Source of the DNA: Fimbriosthenelais zetlandica
Taxonomy: Eukaryota
Direction: 5' to 3'
NCBI GenBank assembly: GCA_977030845.1
Contig: OZ365110.1
Span: 28,086,001 to 28,150,000 of the forward strand
DNA: 64,000 nt
Position numbers and translations under genes: made by a program
The notes under the pieces: model-generated
The model's database searches: none
Seen by the model: only the letters and a program-made list of their open reading frames with translations
Told to the model about the DNA's origin: nothing
Shown here: piece by piece, positions 1 to 64,000 of the stretch
Layout of the letters: every line of letters starts with the position of its first letter
Numbering within the stretch: position 1 is the stretch's first letter

Positions 1-156
1 ATGTAATTGGAATATTATACCGAGTACGGTAACCCTATTTTAAATTCCAGATTTTACCGGTTTTCTCCAGATTAATTGTAACTTTAAGGATATATGCCGC
101 TGCCTTAAACATGCACGATTTTGAGCGTCAGACATTGGGAACTAGACGAGATACAT

Positions 157-2214
157 TTAATAGGCCCTAAGAAAACTGATGAGGATAAATATCGGTAGGA
201 GTGTCAAATAAAAGACGTTGGTCATTTTACACGAACAGCTTTGTAAAGTAACAAGAGGTTTTAGCTTCTTCAAGTTTTCGATATTATAAAGGGCCCCGGG
301 ATGGCAATCACCAACAGGCATCCAATAGCTGGTCAATTTTTCTTCCATAACCATCCAACATAGATATTGTTTGTTTAGTAGTTTAGCATCCCCTATACTT
401 TTAGTTATTAAGAACTCTCCATATTTGACATACTTTCCTTGGACAATAGCCATGCACTCATATGTGGCGATCTTTCCCTCTGTAGCTATCTTTTGTCCCT
501 TTTTATGCCCTGAACAGTTATCGATGGTTACATCAAATCTGGTGTCATTTTCCCATGGATGAATTTTCACTTGGCATTTTGCCCCATCCTCAAGAGTCAG
601 GGAGGTCAATGATACCAACTTATGAGCACAGGTGGAATCAGAGGTGATGGGTGGTTGCCTGACCAAAATGTCCCACGCCTCTTCTGCATGATGATATAGA
701 TTTTGCACAGGTTTAAAATGTTTAGTGTGGAAGAACATCATGCCACAGAGAATACTAAATTCTTCTTTCATATCACGATTATCAACAGGGAATTGAAACG
801 AATGTGTGTTAGTCCATTGGCTAATTTTGTAAAGGAATATAGAAGGGTTGATTTCTTTTATTGCCATTACTGCCAAATGTGAACCACAACCCATGTCCGT
901 TCCCTTTCTCAGAAGGAGGTATGTTGTAATATTGCTAAAACTGCCAAACTCATAGTTAAATTGACACAGATCCTCCCCAAGAATATTAAAGTCTCCCATC
1001 TGTGGAATTTGCAGCAATCTCTCATTGAAGATAATCGTCTCCTTTCCGCGCACGAGCGACTCTCTAAAGAACGTGCCTTGGTACTGCTCATCTATGCTCG
1101 ATCGATCCCACCATCTTTCAGTGGGACATGACTGACACCTTTCAGCGCATATGTATTCATTATCTCCCTTGCAGTTCTTCCTGGCCAGGGTTTTGCATTC
1201 GTCAGAGATATCAGAACAAATGCCAATGTCTTTTGTGTCCTCTCGCCTCCTTACTCGGTACTTCACATAGCCTTGTTGTAAATGGAAATCTTCTGTATAG
1301 TCACAAATGCTATTGTTGAAAAGTAAAATAATGTTGTCTTCCGGAAACCCATCTTCTCCCTGGAATTTAGCGCAGTGGAATACACCTTTATTGATATCAT
1401 TAGGGTGTGACAAAAGCATGTATGTATATCCAACCTCCTTCCAACTTGCCAGGCAGTAGAGACTCATAGGAAGATAGTCGCAAGTCTTATTTTTTCTATG
1501 CATTTCTATAGGAAAGGTCATGCCTTCTCCTGGCTCACATTCATTCTCTATAACCATGAAAGAAACTTCGCCCTGGGTATATTTCCCTGAACATTCATCT
1601 TGTGACCTGGTGGAGAACATGCTTACAACTTCATAACCACCCTTTAAAGGACACACAAGATAGGGCTTACCCTGCAGAAATTCCTCTAAATTTTGATAAT
1701 GCCCAAATGCTGTCTCAAAATAAGCTAGAGGTGATGGCGACGTGAAAAGAGTTGTGTAACAAAGTTTATCGTTGAATGAGATTGTTTCAGATGATTTGGC
1801 GAAGGTTAAGATGATATCGGATCTCTTTGTGAACTTGAAGCATTGGAAGGTAGTTTTCTGTCCTTTAGATTTATTAACCATTACATATTCCTCTCCTCCA
1901 ATCTTGTAATTGGAATGGCAGTGGAGAAAATATTCATTTATGGCATCATAAGACGTGTCATAAGCAGCGCCACTGGGAAACGCTTCCCCCTTTTGCTTGT
2001 CAAACTCCTGGATTTGTATGCTTTTCTTGTCATCAAGCATTGTCCATATTTCCTTAACATACTTCATATTATTTTCATCCTCGAAGACGGGTGAATTTTG
2101 CCAGGCGTTTTTCCCAATGTACATGATACTCGGAAAATGACAGCTTTCTTTATCTCTCACAGCATTAGCCTGGACTGAGGCAAAGGTCAGCGCAATCAGG
2201 ATATGCCTCAGCAT
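157..2214 (-). CDS. Intronless-CDS 685-aa secreted or GPI/membrane-anchored Cys-rich modular protein. Four beta-rich repeats resemble the DUF7042/7043/7044-type invertebrate family, plus a central ShKT-like module.
   Basis: 2058-nt ORF in AT-rich DNA. N-terminal signal peptide (MLRHILIALTFASVQANA). Recurrent motifs C-x-FP..W, FQCFKF..RS, CPLKGGY, YCLASWKE..Y, YECMAI, YLCW. Hydrophobic C-terminus (SCSCKMTNVFYLTLLPIFILISFLRAY). Splice acceptor tttttttttcag 14 nt upstream of the ATG. The DUF assignment is from memory of motif patterns, not a search. Confidence 0.85.
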   Translation of the reverse strand: MLRHILIALTFASVQANAVRDKESCHFPSIMYIGKNAWQNSPVFEDENNMKYVKEIWTMLDDKKSIQIQEFDKQKGEAFPSGAAYDTSYDAINEYFLHCHSNYKIGGEEYVMVNKSKGQKTTFQCFKFTKRSDIILTFAKSSETISFNDKLCYTTLFTSPSPLAYFETAFGHYQNLEEFLQGKPYLVCPLKGGYEVVSMFSTRSQDECSGKYTQGEVSFMVIENECEPGEGMTFPIEMHRKNKTCDYLPMSLYCLASWKEVGYTYMLLSHPNDINKGVFHCAKFQGEDGFPEDNIILLFNNSICDYTEDFHLQQGYVKYRVRRREDTKDIGICSDISDECKTLARKNCKGDNEYICAERCQSCPTERWWDRSSIDEQYQGTFFRESLVRGKETIIFNERLLQIPQMGDFNILGEDLCQFNYEFGSFSNITTYLLLRKGTDMGCGSHLAVMAIKEINPSIFLYKISQWTNTHSFQFPVDNRDMKEEFSILCGMMFFHTKHFKPVQNLYHHAEEAWDILVRQPPITSDSTCAHKLVSLTSLTLEDGAKCQVKIHPWENDTRFDVTIDNCSGHKKGQKIATEGKIATYECMAIVQGKYVKYGEFLITKSIGDAKLLNKQYLCWMVMEEKLTSYWMPVGDCHPGALYNIENLKKLKPLVTLQSCSCKMTNVFYLTLLPIFILISFLRAY
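1126..1218 (-). other. ShKT-like six-cysteine module (aa 333-363 of the 685-aa protein)
   Basis: CSDISDECKTLARKNCKGDNEYICAERCQSC gives C-x-D-x4-C-x7-C-x7-C-x3-C-x2-C, matching the ShKT pattern (CxD start, Cx3Cx2C end). Confidence 0.7.
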
Positions 2215-2228
2215 GTTTCTGTCTTTGT

Positions 2229-2911
2229 CTGAAAAAAAAATGGTTTAAAAATACCAGAATGGGTGAACGCCACAAATTATTATGCAAAATTCTCATGGAG
2301 ATTCTATTAGACCAAGCTTGCTTATAAGCCACCAGCTCATATATTGCATGGGCATTGAGCAGTGAGCAGCTCGATCACTGGTCTAGAGTACCCTCAGCAG
2401 CCTGTAGATGACTCTGTTACTGGCAGACATGATCATGGCTGTGACTCAGACTGTCAACTTGTCACAATTAACGTTACTGCATGACCCTGCATGTATTTAG
2501 GTCAGCTGGATGCGCTCTATTTTTACTGTTTTCAGATACCAAATGGTATGTGTGGTTATGAATCGATAGGTCATCTGAATAGGAGCCACTCCACTGATTA
2601 GCATGAATCATATGCCTACCATTGAATGGCCCCTCTATATAGGAGACCTTTTGTCAGGTGTTCCCGTTCTGAAATGATCATGTAGGAAATCATGTAAGAG
2701 AATCGTACTCCCACTTTTTGCTTATGTCCCTGTGTTGATGGAAAAATCAGTCTTCGGAAAAATATATAATTGTGGCTCGAATTAATTCTGGCTTTATGAA
2801 ATGACAAGTAAATCTTCCCCTTTTTATGCCCCACACATAGATGCTGGTCAGTAGGCCTACTAGAAAATGGATGATATAAATTGGAAGTATGAAATGTATC
2901 AAGGTACTTAC
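2229..2911 (-). other. Probable 5'-UTR intron of the 685-aa gene
   Basis: Donor AAGG|GTAAGT at 2912/2911 and poly-T acceptor ..tttcag| at 2229/2228 (both minus strand). There is no intron inside the CDS. Confidence 0.5.
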
Positions 2912-5900
2912 CCTTGATTTGATTGATCTGTCTTGTTGCCAGTACCGTAGCGGTTATTTTTTTTTCTATTTTACGGTGAGCCTATTTTGTAGGGGAATGA
3001 TCCTTGGCGTCAGGAGTAGTGAGTGCCGACCTTCTCGACCTGCTTCCATCTGCTCATAGACCGTCAAGCACACGGTCTATGATCTGCTCGAGGCTCCAAC
3101 AGCTGCAACTCTCACCTCCCCAAGCGTCTCAATAGTCATTGGCGCAGCCACCGGCAGTTTCAGGAACTGTCTGTACCTGCAGAAATACCCTATTCACAAG
3201 CTTTGAGATAGGCTGAGGATAGGGGGCGGTATAAAAGCCTAAAAGTCCAGGCTTGATGGCGCCCACCTTGAATCCACTCTTGTAATTCTATTAAATTAGA
3301 ACTGTTACACCTGACCAATAAGTCGAATTTCAATTCACGCGCATAAAATACATGTACTCTCCTTTCATTATCATATCATTAGGTTGTGGGGAAGGTCGTG
3401 CTGACCTGCTGGTATCCCCAATCTTACACAGCCTTGTAGAAAATAAGTTAAACCCAAATTACATGCTTAAATAATATTTTATTATACATATAATTCATTA
3501 CACATTAAATCCTTAAGAATCCATGTGGTACCCCGCCAAATAAAGAGTTCATGGTTATTTATTGCACAATCATGTCCTACAGGACTCACTGTCACGGGGA
3601 CCAGTTTTAAAATAACATAAAATATCCTTATATTGGAATAATCAGTGCTAACAAAAATAAAACATGCCCTATCTTACTGAATCAAGCTCTTATAATGCAA
3701 AATAATGGATTGAGTTCAGACCTCCGAACGAACAGGGACCTCCTCATAAAACATAATTCTCTTAAATTTTAAAGAGTTTCATCCCAGTCATTTCAGTTTG
3801 ATAGTGCTGAAACAACCAATTAAATAATGAACTAAAAGTCGCCACTTAAAAATATAAAATTCATAAACCAACTTCAGATTTTGGATATTATCCGTGATTG
3901 TCAATTATACACGTTTCAGGTTAAACACCATGATTCTCCCCAGCATTATTGTTGTAATTAACAGTCAACCAGGACATAAATTCAACAGGAAATTATTTTG
4001 ATTTCATCTCATGGATTGATGTGCAGTTATTGAATATATAAGCTTTTTTAAATTCGGAAATGATTCATCTTGGAAGGAGACAATACCCTAGGGAAATATT
4101 GTTTTTGTCTGAGACCTCAATTCATGAAGTCACAACATGGTATGGAGACAGGGTTGGTGGCTATGGCATTCTTTACACATGAAAGCATTACAAAACATAG
4201 ACTAGCACGAATAGAGGAGTAATAAGTACACTTTTAATGACCTGTCTAAGTACACTTTATACTCATTAGTGGATGGCTGATGGATGCTTCCGTACTCTTC
4301 ATGTATTAGCTGCATTGAGAATCACTCTCAACATATGTGACTCAAAGAGAGATTTCACTTTAATGCCTTCAGGATTTTTCTCCAATTATAAATGATCATT
4401 TTGATTATACCAAACGCTACATTCAATTTAGGTAAAAATGTTTTGAAGGCACGCCCTAACATAATCTTCAGTAACTATTTATCACCTTTCTTTAGGGAAG
4501 AAATTTAAAGTCTACACATGCACCTTATAGACAATATTGATAAGGGATTACAAAAATACGTACGGTGAACAAATCAATGTAAGATAGGCTTCAACCTAAT
4601 GCTTTATATACAATCATGAAAATTACTATACAGACTGACCCAACTGAACGGGGATAGCATGAAATGAACCCTACAGTGACTCGGTTACAAAATGAAAGAA
4701 AAATATTTACAAATTTCGAGATTATTTACAATACATAATCTACATTACATATATAGGTGAGTACTGACGACCGACATCTGGATTTCCATTAATTGAATAA
4801 AACTAGGCAAAGGCAACTTCTTGACGACATTAAAGAACTAAAAGTTTTTGCGTATCGACAAAAATCATGAGGTTTAGCAGAGCATGAGACTAATTGATAC
4901 AGAGCTACATCGACACAACATACATGCAAATATGCCAAGGTTAAAGATGTCGAAGCATTTTAAGAGATTCAGAAACACATACACCTCAGACACATTCATG
5001 GAGAACAGGCTTAAAAATCTCACGATTCTTGGATACCAAAACGATACCATCTAAGACAATATCAGAATGTCTTCATGGCTTCTTATCACCCAATAGATTG
5101 TTTCCCAATTTTACTAAATCAGTCATCTCCATCTAAAATACATAAAATAATTAAGAGAGTGGTCAGCTGGGTGTTTTTCTTATCAAATATTTTGCATTTA
5201 CTATTCATATTGTGGTCAGATCTGATCACACAATATTCCAGGCTCAGAGACAAACGAAAGCTGGTCCTAAGTATCCTCGTTCCATTTCGTTAAGGCAGCT
5301 CAGCTTTTATTGTACTGTGGCAATGATATGGCCCTAAATGGGGTAAAAAGGGGGGACTTTCATTCCTGAATTTCAAATCTCTGTGACCATACGCCATTTA
5401 GTTTGCATCCTATGAAAACCCCAATCCTCAGTGAAAAACCCACATATTTTTTAAAAGCCTAAAAAAATGATAAAGATATGCAGTGGAATTTATGGTTCTT
5501 ACTTCCATGGACGTCCAAGAATTCATGAACCATAAGGCTCCCATGGAATGAACAATTTCCAAGGCAATGAATTATAAGAAATTCATTAGGTGAAATTTTA
5601 ATATAAAACATCAACATTTATATGGTCTCACTGAGATAGGTTTCCTGAAAGGATATTCAAATATAGACCCATGAAATGCTTCTTGTAAATCTTCCCAACA
5701 TTTCTGATACTTTAAAATTCCCTTGAGTTTTCAGTAGATAAAGTGGAATCGTACAACTGCCATTCTCTTCCAATTCATGGCAATAACTCTGACCCGCTTT
5801 CCACCAAGATTATTATGCCTTCAAATAAGAAACACTTCTTATCCTGTCCAAACATTCTGTTATTTTTAAAATAACACAGTCTCATAGCCAGTTTGATCGT

Positions 5901-5964
5901 CGGCTCTATTGGTAATAATAAAAGTCCTCGTAGTTTTTGACTTTGCAGATTGAACTGACTCCTC

Positions 5965-8900
5965 TCACACATACTCCGGTTCTCTATCACTTTCTGACTG
6001 TTTCAAGCGGGGTGAATCTGACCTGGTCATGGGAGGAGGAGACACACTGTCCACCACTCCCAAAGCCAAGGCACCAACTGCTGACTGAGGTTTGATCGGC
6101 TGGATAACGTTAGGAGCATAAAACGTTGACAAGGATTGAGGTGGTGGAGGCTGGCCTGGCTCACTATCACCTCCAGTCACTGGGCTTCTCCTCACTGGAA
6201 GATCCGGTGAGCTGGAATCAGGAGGACTGCCTCGGACAGCCTTCCTCCTTACAGGAGGAGAGTAGGGTCTAGGCATGGAGAGGGGAACCGAGGGTTTGCT
6301 TTTATCATCATCTGATCCTCCACCTGTGGATATTGAGGATGAGGAGTGTGCTCGATTCAACACTTCAGTCATTAGAAGTTTCCTTCGGAGGCCAGGAGAA
6401 CTGGAGTATTGGGGTGTACCAGTCAAGGACGAAGTCGGTGTCGATGCAACTAAAAGTAAAATCATCACGTCAGTCAACTCCCGAGAAATATTAAAAAGAA
6501 AATTTCAGGAAGATATTCAGGACATGTATGGAGTTATGATGGAAATGGAAGGAAAAACGACTGAACTGTCTAAACTTGATCATAAGGGGGATTATAAATT
6601 CATAATTGATTCAGCTTTTAGTATGTGAATGGTTCTTGACTTATACTAATTTTGAAGGAAATTTGATAGCTTCAAGAAAAGAAACTTAATATGAAAAGGA
6701 AATAATATATAACTCAATAATATACAAAATATTCAATTTCTACATCTCAGTGATTTTAACAAATGAATTAGTAATAGTTCATCAGAAAAATCTATAGTGC
6801 TTTTCTTATATAGGGACATATGTGAACACATTGAAAGTAAGAAAAAACAGCTCCATAAGACAACACATACGCATAACCATTTACAGTAGGTAATTATAAA
6901 ATATAATGCTTCATTAAACACATGCAAACCGAACCCCAACGGACACCGAAAGAACAGAGCCGAGATCACCCCTTTTCTCACACCTGTCAACAAGAGGCAA
7001 GCCACAAAACTTTAGCCTTTGCTAAAACACCGGAGAAATCACTGATAGATATAAACCCCTATATTAGGGATACATATTAGTCGGTTACAAGAACCTTTGA
7101 ACCATTTTATGATCTGTGCTGATCTTTTTATCCTGAACCATGTGCCATGGTTTGATGAATTATTGGAAAAAATCTGTTAATTAGGATAACACACAGTATG
7201 GACGTCTATTTATAATAGATGGTACGCTTTTGAAACTATTTGTCCAGCTCGATTTTTATGAAAATATTTAATATTTAAGAGGGAGTAGACTTTAATGAAA
7301 CTCATCAAAGTATGAAACGTTGATTAAATGACAAGAAAGAGAAGAAAGAAAGCAGCAGAACATCCATCTAGCTAATAATTAGTGACAACATTTTGATACA
7401 AAAGCTCTGAAACGAAAATAAAGTGATGGCTAATGTGGCATGAAGTAAAAGTATTTTGCTGAAAAATAAAACGGTTTCTGACCACATCGATATCCATTGT
7501 ATATTTTCTTAAATCTGTGTGGACTGTTCTAAAACAGACCCTAGACACCAGATATTAATGATTAGACTTTACATGCCATAATCCATGCTTTTGAATTGAC
7601 GGTTCATGTAAATGAAAGTGGACGATGTTGTTGTGGGAAAATTCAGAAGATCACAAATTGCTATTTACAATTGACAGTGCCTGAATAATTTGGGAATATT
7701 TAGTTGAGAATGAGACAGTCAATAGCCAAGAGCATGAATCATTGAACTTGGCCTTGAAACGAAAACAAATAATATACAAAAGTAAGGAACACGTGTGCTC
7801 GGATAGAATTAATGGTAAGGGCCAAAGTAGGGAAAGGTTATCAAGGTGTTATTTAAAAGTACCATAAATAATTTGGAAATGTTGGAGATCTATATTCAGT
7901 ACACATACCTGGTTTGGAATGAGAAGTAATTGAACTACTAGACAACAGATTCTGTGAAGGGTTAGTTAAACGATTGGTAAAGGAAGGGCCGAGAGCAGGG
8001 GTGCCGGTGAGGGAGGTGAGGGGTGGCGTCCCATTGAGAACGTGGACAGTAAATGGGCAAGATGAGGAGAAGGGTTTGTTAGGGGAATCGTCCGGTAAGG
8101 GAAGGTCATCATCCGAAACCATGTCCGACTCAGGCCGGTCCTCCACATCTACAAACCGACAAAATGCAGCAAGATGCCAGACTGAGGTCTTAGGTATTTA
8201 AACATACAGGGAAAGACACACATTTTCCTTTGTGGGGTTAGGAATATTTCCACATTTTAGTTGGTTTAATACACATCTGATGTTTTCGCCGTGCCCTCAT
8301 TACTATTTGAAAAGAAAATCTCAATAAGCCATCCACAAACTGTGTAGGCCTGAATTGAATGAATCCCCAATAATTACCAGATGTTAGAGAAATATCTCAA
8401 GCCTATATCAAAGCAGTGTTTAGAGTCAAATAAAATGTAATTATAAAAGGTATTTTATCGTCTGAATACACTAATATTAAATTTGAGCAAAACTGCATAA
8501 GACGTTCTCCAAGTTAATCATAGAAATGTAGCACCAATCGTCAAATATCAATTATATTACAGTCAGTCATGCAAAGGTTCTTTTCTATGTGCGAATTATT
8601 ACATTGATTTTACTTAGTCGCTCCTTTAGAAACAGGTAGAAAATGTTATCCCTAGAAACAGATGTTGTTGGAAAATCATTACTCTAAGATGCATTAAAGA
8701 AGTAAACTGCAGAAGGAAAATGGCAAGTAAAAGATATTCATAGGACTTTGGTTGCAAGTCCCTTCCCTGACCAATATCTTATTATTGAACAATACAATTT
8801 GTACTTCTAGATCATGATCTCCATCCCATATCTCTCCGAAGGCTTAATCACTAATCAGAAGTGCAGTCACTTATTTAGGATAGAACACCGTATGAAAATT

Positions 8901-11900
8901 TCCAGGGAAGTTTTGTTCTCTACGTTGAAAAATGTGATAAATATGAATGTGAAAAATGTGCGGAATGTGATAAACAAATACCATTTGGATTTCAAAATTA
9001 ATGGAAACTGTTATCCCTTGTAAATTATTTTTCATTCTACTCTGGAATTATCGATATAACAAAATTCCCACCAAGGCATAAGGATTTCATACAATGATCA
9101 GAGTAGTCTACTATATGGGGTCAGGTAAGAACAAACGTAGTTCACAAATGTCCCAAGGATAATTTTCAAACCAACCAATCACGGTTCATCTTAGGAATGG
9201 GGTACATTCAGACGTATCTAGGTTCACAGCATGAACACTCAACAATAAAAGGAGGTGATATGATTTTAATCAGGAGGTCAGCATGCCCAATGATGATACA
9301 TCACTATCATATTGTTTCTCAGTATCACACCAGTTAAAGGGCCATGCTTCGTTTCAAGACTTACACCAAGCTGTTTTCACTGAGCTTGTTGTTCTTGGGC
9401 TGAAGAAATACAATTGACTATAAACTAACTTCTCGTTATTTCACCTTATTTCACCTCATGAAATATTAGGAAAAATAAATAATTTTCCAAAGTATTTTTT
9501 TTTAAATGTCCATTCTTTGAGCATAACCTTTTTTTTCTAATTTTAGTTCTAAATGAGTGTTTAAAAGAATGTGTGTTGCTGTACATAAAAAGTGAACCCA
9601 AAGCTGAATACACAGATTCCCAAATAAGGTATTTGTGAAATTGTCATATCAAATAATCCCCAAACCAGAATTTTATACTCAAGATTTTTACAGTACCAAG
9701 TGGCATGAAACATGTGATAAATAATTAAGTACTTACATTCAGTCGGCGGGGGAGCCAGTTCGGATTTGGGACTAGCCGACATTTCCTTTTCTTCTGTTTT
9801 TTCTAATCTTTCAGATTGTTCAACTCTCTCTGTTTTACCCACAGCCCCTGTAGACCCGGGAAGGGTGAACTCTTCTGACGACTGAAATTGATAAAATTAA
9901 CATATAAAATCATCGGTGGATGATGTTGGCATTTCCCTAAATGAAAAATGAAGGAGTATTATTAATTTACCTGTTTAAGGTCTTTGTCGATCTGCGCCGT
10001 TATCTCATCCAACAAACTCACATCACCTATCACCCTATTAAATAAATAATAAACATATTTTAAATAAGGTTTTTAAATAGCTTTAAATAAGTTTTCCCAA
10101 TCTAGGATTGCTTAAAAGCCGATGAATCTATTTAGTATACATAATGTAAGTTAAATTTAGCTTACCACTGCGCAGAAGACTCGCATTTCTCCTCCGGTTT
10201 CAAGCCATCCGGTGAGGTTTCTGAAGGAAAGGTTAATTTTATATTGATAAACATGGGATAAACATGATAGCAGCGTGACTGTAGACTGGTACAGTGAGAG
10301 GAGGTGGAGAGGTGGTCAGTTGGTAGAAGTGTATAAAGCCCATTCTACACTATACCGATTTATGATCTGATAAGATCAAAATCTGACATGCAAGATTTGC
10401 CCCCAAATCGCGTCTGATCTGATATGTCAGATCACATGCACACTGTACAGATCTATAAGGGTCAGATCTGGTCCAATCAAGGTTTGGTATAACTCAGATC
10501 TCCATCCACACTACACAGATCTTATAAGATCTGCTGATCTGTACACTTCTCACCACTAAAGATCGTCTCTGATCTTATGCGATCACTTTCGTTTTTTGAT
10601 AGTGATCTTAGTGGCCTTTATTTAATTCAGATCATGATGAGATCGTCCCGATTATGATCTTATCTTCATTCATTCTCATCTTTTGCAGATTTTTAATCTG
10701 ACTTCAATTTGATCTGATGAGATCGTTAAGATCATGAAATCGCACCCCAGATCGGTGTAGTGTAGAACGCGCTTTAGACTCACCTGTCTGTTCCGTTTTA
10801 GCACCTGACCCTTCATCTGTGAGCACCTCTACTGGCGTCTCTTTCTCTTTAGGTTTAGGTGGTGGGAGCAAGAGTGGACGAGGCTCAGGTGGTTTCTCAT
10901 CAGGGCCAAACACATACTGCAAAAGATAATCACAAGATTGTTTAAAACTAAGCTGAAATACATTTAATTCACGACTGGGTTAATTAAATTCCCGAAGCAT
11001 AAAATATAGATTATTTCTTACCTCGACATGAGTGATGAGTAGTTCCACTATTTTGGTCTGGTGGGGCGTGTCCATGAGAGAATTTAACGAGGTAGCACCT
11101 TCACTGAAAAAACAAAATCAAATATATCATTTATCTACTGATCAGCAGTGATCTCTCGGAGAAGAAAGGGTATATAGAGAAGAATGCATCGCAAACCTAC
11201 CTGGGTCGGAGGAGTGTAGGCCCAAACACTATCCCCAAGTTGCTGGCAGACATTTGATTCGTGTCCTCACATTCCGTGACACTAAAATAGACAATTTAAA
11301 TTATTCTGCATTGTTTTATTATATTCACAGATTTCATTAAGGAACTTCAATCCAAAAAAAGCTTCAAATACTAAGAATGTGTATAGAACGGTGGGAATGG
11401 AGTTAGAAATAACTTAGATGCATGGATCATCAATTCTCAATTTATAGAGGTAATACTTCACGAAAACTATGGTTACTCAATATGTAATTTTCCGATCAAA
11501 TAAGGCCTGGATGTTCTCACCGTCTCAGGTGGTGCATGAGGAGGGCCAGCGTCCTGAAGTTACTAGTTGGCAGTGAGGTAACCATACTATTAAGTCGCTG
11601 AACAAGCTTGATTTCATTAGAACTCTCCATCTGAGCATCCTCCTGTAAAAATATGTACAATGAAATTATTATTCTACCAATTGAAAAAAAAGAAAGAATC
11701 AATATCTGAAATTGGTATTTCCGATAGAAGAAGAATAAGAGGGAGGTATATTCAATTCAATTCAATGCTTTTATTCTGGCCATTTACGTCCATAAAAAAT
11801 ATATATACAATCACAGCAAACAATGTAAGAAAATAAAGAATGTGGGTGGAGAAATAAATATACATGTATGTAGGTGGTTATAATTCTCTGATATACCTTG

Positions 11901-14900
11901 ACTAGATTGAGTAGATCAGGGTAGAGTTTGTAGGTAAGGAGTGGTTCGGGAAGCTGTCTCAGGTAGAGTTTTAGAACGTTAGCGATCACATTGGGATGAT
12001 GTTCCGACAGATCCACGTTCCCCTCATCTATCTCAAAACTCTGACACAACTTCTCCACCCGAGACTTGACCCCAGACAACCTGTAAATGCCCTGAAATGG
12101 TAGAGAAAAAGTATTTATACTTTTATCGATTGGACACTTATTACAATTATGCTCAGCACGAAGGGTGGCCGCATATGGACGTCCAAAATGTAAGCCCTTC
12201 TGAATTCTAAATCTCAGTTCAGTAAGAGATCCATTACCTTTGTGTGCAGCCCTCGCTCGTCAATTTCTTCTGTACATTTTTGCACAATTACCGGTATGTC
12301 AGTGTGCGTCTCTTGCACATGCTGTTTAAGGTCAACGCCGAATGTCGTCATGCGACGTTGTAGCGGTCGCTGACTGCAATCACGCCCGCACTCCCAGTGT
12401 AACGACTCTAGGCATTTCTTGTGGCTGGTCAAGCCGCACTAGAAACAATAGATCCACCTTCATCAATATTAGAATTGAAAGAACAATTCAAAACATTATG
12501 ATCAAAATATGAAGGAAAAATATCGAACTGAACAAAATTAACATTGGTCTAAATGCTGGACTATAAGTCTCCCTTGGATTTCTGAATAAAATGCAGTTAT
12601 TTCCGAATAAGTCAAAACAAATTTCCCCGAAAATTGAGAGTTCTAAATTACCTTAGTGAAGGCATATTTTATGGACCTAAGATCTAAAGATTCTTTTATA
12701 TATTTTCTATTATATTTCTTTTTCTGAAAATAAAATGTAAATAATTGTATTAATCCATAAAATCTATTGTACGGGTTTTAAATGCATGCCAAACCTATCA
12801 TCAAAACCAGTATGATTAGCTGTATTTGTAACGCTAGGATGTTTCGGTCCTTGCCCCAAAACAGGTTAATTTCAACCTTAATTTAGTAGATACAACATCC
12901 AGGTCAAACGTACAACATGCTGGGTCAACTCAGGGTTTTGAAATTCGGTATAATTTGGTGTAACGGGAATGGTAGGGTTTGGTCATTATATGTCACATAT
13001 CCATTTATAAATATCCCAGATACAAGGATGCCTTAATGAACACTACAAATTAATATTGATGTACCAAAACGTATCATCAGGCACAATTTCAGGAAATCGC
13101 ATGCTTCAATTTCACACGCTTGTACAAAGGGTTATAGATTAATAATTATACATTAGGATCCTGAACAAAATTTCCATCATTATTCAAACCTGGAAAAAGG
13201 TTAAAGGATAGTTTACGAACAATACCAAAGGTATAAATTCTATCTTGCTTACATCGTCAGCCAATAGAGAGGGAGTCTAATAAACTCCCTGAAACTGAAT
13301 TCTTATAGGTTACCCATCCTTATAAATACTTTTCGAATTTCTATATTAGACTTGTGTGAGTATGTAATGACGACTTATCCTTTAAGTAAATCATAATGGC
13401 AATGCAACATGTCTAACATTGGTAAATAATCCGTAATTGCTTAAATACGGTAGATTTGTTCTTGATATGGAAACGAAACTATTCGGCATATTCTCAGACA
13501 TCAATAGGCCAATATTATTACAAAAGAAGGCATTTATAATGATTTTTCCTTATGGAGATTTTGGCTGACAATGTTTCGCACCTTAGCACACTCTGCTCCG
13601 TGGAAATAGACATAACTCTCGCATTTGCGACACCGGGAAGGGGTACGGAGCTTCTTGAAGACATGCGTTTGTGCAGCTCGAGAGAGGGTCACACCGTGAA
13701 AGCGGGTGTCGTTGTGGCCAGCACTTACCGAGACACCAGGGGGCACTGTGGAATAAAACCAGAAATGTCAGAAACTTGGAAGAACATGTATACATCATCT
13801 ATGACCCAATGCTAATATGAGTCTTTATGGAAAGAGAATTTTACTCTTCCCTCATTTCCTAATTCTCTCTATTAGCCAAAAATTTGTTCTGCAGGCATTT
13901 GGTGCAAGATGGAGTTTTAGTTGTTCTGAGGTCAACAATACCTGGATGAAGGAACTCTGAAATGTGCAAAAAATTAACAATATCCGCAATTTTAGATCAC
14001 ATTCCACCCCCCTATACCGGTACATTACATTCTTTCCTCCTAATTTTCCATCTCATACGTATCCTTTAAATGTGTCAACTCAGTTGAGGGAATTGTAGAA
14101 GATATGAAACTAAGACAGAATAGGCAGCATGCCAAACTTACATGATGGTACATATAGGTCCTTGGCCTCAGGCTCGTCGTTGTAGGAAGCAGCATCTGGA
14201 GTGAGGTGCTGCGGTCTGTTGACGTAGGGACTGGCCGAAGGTGACGACTCTTGTGATTTACAACTGCTCTCTGATATGGAGTCAGTATCACTAGCGTTAC
14301 TATTAACACCCAGGGGCCAGGCTTTCAGCTGGTTCAAGCCTCTCTGTAGCTTCTCTGTGGGAGAATATTTAGTGGGATTCAAGTACAGAGCTCTAGCATA
14401 GACAATGAAAATATGGATATGTACTGTAGGCCGAATGATGTCGGGTTTGGCCTGATAAGAAGCAAGGAGATCGATGACTTTCAAATATTAAAATTATCTA
14501 GATTAATTGATGGACTAAACTGAAGATGACGAGATAGATTACCTCCGCCTGGAGAATCATCAGAGAATTGTACATCAGATGATCCGGAACCAGAGGACTG
14601 GGTGCTCTGTTTCCTCTCACTGTACCTGCAAACATCCAGGAAAAATACAAATATTAAGAATCACCAACGATAATTTCCAAAGAACAAAACTGTATTATCA
14701 TTATCCTCAGTGGAGCATGTATCGACCATATTTGAGAATTTTAATCTTAACATTTCTTCCATCGGTATAAGGCTGTACCGGTATATAAATTTTCAAAGAT
14801 GTGACAAAGCAAAAGATGTGTCTAAAGCACGACCAACAGGGCTTTAATTAAATATAATAATAAAGCCACATTGCCTAAAGCTGGCAGGACACAATTTCCA

Positions 14901-17900
14901 ATGATGGTCAAAAGCTTTGACTAATAGAATTTACATTCAGAGGCGAAAAAGAAATGGAAAGCAGGACTTATCTGGACGGTGGACCGACTATTCGGTAATC
15001 AATATTGAATATGGTTCCAATTATAGGACCAATAAAAATATGAAATATGAGAATCATAGCTTAAAGGGATGGGCACACATTTATATGAGGAAACACTAAA
15101 GGGTAGGAACGAAAAATGTATAGCAGAATGGGGAACTTTTACCATGTATCATTGACATAAATATAGAGCAAAAAAAGAAACCCCAATTCAATTTAAGGAT
15201 TATCTTGAACTTGTGGTTACTGCAACACTAAATTCAACACCGAAAACTGCGCTTGGTAGCAATGAACTGGTAAGATTGAACTCAACCCCTGTCAGTGTCA
15301 CACAACACAGCGAAAAGCTATGAAATTAGAGGTTCTGAATATTTTGACCCTATGTAGTATAGAATACACTAAAATCATTCATATGTTGATAAGCTAACTT
15401 AGTAAGGTAAAAGAGTCCTACACAATATCCAGCTTTGCCCTATGATGGATTTCACTAAGAATTTATTACCTGGAACAAAAATAAATGATCAGCCTTTTAA
15501 TGTAAAACTAGAGGGGCACACAGTGAGGTCAGGTATCAACAGAGGATCCATGTATAATTATAATATATCTAGACCAGGAAGCCCACTCACACAGGTGCGA
15601 TATTTGTACATCAAAGGTAGAATTAATCACTATAGAGGATTACTATATCTCAGCTTTAATCATAATTAATCTGTATATAATCCCGATGTGCACATCCCAA
15701 GAATCAGGGAATTCATTGAGCTATACGGAAACAAAATTACTCCAAAAGATAGATAAATCCATTACCTTTAAGCTAATAGTTCGATAAAAGATTTCCATTT
15801 CAAAATCTAATGAAACAAACATTATAACGGACTGATTTTGATAGTCGTTACTTCATGCAATCCATTTAAATCGTTTCCAATAGTACACTGGTTTGAGAGA
15901 AGGAAAATTAAACAAGACCAGGTAAAGTGCACATCGAGATCCGGATGTTGTAATAGCACATGGCTATGACTATATGGATGGTTATAATGAGAGAGAGTAA
16001 GTGGTATAAAAGACGAGGTTATTAATGACAGACAGTTGGATGGTAGGACACAGCCGCTATTTACCTGACGTCCTCACCTGGCCAGTGATTAATTTAAGAC
16101 AAGAGAAGGAAATGGTAGCCAGTGATCTAGATCTTCTTTGTTCAAAATATTAGTTTTTGCCCCAAAAGATTAAGTCATATCAAATGAACCTTCATACCAG
16201 GATCATGCAAGATCTATTTCAGTTTCCTAAAAATGCATATCAATCAATAATTCTGATACTCTGCAAAGATCTTAAAATATTATGAGGAAGTCCAGGTCAG
16301 TTTGGAGTTTTATGTTCAAAAGTTCCAACTAAAGATTTCAAATTTAAATCCTACTTCACATGTTAATGCAAAAACTTTAAAAAAAGCCAGACATATGACC
16401 TCTTCCATATATGAAGGAATCACCGATGCGGAAGATAAAGAAATAAGATGTGCTTACTTTCCATCTGGAGCGTAGGGTTCGAATGTAAATGGTTCTTGAT
16501 TATTATTGTTATGTGTGGTAGAAACTGTAAGTCTTCGCACAAACTCGTCATACTGCGTCCCCGGTTCGTATTGCTCGCTACTGTTGCATAACGTCTCGTA
16601 CTGAAAAACAAAATGCAAAAATTCCATTAGAAAATATTATGAAATAACTGAGCAGAGATATCACTAGAATTAATTATTAGAAATGATGAGATATTAGATA
16701 CCGGCATGCCACCTCACTTTGTGGATGTCACAGCTCTGCCATGCCAGACAAGGGCAGAATATTTTCTACCTCAACATGTCTTGTAAATGCAGTGGTCCAT
16801 ATGATGGATCAAACTTAGTATGGCAAATGGCCAGTGCAGGACTCCTGAACTGTAGTGGGTCGAGCAATCCCCCTATGTGTTTGTTTACACAACAGTTCGC
16901 ACTCGCCCATAATGTCAGCTGTTAGAATTCATTGAACACCTCCATTTCCCATAATTTTATAAAGATTAGGAGAGTACCATTTAGCTCAACTTCATCAGTT
17001 CTGACAACCAGAGTTAATAATATTACACATAGAAAAGGAAATTTATTATATTCCATGACAAAAAGAAAAAAATCAAAATAATCTAAATAAAGACATATTT
17101 TAGACTGGATACCAAAAGAGCACAAGTTATTTCAGACATAGATCCTTACAACCAATCTCCTTGGAGGTAAAGATAGAATGAATATTCCCCAAGACATGGA
17201 TGGATATTAGCAGATCATATTAGTTGTAACAATTAATTATCCTCGCGTACGGACACATGACAAGTCTAGATGCAGGACAGTGGGAGGCGATTGGCGAGAA
17301 GCCAAGGATTTAAGAGTTACATTGACAGCAAATTCTCTGACTTCAAATTCATGTAATACATGTAGATGAAAGTTCACTTCCCTGACAAGATGTCTACACT
17401 TCAATACCATGAACACACTGAGCTCACAGAGTGATTCTATCATCCATTTCAATGGTATGATACAATTCATCCTGTCAACTGGTTCGTCATCAACTAACCA
17501 CCTGGACATGACCAAAAGTAATTTTAGATTGCGTGAAATATCAGTCATGATTTCTCCCCAAATTGTTTTCTTTTATGCCATCTCTAAACATATCACTTTT
17601 CGTTATACATGTATATTTGATCCTATTCATTGTATTTGTCTTAATTTCGTGAAATGTCTATTTTAATTTTCTATCTAATCCGCATGTTATGTAATTATCA
17701 ATCTAATTAGCACTGGATGTATTCATCAGTCAACTATTAATCAGGCCTAACACCATCTTTACATATTCCTAATTCAGCAATTTTCTACAGGGATTTTGCG
17801 GGTTAGGGCCTTTGTGGCCGAATGATGCTGAACCCGACCAATGGCCAATGGTAGTGTAAATATAACTTCAAGTATATTATCACTTATACCAAATCCGATC

Positions 17901-20900
17901 AAAATATGATATGACAACTACATGACAGGCCTACATAATATCAAAAGAAGTTTTTGGAACGGTGACCATTGATGGACCAACTTTGGGCCGACAATAAATA
18001 GGTTTGACAAAGTTCCATGATACCCATGGGATGAACGATAAGCGATATCACTCATGAACTGAGCTGCAAAATGGTATATTATTGATCAGTCAATGTAGCC
18101 TACAAATTGGAATACAATCCGGGTACAACCTTTACATATATCTCTATATCAGACCCTGACCAGTGAACTGCTTCTGCTTCAAATAACACCAGCACCACAT
18201 CCATAACAACTTAAACTCAAACTGGACAAATAATACAACTGATTAAATTCTATGATTAATTATGATTTTCGTTATTGCAATATCAGGGAAGATATGAGAG
18301 CATTTTACAGATGGAACTCTAGTTATCACACCTATTTGTCTCCTATTCTGTTGAGCAGAAGGCTGCAATGCTGTGAGTGCGTGGGAGCGTGCGGCTTATT
18401 CACAATTAACAGGTAGGATATTTTCTACCATACTATTCCCCTCGTTAACTTACACTGATATCAACCTTTGAACATCTCTGTTTTTCGCTTGTCACCTGAA
18501 GAAATCCTCCAAGTCCATGTATTAATTAATATCGATCCAGAATCGAAGAAAAAGAATATCATTTTTAGCTCATTGCTTCCTGTGGATGGACACCTTAATC
18601 AAAGGTCTGGCCCTATAATCAATCAACAAGTCCAATTATTCGCAATAATCTGATGAGAATGGTATGTAAAAACTCTCATCTAGATGGCCAAATCCAAGGT
18701 TCAGGCCAGATCCATGGGGTAAGTGCGATAAAATCCACAATTTTAGAAGTAAATATCACACAAAGATGACACTAATAAACAGCAGAAGAAGCAGCAACGG
18801 CAGCAGCAGCAACAGCAATAGCAGCATCAGCAGTGGCATAAGCAGTAGGATTCCAGAAAGCTACTCCCGCGTCGGAGACACAGTACCCACACAAGTGCTA
18901 CACAAGTCCACCATCAACACTTGCAGCTAGACCACCAACCTCGCCATTTGGAAGAAAGAAAAAATCCACCAGATTTTTTCAAAAATATTTGTATCCACTG
19001 TAAAATTGTTGTAGTTATGAAAGTTTCCGTATTTTTCATGTTGAAATAAAGGCATGTGTTAAGAGTTGGTTAGCTGTGTGTACTTCCTAGTGTGGGGGTG
19101 AGTGTGTGTGTATTTGTGGGGCTGGTAAGGGATGACAAGGCTGGAGAGAAGAGATGGATGAATGTGCAGTGTTTACAGTGGTTAATGCTAGTCGGGCAGC
19201 TAACGGCTGCTGCCTGAGAGAGAGGAGGGAGAGGATAGAGGAGAGAAAGGAGGAGGTGGAGGAGAGAGGATAAATGAATGAATGGCGCGGATGAAGGGCG
19301 TGGGCGGCGGGGGAGACCTAGTGATGATCATGACCAGAGAAATGGTCATGAGCCTGATCATGTAGAGATAGACTTGTTTTTCGTTTAGGTGACCAAAACA
19401 CCAATAAATATTAACATATGTTTATATATCTGTATGTATCATTCCTTGAAAACAAACTTTTGTCTCCAGACATAATGGTATACAAGTGGACATGGAATTA
19501 TTATTAAGATATTACTAGATATGTCAGAAGATATAAATACATGTATATCGGAATAGGAAAGAAATAGTTATTTCGGCCAGCACACTTGCAAAACAAAGAC
19601 TGGATACAAGGCTTGCTTCCATTACCAAGAAGCCACTTACTGCCATATACATAATATATTTATTACACAGGTAACTTTCTTCCCTGTATCTTGTTGATCT
19701 TTACCTGTCATATCAGAGGAAAAATATCATCCATGCAAGCCTTCTATCTATAACTCATGCAACAAAAACGCTCTTTTCATAATTTTAGAACGAACCGTTC
19801 AGAAGACCAACAAGGCCATCACCAGTTCACTCCATATTTTGCTTAATATAGAAGTGAGATTATTTACAGAGTTAAGTACATGTATCGAGGACGGACACTT
19901 TGATGGAAAGAAGAAAGTTAATCACCTGTCATGTGAGTACTGCGGAGGCGTGTAGTGAAAATCTCTTATCAGTGAGAAAACCTGTACTGACTGTCTTAAA
20001 TAAGAGATAGGTGTTATAATGAAGGGATACCCGACTACAATAGAAACTGGTGGACAGAACAAAGTGTGTAAGATCTTCCTACACTTTTTGGACAGGCTAG
20101 AACGATTGGCACACCGAAAGGTCATCCATTGGTCGATGAATCCATCCGCCTGTCTCAATCCATTTATCTTTCTATCCATCCATATCTATCTATTTAATCA
20201 GTCCATTTATGCATCCATCCACCAGCCATCTATATATTTATAAGCTGATGGGAAGACACACAGATTGCCCCATCACTTTAAAGCCGTCTATGTAAAACCA
20301 TCCTAGCATTGAACGTCGAGGTCTATATTATTGATACTCACCTGTACAGGTAAGGGAGCGATGACAGCCTGCTGCGACTCAAAGTAGGTAACAGTCACCT
20401 GAGTAAAAGACACAAAGGTTCAAATTAAACCACTGAAATAGGTGTGCTGAATAGTGCCAAAACGAGTCAAGTATCAATAAATTCTAGTAGCTAAAGTTGA
20501 TCTCATGAAAAAAACATACCGTCTTCATGATGAGGTCCGATTGACGAATGATTTCCCTAATCTTACTCAATATCTCCGCCTAAAAAAATATGCAGAAATT
20601 TACATTAATTTATTTTTTGTTGCCAAAGAAGACAAGGGAAGGAATAGAGTGATGTACTTCTTGATCAGGATGCCATTATTTAATGTGTCTTACCTTGATT
20701 CTTTCCAGATCTCTTTGTCTACAGTTGGCGTCCGCCACACAACCCTTATATGTTGTCTCCGACTCAATAGCCTGAAATTTGCAAAAATGTCCAATTATCC
20801 TTCAAGGTTATTCTAACATCAAATACATCAACAGAATATCAACGGAAATTTTGGGAAACATTAGGAATGTTATTTATTTTTAGTGTGGAGTTTTAAGGGT

Positions 20901-23900
20901 ACAACTTTCCATTAGTGCTATCGTTGCTTTCTTGGCAGAAGATGTATCTCACACGTACCTCAGAACAATATATACTCCCACCATTCTAGGTCAGAATGTT
21001 TCTTATCTGGGACAGGTTACTCTAATATTGGTATTATTACGTGATCTGTGTACTTTGTAAGACCCTCAGATTCATGTGATGGCCTTATCACAACACCTCG
21101 TCTGATGTGGTTCAAAAATAACACCAAAATTATCTCGATCCTATTAAGAATAACGGATCCTAGGTCATAACTAAACACAGACTTATTTTTGATCGCAATG
21201 ATATTCCTTAAGTCCCAAGATAATGACGGATGTTTTTTACATGAATGCCGAAATATCACTAATCGGCATAAATGTTGGGCATGGATGAAGACAATACTTA
21301 AAAGACTTTTCTCTTCAATTTGTCTGTTTTTTGTGGATATTTGGTGGATGAATACCGACCCTATGATTGGCCTCCTCCTCGTGTTTTTTCTTCTTGTCGG
21401 CCCGGCCCTGGTTGGCCCCTGCTGCCTGGGCCAGAGACTCTGTCTCAGCTTTCTGGGCCACTTCCTTGGCCTTTTCATACTCCTGCTGCCGTGTTATGTA
21501 CTGTGACCTGGCCTTCTTCAGGTTTACCACAGCTTCTTGCTGCACATCGAGAAGAAAAAGAATTGATAATTTTTTTGTCGGGTTTTCTTGATAGCAAAGT
21601 CGAAAAGGAAATATATGAGTGGGCCTTACCATTTTCCTCATCTCTCGGCTCCATTGCTCTTTTAAAGACTTCCTGATTTTCTCATGTTCTTGTCTTTGTA
21701 AGGTGAGGGGCTGAAAGATCACAAAGGCAAGATTTGAAATTCATCAGATCTTAGTCTACAAGATTGCGATGAAACAATTACATATACATGGAAGAAGAGA
21801 TTGCATAAATCTCCGACTTTCACCGGATTCCATTCAACTTACCTCTAAGAATTTTTGTGTTTGTATGAGTGCACACATAGACTGTGAATTATTGGAGAAT
21901 TCCATGTCCTGTAATATGTATAAAATTAATTTAGTTTCAGTGGAAATTGTATTTCATACCTTGTATATTTTTAATGGTGAGCTAAGTCTAGATTATTAAA
22001 ATTTAGCAGTTTGAACCCAGTATCATCTAGCACGTTAATGTTCATAACAATTTAAATAAATTATTGCCTTTCTTTAAATTTGGCATATTTACCTGTTCTA
22101 GTGCTGAGCAATAAACTGATTGGAAAGGTAAGCATTTCTGGAAAATGAAAATATTTTAAAAGTTGATGAGTATATGTTATGAGGTATAGATAAATGTGGC
22201 AGTCTTCTTTCATAGCCCAGAAAGCCGTTAAATAAAAGACAAATTTAGTGTGTAAAATTACAACTCCCTAAAGATTCCATTTTATTTATACAGAAATAGA
22301 TAAAATAAAAATAGATAAAAGAAAACTTACTTCTTCAGTGATGAGTTGTCGCGTGGATGCGGCTAGTTTTGAGAGACCTTTAGCAAACTCACATTCTGAA
22401 ATGACAATGCAATCCTTATTCCAATGAAGTGTAAAATATCTTGAGGCGCAAAGAGAGTTTTTTCATGTTTCTCCTGGCGCTGAGGGTCTGATCGATAAAG
22501 TTATATACTTACCTAGTTGAGCTCGTCTCTCCACATATGCCAGGATCTCCTTGGTGTATTTGGCCCAGGCCTTGGCCCATGTTAATGCTATGTCCATTCC
22601 CATCTCTCTCCGCACCAACAAGCTGTCCAATTCCTCGGCCGTGAGTGACACTGAAAGGAAGTAATTTAATAAGGGGAAATAGCAGGAGAAATACAAAACC
22701 AAAGAACAGTGATAGGGGAAGTCCACAACGGGTCAAGAAGGGAAGTCGACATCCTCACTGCTGTCAAAGCAGTGGCTTCTCAGTCGAAATATTTCCAAGA
22801 GATATATAACAACTTAACATCTTAATGATCGCATCAAAATGGTTTCAATTAGATTAATGAAGATTCTGATTTCTGAAAGTTTTGCTAAACATTTGGGTTC
22901 CATTATTGAAATTCATGGGATCACATTATTATTGCAAGGTATAATCGATCTCCATATCATAGCAGACTCTAACTTTTGTTATCATTTTTTACGACAATGA
23001 CCCGCCGATAAGACAACCAGACACACAAAGACTAGATTAGACAACACCCATCCAGAATAGAACAACCTAATTATACTTAGAGCTTAATTAATAGGTTCCA
23101 ATTCGAATGGCAATTTTGAAGGAACCAAAATGACATTTAGTGTGTAGGGTAAGGATGATCCAATAAAAGAATTTAAAGGAATTTTGATTGCTACATAAAT
23201 TATTTGTCGAGATTTCTGGTGTTAAATATATGTGCCAAAAGTTGAGAGAATGACCATCATAGGTATGAAAAGATGCAGTCTACGTTTAGATGTAGTGTTA
23301 GGAGTCATCATAATGTAGGACCTTTGCCCTTCCATAAATACTCAAGTCTTCCTGGTACTGTCACACCTCACCCTTCAGTAGGCCTAATGTCCAGACTCAG
23401 AGATAAATACACCACTCACAAAAAGTTAGGGATATGGAGAAATAACAATTGCTTCCTGGATACGCCAAACATGTACTTAGAGAGGTAAATGAGTACTCTA
23501 GCAAATAGAGAGGTAAATAAGTAGGCTACTCCAGATATGGAGAACATTCAATATTGTACATTTCCTATCACATTCTTTCAGCTACATGTATATCTTTTTG
23601 TGAACCTTGTACATGTATATTTGCACAGAAGGTTCTGAGTGAGGACAGGACTTAGTAATTTCCCGTCAGATAAAAATAGTCGAGATAAGAGGGCTGTGCA
23701 AATCATACTTCAATAATCTTATGTATATGAAGTGTTTTATTACCGGTATCTCGTGAATCGACATCGTCTGAAGTTCCAAGATCAGAATCAGCCGTAGCCA
23801 GATTATCAAAAGACTGAAAAAAAATAGATAAAGTTTTAAGAATATGGCCGGAGGGAGAATAAAGAGTAGGGAAAGTGTTTTATAGGGAAAAAACCCATGT

Positions 23901-26900
23901 ATCTCAACGAAAACCAAAATAAATCGTTTCAATATTATTCCCTATTCTTGCAATCCTAATATTACACAGCTTTGATGAAAAGAATGCAAATGAATGAAGG
24001 TAACACGCTCCGATGCCTGCGTACATGTCAGGTCTATGTTCCTGTCTCTATGACATGTAGTGTATCTCTATGAATTTATGAATGATTATCCATGTGTCTT
24101 AAGGTCCTCCGTCACTAGGACCTGTGTGCCTTAAACCCACTTAAGATCCAGTGGTGAAAATTCCATTCACTAATATTTAAACTGCAAGAAAATCAATCCA
24201 GAGAGAGCCGAGGATCAGACACACCTCATCGTCATCATCCAATCCCTCCTCTTCATCATCATTATCTTCATCCCAAAACTCATCTTCCTCCTCTTCTTCT
24301 GCGAAGAGGGAGCAAAGAAAATCGATGTGAGGAGTGGAGGAGATGAGATGATCACCCATGGTGGGGGTAGAACGAGGGCTGCAGGCCCCCTCTGGTATTA
24401 TACACATGGACACTCCCCCACCTGATCCTTGAGTGTCTCCCACCAACCAACTCCACACATTGATTACTTGTTCACTATCTCTCTCCCCTTACTCCACTCT
24501 ACACAGAATGAACAGTCCAACAACCAAAATAGGTCAAAATGCGGTCACCTGACCAGCATGTATGCCTCTCCTATGATAACCACTCAAACTATTGTAAATA
24601 ACTTTCATTATCTTTAAGAAAATATATCCGTAATAATATTGGACATTGTCAACAGGAAAAGGGCAGGAAACATTATTTTTTCTGTGATTTTGTTCGTGTA
24701 AGTTTTGTCACTGCAGTTTGTGGTCTAGAGGCGAATGTCTATAAAAATATCAAGACTGCATATTGGCAAAGATGCCAAGTTGGCAGGGTTGTGGTTTCCG
24801 TGTGACAGAATGGATATCACCAATGGAGAAGATTATAAGTCAATCAATTAATCATCCAATTTATACGGGCCTACTAATTGGAAAATATCAAGAGATACTT
24901 CCGGAAGAGTAAAACAGAGCAATACTTAATTGTAGCCTGAAACCTTATGGTATTCTATACAGATTAATAAATATGCCTGATTAGAATATACCATGGTCCG
25001 GAGTGAAATATATTAATTCTCCTGTACATAATACTATTCTAGATTATGATCTTTTGCATTTATACCATACAGGGAATCCGGATGTATAATATTGATATAC
25101 AACATTTTACAAAGATGCATGTTGGTTGATATTGTACCATTTCTTCGGAAATTCCAAAAGCTTCAAACATAAAAAAGGTTAACCTAGGTCAATCCATCCC
25201 CAGGAAAACTTTTGTTCCTGTCCCCTTTCTTACTTTTTTTCACATCTTAGTTCACATTTATTGCAGGATTAGAAATAACTCTATCTCCTGGACATGTTTG
25301 TTGTGAAGCTATTGTACGTGCCCTTCTGATGACTCAGACGTACAATAGTTTAATATACAAGGCTTATAATAAGATCAAGTTGGGAGATATGATATGTCTC
25401 ACGTGGTTCCATTCTACATAACATGGTGGTACTAGCAGACGAAAACAACATGAGCTTCTACTCAAGAGGCAACTTGGCATTGGATTGATATCTAGGATTG
25501 TTTTAACCACGATTAATGGGCATTTGAGAGCTAGATTTTGTTTTCGCCGTGACTAACATATGAGTTTGTGTGTATGTATCTAGAGCTATTATACCTTTAT
25601 GTGTTTCTAAAAAGGTCTTAGTGTAACTTATCACGTACCTTGGTCTTTCCTAACTGGGGATATGTATCCACATCTCCCATCAGGTACTCGGAAACACTGG
25701 AAAAGACCGAAAGACAGAATATATAGTTTTAAACTAGGGATCAGATTTCTGTCAAAAAATTTGTAGTTCTGCCACTGTAAAAGACAACCATGTTAATTTA
25801 AAATAAAACGATAATTTGCCATCATGGTTAACTTCGATGAGCAGCTCGTCCTTTCCTCAAGCGTCCAATCAATTGAAATAATTTTAAGTACGAGACAAAA
25901 CTACTTTTCCCAATTGCATGCAATGGGAAACACGAGGGAGTGTATGTACTGAGTGGTATAGTACGTGTAATGTTATTTTTTTTAAGTAGATTTAGTGATT
26001 TGATACCTGATGCTGAAATCCAGAGCGAGCTGATCCACGCATGCGTGAAGTTCGGGAATATCATTGGACAGGTCCTCGTAATGACAGCCTGGACACGAAA
26101 ATAAAAAATAAAAGATAATATTAAATCTTCGTAACTACATGTAATAATTAATTGAAGATTGTAGGACACCATTTAATACTACTTTCCAATATGTAATTAA
26201 CAATGATTGTTCACTCTATAACAAAAGTATATATTTCCATTCTGTATTCTGGACTACACTGAAAAGCGGCTCACCAAAGCCGAGTGGTAATCATAATTTA
26301 AAAAACGTTGAAATCCGTCTATTCTAGGCCTAATTAGTGAGCCCGATATGATAGAATTGCCGAGTGGTATCATATTATTGGAAGAGAATGACTATAATGA
26401 TATTACCTTTAATTTTAGAGATAAGAACGACTGCATCAGTGAGGACATCTGTGGTGTGGAGAGCAGGACATTTCTGTAGAACACTCCTTAGGACGCTCAA
26501 TACCTCTCCTAGCTTCTCGTGGGCTGATACGCGGATATCACCCTCCAGACCGCCTGTAATGACAAAAGAAAATCATCCATAAAATATCCATAAAACTTCT
26601 GACAATTACACTGACTGAAGAATAAATAATAACTACCTGTCCAAAAATTAGGTTGTACTTTTACAATTTTAAACTCCACAAGGATAAGGCAAACAATAAC
26701 ACGCCTGCTTCTCACATAACTGGACGAATGGATATTATATGACTTCTCTATGGATTATATAAAATAGAAAACGGAAGAGGTGGGTGTCATAACAGAAGAA
26801 ATGACCCTAAGGCTGAATAACATTATCCAATAGATAGAACGTCCGTTTTTGGTGTTACTTAAGTGATATAAGCACCATATCAAAAGCTTTGATATATATA

Positions 26901-29900
26901 GAAGATATACATGGCATAGTGGGCGGTGCAGAAACACGAAATATACTGCACACGACACATGAGAACCTAGTGCAACGATCCGCACATTTCATTTCCCTTT
27001 TCAAACTCGGATGGCAGAAATTATTTTCAGAATATGAACCCAGACCCCATAAATCATAAATGGTATTTTTTATTATGAAAAATTCCCTCCTACTTTGAAG
27101 GATACACCTACAGCAAAACACATCAGGAGCAAATAGTTGGACAGAATGAAACTTCCACTTCATACTAACAAAGTAAGACAGAGTGAGGCTATGTGGAATT
27201 CCAAATATTCACTTTATTTAGTCCACCAGCATCTTTGAGTGGAGGTAGAGGTGGGGGGGTGGGGGGGGGGGGGTGCATATTGAACCAGGCAGAGTGTAGA
27301 AGTAGAAAGAACACACTCAATGTTATTTGTGTACATTTACCACTGCCCTTTCCCCCACCCCTCGCCCATTTTGGCCTCAGCCCATGAGGACTTGACACAA
27401 TTCCAATGTGGCAAATCTCCAGGTTCTCCCTGGAATAAAAACTTCCACCCATTATCACAAGTACTTGTAGTGGGGGAGGGCCTCCTCAGTTGCTGTAGTT
27501 ACCGATGATACACCAGGTGGCAACACTGAGGCCATGTGAGTCACTGAGAGCAGACCAGATGGCGCTGGTAGCAGCCATCAGGTCCTAAGATCACACACCT
27601 CCAGGGCACTGGCTTCCAACACATACAAATACAAGAGCAACTCCATAACCTTTTCGTCTTTCTTTTTAGCTGCTCAATCCATAAACGATTGTATCGTAGG
27701 AAGCTCGGAGGAAGTCACCCATGAAGCAAATGATCCTGAAAACCCCAGATTTAAACCTTAGGTAACCATTAGGCATATGTCATTTTAGAAATATATATAT
27801 ATTCGACTTATATCGGAGCTAATGCATAGATCTGTGCGACCTATGACCGGAAAATTAATTAAGATATTTGACATGCACACACATTGAATAGCGGCAGATA
27901 TTGAATCCTCTTCATGGAATGGTCAATTTAAGCGAAAGTTCTACATCAATATCATGAGTTGGAATAATCAACTTTTCTAAAAATAAACATGACATAGTAT
28001 AAGTGATATTGATATCTACCAGAAGCTACTGACTGTCAAATTATTCTGAACATGATCATACATTAAACAGCAACGATATTTTAACTATATGCCTGCCACT
28101 GTTTTAATTGAAGTAATGTAATATTTTCATGTCCCCTTCACCACAGTGGATCATAATTTCTATCGATTATCTGATCTATACATATGGAAAATTACATTAC
28201 CCGAAACTTAACTCAGCAGGCGGATGGGGCAGGGTATATAGTCATCTTAATTTATTTGCGTAGAGAAGCATGGATTGACAACTGAATGTATTCATGAACA
28301 ACTACATTATTTACTTTTATTAAACATTTGTTGTCCAAAAATTATGTGTCGATTTAATTTCTTGTTTTAGATTATGCTTTTATATCATTTTATCATGGTT
28401 GGTTTCTTGATAGTGAATGAGAAACTGGTACAATTGAGCCATAAAGTGTAGAGTGACACCATGTGATAAATAAATGTGTGTGGGTGGCTAAGCAAGGCAG
28501 TGTAGACGGATAAATAAGATGCTTTATCATCATATCACAAACAGAATAAAGATAGCAAAAACAGGAGCAACTGACCCGAATTGTGAGTCCTCCCTCCCCC
28601 TCATGACATTTCTCATTCTACAGACTTTTGACTACATAAATCTATACTTAAGACTGGATTATGTTTATGAAAATCAGTGCTGTGCAATCAAAAGAATCAA
28701 ATCCCCACAATACATTGTTATGTTATTTAATGCCTTTGGAATGAGCTTGCAAAAATAAGATTACAAAAACAAGTTCTGGCAATAATAGGCTTACCAAGAT
28801 AGATTTTCCCTAACAAAAGAGCAAGTACAAGGAAAGACCGATGCCAAGCGAAAAAGAAATATTAAATTAAAATTAATAATACCTCACTGACAAGAAATCT
28901 ATGTCTGAAATTACAAGAAACTTTTTTCCTCACAGTTATGTCATGAGTAAAAGTCTGACTAACAAGGTATACAGATACTATGTCAACCTGTTCTCAGGGC
29001 AGACATCTACAGATTGAACATGGAGAGCCTTTGATGTACCTTCAACCTGTGACTATAATTATATAGTACAAGGCCTTTAGCGGAGAAAAATCACACAAAA
29101 ATACAGATGAATGACACCAATGTTGGCTGCAAACTAAATGGGAGTGAGACCATCTGGTGAAGGACCTATTAATATACTCTTGACGAGAATCACTCAGGTG
29201 GTCACAGCCATTTAAAGACCACGGGGACACTGTTTAGAGTGCAATACCAGCTGTTGTCAGTAGAAAACCGAAAAGGATTGATATACATGTATGGGACAAA
29301 ATTACACAGTCTTGACTCCATAAAACTGTAATAATGAGTGACAGATAAACTGTAAGAGTGTCTTACAAAAAGTGCAGGAATTATTGGCCCCATGAAATAC
29401 CACTTTTCTCTTTTTCTCCCAAGACCAATTTACTTTAATTATCTTTACTTGTTGAATAACCACCATAGAAATATGACTTCCTTGTTTCTATGGTAACACT
29501 AACAGGACAATGGACAGTTATAACCATAGCCAATCTGACACCCATCATTATCACAGCCATTGTTTTCTCCCACTCTCTGAGGTCAAATGCTAGAGGTTAA
29601 TGCGATGGCGGGAGGTGGGGTGGGGGGACTTGAGAATGGGCATCATGATCATAGAACAAATCAGGTCAGACCCACCTGGCGTCCTTTGCGAGTAACAGAT
29701 GAGTCAATGAAGTCCAAAAAACAGCAATATTTCAAGGCCATGTCATTCTATAGGGGAGGGGCTGAGATACGGTCCTTTGTTTCAGGAAGTGATTAATCAT
29801 TAATGGTTTGTGCTGACTGATTCTCTACTCTATAGCACAGTCATGATCTATCATTGTCATATCAGGTAGTTTTAGGCAAGTACCAAAAGTGTAAAATTAG

Positions 29901-32900
29901 TAACGTTACTGTTGTTAATCGAAGACAATTCCTAATTCATATCTGACAGATAGCAGATCTGGCGAAGAATGGCCAGGCCAAGTTTGGAGACCGTCTATTA
30001 TCTGGGATTATTGATCAATTATCGGGGATTTTACTAGCTAATCCATACCAAAATATAGATAATCTAATCCCAGTGATAAGCACACAAAGAACAAGACAAA
30101 TTCCAAACAGATAGATTGTACCCTCTGGCCTCTCTGTGGAAAGAACACTTTCAATGACCAGTACCAATACTAGTTTCATTTTCTGCTGTATTATGTATTC
30201 ATATTAGTACTGAAATCAAGGTTCCGTTATAATATGTACTTTTAATACTGATACGTGTATGGAGGGGCACTAATCATTGGCGAATAACCTTAATCCCAGG
30301 TGCATTAAGTAACATTTATTATTCTAAAGGATAAGAAAATACTGTCTCGAACTTCAATGGCAGTCCAATACCATCTCAGGTTTTTGAAATACATGTAAGC
30401 CTTTTCAACTCAACCCAGTGCTGGATTTATACGATTGCGGGAGTTCAAAGAGAAAAATACGATATATCTTCAGACAGTCACATTATATCACATGAAGGCT
30501 GTATTTCAACGCCTAGAACATTTGCCAATCACGCCTTCAGGTCATTTACCACTTGTTTGCCCAGGCCTGGATAAACCACAATATCCTGGGCGTCCCTTTA
30601 ATGATCCCAGTTTGTAGTGTATCAACCTTGGCAGAGGGATGGTCATAAGAGAAGCTGTGAGGAGCCAAACTTATGAATAGCTTTTGTCCAAATGACACAT
30701 TCAGTGTGTGGACACTGTGTGGTGTTGCATGAGAATAAACCTATTGTATAAACAGCCATAGGTTATATCAAAACGAAATTTATGATTGATATATTTTTTA
30801 ACTACTTGGTTGAGAAAGCACTGATTGTTAATTGCACTTAACAACTCAGAAATTGTCTCATGAAAATTTCCAAGCAGCCATCTATAGAAGGGAATGATTA
30901 TTGCAAAAGTGTTCTGTAATATTTACTAGTGAGAAGGTCACTTTAATGAACTTCTTTGGTGAATTTTCAGTACAGTCAGCAACTTGTTGGACTTCTTACA
31001 GAACTAACAGAGCTGAGAAGGTTTGGGACAGAGATAGTCCCTTCAAAGAGAGGGAGCAAGATAAGTAAGGTGGCTGTTTTTAAATGCAATTTAGATCACA
31101 ATAAAAAGAGAGGGCATCTTGAAAAGCATGGAAAACCTGGGAGATGAAAATGGAGATGCGGATGGGGAACAGGAGAGGCCAGATGAGGGCTTATCTGGGC
31201 GATGAGGGGAGTCCATTAGACACACATGTTAAAGGTATATACATGTATATAAACCTGGGCGACCTGGTGAGTTTCATATAAATTAAGACAGGCAGGAGGG
31301 GGATGTAGGACCTATACATACTGAGTGGAGAGGCACTGAAGAGATCCAAGATTTGGAAAAGGGAATAGGTCAATGGGTTAAGAAAGTGTGGGGGTAGGGA
31401 CTGGGTAGATTGGATGGGTAATGGGTTGAGGGTTGTAGGGTGGAAAGAGGGATTGAACAGCAGTCCCGAGAGGATTATCATCTAGGATGGGGTGGAGAAG
31501 TGTTTACATTTGGGTGGGTCAGGGGAGGGGGGAGGGCGGTGAGGAAACTGGCGGGGGCCGGGGGATTTTCAAGAGGAACCGGCCAAAGATACGGAATGGA
31601 TGAGCGTTTGTCCCATGTGGTTCTTCAAGATTGCATGTAATAGGTAACAGATATATATGCTTCCTGTAAAATGTGAAGATATGTACAGCACACTGATTGC
31701 TGCATGAACATAAAATATGATGAAGCATCATAAAGACAAGGTTCATTGGGTGAAAATAGCTGGTGTTAAGATTGTATCTTCTGTACTTGAGGTGCAAACG
31801 CAGAATTTTAGAGGTTTTAATCTTCTCACACCTTCAGGCCATTCGTCTACGTTGGCATGTGTATTGAAATGGTGTAATGAAATGAGCCATTTCCTAAGTA
31901 CCTCAAGTTCATAAAATAAATTTGCAAATTTCCAACAAAAGTGGAAATATAAAGGGTTTGTTTCACATGAACTGACAAGGCAAAAGGAAAATGAAGTGTT
32001 CCTCCTAAAACCTAAGGTCAATATCCTATACACACTCTGCTAAAGGCTAACTTTTCTGTAAGTTTCCTCTCCTTTATGATACTTTTGTACATGTATAGTG
32101 TAAAATAGCTATCTTTCTGAAGCAAAAGAAGAAAGGATCTACAACTGTAAAAGCTAGTCAGAAAATACTCTTTGTATGTTTCCATAGGGGAGAAAATGAA
32201 GCTCACTGGTGGAGTGTGCTAGCATGTACAGAAGACATGTCTTGAATTCAATTTCTGGCTAAAATCTCAGGTCATTGTAGCAAGTGATGGGGAAGGGGTG
32301 AAGGTAGGGGTAATCAGTGAAGCATAGTTTAAGGTAGAGGGTGGGTTGCTTGTGTATTACCTGGAGAATGGACAAGAGGACCGGTCAAACTTGAATGAGT
32401 ATGCTTTACAAAAATGAAAAGTGTTTGCTATAAAAGGCGGTTCAAACAAGTGCACTGGTTAAAGGAAATTTAGGGTGTATAGAAATTTACGGGACATCCA
32501 CAGCTGGAAAAGTCCCTCCAGCTTTTATGGAAATTAAATAGTTTTATTTAAAGAAATATGAAGTGACAACAGCAAAAAAAGCTCTAGTTCCCATCTAACA
32601 AGAATAACATTGGAGGGAAAGCTTCCAATCTTGAGGCTGGAGGCAGGGTGCCATTTCTCATTACTTTTTCTCAAAAATTTAGGATTTAAGTAATGACATA
32701 ATGTAGTTCCCTTTCCTCCAAGAGTCACTTCAAAGCTTCTAATTCTGACGATCCACTTGGTAGCTATCTGGGCGCCCTTGTGCTTCATGCACTAAAGTAG
32801 GCGAAGGGCCAATAGGTTCTGACCCAGAAGAGGATGTTCACACACAGACAATCTATAATGGATGCCCAAGGTAGTATGACTACTATCCTGATTTCAAAAT

Positions 32901-35900
32901 GGTATTATTAAATGAACTTCAAGGTTAATTTAGAGACAGGATTACATAGATTCGACTTAGGAATATGCACTGCAATGGTATAATTATTTTCCATTTAATA
33001 CCTTTATAATGGCTCTTTCTTTCCCGTTAGCACATCGTCTTTATTATTAGATCAGGCAATAATTAGAAGAAATGGCAATGGAACCTGTATGGCAACCAGC
33101 ATTTTACACTATATTCAATTAACTTCAGAGGACAAAATCGCTTGATCTAAATTCGTTATGCTCGTCCATGAAAGAGGAGGCTTTATGTGGCGATTATTAC
33201 ACAAACTGTTTCATCTTCAAGCTGGTTATGCCCTACTTAGTAACTGTTTGAATGCCCTCACTATACAGACGAGCTAAACTCTTAAATTCTGAAACTAAAT
33301 TCCTTTCATCTGTATTAATTTATCACCAGGTCAATTTATTCTATGCAACACTGCTGATCCACCAATTCTCACACCGGATCAATTCAGGAAATATTAAATC
33401 GATGTATTTCAATAAACGGGTTTTCCCTATTGAGACCTGGTTACACTCCAATACCTAAACAAAAGGAGCTCCAGTGATAAAAGAGTGGAAAATTAATGAG
33501 TAGATTTCACACATATATTACCGCATGGTATAGCTTAATGTCCTCAGACTGCAGCTCTACTCGCCCACACATGGCGTGGGCTGGCGTGTGTTAGTACAGG
33601 ATCCAATAATCAGAGCGTTACATATAAAATACCCTACATACTATATAGTCATATAAGAGGGTCATAATATGCTAGAATACTTCCATAATATTTATTGTAG
33701 AAGGGTACCGGTAGTAGAATGGGCCCACAGGTCCCTACCAAACATTTGAAATAATGTCTTCACGACATATTCCAAAATGGGGGTCCTGAAGACAAGCGAA
33801 GGGACCGTCTGTAAATTTGCTACAGGTAAACTCCCCGAATACAGGTCTATCGATAACTTAAAAAAAGGTTTGGTTTGGTCTCACTCTGAAAATGTTTACC
33901 CCACAGTAGATGGAAATACATCAAGTGTGCATTGTTTCAAACTTGAAAGTCATGATCAATGAAAATCAAATTAGCGATAACAATACAGTGATATGACTTT
34001 CTATATATAACGGTTCTTCATTTCGAGTAGACCAGACCCTTTATCTGTGGACAGTAAATAATGAATGGATCAACATGACTTTTTAATGGAGTACTTTCTC
34101 AGCAGGTTAAAAATGAAAGGTGTATGAGAAGGCGGCAGGTATATAGAAGGAAAGTGTGTACTGCTGGGCCCTCCTGGAGGGAGACATTTTATTAGCCGGA
34201 TTCTATCACAGCTAAAGCATCCTGGAGGAATTCCTACTGGGCTGAGATCAGACCCTGCCAGGATGGAGACGGACCCGTATCCACATGCCTCTATGAATGA
34301 AGAATGGGAAAGTTTGGAGGGGGTCAGGTATGATACATCATAGGTTCCATGTTAGGGAAGTAAAATACTGAGGTTTAGGGTTGCATGTCCTATCTAGAGG
34401 AGGAGCAATGTTCAGCAAAACATCAGTCCCAGAATACGGTAGTCTGACATACATGGAACAAATTGGGGTGTGATGGTACCATTACAGCAATGCTCTTTTA
34501 TTGTTTGAACAGAATTAGAAATATGGAGGAAAAAAATCAGAAATGTGGACTCTTTCAAGCATACTAAATATTGCAGTGAGAATTGGTAAATAACAATATT
34601 GGTTGTGTAGATATGATTAAGCCCATTTACAGAGAAAACTATCCTGAAATGAACTACGCATGCCCCAAAAGCGTCCCGGAGAGAGCGGAATGGGGATGCA
34701 GAGAGAATGGGGTTGTTCTTCAAACGGATTCAAGGTCTGCAAAAAATAGTTGAGCATCTCTTCACCCACTGACATCTCAGTAACATACCTGAGAGGTGAA
34801 ATCTATACCATTTGCCAGTGTTCAGGTCAGGGCAGGGAAAGAATAAACAACTTGACGAAGTAAACTTTTTATTGATATAAAACAGTGAGATAAGAATGGC
34901 TTCTAATAAGCTGGTAGAAAGAGTATGAAACCAGGTTGGGCGGGAAGAAGATTCATATAGACTGAGATAAGAGCAGCTGCAATGCAAGGGTGCCAAGTCC
35001 TCATATATTGGTATAAGCAAAAAAATTGTCCACTTCTGAAGAGTACATTGCTTCACTAAATTGCAAAGGTATTCATTTTCAAAGACCTGTTCGACAATAT
35101 GAGAAAACCATCTGTCAACTTAAGTGGGAAAAATCCATGTATCATATCATTTTCCGGGATAAATACGGCGTGGATAAATAACTACTTGGGTCTCCATTCC
35201 CATATTTCATCCACTGAATTGTGAGGGCGAGCTTGGATACGAAGCTGAGGTTATAAAACCCAGCTTGTCTTAAATTAGCACTAACAACTGGGCCCCTTGA
35301 AGATGCTTTCAAATGATAGGTTGGTGCGCAATATAGGAAGCCCGTGAAAAATGACTGAAGGGTGCAGAGCTAGGGCAAGGGTCATACTTGTATTGTTGTT
35401 TTTAGCCAACAAATATTCCTGTCAAACAGAAAATAGGAAAATTCATCCAATTTCCTGCTACTGTTAAGTGGTTAAAATCAGAGGAAATCATTTGGCAAAG
35501 ATTTTAAGCAGATTGCCCATGATTTACTCAATGAGCAACGGTAAAGAAAATCACATACCAATAGAGTAAAATCTTCTTTAGCGATTAATTTTATTACAAT
35601 TTAGAGACAGGTATGGTAACCAAGTAGGATGGTCCCAAATTGCGTCACAGTTTATATGCACGGCTATCAAGGAATGGTATTGAAGTGTTGCCAATCAAAA
35701 TTAATCATTTCAACAAAATCTGTGCACTAACAACATAAATGTGATACTATTTTTCTGAGTTTTTCTCTAAAAGGATTGGCGGTACTAATGTAAAATAAAT
35801 GAGATAATGCTTTCAGACATAGGCATTATCATTCCTAACATAGAGTAAATGCAATGTGTCTGCAGGAGGTTTGGACAGAGAAGTCAAGGAAGGGAGGCAC

Positions 35901-38900
35901 GTTGGTGTTACATTTCCACCTACAAGATGAGTTTTTTTTTTACATTCCAGGACCCTTCCTTTCTGCTTTCATTTTTATTGAGCCAATATCATCATTCTTC
36001 ACGCGCTAGGCAGTTCCATCTCTGAATTTCCAACTTTTTCCCCGTTACAATTTCTAGCAATTTAGGCCGGTTAAGTGAGGTAGAACTGGGACAGGTGATG
36101 AAGAAAATGTATGAATGCATAGCCATAGACCAAATACTAGAACAGGCCTCATCGTTTCCACGACATACATATAAATCGCAGTGAATCACTTTGAGAGACT
36201 TTATAGACTGATACATGGAAAGTGACAGGCTTACCGAGTATCAAAGGAGAGCAGAGGCGGACCGTGAAAAGGTACGGCTTCTAGCAGGTGAAGAAGTGCG
36301 AATAGAGGGGAATGACAGGCAGGTTGACTAGTCTGACATGAGTCAAGTATTGTAGCATATATCCAAGTCTACCGGGGAAAAAGGCTACATTCATAGAGAA
36401 TAGATGTGATAGCCTATCATAGGTGTAAAATACCCATCAGATGAAATCAATACCTAAAATATTTATTATATTATGTATAATTTAAACATGGTTAAAATCA
36501 TTTAATGGGTGTTGTACAATGTATTGTCATTGATGTGATTACAATTGATATAAGGATTTGAGAATCAGGGTATAGTGATTTTTAGAATTAAGAAAAAATG
36601 GTAATGCGTTCATCGAAGGATAATACTAAAATCAGGGTAAAATATTTGCCACCAAAAATACCATTTACTGTAGACAGAATGAATGTGCTGCTATTTTAAT
36701 CAGGAGAGAAAGGGATCCATACATTATAAGACAAATGGTGAAGTTAGAGGTGAGTTTAGTGTTGGATGGCCTTTGTATGGAGGGGAGCTCTTCTTACCTC
36801 CAACTGATCCTAGAGGATTAATAAATCAAGGTAAAACAAGGCTCACCCAGGAGATGGAGGAGGAGGAGGGAGGGGGAGAGGGATGGGGAGATGGGGACGG
36901 TAGAGAGGGGGAGAAGGGAGGGGAGGGGAGGGGGAAGTTGGGGCGTGGGATACAGCATCATGCATGGAACCTGTTCAAAACACAATGCTAGAGCTATCTA
37001 GAGCTGCAGGAGGAGTAGAAGGAGGTCAAGGGTATATAGGTCATACACATGTTCCTCTGTTTATAAATATATACATGTTTAACATGCATGCTTAGGAGCT
37101 TATCAGATTAAAAATGGTGACAGGGATGGGCAACTCAGTCTGTTTTGCCCCTTTTGACCCATTTTCATGTACCCAAACATAAATGCACCTTGATCTCACA
37201 AGGGCTTCAAATTATTGGTAAAATGATGCATCAATATTTCTGTAACTGGAAGGACAATTTATAGGCACATTTATATATATCACACACGACGAAGAGAGGA
37301 AGGAGACATATGATGGGAGAGGAAGGCAGGGTGGTGGAGGGCGTGGGTGGTGGAGGATGGTTGATCTTACCCGGACATACCGGGGGTGGGGTGGGGAGGG
37401 AGGAATGGCTGGGGGTTGGGGGCGGGGTGGGTCGGGGGGGGGGGGGCAGGTCAGAGGTGAGAGATCAGCGCCACCTGGACGTAAGAACACGCCCCCAGGT
37501 TTAGGTGGCCCACTTTAACCAACAGAGGGTGCCCCGACAACTTCCTTCAGATCATCATTCATGATGTCTATTGGGTTTTCTGGCATCATTGTTTTTGGAT
37601 CACGAAGTTGATATATGGCCAAGCCTCCACTGATAATGATATACTTCAGTAGAGACGGTCACACTGAACCGTCTGATGACGAAAAAATCTTATTTCATTG
37701 AGTTGATAAACAATTATTACTGGGATGGGCAAATGATAATAATCATACCTACGTGAGAAGATATTTCTGATTCGATAGAAATATACAGGAGTTACATATT
37801 CCCATGTGATAGCGTACACAAGTTTTATTAGTTCTTGCAAATCCAATACATTTTAAAGACGAGATAGAATATCCTGTTACATCTTTGACCATCCATCATC
37901 CTACCAATATAAATGACAAGGTAGTCAACCATAAACACCCACCCACATAAAGTTGTTCTTTTATAACACAAACTCGTAAAAATCTATCCAGTTTCAGCTC
38001 ACAAACTCACCATCCCGAATATATGTAGAGAGGCGTGGACCAATAAAGCATTGTTCAAACAGAGAGATGGAAACAATGGTTGCCAGGGGATGGGGAGTGT
38101 GGGAATATGAGTATATTGTTATTGGTAAGGGGCCAGGGTTGGATGGATGGAGGGGTTAGGTTCATGACATAAATACAGTACAGGACATCACAGAGTCAAG
38201 TCAGACATGTAACATACTCTCCAACCAATACAGTGCAATACTTCAAAGATTTTAAAATTACAGAAATTATTTTTGGTTGGAAGGAACTTCAAAGATTTAA
38301 TAAACTGAATGGAGGAAAAGACGGACAGATGTAGGACGCGACCAGTTGAAGAAAGTATTTCTAGGAATTCTGATTTCCACTAATTTATGGACTTGAAGAT
38401 TCATTGAAACCTGTGATAACTGTTTTCCGTGTTGTTTAGCAGATACACAAATGCCATTTTTAAATCGATAAATTATTAAATCAAATTCTTCCATTCCCTT
38501 CACGAGATAAAATATAAAAGAACATGTGCCATTTCTGGCGGAAAACGCAGTATACTAATCGCCTGGGGGATTCATCAAGTCACGCTACGGAGTCTGTTGT
38601 ATCAGCCATTTGAGGCCTGTCTAAACTTGAATGGATGATCGATATACATGTATGTAGGTATTAGTTAATGGTCTTTTTATAACCAAGCATAGGAGTGGAA
38701 AAACAGGAGAAATCATGTATCCGCTAAATCGGGATATGCAGAAAACTGGGGGCAGTGAACACAACATAAACCGCGAATTTGACTTGCTATTGTCCCACTT
38801 GTGAAAGAAAAAAATGCTTGTATAAAAAAAAAATACCTGTAAAGCAGAACCCATCTTAGTACTCGAGTTGAGTATATTTAAACTGCTATAATTACTATGA

Positions 38901-41900
38901 CACTGTTAATCAAATAGGAGTTCGAATAACATGGGAAAGGTATGGAAATTGTGTCTGCAAGTCTATTCGACCTTAAATACTGACATATGAAGAGATTTAT
39001 GGGATCAAGCCTACGATCATACGTCACTGACTAAATAGCTTCTCTAGAGCAACATCATACGAACGAAGCATCATCATTGAACCCAGGTACAGTATGGAAT
39101 CAAGAGATTGAGAGCAATTATTTTAAACTTTATGAACTTAAAATTTCATGCGAGACAAATCATATGACACCCCCGGACCATCAATATTGGATTTTCACTA
39201 AAAATATTTAATAATTCACAAAAGTGAATAGACCATACATTTAAGAAAGTTGTCGACTATATTTACATTGGACAAAACCTACTTTAAGCAAGTAGAGAGA
39301 TGTAAGTTTAGGGTTGCTTGGGGAGAGCCCTGTATAGGCAGGGTGTATTCTCCAGGATCAAACTATGAATAGCGGAGTAGGGATCAAAGCGAGAATGGAT
39401 CCAACACATAGAACTCCTAAAACTGACCTTGTCAAAGGCAATAAAACCCTCATCCTGAGTCATTCTTCCTCCCTCTACCTCTCCCGCCTTTCTCTTTCTC
39501 CCTCTCCTTCCATCTATCTTCTTCCCTACCCATGTCTCCAGCCAAACAGGAGTTTTAATTTTGACATGATACATTGCCCAGTTCCTGTAATGCTACAAAT
39601 TGCTGATAATAACTCTATGCAAAAATGGGTTAGGTTAAAGAATTGTCCTTCACAAATTTAAAACCATGGGAAAACCAGCAACATCAGTCCAACTAAACGC
39701 TTTTCACACAGATCTTGAGCCTAAGGTGTCAAGAAAGCTTTGAGTGTCCGGACAAAGAGTCTTTCAACTTTTGCTAGATTTTTTTTATAACCTCTAAAGT
39801 TGCTTCCGCAGGCTTTGAAACATAAATCTTGAAAATGAAATGCTTATCAGGCATCTAAACGATATTATTTACTTTTAGTTTTAAATACCAGCTCCGCTTG
39901 TTACTTTAGGGAAAGTTCTCCAGGCTAACACTTAAAACATTGCTCCCTACCGATTCGTGAAATCCCAGAACGAAAGTAATCCTATTTCTAAAAATTAATA
40001 ATTTTATCTTCTTTAAACAAACACTAGCCCATATATATACTGGTCAGCCAATACATGATAAAATATGTATTTCACCTCTAGAGCCTATATTAATTTGTTT
40101 CTGTTCTGTGGAATTTAGAGCAGCAGAAAACAAATAGGAATTGGAGCTCCGGGATATGAATGAGTGAACACCACATTCTCTTCTGGTATTTTGTCCTATA
40201 TTTCGAGAGTAGAGCGGGTTCATGTTTGAAAATATGGTCCGGATTACTAGCTTGGTGCACAGACTATAAAGATTAATAACAGAGTATATAATCCCTGATA
40301 ATATTTACAACAAAAACACGCCTTATCACAAAACCCAAAACATCAAGTCTAAATAAATGGTACTGGACATAGACTTGAAATATATGTTCTAAGTCCATAT
40401 TAATTCTATCTAACACAGTCTTACGTAATACCACAGCATATATAAATGATATGTAATGGTTTGTCAAGGAGGGTATCTAAATATTAAGGAATCCCTCCAA
40501 CACGAGGGCAATGACATGTAGAATAGTGTAATCCTAAAAGAACTAGGTTAGGTTTATAGCAAAGGAAACCAGAGGGGGATTTTCACATTTTATACCAGGC
40601 GCATCTTTCCATTTAAAAGTACCGGTAATATAATTGAGAATGCGAACGTACAAAGCATGCCAGAGTCAAATTCAGGGGGATAAATAAAAGGGAATTGGCT
40701 CCCGTACATGTATTAACACAGGTTTCCTCGGCAAAATTAATTCTCCCTTCTTTAAAAGGAAGCATGTACTTCGCGAGACAAAAGTTAGGAGAAAAAACAA
40801 ACCCACCTTTGTCCATTCAGGTCACTCTGTGTAGACCACAATTAGCTAGTCATTAATGGCATTCCAGCCAGTCTGGGAGGCTTATACAAGCAACAGTTCT
40901 GCTTAATAAAAACCTGTTAATTGGGGTATGGCTATAAACAGACTGGGGAGGGTAATCGGGAATGCCTGATATTATTCTTCGGGTAAGCCTTATATAGCCC
41001 TAGTCCGGGTCCAGGACCCGGCTAGGTATAAAATTAGACTCCCCAACAAAGTAGTGGATTCCAAGTGGGAGATAAGATCGACTATTGGGTGGTACTCCCG
41101 CCTCCATTAACAGCGGAATAATAGACTGTTTATCACCAACGCCAACTACTGGTATTATCATCTTTCCAAACATTCACACATGTTTAATCTACATATCTCG
41201 CTTGGTTAAGTTATAAGATTTTAAAGCATTAATGCAGTCTGCTGTATCTTCTGCATCATATTTAACTGTGGCAAGATCCTTCGAGAGAGAACATAGATAT
41301 CAAGGTCCCTCTTAAATCTTTCCACCCTTTAAACCGGTAAAAAAAAACTTTCAGTAAAGTGCAAGAGTATACATCTTTTCACTACGTTATCTACGAGTAA
41401 GAAAAGTAAAATACGATTTGCAGACCTCCCATGGAATGATCTACTTCCGACAGATTCTCATTTCCAATGCCCTCCATCACCTTCATTCCAACCCTGCTAT
41501 GGGATTCAGGAAGGAACTGAAATTCTTTGCGAGATATTCTTGGAGTCAGATCCATAATCACCAACTAAAATAACACTCCTGTGTTCTAACAAGACTTCCT
41601 CTCACTGTTTTTCTTTGCTTCTTTATTACTCTCTCGTTTCAATCACATTTAAATAAACAGTGATTAGCCAAGGGACGATGGGAGAGAAGTAAATCCATGA
41701 CTTGGTGAAAGACACTGAATGTATGGAGTTAATTCAAAGAAAGTGCCACGCCCGCCAACGGGCAAAGAGGGAAGGTGTGAGGGGGTATTAAAATGACAAT
41801 GGAAGGAAATAATTATTCAGTAGCACTGGAACTCCTTTAAAACATATAGAAGAATTGTATGGTACCTGTTCCATAAAATATAAATTTCTCAGAAAAAAAA

Positions 41901-44900
41901 GCGGAGAAAAAAAATAAAGATGGTAGAAGCGACACTCACCTTCATCTTCTACAGTGAAGACTTCTTTTAGTTTGCCCAGGGCGTCAGAGAAGTTACGGAC
42001 GTCATGCATGAGTGACATGAAGTCTTCCTGCTCTAGTGGTGTGGTGCTCGGCTCGCTCGTCACGCTGCCCAGTGAGTTGCTCTTGGCTGATTTCATGGGA
42101 GGCACAAGACTAGCAGCGCTGGAGCGGGAGTAGGCGGCGTACAGGTGGTGGTCCATATCCAAATCATCCTGTCAGTAATATAAGGACTTATTAATACAGG
42201 TACAAGGAGGAACACACATGTTGCCAACAAGGTTAATAATGGGCTCTTATTAGGTATATATAAATGTAGGCCTACTACTGGGAGGATATACATCGGGCTA
42301 GTCTTCTCTGAATGTAATCAATGTCACAAACAGACTTGTTTAATTCATTTCAACAGAGATTCAAATTTGACATTTAAAGCGTTTAAAATAGTGTGGTGTT
42401 CATATTGGATGATAGTATGGAGACTTCATTAATAGGATAAATGACCTCAAATTGGCAGGCATGTGAATACTACTGCACGAGATTACGTTACTTTGCCTCA
42501 GGGTCCAGTCAGGGACTTTAGAATCTAGTCCTCGTATATTTCTGTCAGTTATGTGTCAATCTATGATGGAGAGGTTGAGCATATTGTAGAAAAGTGGACA
42601 TAAAATTAACACTACAATAAAATGATACGGCGTGGTCCACAACATCCATGTAATTTACAACACAACAACACATTACAGACTTGTACAAGAAACGTTACAA
42701 ATACGATGGCATTATATCAAACAAATCAGTCATTTGCTTGGGGATAAAAGACAGCTATTTGACAATGTTACAACAAATATAATTACTGAGATAAATGTAG
42801 AATTTCATGAGGATATGTGGGCGTACTTACGGGTAACCCATGTTTCCTAGACTACATATCCAAGTAAGCATCAAGAGAAAAATTATTTTTAAATTTATGT
42901 GATAGAAAGATGTTTAAGCTGAATATAAATAGATATTGATCTCTGGAATTTTCCGGAAGTAATTATTTATTAACCAATAAAGGAAATAACTGAGTGGGAT
43001 GTTCATGAGCCGGGAACTAGCTTGCTGCTGCAGTTAGTTGAAACCTCAGATCTAGGCCTGCAATAATTCCGAGGCCTACATGGACTTAAAACGAATTTAT
43101 GAATAGCATAGGCCTAATTATATTTCATTCAGATTCTATTTAATACGAATAGAAAATATTATTATTTTCTGGTTAATTTGCTTTTTTTCAAAAAGGTTAA
43201 GTACCGCAATAATCAGGTACCATCTCCAACAAGGCGTGTAATAGGGCCTAAATGCATCTCGTGACTACAATTGCTACAGTCAATATTACATAGCATGATT
43301 TCACGGTTGGCTAAGCACAATGTGTGTGGCCAACAACCATGACCAAAGATCAGCTGTTTAATGTTCTGTCGCCGTGTAACATGTTGATTTAGCATGTTAA
43401 GACCTGGATTTGAACCTGCACTTAGACCAAATTAATTAAGATTAAAAAGTGCAAAAGCACTAACGAATTCTATTGTTTTTAATAATAAATATATTTTTTT
43501 AAATGAATCTATAATGGGTCTACTACTAGTAGCGGGGTAGGCCTACCAATGTCCAGGCACCGTACAGTATATAAAAGGTATTCTACGCCATGGATTTCAT
43601 CCAAATAATGAATAGTGTAGGCTCCCCTACCTGCATTATGATTATCAGTTGGCCCCTACCCGAGTAGCGCCGCCTCTAGCTGTAGTGCGGCCTCACCTGG
43701 TGGCCATGACTGGTTATAATGCATCCAGTCAAAATGGACTGCATCTCGGCTTTCTCCCCGCGCGACCGCAGTAGGGCGGGCGCTATACATGCAGTTGTCC
43801 CCAAATCCTATTTTTACTAAATAATTCATTTTTGGGTAACATAAATTTCCCAAAGTCGGAGGTGGCTATCTGTCATATTATTATGCAACTTAGTATCACA
43901 TTTGCAAATATTTGTATGGCCTAATCGAGGAGAAATAGAATGGGAAAAGTATACTGTGGGATTTCTGCCTATGAGCTTATGCAGTAGACCACCAACATGC
44001 CATACTGCCTATTAAATAGGCAGTGAAACCCCGATTTGAAACTGATGGTCGCAAATGATGTCAAATGTAGATTGAGATGATTTAATTATTGTCAAACTTC
44101 GACCTAATTATATGTGTATGTGTCCCGATGTGTCTTAAGTTTTTGAAAACACTTATTTTGTAAATGTGGTTATAAATAAAAGGGAAAGGGTAAACTGTGG
44201 CCGTACTGCCAGTGATCTTATGCATTTGGTCACCTGGTTAGAAAGCAGAGGAAGTGCAGTAAGATAAATAATTATAGGCCGGGTATTGCATTGCAAACTT
44301 ATCACTTTCCTGTAGGTGTAGGCCTAAGTTACAAATGTGTGAAACGCTACTTTTGGTTCACACCTTGTAGGGTGAGAATTCAATGAAAAATTGCATAGGG
44401 TGAAATCCTTATATTCAGTCACAACTTTATCATCCTGTCCTTCGGGGATGCTGGTGGGGGAGAGGAGTGGGGCATATATACAGTACTATAATAAGATGAT
44501 GTAGTATTAAATTCCTACATAATGATATGAATATTTATGAAGCTATATAACTATATCCCGTACATCACCAACCGCGGCCAAACCATTAGCCGGTGGTCTA
44601 CTGCATAAGCTCATAGGCAGAAGTTCCACAGTATACTTTTCCCATTCCATTTTCCTCGGAGTGGGTCATATATACAGTACTATAGTAGGATGATGTAGTA
44701 TTAATCTTCCACCTAATTATATGAATATTTGGAATGATTTGTCTTAACTTTTTCATGTAAATTTAATAAGTTGTATGTACTCGTGTACAGACAGCGGCCA
44801 AACCATCAGTCATCCCGCATGTGTTGCTCTGCAGTCCATAAAGCCAGTATGGCCGGTGGTCTACTGCATAAGCTCATAGGCAGAAGTTCCACAGTATACT

Positions 44901-47900
44901 TTTCCCATTCTATTTCTCCTCGGAGTGGGTCATATATACAGTACTATAGTAGGATGATGTAGTATTAATATTCCACCTAATTATGTGACTATTTGGAATG
45001 ATTTGTCTTAACTTTTTCATGTAAATTTAAGAATTTGTATATACTCGTGTACAGACAGCGGCCAAACCATCAGTCATCCCGCATGTATGGCTCTGCAGTC
45101 CATAAAGCCTATAGTATTTCACTGCGGAAGCTTTCATATTCAAACACTGTAACTTATCATATCTTACTAATTGAAATATGGAAACATATAGGCCTAATTC
45201 TGGCTCATTTCTTTCCACTCTGTACATGCATTAGTCCTGTGCTAAGTATGTGAAATGTGTTAAAGCAGCAGCTAAATCATGGATAATTGTTCACACCTTG
45301 TGAGGTGACATTGTCCACTCGCATGAAACATGAATAGTGTTAAATCTTATAACCTAAGCCAGTTTGCGAAAGCCTACCCTGCTTTCCATTCACAACTCCC
45401 CCACCAGGTCCTAACAAATATTATGTCGTTTATTCTTTTGTGCCAACACAGGAAATATATTTCATTACTAGTATTGAAAACGATAATAAAATCGATTTAA
45501 CACAGTATGTTCAGAGACCCATGCTTATATATAAGGGACCTATCATTGGATTGTTTGAATCGCTAAGCTTTTTCGCATTGCATCAGGAGAGTTCTCACTT
45601 CCGACTTCCGCCATCTTGTCTCCAATTCAAACAGGTAGGTAATTCATGGTTATATTTCTTGATTTTTCTCCAAACTTTTAGCGAATGCACCTTAACATAT
45701 AATACTTCAAAATAGTTAAGGTGTTCAAGAACACTTTGTATCCTATTTCGAGTCAATTTATGCCAAGACAACGTAGTAATGGAAACATTTTTTAAGCACA
45801 ATCCCGGGGCATATAATCAAAGATGGCGGGCCTACTCCTACCTGTATGCAAACTTTTATATCATACAGTCACAGTGTTGGTAACAATACTAACACGTGGT
45901 AGGCTATGAGCGCAACACTAGGCTAACACTGACTGTGCACACATTTGAATGCAACTTTATTTTGGGGATAATCCCATAAACCTAGGGATAATCCCATACT
46001 GCCATATAGACCATTACATGATTATTATTTGTCCTCGAATCAGGTCAGGTACAGACCGGGAGTGCGGCATGCATGCTGACCTAATTAGAGACCCACTAGA
46101 CCCTAGCTTTTTGCTAACACCTGTCCTCACCTGGACAGGTGTCCGCCATCTTGTCACAAATGCACAAACACCGCACGCCCCCAAACAAACACATAATAAG
46201 GAAACAATCGTTTTAAGGAACCTCCTGACAAGGTAATTTCCCAAACCCATTTGCATAAAAAGTAGTTCAACAATATTTAATAAATACTTATATATATATT
46301 TGCTTTTTTCAGGTTGAACACTGCAGTTCTTAGGCCAGATGATGTTTTCTCTTCGCCAACTTGAGGTATGGGACAGACTTAATAATAATCAGTCACTGGC
46401 GTCATGCAAACCCAAGAGTTAAGTGTTACACACATGTCGATTTGACTTCTGATCTGGTCATTCTTGTAAATGAAGAAATTCCCTTCCACTTAATCATGTC
46501 ATATTTCTAATGTAATTATAAAAAGGACTGTGATAAAAGCTAAGTGGGTGTCGCTTGACAAAGAGTGTGAAAATGATATTCTTACACGTAATGTCAGTTC
46601 TCAACTTTATTAATTTTAATTTCAGACATTTCTTTTAGTAATACCGATCGAGAACTAATTAAGAACATCCAAGGACCACAACTAGTGTCCCGATATCAAC
46701 TCGTCAATAATAATTTCAACCTGCAACATATCACCTCCCCATCCACCTACATCTCTACCTACCATCTGCCAAGACACATGACCTTCAATGAAGACTTGAC
46801 CAATCGAACAACAAAACGCATCAGTTTGTGTATAAAGAAGGAACCATATTCTCATAACTCGTCGACTCAACTACCAGTCAGAATGGAAATTAATTCTAGA
46901 AACAGACTAGATGAAAAGATTAAATCTTTGTATAAACATATTGTTATCTGTGAAAATGAAAACTTAAACTAAAACATAATTCCTCCCCATCCATCCGCCT
47001 ACCTCCTCTACTCAGTAACCTTCTCATCCATGCCTTCCCTGATCCACCTGTCTTTGTCTCTTTCTGATCTCATCTCCCTCCTCTTTCCCCCTCCCCTCCC
47101 TCCTCCCCTCTCCCCTCCCTGCTCCTCCCCCATACGTTCCCTGCTCATTATCACCCCCTTTTGCTTTTCCCCCGCGTTCACCCCTCTTGTCTCCCATCTC
47201 TACTCCTTATCTCCTCTCCTTCTTTACCCTGTCATCGTCTCTCATATCCACCTCTCAGTATCACCCCTGGTTCTCCCCCCCCGACTGCCATCTCGCCCCC
47301 CCTCTCCCTACGTCTCTGTTTCTACCTAAAACCCATTACCCCAACGCTCCTATCCCGCCTTTTTAGGGCTTACTGCAACCCTGGAAATGTAGGCCTAACA
47401 TTTAATTTTTCTTATCAGCTACACAGATCCATAATTGTTTGGAACATTTTCCTCCCTATAATTGTATGTTTGTGTATTTAACAGACTGGTTTAAGGTTTA
47501 GTACTAGGCCCATCATTATTTCACTTTTAACCATTCAGTTTAAATTGATATTAATTAGGGTTGCTAAATATTATTTATCCCATCTGCGTGAATCCATGTA
47601 GCTTGTGCATAATTGAATCTTTCGTAAAATTTTATTATGCAAAAAGTACCTTTTTTGAGGTACCTTATTTTTCGTCTGTTTCATCTAACCCGAGATGAAT
47701 GCTTGATGATCAATATTGTGTATCAGCATATTTTATAGCATGGTTTGGTCCATCATTTTACACGTTTATTGGATCATTATATCTACATTTATTTTATTAT
47801 GATGTCAAAGTGATCTTTATGCAAAATAAAAATACATAAGCACAATGTATATCTTGCCTTTCTTACTACCAAGGACTGGTACTATTCTTGATTGTGGCCA

Positions 47901-48971
47901 TGATATAGACTCCATAATGAAACTATATCGTGGTCAATTTCAATAATAGGACTGGTCACTTTTACCTAAGAAAACTAATAAAAAAAATTTAATCCTAAAA
48001 AGGGGGGACCCCATGCTGAATCCGCTTTTGCCGCGGTGGTATACTGCGTGAGCGTCCCCAGGTTATAACGCTGTCTCTGTACCCGAGAAAAACGCTGTGC
48101 TTGTCGCGCGGTGGTATACTGCGGCCGCTCACCGGGTGGGAAGTCAGAAAACTTCCACGGTGGAACAGGCTTTATGGACTGCAGAGAAAGCCATGCGGGA
48201 CGCCTGATGGTTTTCCCGCAGTTCGTGTCGCTCGGGTAGGCCTAGGCCTATCATTTTTATTGGGTACCGGTAATAACCTATTTCCATTTCCCCACATGTG
48301 GCATCATGGCTATGGCATTATTTATTTTTAAAAACACTACTTTTTAATTGATCAGAACCTAAATATTTTTTGTATCCTCAATGCTGCTCCTGCTATGATT
48401 TTAGAATGTGTATTCAGGCCAAAACCCTGAATGTCTGAAAACCAAACAGTCAATGTTGACTGAGTGAGGAGGGGGTGAATGTGCAGGAGACAGAGAGAGG
48501 GTGAGTCACTCCTGAGTTGGTGTATGCATCGCCATCTGCTCCTGCTTCTGCAGCTCCTCCTCATCCTCCACCCCGACCTAAACAAGCACCACAGTCATGG
48601 CCCCCTTTCCCCGCCTCCCCACATCACATATGTACCAACACCAGACCGCTACCGGCCGTGGGATCCCAGCCCCCCGCCGGCCGCGGAGGCCAAATACGCC
48701 GGGGCCAGGCCCAAGAAAAACAAGGCCATTTACATCTTAAATTTTCAATGGTCCTACTATAAATAAATCTTTCAAAAGTTAAAATGGGGTAAAATACACA
48801 TTAATCTGTATTATAAAACGCAAAGAGGTGTTTCTGGAAAGTATTCAAGGTATTGCATGAAGGTTTAGGGAAAAGGAATTACTTGAGGAAGGGTCTTACC
48901 CGTGAATCCGGACCGTGCTTCTTCTTCCCTGTTTTTCCTCGGGAGAAGAGCTTCTTTCCCATTGAAGACAT
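5965..48971 (-). CDS. ARHGAP45: Rho GTPase-activating protein of the ARHGAP45 (HMHA1)/ARHGAP29 (PARG1)/GMIP family: N-terminal helical domain, F-BAR, C1, RhoGAP and Ser/Pro-rich tail. 30 exons, 1277 aa.
   Basis: Exons (minus, 5' to 3'): 48900-48971, 41940-42168, 26407-26553, 26007-26088, 25639-25696, 23744-23813, 22513-22650, 22331-22395, 22093-22137, 21843-21908, 21630-21710, 21360-21539, 20694-20771, 20520-20579, 20342-20398, 16458-16600, 14543-14625, 14142-14354, 13582-13745, 12238-12438, 11897-12091, 11521-11642, 11201-11281, 11022-11103, 10784-10916, 10166-10220, 9971-10034, 9737-9881, 7909-8148, 5965-6449. All introns GT-AG, phases consistent, total 3834 nt. Family motifs: DVRNFSDALGKLKE, AHEKLGEVL, VSEYLMGD, WAKAWAKYTKEILAYVERR, KAWPL, HVFKKLRTPSRCRKCESYVYFHGAEC, GIYRLSGVKSRVEKLCQSFE, MSASNLGIVFGPTLLRP, C-terminal PEYV. 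Probably the single invertebrate co-orthologue of ARHGAP45/29/GMIP. Confidence 0.93.
10336..10774. mobile_element. 439-bp MITE with about 24-bp imperfect TIRs and TA target-site duplication (Tc1/mariner-like; PIF/Harbinger not excluded). GATC-dense interior.
   Basis: Left aagcccattctacactataccgat versus reverse complement of right aagcgcgttctacactacaccgat (3 mismatches). Flanked by TA at 10334-10335 and 10775-10776. No ORF. Confidence 0.8.
10908..12342 (-). other. ARHGAP45: RhoGAP domain (exons 20-25) with intact arginine finger
   Basis: FGVDL..IPVIVQKC..EIDERGL..GIYRLSG..VIANVLKLYLRQLPEPLL..NFRTLALLMHHLRRV..NQMSASNLGIVFGPTLLRP. Confidence 0.93.
12388..13665 (-). other. ARHGAP45: C1 zinc-finger domain split over exons 19-20
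   Basis: HVFKKLRTPSRCRKCESYVYFHGAECAK|CGLTSHKKCLESLHWEC retains the H/C ligand pattern. Confidence 0.9.
16458..22650 (-). other. ARHGAP45: F-BAR (FCH plus coiled-coil) region, exons 7-16
   Basis: LDSLLVRREMGMDIALTWAKAWAKY..ECEFAKGLSKLA..PFQSVYCSALEQD..PLTLQRQEHEKIRK..YKGCVADAN..IRQSDLIMKTVTVTYF..YEPGTQYDEFVRRL. Confidence 0.88.
18781..18837. repeat. Degenerate (CAG/GCA)n trinucleotide microsatellite in RhoGAP intron 15
   Basis: agcagaagaagcagcaacggcagcagcagcaacagcaatagcagcatcagcagtggc. Confidence 0.75.
24225..24359 (-). CDS. Candidate alternative first coding exon of the RhoGAP, encoding a highly acidic peptide
   Basis: CCACC-ATG-G Kozak at 24359. 45 open codons MGDHLISSTPHIDFLCSLFAEEEEEDEFWDEDNDDEEEGLDDDDE end at a phase-0 donor GAG|GTGTGT that fits phase-0 exon 6 (23813). 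A further in-frame ATG lies at 24407. Confidence 0.5.
27253..27273 (+). repeat. Poly-G tract (G7-T-G13)
   Basis: gggggggtggggggggggggg; G-quadruplex-capable. Confidence 0.8.
27503..27578 (-). CDS. Candidate alternative first coding exon of the RhoGAP (MAATSAIWSALSDSHGLSVATWCII-G)
   Basis: ATG at 27578 with an in-frame TAG three codons upstream. 76 nt to a phase-1 donor ATCG|GTAACT matching phase-1 exon 3 (26553). Confidence 0.4.
37382..37446 (+). repeat. G-rich low-complexity tract with many GGG+ runs
   Basis: gggggtggggtggggagggagg..gggggttgggggcggggtgggtc followed by G13. Confidence 0.75.
43926..43992. repeat. Inverted copy of part of the 263-bp unit
   Basis: cgaggagaaatagaatgggaaaagtatactgtgggatttctgcctatgagcttatgcagtagaccacc is the reverse complement of 44856-44922 (2 mismatches). 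Confidence 0.9.
44589..45109. repeat. Tandem duplication of a 263-bp unit (about 2 copies, plus a diverged partial copy at about 44466-44588)
   Basis: gccggtggtctactgcataagctcataggcagaag.. starts at both 44589 and 44852, and the units are near-identical. Confidence 0.9.
45597..46152. promoter_or_regulatory. ETS plus YY1 motif cluster: candidate intronic promoter or enhancer
   Basis: cacttccgacttccgccatctt (two ACTTCCG plus CCGCCATCTT) at about 45597-45618, aagatggcgg at about 45820, ccgccatctt at 46143. Motif evidence only. Confidence 0.45.
46990..47330 (+). repeat. Long C/T-rich polypyrimidine low-complexity tract
   Basis: About 340 nt dominated by ctccc/ctct. The Pro/Leu/Ser-rich ORFs called here are compositional artefacts. 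Confidence 0.75.
48032..48240. repeat. GC-rich repeat related to the 263-bp unit, inverted orientation, with an internal 17-bp direct repeat
   Basis: ggctttatggactgcagag..catgcggga..ctgatggttt (48168-48221) matches the reverse complement of 45055-45109. cgcggtggtatactgcg occurs at 48032 and 48107. Confidence 0.75.
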
Positions 48972-49334
48972 GGTTAATCCGAAATATGTATTACTTCAGG
49001 CTCGTAAAATCCATTCATAAGGTGGATATGATGGTTGACCGTTGTTTTTCGGTCGCTCACTCACTGAGAAGCAGAGTTAAAGCACTGAAAATAGTCAGGG
49101 TGGACCAAGTTGGCGCAACCCCGACTCCATTTTGGAAACATTCATGACATGTAGTGGTCATGTGATCAGGATCCAAACCGAGGAGCACCAAGCGGCATTC
49201 TGGTGAACTGATCAACTAACTCACTTGGCCGCTAGGGGGACTCAGATGTTGGACATTTGGGATGTAAACAACCCAAAATATCAGAAAACAATATACGTCA
49301 TAAATTATTCTGAATAGGTAACCGGAAGAACATC
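48972..49334. promoter_or_regulatory. Bidirectional (head-to-head) promoter region shared by the RhoGAP gene and the uORF/CYB5RL unit
   Basis: Divergent ATGs at 48971 (minus) and 49335 (plus), about 360 bp apart. M-box/CLEAR-like GTCATGTGA at about 49157, CTCF-like TGGCCGCTAGGGGGA at 49226-49240, CRE-like TACGTCA at about 49294, ETS CCGGAAG at 49322. Confidence 0.7.
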
Positions 49335-50059
49335 ATGGACAGTCAAGGTAAGGATCACAATTGTCATTTTTTGAGAGGTTTCTGTGGTTTATGTGATCAG
49401 CATGTTGATGATTTGATCTGAGCGATAATAGGGGTTTCTCAACTTTCTGATGGTTGAGCTAGTGTAAGTAAACTGTCACTCTATGAATTGCACTTTAATC
49501 CTCCTTGTCACTGAGATGAGTTAAGACCTAAGAATTGGTAAGATAAAATAGCAGAATGTATTGTGACTCTACATATGTATTATTTAATAGAAAATAATAT
49601 TAGTATGCCTACCAGTACCGTATTATTATAATTTATAGTCTAATTTAGGCCTATACTATAGTCTAAGGCTAAGCCAAGGCCCTTGCCCTTGGCAAGGCTC
49701 AGCCACGCCCATGCAGTACCAGGCCATGTTATCATAGAGGTAGAATCTCTACTTCTATGATGATATTATGTATATTATTATATGGCTGATCTATGCCCTT
49801 TTGTCGTTTTGACATTTGTGTATTGATATTTTCAGGATCAAGAAAGCGCAAAGTAGATCAGGGTTCTTCACTTGTGGCTGATCAAAATAATAGATCTGTT
49901 CCTGTGGATTCCCAAGATAAAAGAACAGAACAACAACCAACTGCGAAATACAAACTAGAAGAAGGCTTTTCCTGGTGGACTTGCTTGCAGTATGATATGA
50001 GTCTGGAGAAAACTAAGCCTCAGCCAAAACCTGCAAGACAGGAAAATCATTTTGCTTGA
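49335..50059 (+). CDS. Spliced 78-aa orphan ORF upstream of CYB5RL (candidate microprotein or uORF)
   Basis: Exon 49335-49347 (aacatcATGGACAGTCAAG|gtaagg) joins exon 49836-50059 (ttttcag|GATCAAGAAAGCGC..TGA) in phase 1. Product: MDSQGSRKRKVDQGSSLVADQNNRSVPVDSQDKRTEQQPTAKYKLEEGFSWWTCLQYDMSLEKTKPQPKPARQENHFA. No homology recognised. Confidence 0.5.
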
Positions 50060-50308
50060 GCTTTCCTTTTAACTTATTTATAATAATGGTTATTAAGTGA
50101 TATGCTGTGCAGGTTAAAAGTTTATTTGGGTTGTGTAGGTCTGCACTGTTTTTCATTTGTTTTTCACTAGGCCTATTCGTCAGCCTCAATATTTATTTAA
50201 TAGACGGTACACCTACCGATCCTTACACAATTGAATCCACTTCGCACTATTGCGTAGTAGGCCCTAGTGGTGCCATAAATGACAAGTTAAAACAAAGATC
50301 TACTTGTG

Positions 50309-52131
50309 ATGGAAAACATAACTCATATAACTCAAAACTTGGGTGAAAGTATCACTGACTCTTTAGATCAACACCCTTCGGACCCTCAGCCTGAGAGTTT
50401 GGCTGGAGGCATGGAATCCAACCCTCAATCAGGGAGAATTACCGAACTTTTACCAGAGAAACCCGAGGAGCCACAGCAGAGTGATTGCTGTGGGACTGGC
50501 TGTTCTCCTTGTGTGTTTGACATTTATCAACAAGACATTGAAACATGGGAAAAAGAATGTAGGAGAATTAAGGCAGGAATTCCTCGTACCATAGATACCT
50601 CAAGCAAACAGGTAAGCATTGGGATTCCATTTAATTAAAATAAGGAAAATGACTTGTATGTTATGTGTCTTTGGACCTTTTTCTTTATGTAGAATTATCT
50701 GCTATAATAAAATTGAATTCCTTAGATAATAAACCGTGTTCTTGGTTACAAAATGAAACATTTTTTTCCCCACAGGAAAGTGCTGTATCTCCCTCGGAAT
50801 ATCGTCTATTCACTATTGAATCGGTTGCTCAGGATGCTATGAACACATACATCTACAGGTTTTCTATTCCAAATGGTGGTCGCTTGGGCATCAAAAGTGG
50901 ACAACACCTTGTTCTCATGTAATAATTTATAAATCATTTATTCCGATTATTAAAATTATCAAAAGATCTATGTATTTATGGAAATATTCCCAATTTGCTA
51001 TAATGACAGATATTCGAGAATACATTTCAGTAAGAATTAACTGAATGAAATTTATGTTGTCTAATGTTTGGTTCTTTTTAGGCAGAAAAAGGAAGGGCGA
51101 TCCTTAACTCGACAATACACACCGATAAGTGACATAATGACTGAGGGTTACTTTGATGTCATGATAAAGGTAAAGATATACAGTACAACTTAGCCTTTTG
51201 CAACAATATCCAGAAACATATTTATGTCTGATAGTGAAAGGAAGCATATTAAATTCACATACTCCATTAATTGTTCTAAGTTCTCAAGAGTTAATCGCAA
51301 TCTCTTACAACAGCTTTATGATAATGGATCAATGTCCAAGTACGTGCGGACGTGGTGTGTTGGCGATGAGGTTGAATGGAGGGGCCCTTTCGGGAATTTT
51401 ACTTACACACCAAACAAGGTAAATTTTTTCACACTTTGAATAGATATTTTCAATGGGCATTTTTCAAATCCAAATTCTCTATTTAAATATGTAGCCCTAT
51501 CAGCCTATGTTTACGCTGGATATTTTGTCTCCTCAGTGGCGGCGGGTGTTAATGCTAACAGCTGGCTCTGGTATTGCTCCCATGGCTCAGGTCATTACAA
51601 CGATACTTAACAACGAGGAAGATGAGACCTTCATCAGACTCTGCTATGCCTGTCAAACATACGAGGAAATCCTTATTAAAAATAATATAAACTCCTGGGC
51701 AGACTACTGGAACTTCTCAGTGGCTTTCTTTTTAAGCAAGGTGGATTGAACATTTTCCTAAAACTTGTTAACATTAACATGTGTGTATTTTAAATAGTAG
51801 ATACACAGGGCAAGTGCACAGCCCTCTTACTAGGATTTGTACTTGTTTCTACATTCTCAACGAGAAATTTGTCTTCCATGTTCTTGTAATGAATCCTAAA
51901 ATAGATTTTTATTATATTTTATTTTAGGATTCTGCTGAGAGAGAATGCAAACGTCGTTACGGGGATGACATCAACTACTCCAGAATCACAAAATCAATTG
52001 TCGAGTCAGAACTAGGAGGGAAAGCCAATGATACCCTAGTTTTGATATGTGGCACAAAGTCATTTGATAAGGACATGGTGAACTACTTAAAACGACTGGG
52101 TGTACCGGAAGAAAATTATTTCAAATTCTGA
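50309..52131 (+). CDS. CYB5RL: NADH-cytochrome b5 reductase-like protein (oxidoreductase-like N-terminal Cys motif, FAD-binding and NAD-binding domains), 348 aa
   Basis: Exons 50309-50611, 50776-50918, 51082-51169, 51314-51418, 51537-51740, 51928-52131; 1047 nt, GT-AG. Motifs PEEPQQSDCCGTGCSPCVFDIY, GQHLVL, RQYTPIS, GYFDVMIK, WRGPFG, AGSGIAPM, LICG, YFKF-stop. In-frame TAA at 50288 upstream of the ATG. Alternative start at 50411. Confidence 0.93.
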
Positions 52132-54453
52132 TCTCAATTTTAAACTTTAGACTGTGATGAACAGACGGGTGAGCCTTTACAAGGAAACCATCTCTTCAAA
52201 GAATCGAGAGGGATTTCATTTGACAACTGGGCACTGAATGGGTGCTAACTATTGTTTTTATAATTTTATAACGATTTACATAAATATGCTGAGGATGGAT
52301 TCAGATTGTCTGACTCTACTCGAAAAATTGTATTCCGGATTAGCGAAATTTCCACTGAGGAAAGTTTTCCGTCTCAATTTGAATCATCTGTGTTAAAATT
52401 GGTGCAATATTCCAGCATAGAAGTCTGAGAGATAGTCTACTTCTATGGTTACAGGAATATTTTACATTGTTTTGCATCTAATGTTTTGAATCAATGTAAG
52501 CAACCTTTTGTAAATAGTGTGACAATATACAAATGTTTATGATTTACAACGGTTTATTGACTGAATGTTTTCAGTTACTAAAATAAAATGGCCAGTGAGT
52601 ACATGTATATGGTGTAGTCGAATCGCTGAATTCATACGATATAGCATCAGTTTTTCACGTAAAATGACAATAAATGACACTCGTTTTGAAGGAAGAGACT
52701 CGTAAAATGCTACCTTCAATGATTATAGTTTTAAATTTACCAATACTGCCTCTACAACAGATGGTCCATGAAAACTGCTGAAGCTAATTAAATCATAAAC
52801 TGGGTCTATTCCACCGAACAGACCCAGAACAACACACAGAAGGTTCTGAAGCCTTTTTCTTCCTAAAAGGTATTATCGAAAAGCATTCACACGTTTAAGG
52901 CATATTAATGTTCATGTTTAATAAATACATTTGTATAGATTCCTTGCATGCATCAAACCCACACCACACATTAAAAATTTAACACCCGACTTAACATTTT
53001 CATTTTACTTGGGCCTATAATGTCAGTTTCTAGTACATTTTCCTTCTATGTACATCACAGTGCCAGATATCACACTTACATTACTTTAAATTGTTACACA
53101 AAATATAGCGTAATTAGTGCCGGTCATTAGTTTGATTTTCCTCAAGTAAACATATGAACATGAGTAAAGGATTGATAGACGACGAATTACCTGCCCAAAC
53201 ACTGAATACTGAGTCCTACCGAAGTGAAATTTCCTAATAAATCTTTAAAAATACTATCCTCGTCATTGATCTCGAGCCAGAGGATATGTGATGTAAATCT
53301 GGACAGATAAAATGGATGGTTCGGGTCTGCCTCCAAGCAGAGGACAGAAGCGACTATATAGGAAATCAAATTATATATTGAGATCAAGATATGGCAATCC
53401 AAAAAATGTTTACATATCCAAGTTTTGATAACATTTACTCGTTTATTATAAAGTGTTTGATTACGGCCAATGTATAATATAAATGTACATTTAAGTTCCA
53501 CCGGTCTTTATATTTGATATCAATTTTGAATACCATAGAAAAAAATACTGGAAAACTCATCAAAATTGAAAGCCCCTCTTTTATTTTAAAATAAAGAGAT
53601 TGCTTCCTTCTTACCTGAAACAACATCTTGTCTCACAACAGAAAATCACTAAAAGAACTACCGAACAAAAAACCCGTACTTTTATCGCAATAAATAATGC
53701 AATGTAAAAAGAAAAATATTGTACAAAATCGTTGCTTGCTAATTATTGTGAATTAAAGATAAAGCTAAATTGTCTATTTGGAACATGACTGAGTTGGACC
53801 TCACACCCTTGAATGGTTTCTATCAAGATGAACACAAGATTCTCACTGACGCTTTTGGTCCCAATTGACATATACTTAGTTAATTTTATTCACTGAATTT
53901 TCTTTTTTCTTTTGCAATCGTCATTCTATTATCAGGCATAGGTTGTCAAATTTGGGGAAATGTTTATATAATTTCCACTACATGTATATAGTTTTAAACG
54001 TATTGCATGAATAAATTCGTTGAATTTGATGGGTGCTCTTATGACAAGACAACACTATTTCTCTCTTAAAGCTGGAAGGCGACATCTATGGGCCCACCCA
54101 TTTTCATAATGATTTCATATCTGCCAACTATTCCAACATATCAATTTCACAAAAACCATTTCCACTCGTGGAACAAATGACTAGCGAGTTAATACAGCAA
54201 ACCAATGGTTAGATGAGATGGGTTCCAAATCATATACCAAAGTATAGTTGATATGGCTGCTTCTTTAAATTTGAATAAATTCACAAAAAAAATAATCTTA
54301 GAAACCTATTTCAAATGAAGCTGTCCACAGATTACCGTTGTAACAATGTGAATCCCAGAGTTTGATCTCTCAGACCAGATTCAGTATTCTTCTAGGATCA
54401 AGTCAGACACATGATTATTGAGTTAACACAGATTAACCTATCACTGGTATTAT

Positions 54454-56157
54454 ATATACTGCTGGCAAGCTGCCCCTCAAGAGCGTTCATGTGGGGAGGA
54501 AACTCTCTTACCATCCTCATGCTCTTGACGGCTGTGCCACAGTGACTTTCTTGCTGTGCGGCGGTCGTGGACTGATAATGGCACCATGCTCAATTTCTGT
54601 GCCAAAGTAACGGTCACCAAAGTTCCCTGAAACCACAAATCAGAATTGAGAACAATCCTTAATAACAAATTAAGAGATATTACTTTGAGTGTACTCAGTA
54701 ATGTAAAAGTAAATCAAATGAGAGTAGAAACTCACCTATGCCTGGCAGGATGTGGAAATAATCGTTAACTTCTGGATCAACCGCAGTTGTGATAAGCCGC
54801 ACCTTCGGGAAAGCGTACGCCACAGAATGAACGCCTAAAAGGAAGTAAAGCATCTGAATTACAGGCCAACAAAATTTTAGGTTGCACTTGATAATCATTA
54901 CTTCCCCGAAAATATAATTTCACCGAGGTAATTTCTCTGAAAGTGAAATATAAACTTGATTCATATTTGTTATGGGTCACTAATCGTAACAGACACATAC
55001 AACATGTAAATTTCCCGAGTGACTCCCGTCATCTGATAAGACAAATAGATTAGTTAACCCTTTAATGCCGGGGAATGCATATTTGCATCACCGTAAACGT
55101 ACGGGGAATGCAAATTTGCATTAAAGCCGTATGGTAGCCATTTTTTCCAAGATAGAGAAAGGAATTTGCTACATTTTGGTGAAAAAATCTTTTTGAAATT
55201 CCCAGTAGAAGTGAAGATTCGGCCTTTGAAAGTGGGCAAGTCGGAAATTTTCAAGAACCTGTGATTTTGCTGAGCATGGCAATTTCACGAGAAAAAATAG
55301 TCCAAAACCCAATTACCCCCTTATTTGAGAAATATGTATAAAGCAGTAATTCTTTGATTATTTTCTTAGTTTTCATCCGATTTTTTTACAAAGTAAATTT
55401 TATTTATGAGCTTGGATCACGCTCTATAAATTTCCATTCCTTGATTGTAGACTCCACATAGACCTGTTACCATGGAAACAGTAAAATTGAGGGATATTTT
55501 ATTTTTTCCAGAAAACTGGTTGCCATGGAAACCGAAAATGCATAATTAAAAGTTGGATTTTTTGCCAAAATCATAGTTTCATTGTATTAAGGACAAAAAG
55601 TTATGAAAAGTGTATTTTTAACATCTTTTTAATTTTCTAAATTATTTTTAGCATTTTTTTGCCAAAATATTGAAGTAATAAGGTCCAAAATTTCATCAGA
55701 TTTTTGGAAATTCTTCCATATTCTAACCGTCATAACATTTTCTATATGTTAGACACTACTATAATGCTTACATGGTTGGATGCAGTGGAAAAAGTAGAAA
55801 ACGGAGATACCCAAATTTTGAATATAATATAAACTGTACAGGTACTCTTCATCTGAGGTGTCAAATAATGATCAAAATGGCCATTTTAAGGGCTAGTTCA
55901 GGGCCCTCGTACTACTGGCACTGTCGCTTCCATAGGACTCGGCATTAAAGGGTTAAGCCTCCTTCTGTCCTAACAATTTTTCTGATAACACAAACTCCAG
56001 ATTTCAAGGTACAGAGATAAGAGGTGTTCCTCCCATTCCTCCCACTCAGACATTTAACTACTTGCGAGTTAGTCCAAACATAAACTAGATCTGACGTAAT
56101 GAAAAATATTAGCATCAAACATGAACGCTAAAGAGGGGCAGCTTGCCAGCAGTATAT
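54454..56157. repeat. 39-bp inverted repeat pair (54454-54492 and 56119-56157) bracketing UCKL1 exons 13-14
   Basis: atatactgctggcaagctgcccctcaagagcgttcatgt versus acatgaacgctaaagaggggcagcttgccagcagtatat: 36/39 complementary. Confidence 0.9.
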
Positions 56158-59100
56158 TAAATAGGAGTGACAGGTACATGTACTAGCATTACACACTATA
56201 GTTGGTTGGACCTCAAAGATCTTTTATTTCTCAGAATGATGATGATGAAATCAAGTTAAATGATGGGATAAGAGCGCCTTGGTGCAGTACCTACCAGATT
56301 CAGCCATAATGAGGGAGAGTAACATGATATTTTCCTCCGGTACATCATGATCTAGCAGGACACGTATAGCCATCATGGCGGCCGCTCCTGTAGCGACTGT
56401 AGCGTCCATCACCATCACGTGGTGCTCCTTGATGTCCTTAGGTAAACGTAGGTAGTGAAGCTAAAAGAGACAGAAGGTTGAAATACTTGTTCAGATCTTT
56501 TAAATTTCAACAAAACATTTTTTTCTAACCAAGTGGCGAGTTTAATTATGCCAAAAATATAGTTTTCATATCAGGATGTATCATCTTGTCGAAACTTTTT
56601 ATAAGATTGGTATTTTAGTGTGATAGCTCACCTCAGGCTCCCCTGTGTCATGGTTGGTCTGGATAAGGATCTTACCCAGTCGGATGTCTTTAACCACCTC
56701 ACTTAAAGCTGGCTCCATGGTCTCACCAGCACGCAATACCGACACCCCACAGATCTGACAGAGGTAAAGATTTATTGGTTAATCATATTTTCCTATTTTG
56801 TATTATACAATGTAGTTTACCAAATGAACTTAAGTCTAATTCCAGTTAATATTTAATGCTGGATGTTTAAAAAAAAAAGAGGTACACTCACAGTCTTGAC
56901 ATCAGTTTTCTTGCCGCGATATGGGAATCCTTGAGGTGTGTCTACCGTCAATTCCTACAAAGCATATTTACAATTTTATTTAGTTAACTATTTTCCAGAA
57001 ATCTTTACAATACTCACAAGGTGATGAAAAAAAAGACATTGCATTATATGGCTACCAAATTTTAACAGGGTACAGTTCTGATGCCAGGTTACAAAGAAAG
57101 CCCCACATAATGTAAGTGTTTCTTATTCTTTTGATCTAAAGTCTATGACTATGTCCATTTATAACTTACAGTGAAGGGAAGAAGGGAAAGGGCGAACTCG
57201 ATGAGAAGTCGCATTAACCGTTTGGAATAGAAGATAAATTCATCCCGGCAGGTGTCCTTATTCCTGAAAGGTACGCCAATAAATCCTCAATTATTACACT
57301 ATATATTAGCAAAAATGTAAAGGAAAGGGTTTTTTGTCATATATAGATTTTCATTACATATTTTGGATTATGTACATATATAGAAATAGATTGAGTGTCA
57401 CTGAGCATACCTGATGAAGGTGTGAAGTCCTTTCACTTGTTTCGTGTTCTCTAAGACGTGCAGTGATTTTGGCAATGGTTGACCCTCGTGAGCTGACTTC
57501 TTCAATTTACTGCGTACCTTGAAGCCTCGCTAGATAATAGACCAAATCACTTTAGATAACATGACACTGAAAAAGCGTGCAATTAAATTACAATCTCATT
57601 TATCATTCAAACATATAAAGCAAACCCAAAATATTTAAGTGCATTGAAACATGAACGTTTATGAAATATGTACATGCTTAGAGCCGATACATCCCGACAG
57701 ACAATGAAAACCAATAGCTCTCTGGGGTTTCCACCATTTAATACAGACAATACCAGAATAGATGACACTATTGGGGGAAGGAGCTATGCAAGTCCTCTAA
57801 TATATGATCATCCTATATATAATATATAGTATAACTGTATAGGCAAAAGTGAATTAAATCTGTTAAATGGATATCACAAAAGTTACTTGACATAATACCG
57901 GTTATGTAATAATTCACAAAGCATATTACAAATATTATCACCACGTGAAAATAAAAGACCTAACGCTGGGTTAGTTTAAGTGAGAACAGATCTATTAGGG
58001 AAAATGGTTGAATATAGACATTCTGATATCAACAATTTTCATGTTAAGATCGAAGATGAACACTGCCCAATCCACTGATTCTCATCAAATCCATTTATCT
58101 CGAGTCAAAATCTAAGAATATCCAACTGTGCGTGATCAAAGCAGTATATTTTAGAGGTCCAGGCTTCGAATTTGGCCTATGGCACTATGGCAATAGCCAT
58201 AGCTGCCCTTAAAGTTCCAGCAATGGAAACATTTAATTTTCACCATTCAATGCCCTATCAGGGTTTAAAATGGCCATGCCCTAAAAAATTTGAAATTCGG
58301 ACCCTGGAGGTTTAATAAATCACCCCAGGATATGAATTTAAAAGTGTTTCAATAGAACTTTGGGAAAATGTTCCCATAGATGCCTTTCTTGAATCACACA
58401 AGTTGGAGTTTCTTAGAAATAAAATAAAAACACTGGAAGATGACAGTATGAAGGGATAACTTCTACACGACCAGTCAAGAAGGATATCATCATGTCAACG
58501 CCACACAAAAGTTTAGTTTTTATTTGTGATGATAAAGACTGACCTCGGACACCCACTCGCCTTTCGCCTGTCACAGAACAGAACATAAAGATAGCATAGT
58601 TTTGTATTTAATTACAAAAATGTAACAAGGCAGCCGGGTGGCGACATCAGAGTAGAAGCAGGGTGGTTAGAAGCAGAACCAGTATTTCTAATTGTATTAA
58701 CATTATAGGGCACAAATAAATTTTCACTGACATATGTATCGGTACTGAGATACAACAGAATAGATTGAAGCTTGGTGCTCAGCACACAGGTCATGTATAT
58801 AAGCAAAGTGGGGCAAAAAATTGAAGTTTGAAGGAAAAGTTTCTTTTCAGTAAAGAGAGTTTGTGAAGCGGTCACAAATATTTAATTTGTGGGTCAGCAT
58901 TCTGAAGAAACTCTAAATAACATTTCCACTCCTAGTCATAGGAGATCGTAAGCAAAAGCTGTGAGGTGCAAAAGGTAAAAACAATTTCTGTATCTGTGAA
59001 GGAAACAGGGGAAGAATTGAGAAGATCATGGACTCACCTTCTGCAGTTGTTGATGGACGTGGTTGACGATAAGATTGAGCGCGATCTCATTTTCTCCACC

Positions 59101-62100
59101 TGTGAATTGGAGAGTGGCACAAATTCATGAATTAGAAGAAATTATGATCAGAGAAAACCAAAGCTAAATTTATTCGTCTACAAGTTTGATCAAGTAGATG
59201 AAAATGATTTTTCCTAATACTATTTTAATTCACATTTTTCCAACAAGTTTATTACCTACATGTATACGTGATAGCTCCTAATTCAATGTTAGCCACTTCA
59301 AATCTACATGTAGCTTAGTTTATACTGTATCGACCTTAAAGGCGTGGTAATAATACATGACATAAGAGCACACACGCACCTCTCGGTACTATGATGTCTG
59401 CGTAGGACATGGTAGGCTCGATGTAATGCTCAAAGGAAGGTTTAACGAATTTGTTGTATTGTTTGAGGACCCCCTCGATCTCTCGACCGCGCTCTGAGAT
59501 GTCACGCTTCAGACGCCGGGCCAGACGGATATCTGAGTCAGTGTCGACGAAGATCTTCATATCCAAGATCTACAAACATTCAAAACATCTTACACATTAG
59601 ATATTGAAGAGTCATATGTATTCTTAAAACCAGTTCGCTACTTTAACGAATTTTTAAATATAGGAAAGGTAAAACATACCGGTAGTAGATCCTTATTGGC
59701 AAAAGCGAGGATTCCCTCAAATATCACAACGTTCGCACCATAAATAGTTTTCTGTGGGATAAAATTCAGAATGTAATACCAAATGTACACCAAAAAGTAT
59801 ATATATGTCTACAATACCTTCCCATGTAGGATACATCGGCTTATGTAAGGAAATCAATACTAGGCACACAATGCAATCGGTACAATGATCATACTGTGTC
59901 AGAAAGCTTATAATCGTATAGACTCTTTGCTATTATTTTTGAACATATATATTATTTTTCAGAAAATTATCATATAGCTCGTACCTTTTGCTTTTCCCGA
60001 CTGTGAGTTTTGAAATTGTAAATAGGAACTTCAACGCTCTTCCCTTCTTTCAATCTCTTCAACGTCTCGATCACCAGTTCATAGTCAAAGGCATCGGGAT
60101 GGTCGAAGTTATATTCATTCTGGTTGGCCAACTCTCGCTCCGCCTCTTGAAAATTCTGCAGAAAATACAGAAAAATAGACAATTTTCACAAATGGAACTT
60201 TACTACAATTTTGTGAACTCGAGGCCAGACTAAAGAAAAAGCAACTTTAAAGGATGGAGGGTATATTTTAGTGCATTTGGATTAGAGGAAAATATTTATT
60301 TAATCGGGAGCTATCACTCTGGTTACCAATAACGAAAATGGAAACCATAATAATTTTGTTACAATACCAGATGTCAGAATTTCAAATTATCATAATCTCT
60401 GCATGTAAAAACAAACCTTGTAAAAAGAATCCATACTGAGTAGACTAACCCACTGGACGTCAAGGGCTTCAATAATTCTTTTAGCAACAGTTGTTTTTCC
60501 CGAGGCACTTCCCCCACAAATACCTAGGCAAAAAAAAGACAGCAAATCAATATCAATATTTAGTTCGTGTCTCGTGCATTTTAAGGCAATTATAATCAAG
60601 TTCAATTTAAACTGAATGTCAGAATATCATATTTTTTGGAGGAGTAAATATGGGGGCAGGCGCGCAGGAAATATATATTGCAGTATGGAAGGAAGGTCAG
60701 TGAAACTCATCAAATGCAAAGCCAGGTTTTATGACCTCTAGAATTACAATTTTCCTAGTATGGCAATACCCCGGTAGATGAGACAGGGGGAGGGATCTGC
60801 ATAAAATATTGTGGGGGCGTGTTCAGTGAACATAAAGATAGCTGCAAGCGGACATCATAATACACATACAATATCCGGACACAGATCCCCGTCCGTGTTT
60901 AAATATAGACAATTACATAAATGGATTTGATTGACATTGTTATGTATCCGCAATATCCATTTACATGAATATAAATAATTCATATACATACATGTATAAA
61001 CCAATTTCCTAACACTGTGGGGCAGTAATACAATCATTTACAAGTAAATTTCCTTATAATTATTACAAAATTAATAGTTATCGTAGGATGATAGAGTGCA
61101 GCAATGGTACGGGCTGTCGCTATTGGGAAGGGAGTTAATTTAATTCAATAGATTCTCGCGAATAAATATATTGAACTTTCTTTTTATCTACTTACCAATG
61201 ACAAAGGCCTCTTTGAGCTGGCCATGGGAATCATACCAGGGTGGTCTCCCGGCTGTGTAGATGGTGCGCGCCCCCGCCTGCACAAACTGAGAACTTTGAG
61301 CAGAAGATGAGGTGCTCATGGTACGGGCTCGTCGTCGGGGACTTTTTGGAGGGTAAGATTTGGTTGGGGTTTTGGGCGGGGAGAGTGGAGAGACAGTTCC
61401 GTCATCTGCATCTTCACCACTGCCACTGAAAGAAAGAATGTTGTAATCATTAGCAAATACTTTTTTTTTTTTAAATTTTCCCTACCTAAATTTATCCGTG
61501 CGACTATTCTCTGCCGAATACATGTAGTGATAGTTTATATTTAATATATTAGTTTAAGGTGGTAGTTTATAAATAAATGTCACACCCATTCTAAGAATCA
61601 AAATATAGATCTCCCTATTGCATCAATATAAAATTACAATATATATTCCGGAGAATAATGACACATTTTGCTCCCAAATTCAATTTCCTCGGAAATAAGG
61701 TAGATTATCCAGCCCCCACTGAGATGTCAATTATATAACATGTAAACGTGAATAATTATTCCAGTCCAAAAAGTTATACGCAGGAGGTCATCAAGCAAGG
61801 GAAATGATGTCAGTGGAGCATAATAAGACTTGGGTAAACTTGAGTAAAACATAGTCATGAAAGGCAAATACGAGCAAACGTATAGTCTTCACTTAAATAT
61901 ACCATAAATCACCTGACAGGGTATACCTTATAGCATTCAATGTATGGCTGTTTTGGACAGCACTGGGGATAGCTATATCTACCATTCCCACGGGAAACAT
62001 CCCACCTTTTTACACTTATTTCAATCATAAGATTATCCGTCCATTATCCTGGACCAACCCTGGAATAGGGCATCTATTCCTGTCACTGATGGATGGCGGT

Positions 62101-63156
62101 AATACAACATGGAATGATGATAATTAGGATGTACCATCAGTCTCAATTACTGCCCAAAATAACTTGCTGTGCTGCTCTTCACTGTACCACAGTTGGCAGT
62201 CATTACAATGAGGCATTGTGCTTATGAAAGTTATTTTCTGGCATTTTGTCGTCCATCCACAGGATCCTTTCTAACCGTCATTGTTAAAGCTTAGGTACCC
62301 TGAATACCAGATAGTTAAATCCCTCACAGCAGACACAACATGAAATACAGTCCTTTCTATATAAGGATATCTACCTCAATAATTAAGATAAATAGACCCG
62401 CTCAAATGAAATACGTGACTACTTTCACATACATTAAACTATCATTTTTCCCTAGGTTTCTTATCTCACCAGAGATAAGATCTGAAACATTGTTTGTTCA
62501 AAGTTTTCACAACTAACCTTAGTTTTGTGATCAAGATGCACTGGAAATTTAATATTTTGTGGAAAATTAGATATATCATGTTTTTCCTTATTTTAAAAAA
62601 ATGAAAAAAAAACCCTGGCACTGTAATTATCACATCAAGCTCATAATATGGTTGGTAGACTTGCATAAGCTTTACTTATTGACATGAAATTATAATCAAG
62701 TTACCTGACAATATGGGCCTGTACTGAACACGTATTTAGGACATTGGTTGCATCTGCTGGCTCTTCCACATGACACTCAGTCACCAAGTCTCTACAGCCG
62801 TTATCATGACTGGCATCTGCTTTATTTCCACGCTCAAAGGAACTGTTCTCTATATGAACCTCCAGGTTGAGTTTATTCTTACAGTTTATCTTTGTGGAGT
62901 GTTTTTTTCGTCCGTTCATGACACAGTGCGTGCCATCACCTGAAGTCTGAGAGGTGTCCTCTGTGTCATGACCATTTGTGGTGCAATGACCATTGCTGCA
63001 ATCCGGTAAGTTGACATTGTTATTGTTGGAATGGTTTGTATTTTTACCGTTCATTGCAGTGCAGTCTCCCCCAGTGTCCGTTGGAAGTAGTTGAGTTTGA
63101 TTATCATCATGTCCATTAGTCTCATTATGGCTGTGATTTCCTTCCACTTCAGCCAT
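54517..63156 (-). CDS. UCKL1: Uridine-cytidine kinase-like 1 (uridine kinase plus UPRT-like domain), 14 coding exons, 685 aa, with a long N-terminal extension
   Basis: Exons (minus): 62705-63156, 61196-61425, 60417-60523, 59985-60155, 59680-59751, 59380-59569, 59038-59099, 57411-57529, 57170-57263, 56892-56954, 56632-56754, 56295-56460, 54736-54834, 54517-54626; 2058 nt. Motifs [24 protein letters not shown] (P-loop), [84 protein letters not shown]. An acceptor at 63188/63189 with an open frame means the true start could lie further upstream. Confidence 0.95.
55054..55956. mobile_element. Non-autonomous piggyBac element (895 bp between TTAA target-site duplications) in UCKL1 intron 12
   Basis: TTAA|ccctttaatgccg ... 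cggcattaaaggg|TTAA: 13-bp perfect TIR with CCC/GGG ends. Subterminal direct repeat cggggaatgca x2. No transposase ORF. Confidence 0.9.
58160..58306. mobile_element. About 147-bp hAT-like MITE in UCKL1 intron 7
   Basis: Termini caggcttcgaattt and aaattcggaccctg (14-bp TIR, 2 mismatches, CAGG-type end). Flanks gaggtc/gaggtt are only partly duplicated. Confidence 0.55.
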
Positions 63157-64000
63157 TTTCAATATTCTCCTTGCTCTATCCGTTCCTTCTAAGAAATGAC
63201 AGTGCTCAGCAAATAAAGGTTTTTGCTATCTCACCAACTTTCCTAATGAGTGAGAATATACAAGTATTATTTCGTAGTAGTGTATTGCAATATCTTTCAC
63301 ACGATTACACACCACTGCTTTGATCTGGTGACTTGGAAACGGCTGATGAAATCAGTAAGAGCAACTTGCAATGAGACTTGTCTACTAGTAAAGTATTATG
63401 TTCCCGGTATTATAGCAGTAAAAGTCCCACGACTCTCACTGACTTCTTCTACAGTGAAACGGGCTTAGGTCTTTACACTAGACCAGGTATGTCTCTATTT
63501 GTGCAGGGTCAAAATGAGATGTAATTCAGCATCTCTAGATTTCTACTGACACTTCTCTTCCAATGACCTCAAGACAATTGTCCTGGACCTATCAAAAACA
63601 TATGAGATGGAAGAATTCTTGAACACACTGTTCTAGCAACTACAAGTGTTTTCTATATTTTTCAATATGAGGAAGTTCTTAATGTTGACGTTAAAATAAG
63701 GAATTACCCATACTTTGGATGGGGATTTGGTCCATAACGGAATGAGAATACACACACCCGTCTACAGAGATAGTTATCCTGGAATGATCCTATAGAATTA
63801 ATATCAAAACTCCAATCTTTGGAATGTGGAATATTATTGATAGCAAAACGAAGATAACTTGGTTACTTCCAGTTCCGATCAGATAAACTACTCTCGTAAA
63901 CAGAAATGCATTACAATAAATATAGCAATCCAGAATGAACAATCCTCCCCTACTGCTCCCCTCAATGCTTGGCTGTCAGGTTTGGAGGGGGTTGTGTTGT

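Follow-up and report, generated by a model that had tools for sequence, protein, structure and literature searches.

The region of interest lies in the 64,000-nucleotide stretch of Fimbriosthenelais zetlandica DNA analyzed in this study (hereafter the window), and comprises a small spliced ORF followed by the gene for the reductase CYB5RL on the plus strand. The first coding exon of the small ORF (positions 49335-49347) is merely 13 nt long, namely the ATG plus 10 nt. It codes for MDSQ and the first base of a Gly codon, and ends in phase 1 at a donor GT at 49348 (AAG/GTAAGG, the slash marking the exon boundary). The ATG at 49335 is found in the context AACATCATGG and, together with the 13-nt exon, represents the only phase-1 combination of an ATG and a strong donor in the 850 nt 5' of exon 2. 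Intron 1 (49348-49835; 488 nt, phase 1, GTAAGG...TTTTCAG) leads through the acceptor TTTTCAG/G into the second coding exon (49836-50059; 224 nt including the stop codon TGA at 50057-50059), and the spliced product of the two exons is 78 aa. A sequence-only reading of the window had described this spliced ORF, and we found every feature it named at the position it gave. Judging from the sequence, we regard the 78-aa protein predicted from the two exons at 49335-50059 as real. The peptide bears an RKRK patch resembling a nuclear localization signal (NLS; 49841-49852, plus strand) within SRKRKVDQ (49838-49861), and a conserved core, KYKLEEGFSWWTCLQYDMSLEKTKPQP (49946-50026, plus strand), predicted to form a beta-alpha-alpha-beta mini-domain. 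The microprotein gene is single-copy in the 447-Mb genome (profile search of the genome, E of 1.1e-20).

The spacer separating the two ORFs (50060-50308, plus strand; 249 nt) is not conserved and contains three ATGs but neither AATAAA nor ATTAAA. The first coding exon of CYB5RL (50309-50611, plus strand) encodes an Oxidored-like domain with a CCGTGCSPC motif and matches the Pfam family Oxidored-like (PF09791) with an E of 1.3e-13. The rest of CYB5RL was located at 50612-52131 on the same strand by tblastn with 82 CYB5RL homologues, with the stop codon TGA at 52129-52131 and later coding exons at approximately 50776-50916, 51071-51418 (with an internal intron), 51534-51740, and 51913-52128, the junctions being approximate. 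Overall, the CYB5RL of the window shares no more than 43-47% identity with any named homologue. There are two candidate starts, ATG 50309 and a second in-frame ATG at 50411. The distance from the start to the CCG motif is 59 aa for the former and 25 aa for the latter, and ATG 50411 thus appears the more typical CYB5RL start, as this distance is 22-37 aa in relatives. A readthrough or fusion product of the two ORFs was considered and rejected: ATG 50309 is in the frame of exon 2, but several stops intervene, including the in-frame TAA at 50288 from which the sequence-only reading had correctly concluded that CYB5RL is not a continuation of the microprotein. Likewise, the long CYB5RL annotations of scallops lack the SWW motif of the microprotein core.

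The microprotein family and its conservation

A search of 5.8 billion proteins with the exon-2 peptide retrieved three homologues (P0001-P0003) at E values of 8e-13 to 1e-6, and a profile search detected 42 family proteins among 1.84 billion, all but one of which were 48-124 aa in length. With homologues at such E values and 42 proteins found by profile, the microprotein ORF is far beyond chance. The family is characterized by an N-terminal KRK(R)(D/E) patch, which is present in the window peptide, and a C-terminal core of approximately 28 residues, K-x4-EGFSWWTCLQYDMSLEKTKPQP. The core motif can be written as EG[FMY]SWW[TN]C[LM] followed by [TS][KR]P, and the window peptide fits it. In the 42-59 family sequences compared, G, S, W, and W were invariant, and K, R, T, C, and P nearly so. 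The basic patch is also nearly invariant, its K and R being conserved in at least 90% of the family sequences.

The codons point in the same direction. Among four taxa, the 13 core codons showed no amino-acid change (0 of approximately 33 non-synonymous sites), whereas 4-6 synonymous differences were counted over approximately 6 synonymous sites in every pair, i.e., the synonymous sites were saturated. Over the 26 codons compared, pN ranged from 0.03 to 0.22 and pS from 0.77 to 1.1. At the level of nucleotide and codon comparison, purifying selection on the protein is thus shown, and the expectation that the ORF would be conserved upstream of CYB5RL, with pN well below pS, was borne out. In one species, the small ORF was devoid of the Cys and the TKP motif, and a 4-nt frameshift variant was detected in two runs, which means that the ORF is dispensable in some lineages.

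The core is predicted to fold. AlphaFold2 yielded a pLDDT of about 95 over residues 38-65, a mini-domain of 28 residues. A fold search of the AFDB clusters with this model gave a best E of 2.4, and a wide fold search of the PDB gave no match at a Z of 2 or more. The ESM Atlas offered no usable match to the microprotein, and its own model was disordered. In a complex prediction for the Sinanodonta microprotein (P0004) and CYB5RL (P0086), in which the partner was modelled as disordered and alignments were unused, the score was 0.00, a value that speaks neither for nor against an interaction. Based on the KRKR patch resembling an NLS, the microprotein may be targeted to the nucleus.

Altogether, the sequences described here constitute an unnamed, deeply conserved family of animal microproteins. 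The named members belong to molluscs and amphioxus, and no vertebrate or insect member was identified among the named homologues. None of the 42 members was assigned to a family in Pfam, and the best match among PDB sequences was an insignificant one to MSH6 (E of 0.28). We found no paper pairing CYB5RL with the terms uORF, microprotein, or bicistronic; the CYB5RL literature found consisted of expression or association lists, and CYB5RL was not mentioned in the STREMI paper or the Tribolium smORF paper. As far as Pfam and the literature were checked, the microprotein is therefore undescribed, as the sequence-only reading had supposed, apart from a few annotations listing a "hypothetical protein".

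Linkage to CYB5RL across animals

Elsewhere, the microprotein ORF and CYB5RL shared one strand at every locus examined, with the former 99-630 nt 5' of the latter; the distance is 109 nt in Littorina, compared with 249 nt in the window. The loci at which a same-strand Oxidored-like/CYB5RL ORF was found 3' of the small ORF are L001, L003, L004, L005/L006, L007-L011, L012-L017, and the contig of P0042, and the named species with this linkage are Littorina saxatilis, Branchiostoma belcheri, Sinanodonta woodiana, Mactra, Elysia, Plakobranchus, and Bradybaena. In S. woodiana, the pair bears the adjacent locus tags 041269 and 041270. The position directly 5' of CYB5RL, proposed earlier for the window, is thus conserved across phyla, from molluscs to amphioxus.

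The window, Littorina (L010), and amphioxus (L009) have in common a phase-1 intron that interrupts the ORF 1-3 codons ahead of the RKRK patch. The junctions read G/GA TCA AGA AAG, C/AA AAA CGG AAA, and T/AC AAC CCC AGG AAG, respectively, and the first coding exon is 13, 10, and 64 nt long in the same order. An acceptor in the matching phase was also found at L001, L003, and L004. Both the gene structure and the linkage to CYB5RL appear to have been retained between molluscs and a chordate.

A candidate bicistronic mRNA and its alternatives

Logan contigs in which the small ORF is accompanied by a full-length CYB5RL ORF (309-330 aa) uninterrupted by introns were found in three other species and at least nine runs, and indicate a bicistronic mRNA, with the restriction that these contigs derive from de Bruijn graphs, which can merge two overlapping transcripts and so are no proof of single molecules. 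One species provided ten contigs, and all of those extending far enough in the 5' direction reached the small ORF; the shorter ones were collinear truncations, two of which broke approximately 31 nt before a polymorphic site. We consider it probable that, taken as a whole, the locus is best explained by a genuine two-exon microprotein forming the 5' cistron of the CYB5RL mRNA. The bicistronic unit put forward in the sequence-only reading thus gained the contigs of three other species, while for this genome we infer the shared mRNA, and with it the translation of both ORFs, from sequence comparison. A search for sequencing runs, made with a 2.4-kb stretch and with the 778-nt exon, listed none for this genome.

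In the arrangement we propose, transcription would start in a region of approximately 360 nt that a divergent gene on the minus strand shares; after removal of intron 1, exon 2 would continue unbroken into coding exon 1 of CYB5RL. The first AUG encountered by a scanning ribosome would be that of the microprotein and, as its context is good (A at -3 and G at +4), cap-dependent initiation would yield mainly the microprotein. CYB5RL synthesis would fall to the smaller share of ribosomes that leak past the first ORF or reinitiate after it, or else to a minor, unseen transcript form. Over ten loci, 52 AUGs were observed in the spacers against 51.4 expected, i.e., there was no depletion. This is a poor fit with efficient leaky scanning or reinitiation, and CYB5RL may instead have a start site of its own or a minor splice form.

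The undepleted spacer AUGs would hinder the translation of CYB5RL from a shared mRNA, and thereby favor two separate, tightly packed genes, with CYB5RL transcribed from within the microprotein exon or from directly behind it and the overlapping transcripts merged by the assemblers. The annotations of Littorina, amphioxus, and Sinanodonta do list two genes, and de Bruijn contigs cannot phase molecules. On the other hand, the spacers span merely 99-630 nt (109 nt in Littorina), and no canonical poly(A) signal was found in the spacers of the window, L001, and L004; L003 has a single ATTAAA, 6 nt before the CYB5RL start. Besides, separate genes are at odds with the ten-contig species, in which all contigs of sufficient length extend into the small ORF and the rest are collinear with them. 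We therefore regard separate genes as unlikely. We find it very unlikely, in turn, that the ORF is a cis-acting conserved-peptide uORF, in which the nascent SWWTC...TKPQP would stall the ribosome and gate CYB5RL, the released peptide being functionless. Being first in the mRNA, the ORF must affect the ribosome flow to CYB5RL, and the conserved Trp residues 13-16 residues before conserved Pro residues recall Trp/Pro-rich arrest peptides of the TnaC and SecM type. However, the core is followed by a variable number of residues before the stop (about 3 to 47 after TKPQP), the KRK(R)(D/E) patch, which is also conserved, lies 30-60 residues upstream and is thus too distant for the ribosome exit tunnel, the core is predicted by AlphaFold2 to fold as a mini-domain, and a length of 48-124 codons is considerable for a regulatory uORF.

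The sequence-only reading had further proposed a splice-controlled switch, in which either the use of a second donor after 49989 or the skipping of exon 2 to the acceptor at 50170 sets the amount and the N-terminus of CYB5RL. The hypothetical alternative intron (49990-50170, plus strand) has the required sites, i.e., the donor GCA/GTATGA with its GT at 49990 and the acceptor AG at 50169-50170 with a good pyrimidine tract, and would give rise to variants of 76 aa (stop at 50232-50234) and, upon exon skipping, 62 aa (stop at 50344-50346), but the use of these sites is unsupported. A pyrimidine tract plus AG is also found shortly 5' of the CYB5RL ATG in other species, and the AUG-rich spacers suggest the need for another route to CYB5RL translation. 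Nevertheless, the donor is situated inside the conserved, predicted folded core, purifying selection acts on the codons that follow it, and GTATGA simply spells out (Q/M)-Y-D, being missing where family members carry L or G at these positions. No conservation was found for the tails of the 76-aa and 62-aa products or for the spacer, the reading frames after exon skipping are inconsistent between species, and the spacer is kept in all transcript contigs of the relatives. Such a switch is quite improbable in our view, and this part of the earlier interpretation lacks support, while a conserved microprotein, distinct from CYB5RL and at a conserved position 5' of it, stands.

A stronger version of the bicistronic reading is that the locus represents an ancient, obligate two-protein unit, on one transcript since before the split of molluscs and chordates, in which a small nuclear-targeted protein works with CYB5RL or sets its dosage. 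The microprotein may act with CYB5RL, e.g., on its Cys-rich Oxidored-like domain, or the dosage of CYB5RL may be set through translation of the first cistron. Such a unit would have escaped notice for want of an identified counterpart in the standard vertebrate and insect models. We regard this version as possible but rather doubtful.

Comparison with known systems and implications

The family resembles MIEF1-MP/MIEF1, ASDURF/ASNSD1, the SLC35A4 uORF protein STREMI, and Drosophila Sloth1/Sloth2 (PMC9681215) in that a small ORF under selection is located 5' of a conventional ORF and that the pairing, in one transcription unit as proposed here, has been retained over long evolution. Unlike in this set, an intron divides the upstream ORF and the partner is CYB5RL, and the SWWTC family shares no sequence or fold similarity with any of its members. 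Fourteen human transcripts have been reported as predominantly polycistronic (PMC13303939), and CYB5RL is not mentioned in that study. The amino-acid sequence of the upstream ORF is likewise conserved in the fungal arginine attenuator peptide, AMD1 MAGDIS, and plant CPuORFs, and conserved-peptide uORFs have been surveyed in animals (PMC7530721). As a rule, those peptides are short and their conserved part keeps a constant distance to the stop, whereas the microprotein has a variable tail, a distant N-terminal motif, and a predicted folded mini-domain. As in MOCS2 and SNURF-SNRPN, the classic mammalian bicistronic genes, a single gene would encode two distinct proteins, beginning with the smaller. 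The ORFs of MOCS2 overlap and encode two subunits of one enzyme; in contrast, the ORFs studied here are 99-630 nt apart, and any physical or functional link between their two products is putative.

Among the true homologues are KAK7100429.1 of L. saxatilis, KAI8509551.1 of B. belcheri, ACJMK2_041269 of S. woodiana, and ElyMa_005360600 of Elysia marginata, all of which agree with the window in the motifs, the two-exon structure, and the position 5' of CYB5RL. These four proteins are annotated only as hypothetical or uncharacterised, and as stand-alone genes. Neither the family, nor its linkage to CYB5RL, nor a shared transcript was noted in the sources searched.

Conservation across phyla is rare among small ORFs, and animals have few known bicistronic genes. 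The microproteins represent a new protein family, for which we found neither a Pfam entry nor a solved relative nor a paper. For annotation, the "5' UTR" of CYB5RL would be coding in many invertebrates, and scattered "hypothetical proteins" belong to one family. In addition, CYB5RL, a poorly understood reductase, gains a constant genomic companion, which provides a concrete lead on its function or regulation.

Structure of the small ORF and its promoter side

The small ORF upstream of CYB5RL starts at ATG 49335 on the forward strand (context AACATCATGG), and 13 coding bases precede the consensus donor AAG/GTAAGG. A 488-nt intron ending at the acceptor TTTTCAG/G is followed by exon 2 (49836-50059; 224 nt coding), which terminates at TGA 50057-50059 and completes a microprotein of 78 aa. 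Within the 850 nt 5' of exon 2, ATG 49335 was the only phase-1 candidate of ATG plus donor with a strong donor. Exon 2 shares its frame with ATG 50309, the start of the Oxidored-like exon of CYB5RL on the same strand (Pfam PF09791, E 1.3e-13), with several stops in between, including TAA 50288. A second forward-strand donor (after 49989) and acceptor (AG 50169-50170) are also present. Recomputation reproduced the ORF, splice sites, start codons and stops described for 49335-50411 in the sequence-only reading, as well as its 76-aa and 62-aa alternative products.

A phase-1 intron lies 1-3 codons ahead of RKRK in the window, Littorina and amphioxus, in which exon 1 supplies 13, 10 and 64 coding bases, respectively. 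An acceptor of the same phase was found in three other loci (L001, L003 and L004), and the exon of L003 has no in-frame ATG, so that an upstream exon is needed. On the minus strand, a divergent neighbouring gene appears to have its first coding exon at 48900-48971 (MSSMGKKLFSRGKTGKKKHGPDSR, followed by the donor GTAAGA). The ATG of this exon, at 48971, lies approximately 360 nt from ATG 49335, a spacing that suggests a bidirectional promoter shared by the two genes.

Conservation of the microprotein and its linkage to CYB5RL

A search with the exon-2 peptide recovered three small proteins with YKLEEGFSWWTCLQYDMSLEKTKPQP in common, and a four-sequence profile gave 42 matches among 1.84 billion representative proteins, all but one being 48-124 aa in length. 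The remaining hit, 636 aa long and matched in 12 short segments, is likely spurious. Two elements are conserved in the family, a KRK(R)(D/E) patch close to the N-terminus and the core K-x4-EG[FMY]SWW[TN]C[LM]...[TS][KR]P, in which G, S, W and W are invariant. Among the window, L001, L003 and L004, 13 core codons showed zero non-synonymous changes while their synonymous sites were saturated, and pN was 0.03-0.22 against a pS of 0.77-1.1 over 26 codons. This codon pattern indicates that selection acts on the amino-acid sequence, not on DNA or RNA. On sequence grounds, we regard 49335-50059 as a real protein-coding gene; it is single-copy in the 447-Mb genome.

Every fetched locus (L001, L003, L004, L005/L006, L007, L008, L009, L010, L011, L012-L017 and the P0042 contig) carried an Oxidored-like/CYB5RL ORF 99-630 nt 3' of the microprotein on the same strand. 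The microprotein gene was found in gastropods (Littorina saxatilis, KAK7100429.1; Elysia; Plakobranchus; Bradybaena), bivalves (Mactra; Sinanodonta, with the adjacent locus tags 041269 and 041270) and the cephalochordate Branchiostoma belcheri (KAI8509551.1). In these named species, it is annotated solely as hypothetical or uncharacterised. The closest matches to the CYB5RL of L011 came from a crinoid and a hemichordate, and the CYB5RL of the window shares no more than 43-47% identity with each named homologue. Conservation of the peptide upstream of CYB5RL, which the sequence-only reading put forward as a check, is borne out by the profile matches, the codon comparison and the linkage.

Several loci depart from the common form. 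In L012-L017, contigs of a single species, the small ORF no longer encodes the conserved Cys (it has WWTS) or the TKP motif, and a 4-nt deletion (TTAA) in L013 and L015, contigs of two runs, shifts the frame directly after the motif. In this lineage the shared transcript is retained, but the microprotein seems to be decaying or less constrained. In B. belcheri (L009), the PLPSDCCGGGCDP segment of the Oxidored-like exon occurs three times in tandem (~10130-10240), and the 3' end of the microprotein carries a repeated HEKSQP...VQNS unit; both may represent genuine local duplication or arise from misassembly. Nucleotides 1-55 of L004, a metagenome scaffold, recur at 65-120 over the microprotein exon start (1-120), which is probably an assembly artefact. 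CYB5RL annotations of scallops, together with one Logan contig (P0076, P0078, P0079, P0134, P0077), include scallop proteins of 429-541 aa against the usual 300-330 aa; fusion with the microprotein was ruled out, as the extension has no SWW motif.

Probable shared transcript and proposed splice isoforms

Contigs assembled from public runs of three other species have the small ORF and, 3' of it, an unbroken, full-length CYB5RL ORF that is 309-330 aa long and encodes all three domains (75 aa + 318 aa in L005/L006, 72 aa + 309 aa in L011, and 79 aa + 330 aa in L012-L017). Since the gene has introns in the window and Littorina, these intron-free ORFs must derive from spliced RNA. In the species represented by ten contigs, every contig with a sufficiently long 5' end reached the small ORF, and the shorter ones were collinear truncations; two short contigs stop 304 nt before the start, and a polymorphic indel lies about one k-mer beyond their ends. 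Neither AATAAA nor ATTAAA occurs in the spacers between the two ORFs of the window, L001 and L004, and the L003 spacer contains one ATTAAA, 6 nt 5' of the CYB5RL start. Graph assemblies can join overlapping transcripts, and the contigs are not single molecules. The bicistronic unit proposed earlier is probable, being backed by contigs with both ORFs in three other species, and we infer the shared mRNA for the window species.

The sequence-only reading also envisaged a splice-controlled uORF switch, in which donor 49989 or skipping of exon 2 is coupled to acceptor 50170. The two sites exist, but donor 49989 falls between codons of the invariant core, and selection acts on the residues past it, which form part of the predicted fold. 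Its GTATGA corresponds to the codons for (Q/M)-Y-D and is gone in the members with other residues there. No conservation was detectable in the variant tails, the spacer or the CYB5RL segment 50309-50410, the exon-skipping frames vary from species to species, and the contigs of the relatives keep the spacer. Altogether, the switch is unsupported, although its sites may give minor isoforms. The only spacer element seen in common is CTGTTTTTCAT, in a pyrimidine tract ending in AG shortly 5' of the CYB5RL start (window 50150-50175; ~9045-9075 in L010 of Littorina), which may be chance. As for that start, 22-37 residues precede the CCG motif in relatives, with 25 from ATG 50411 and 59 from ATG 50309; by this count ATG 50411 appears the more typical of the two, albeit not decisively.

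Proposed translation and protein action

In all cases checked, the base at -3 of the microprotein AUG was a purine, and in L011 this AUG was the first one, from which it would be expected to engage the majority of scanning ribosomes. AUGs are not depleted in the spacers (52 observed versus 51.4 expected in ten loci), implying that translation of CYB5RL from the shared mRNA would be inefficient, dependent on reinitiation or from a minor isoform. AlphaFold2 with the family alignment predicted a compact strand-helix-helix-strand fold for residues 38-65 of the exon-2 peptide (pLDDT ~95), with low confidence for its N-terminal half. Three features, this predicted fold, the conservation of the distant KRK patch and a tail of variable length, make a protein that is released and acts in trans more likely than a pure arrest peptide. 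The KRKR patch may target the microprotein to the nucleus. No relatives were found by fold search or in Pfam or PDB. In a modelled complex of the microprotein with CYB5RL, the partner came out disordered and the alignments were unused, and the prediction returned no verdict.

Upstream microproteins of the same kind of arrangement are known, namely MIEF1-MP, ASDURF, SLC35A4/STREMI and Sloth1/2 (PMC13303939, PMC9681215). Our literature search pairing CYB5RL with uORF, microprotein, bicistronic or related terms found nothing relevant, and neither the family nor its association with CYB5RL appears to have been described. The depth of its conservation makes the microprotein-CYB5RL pair of above-average interest.
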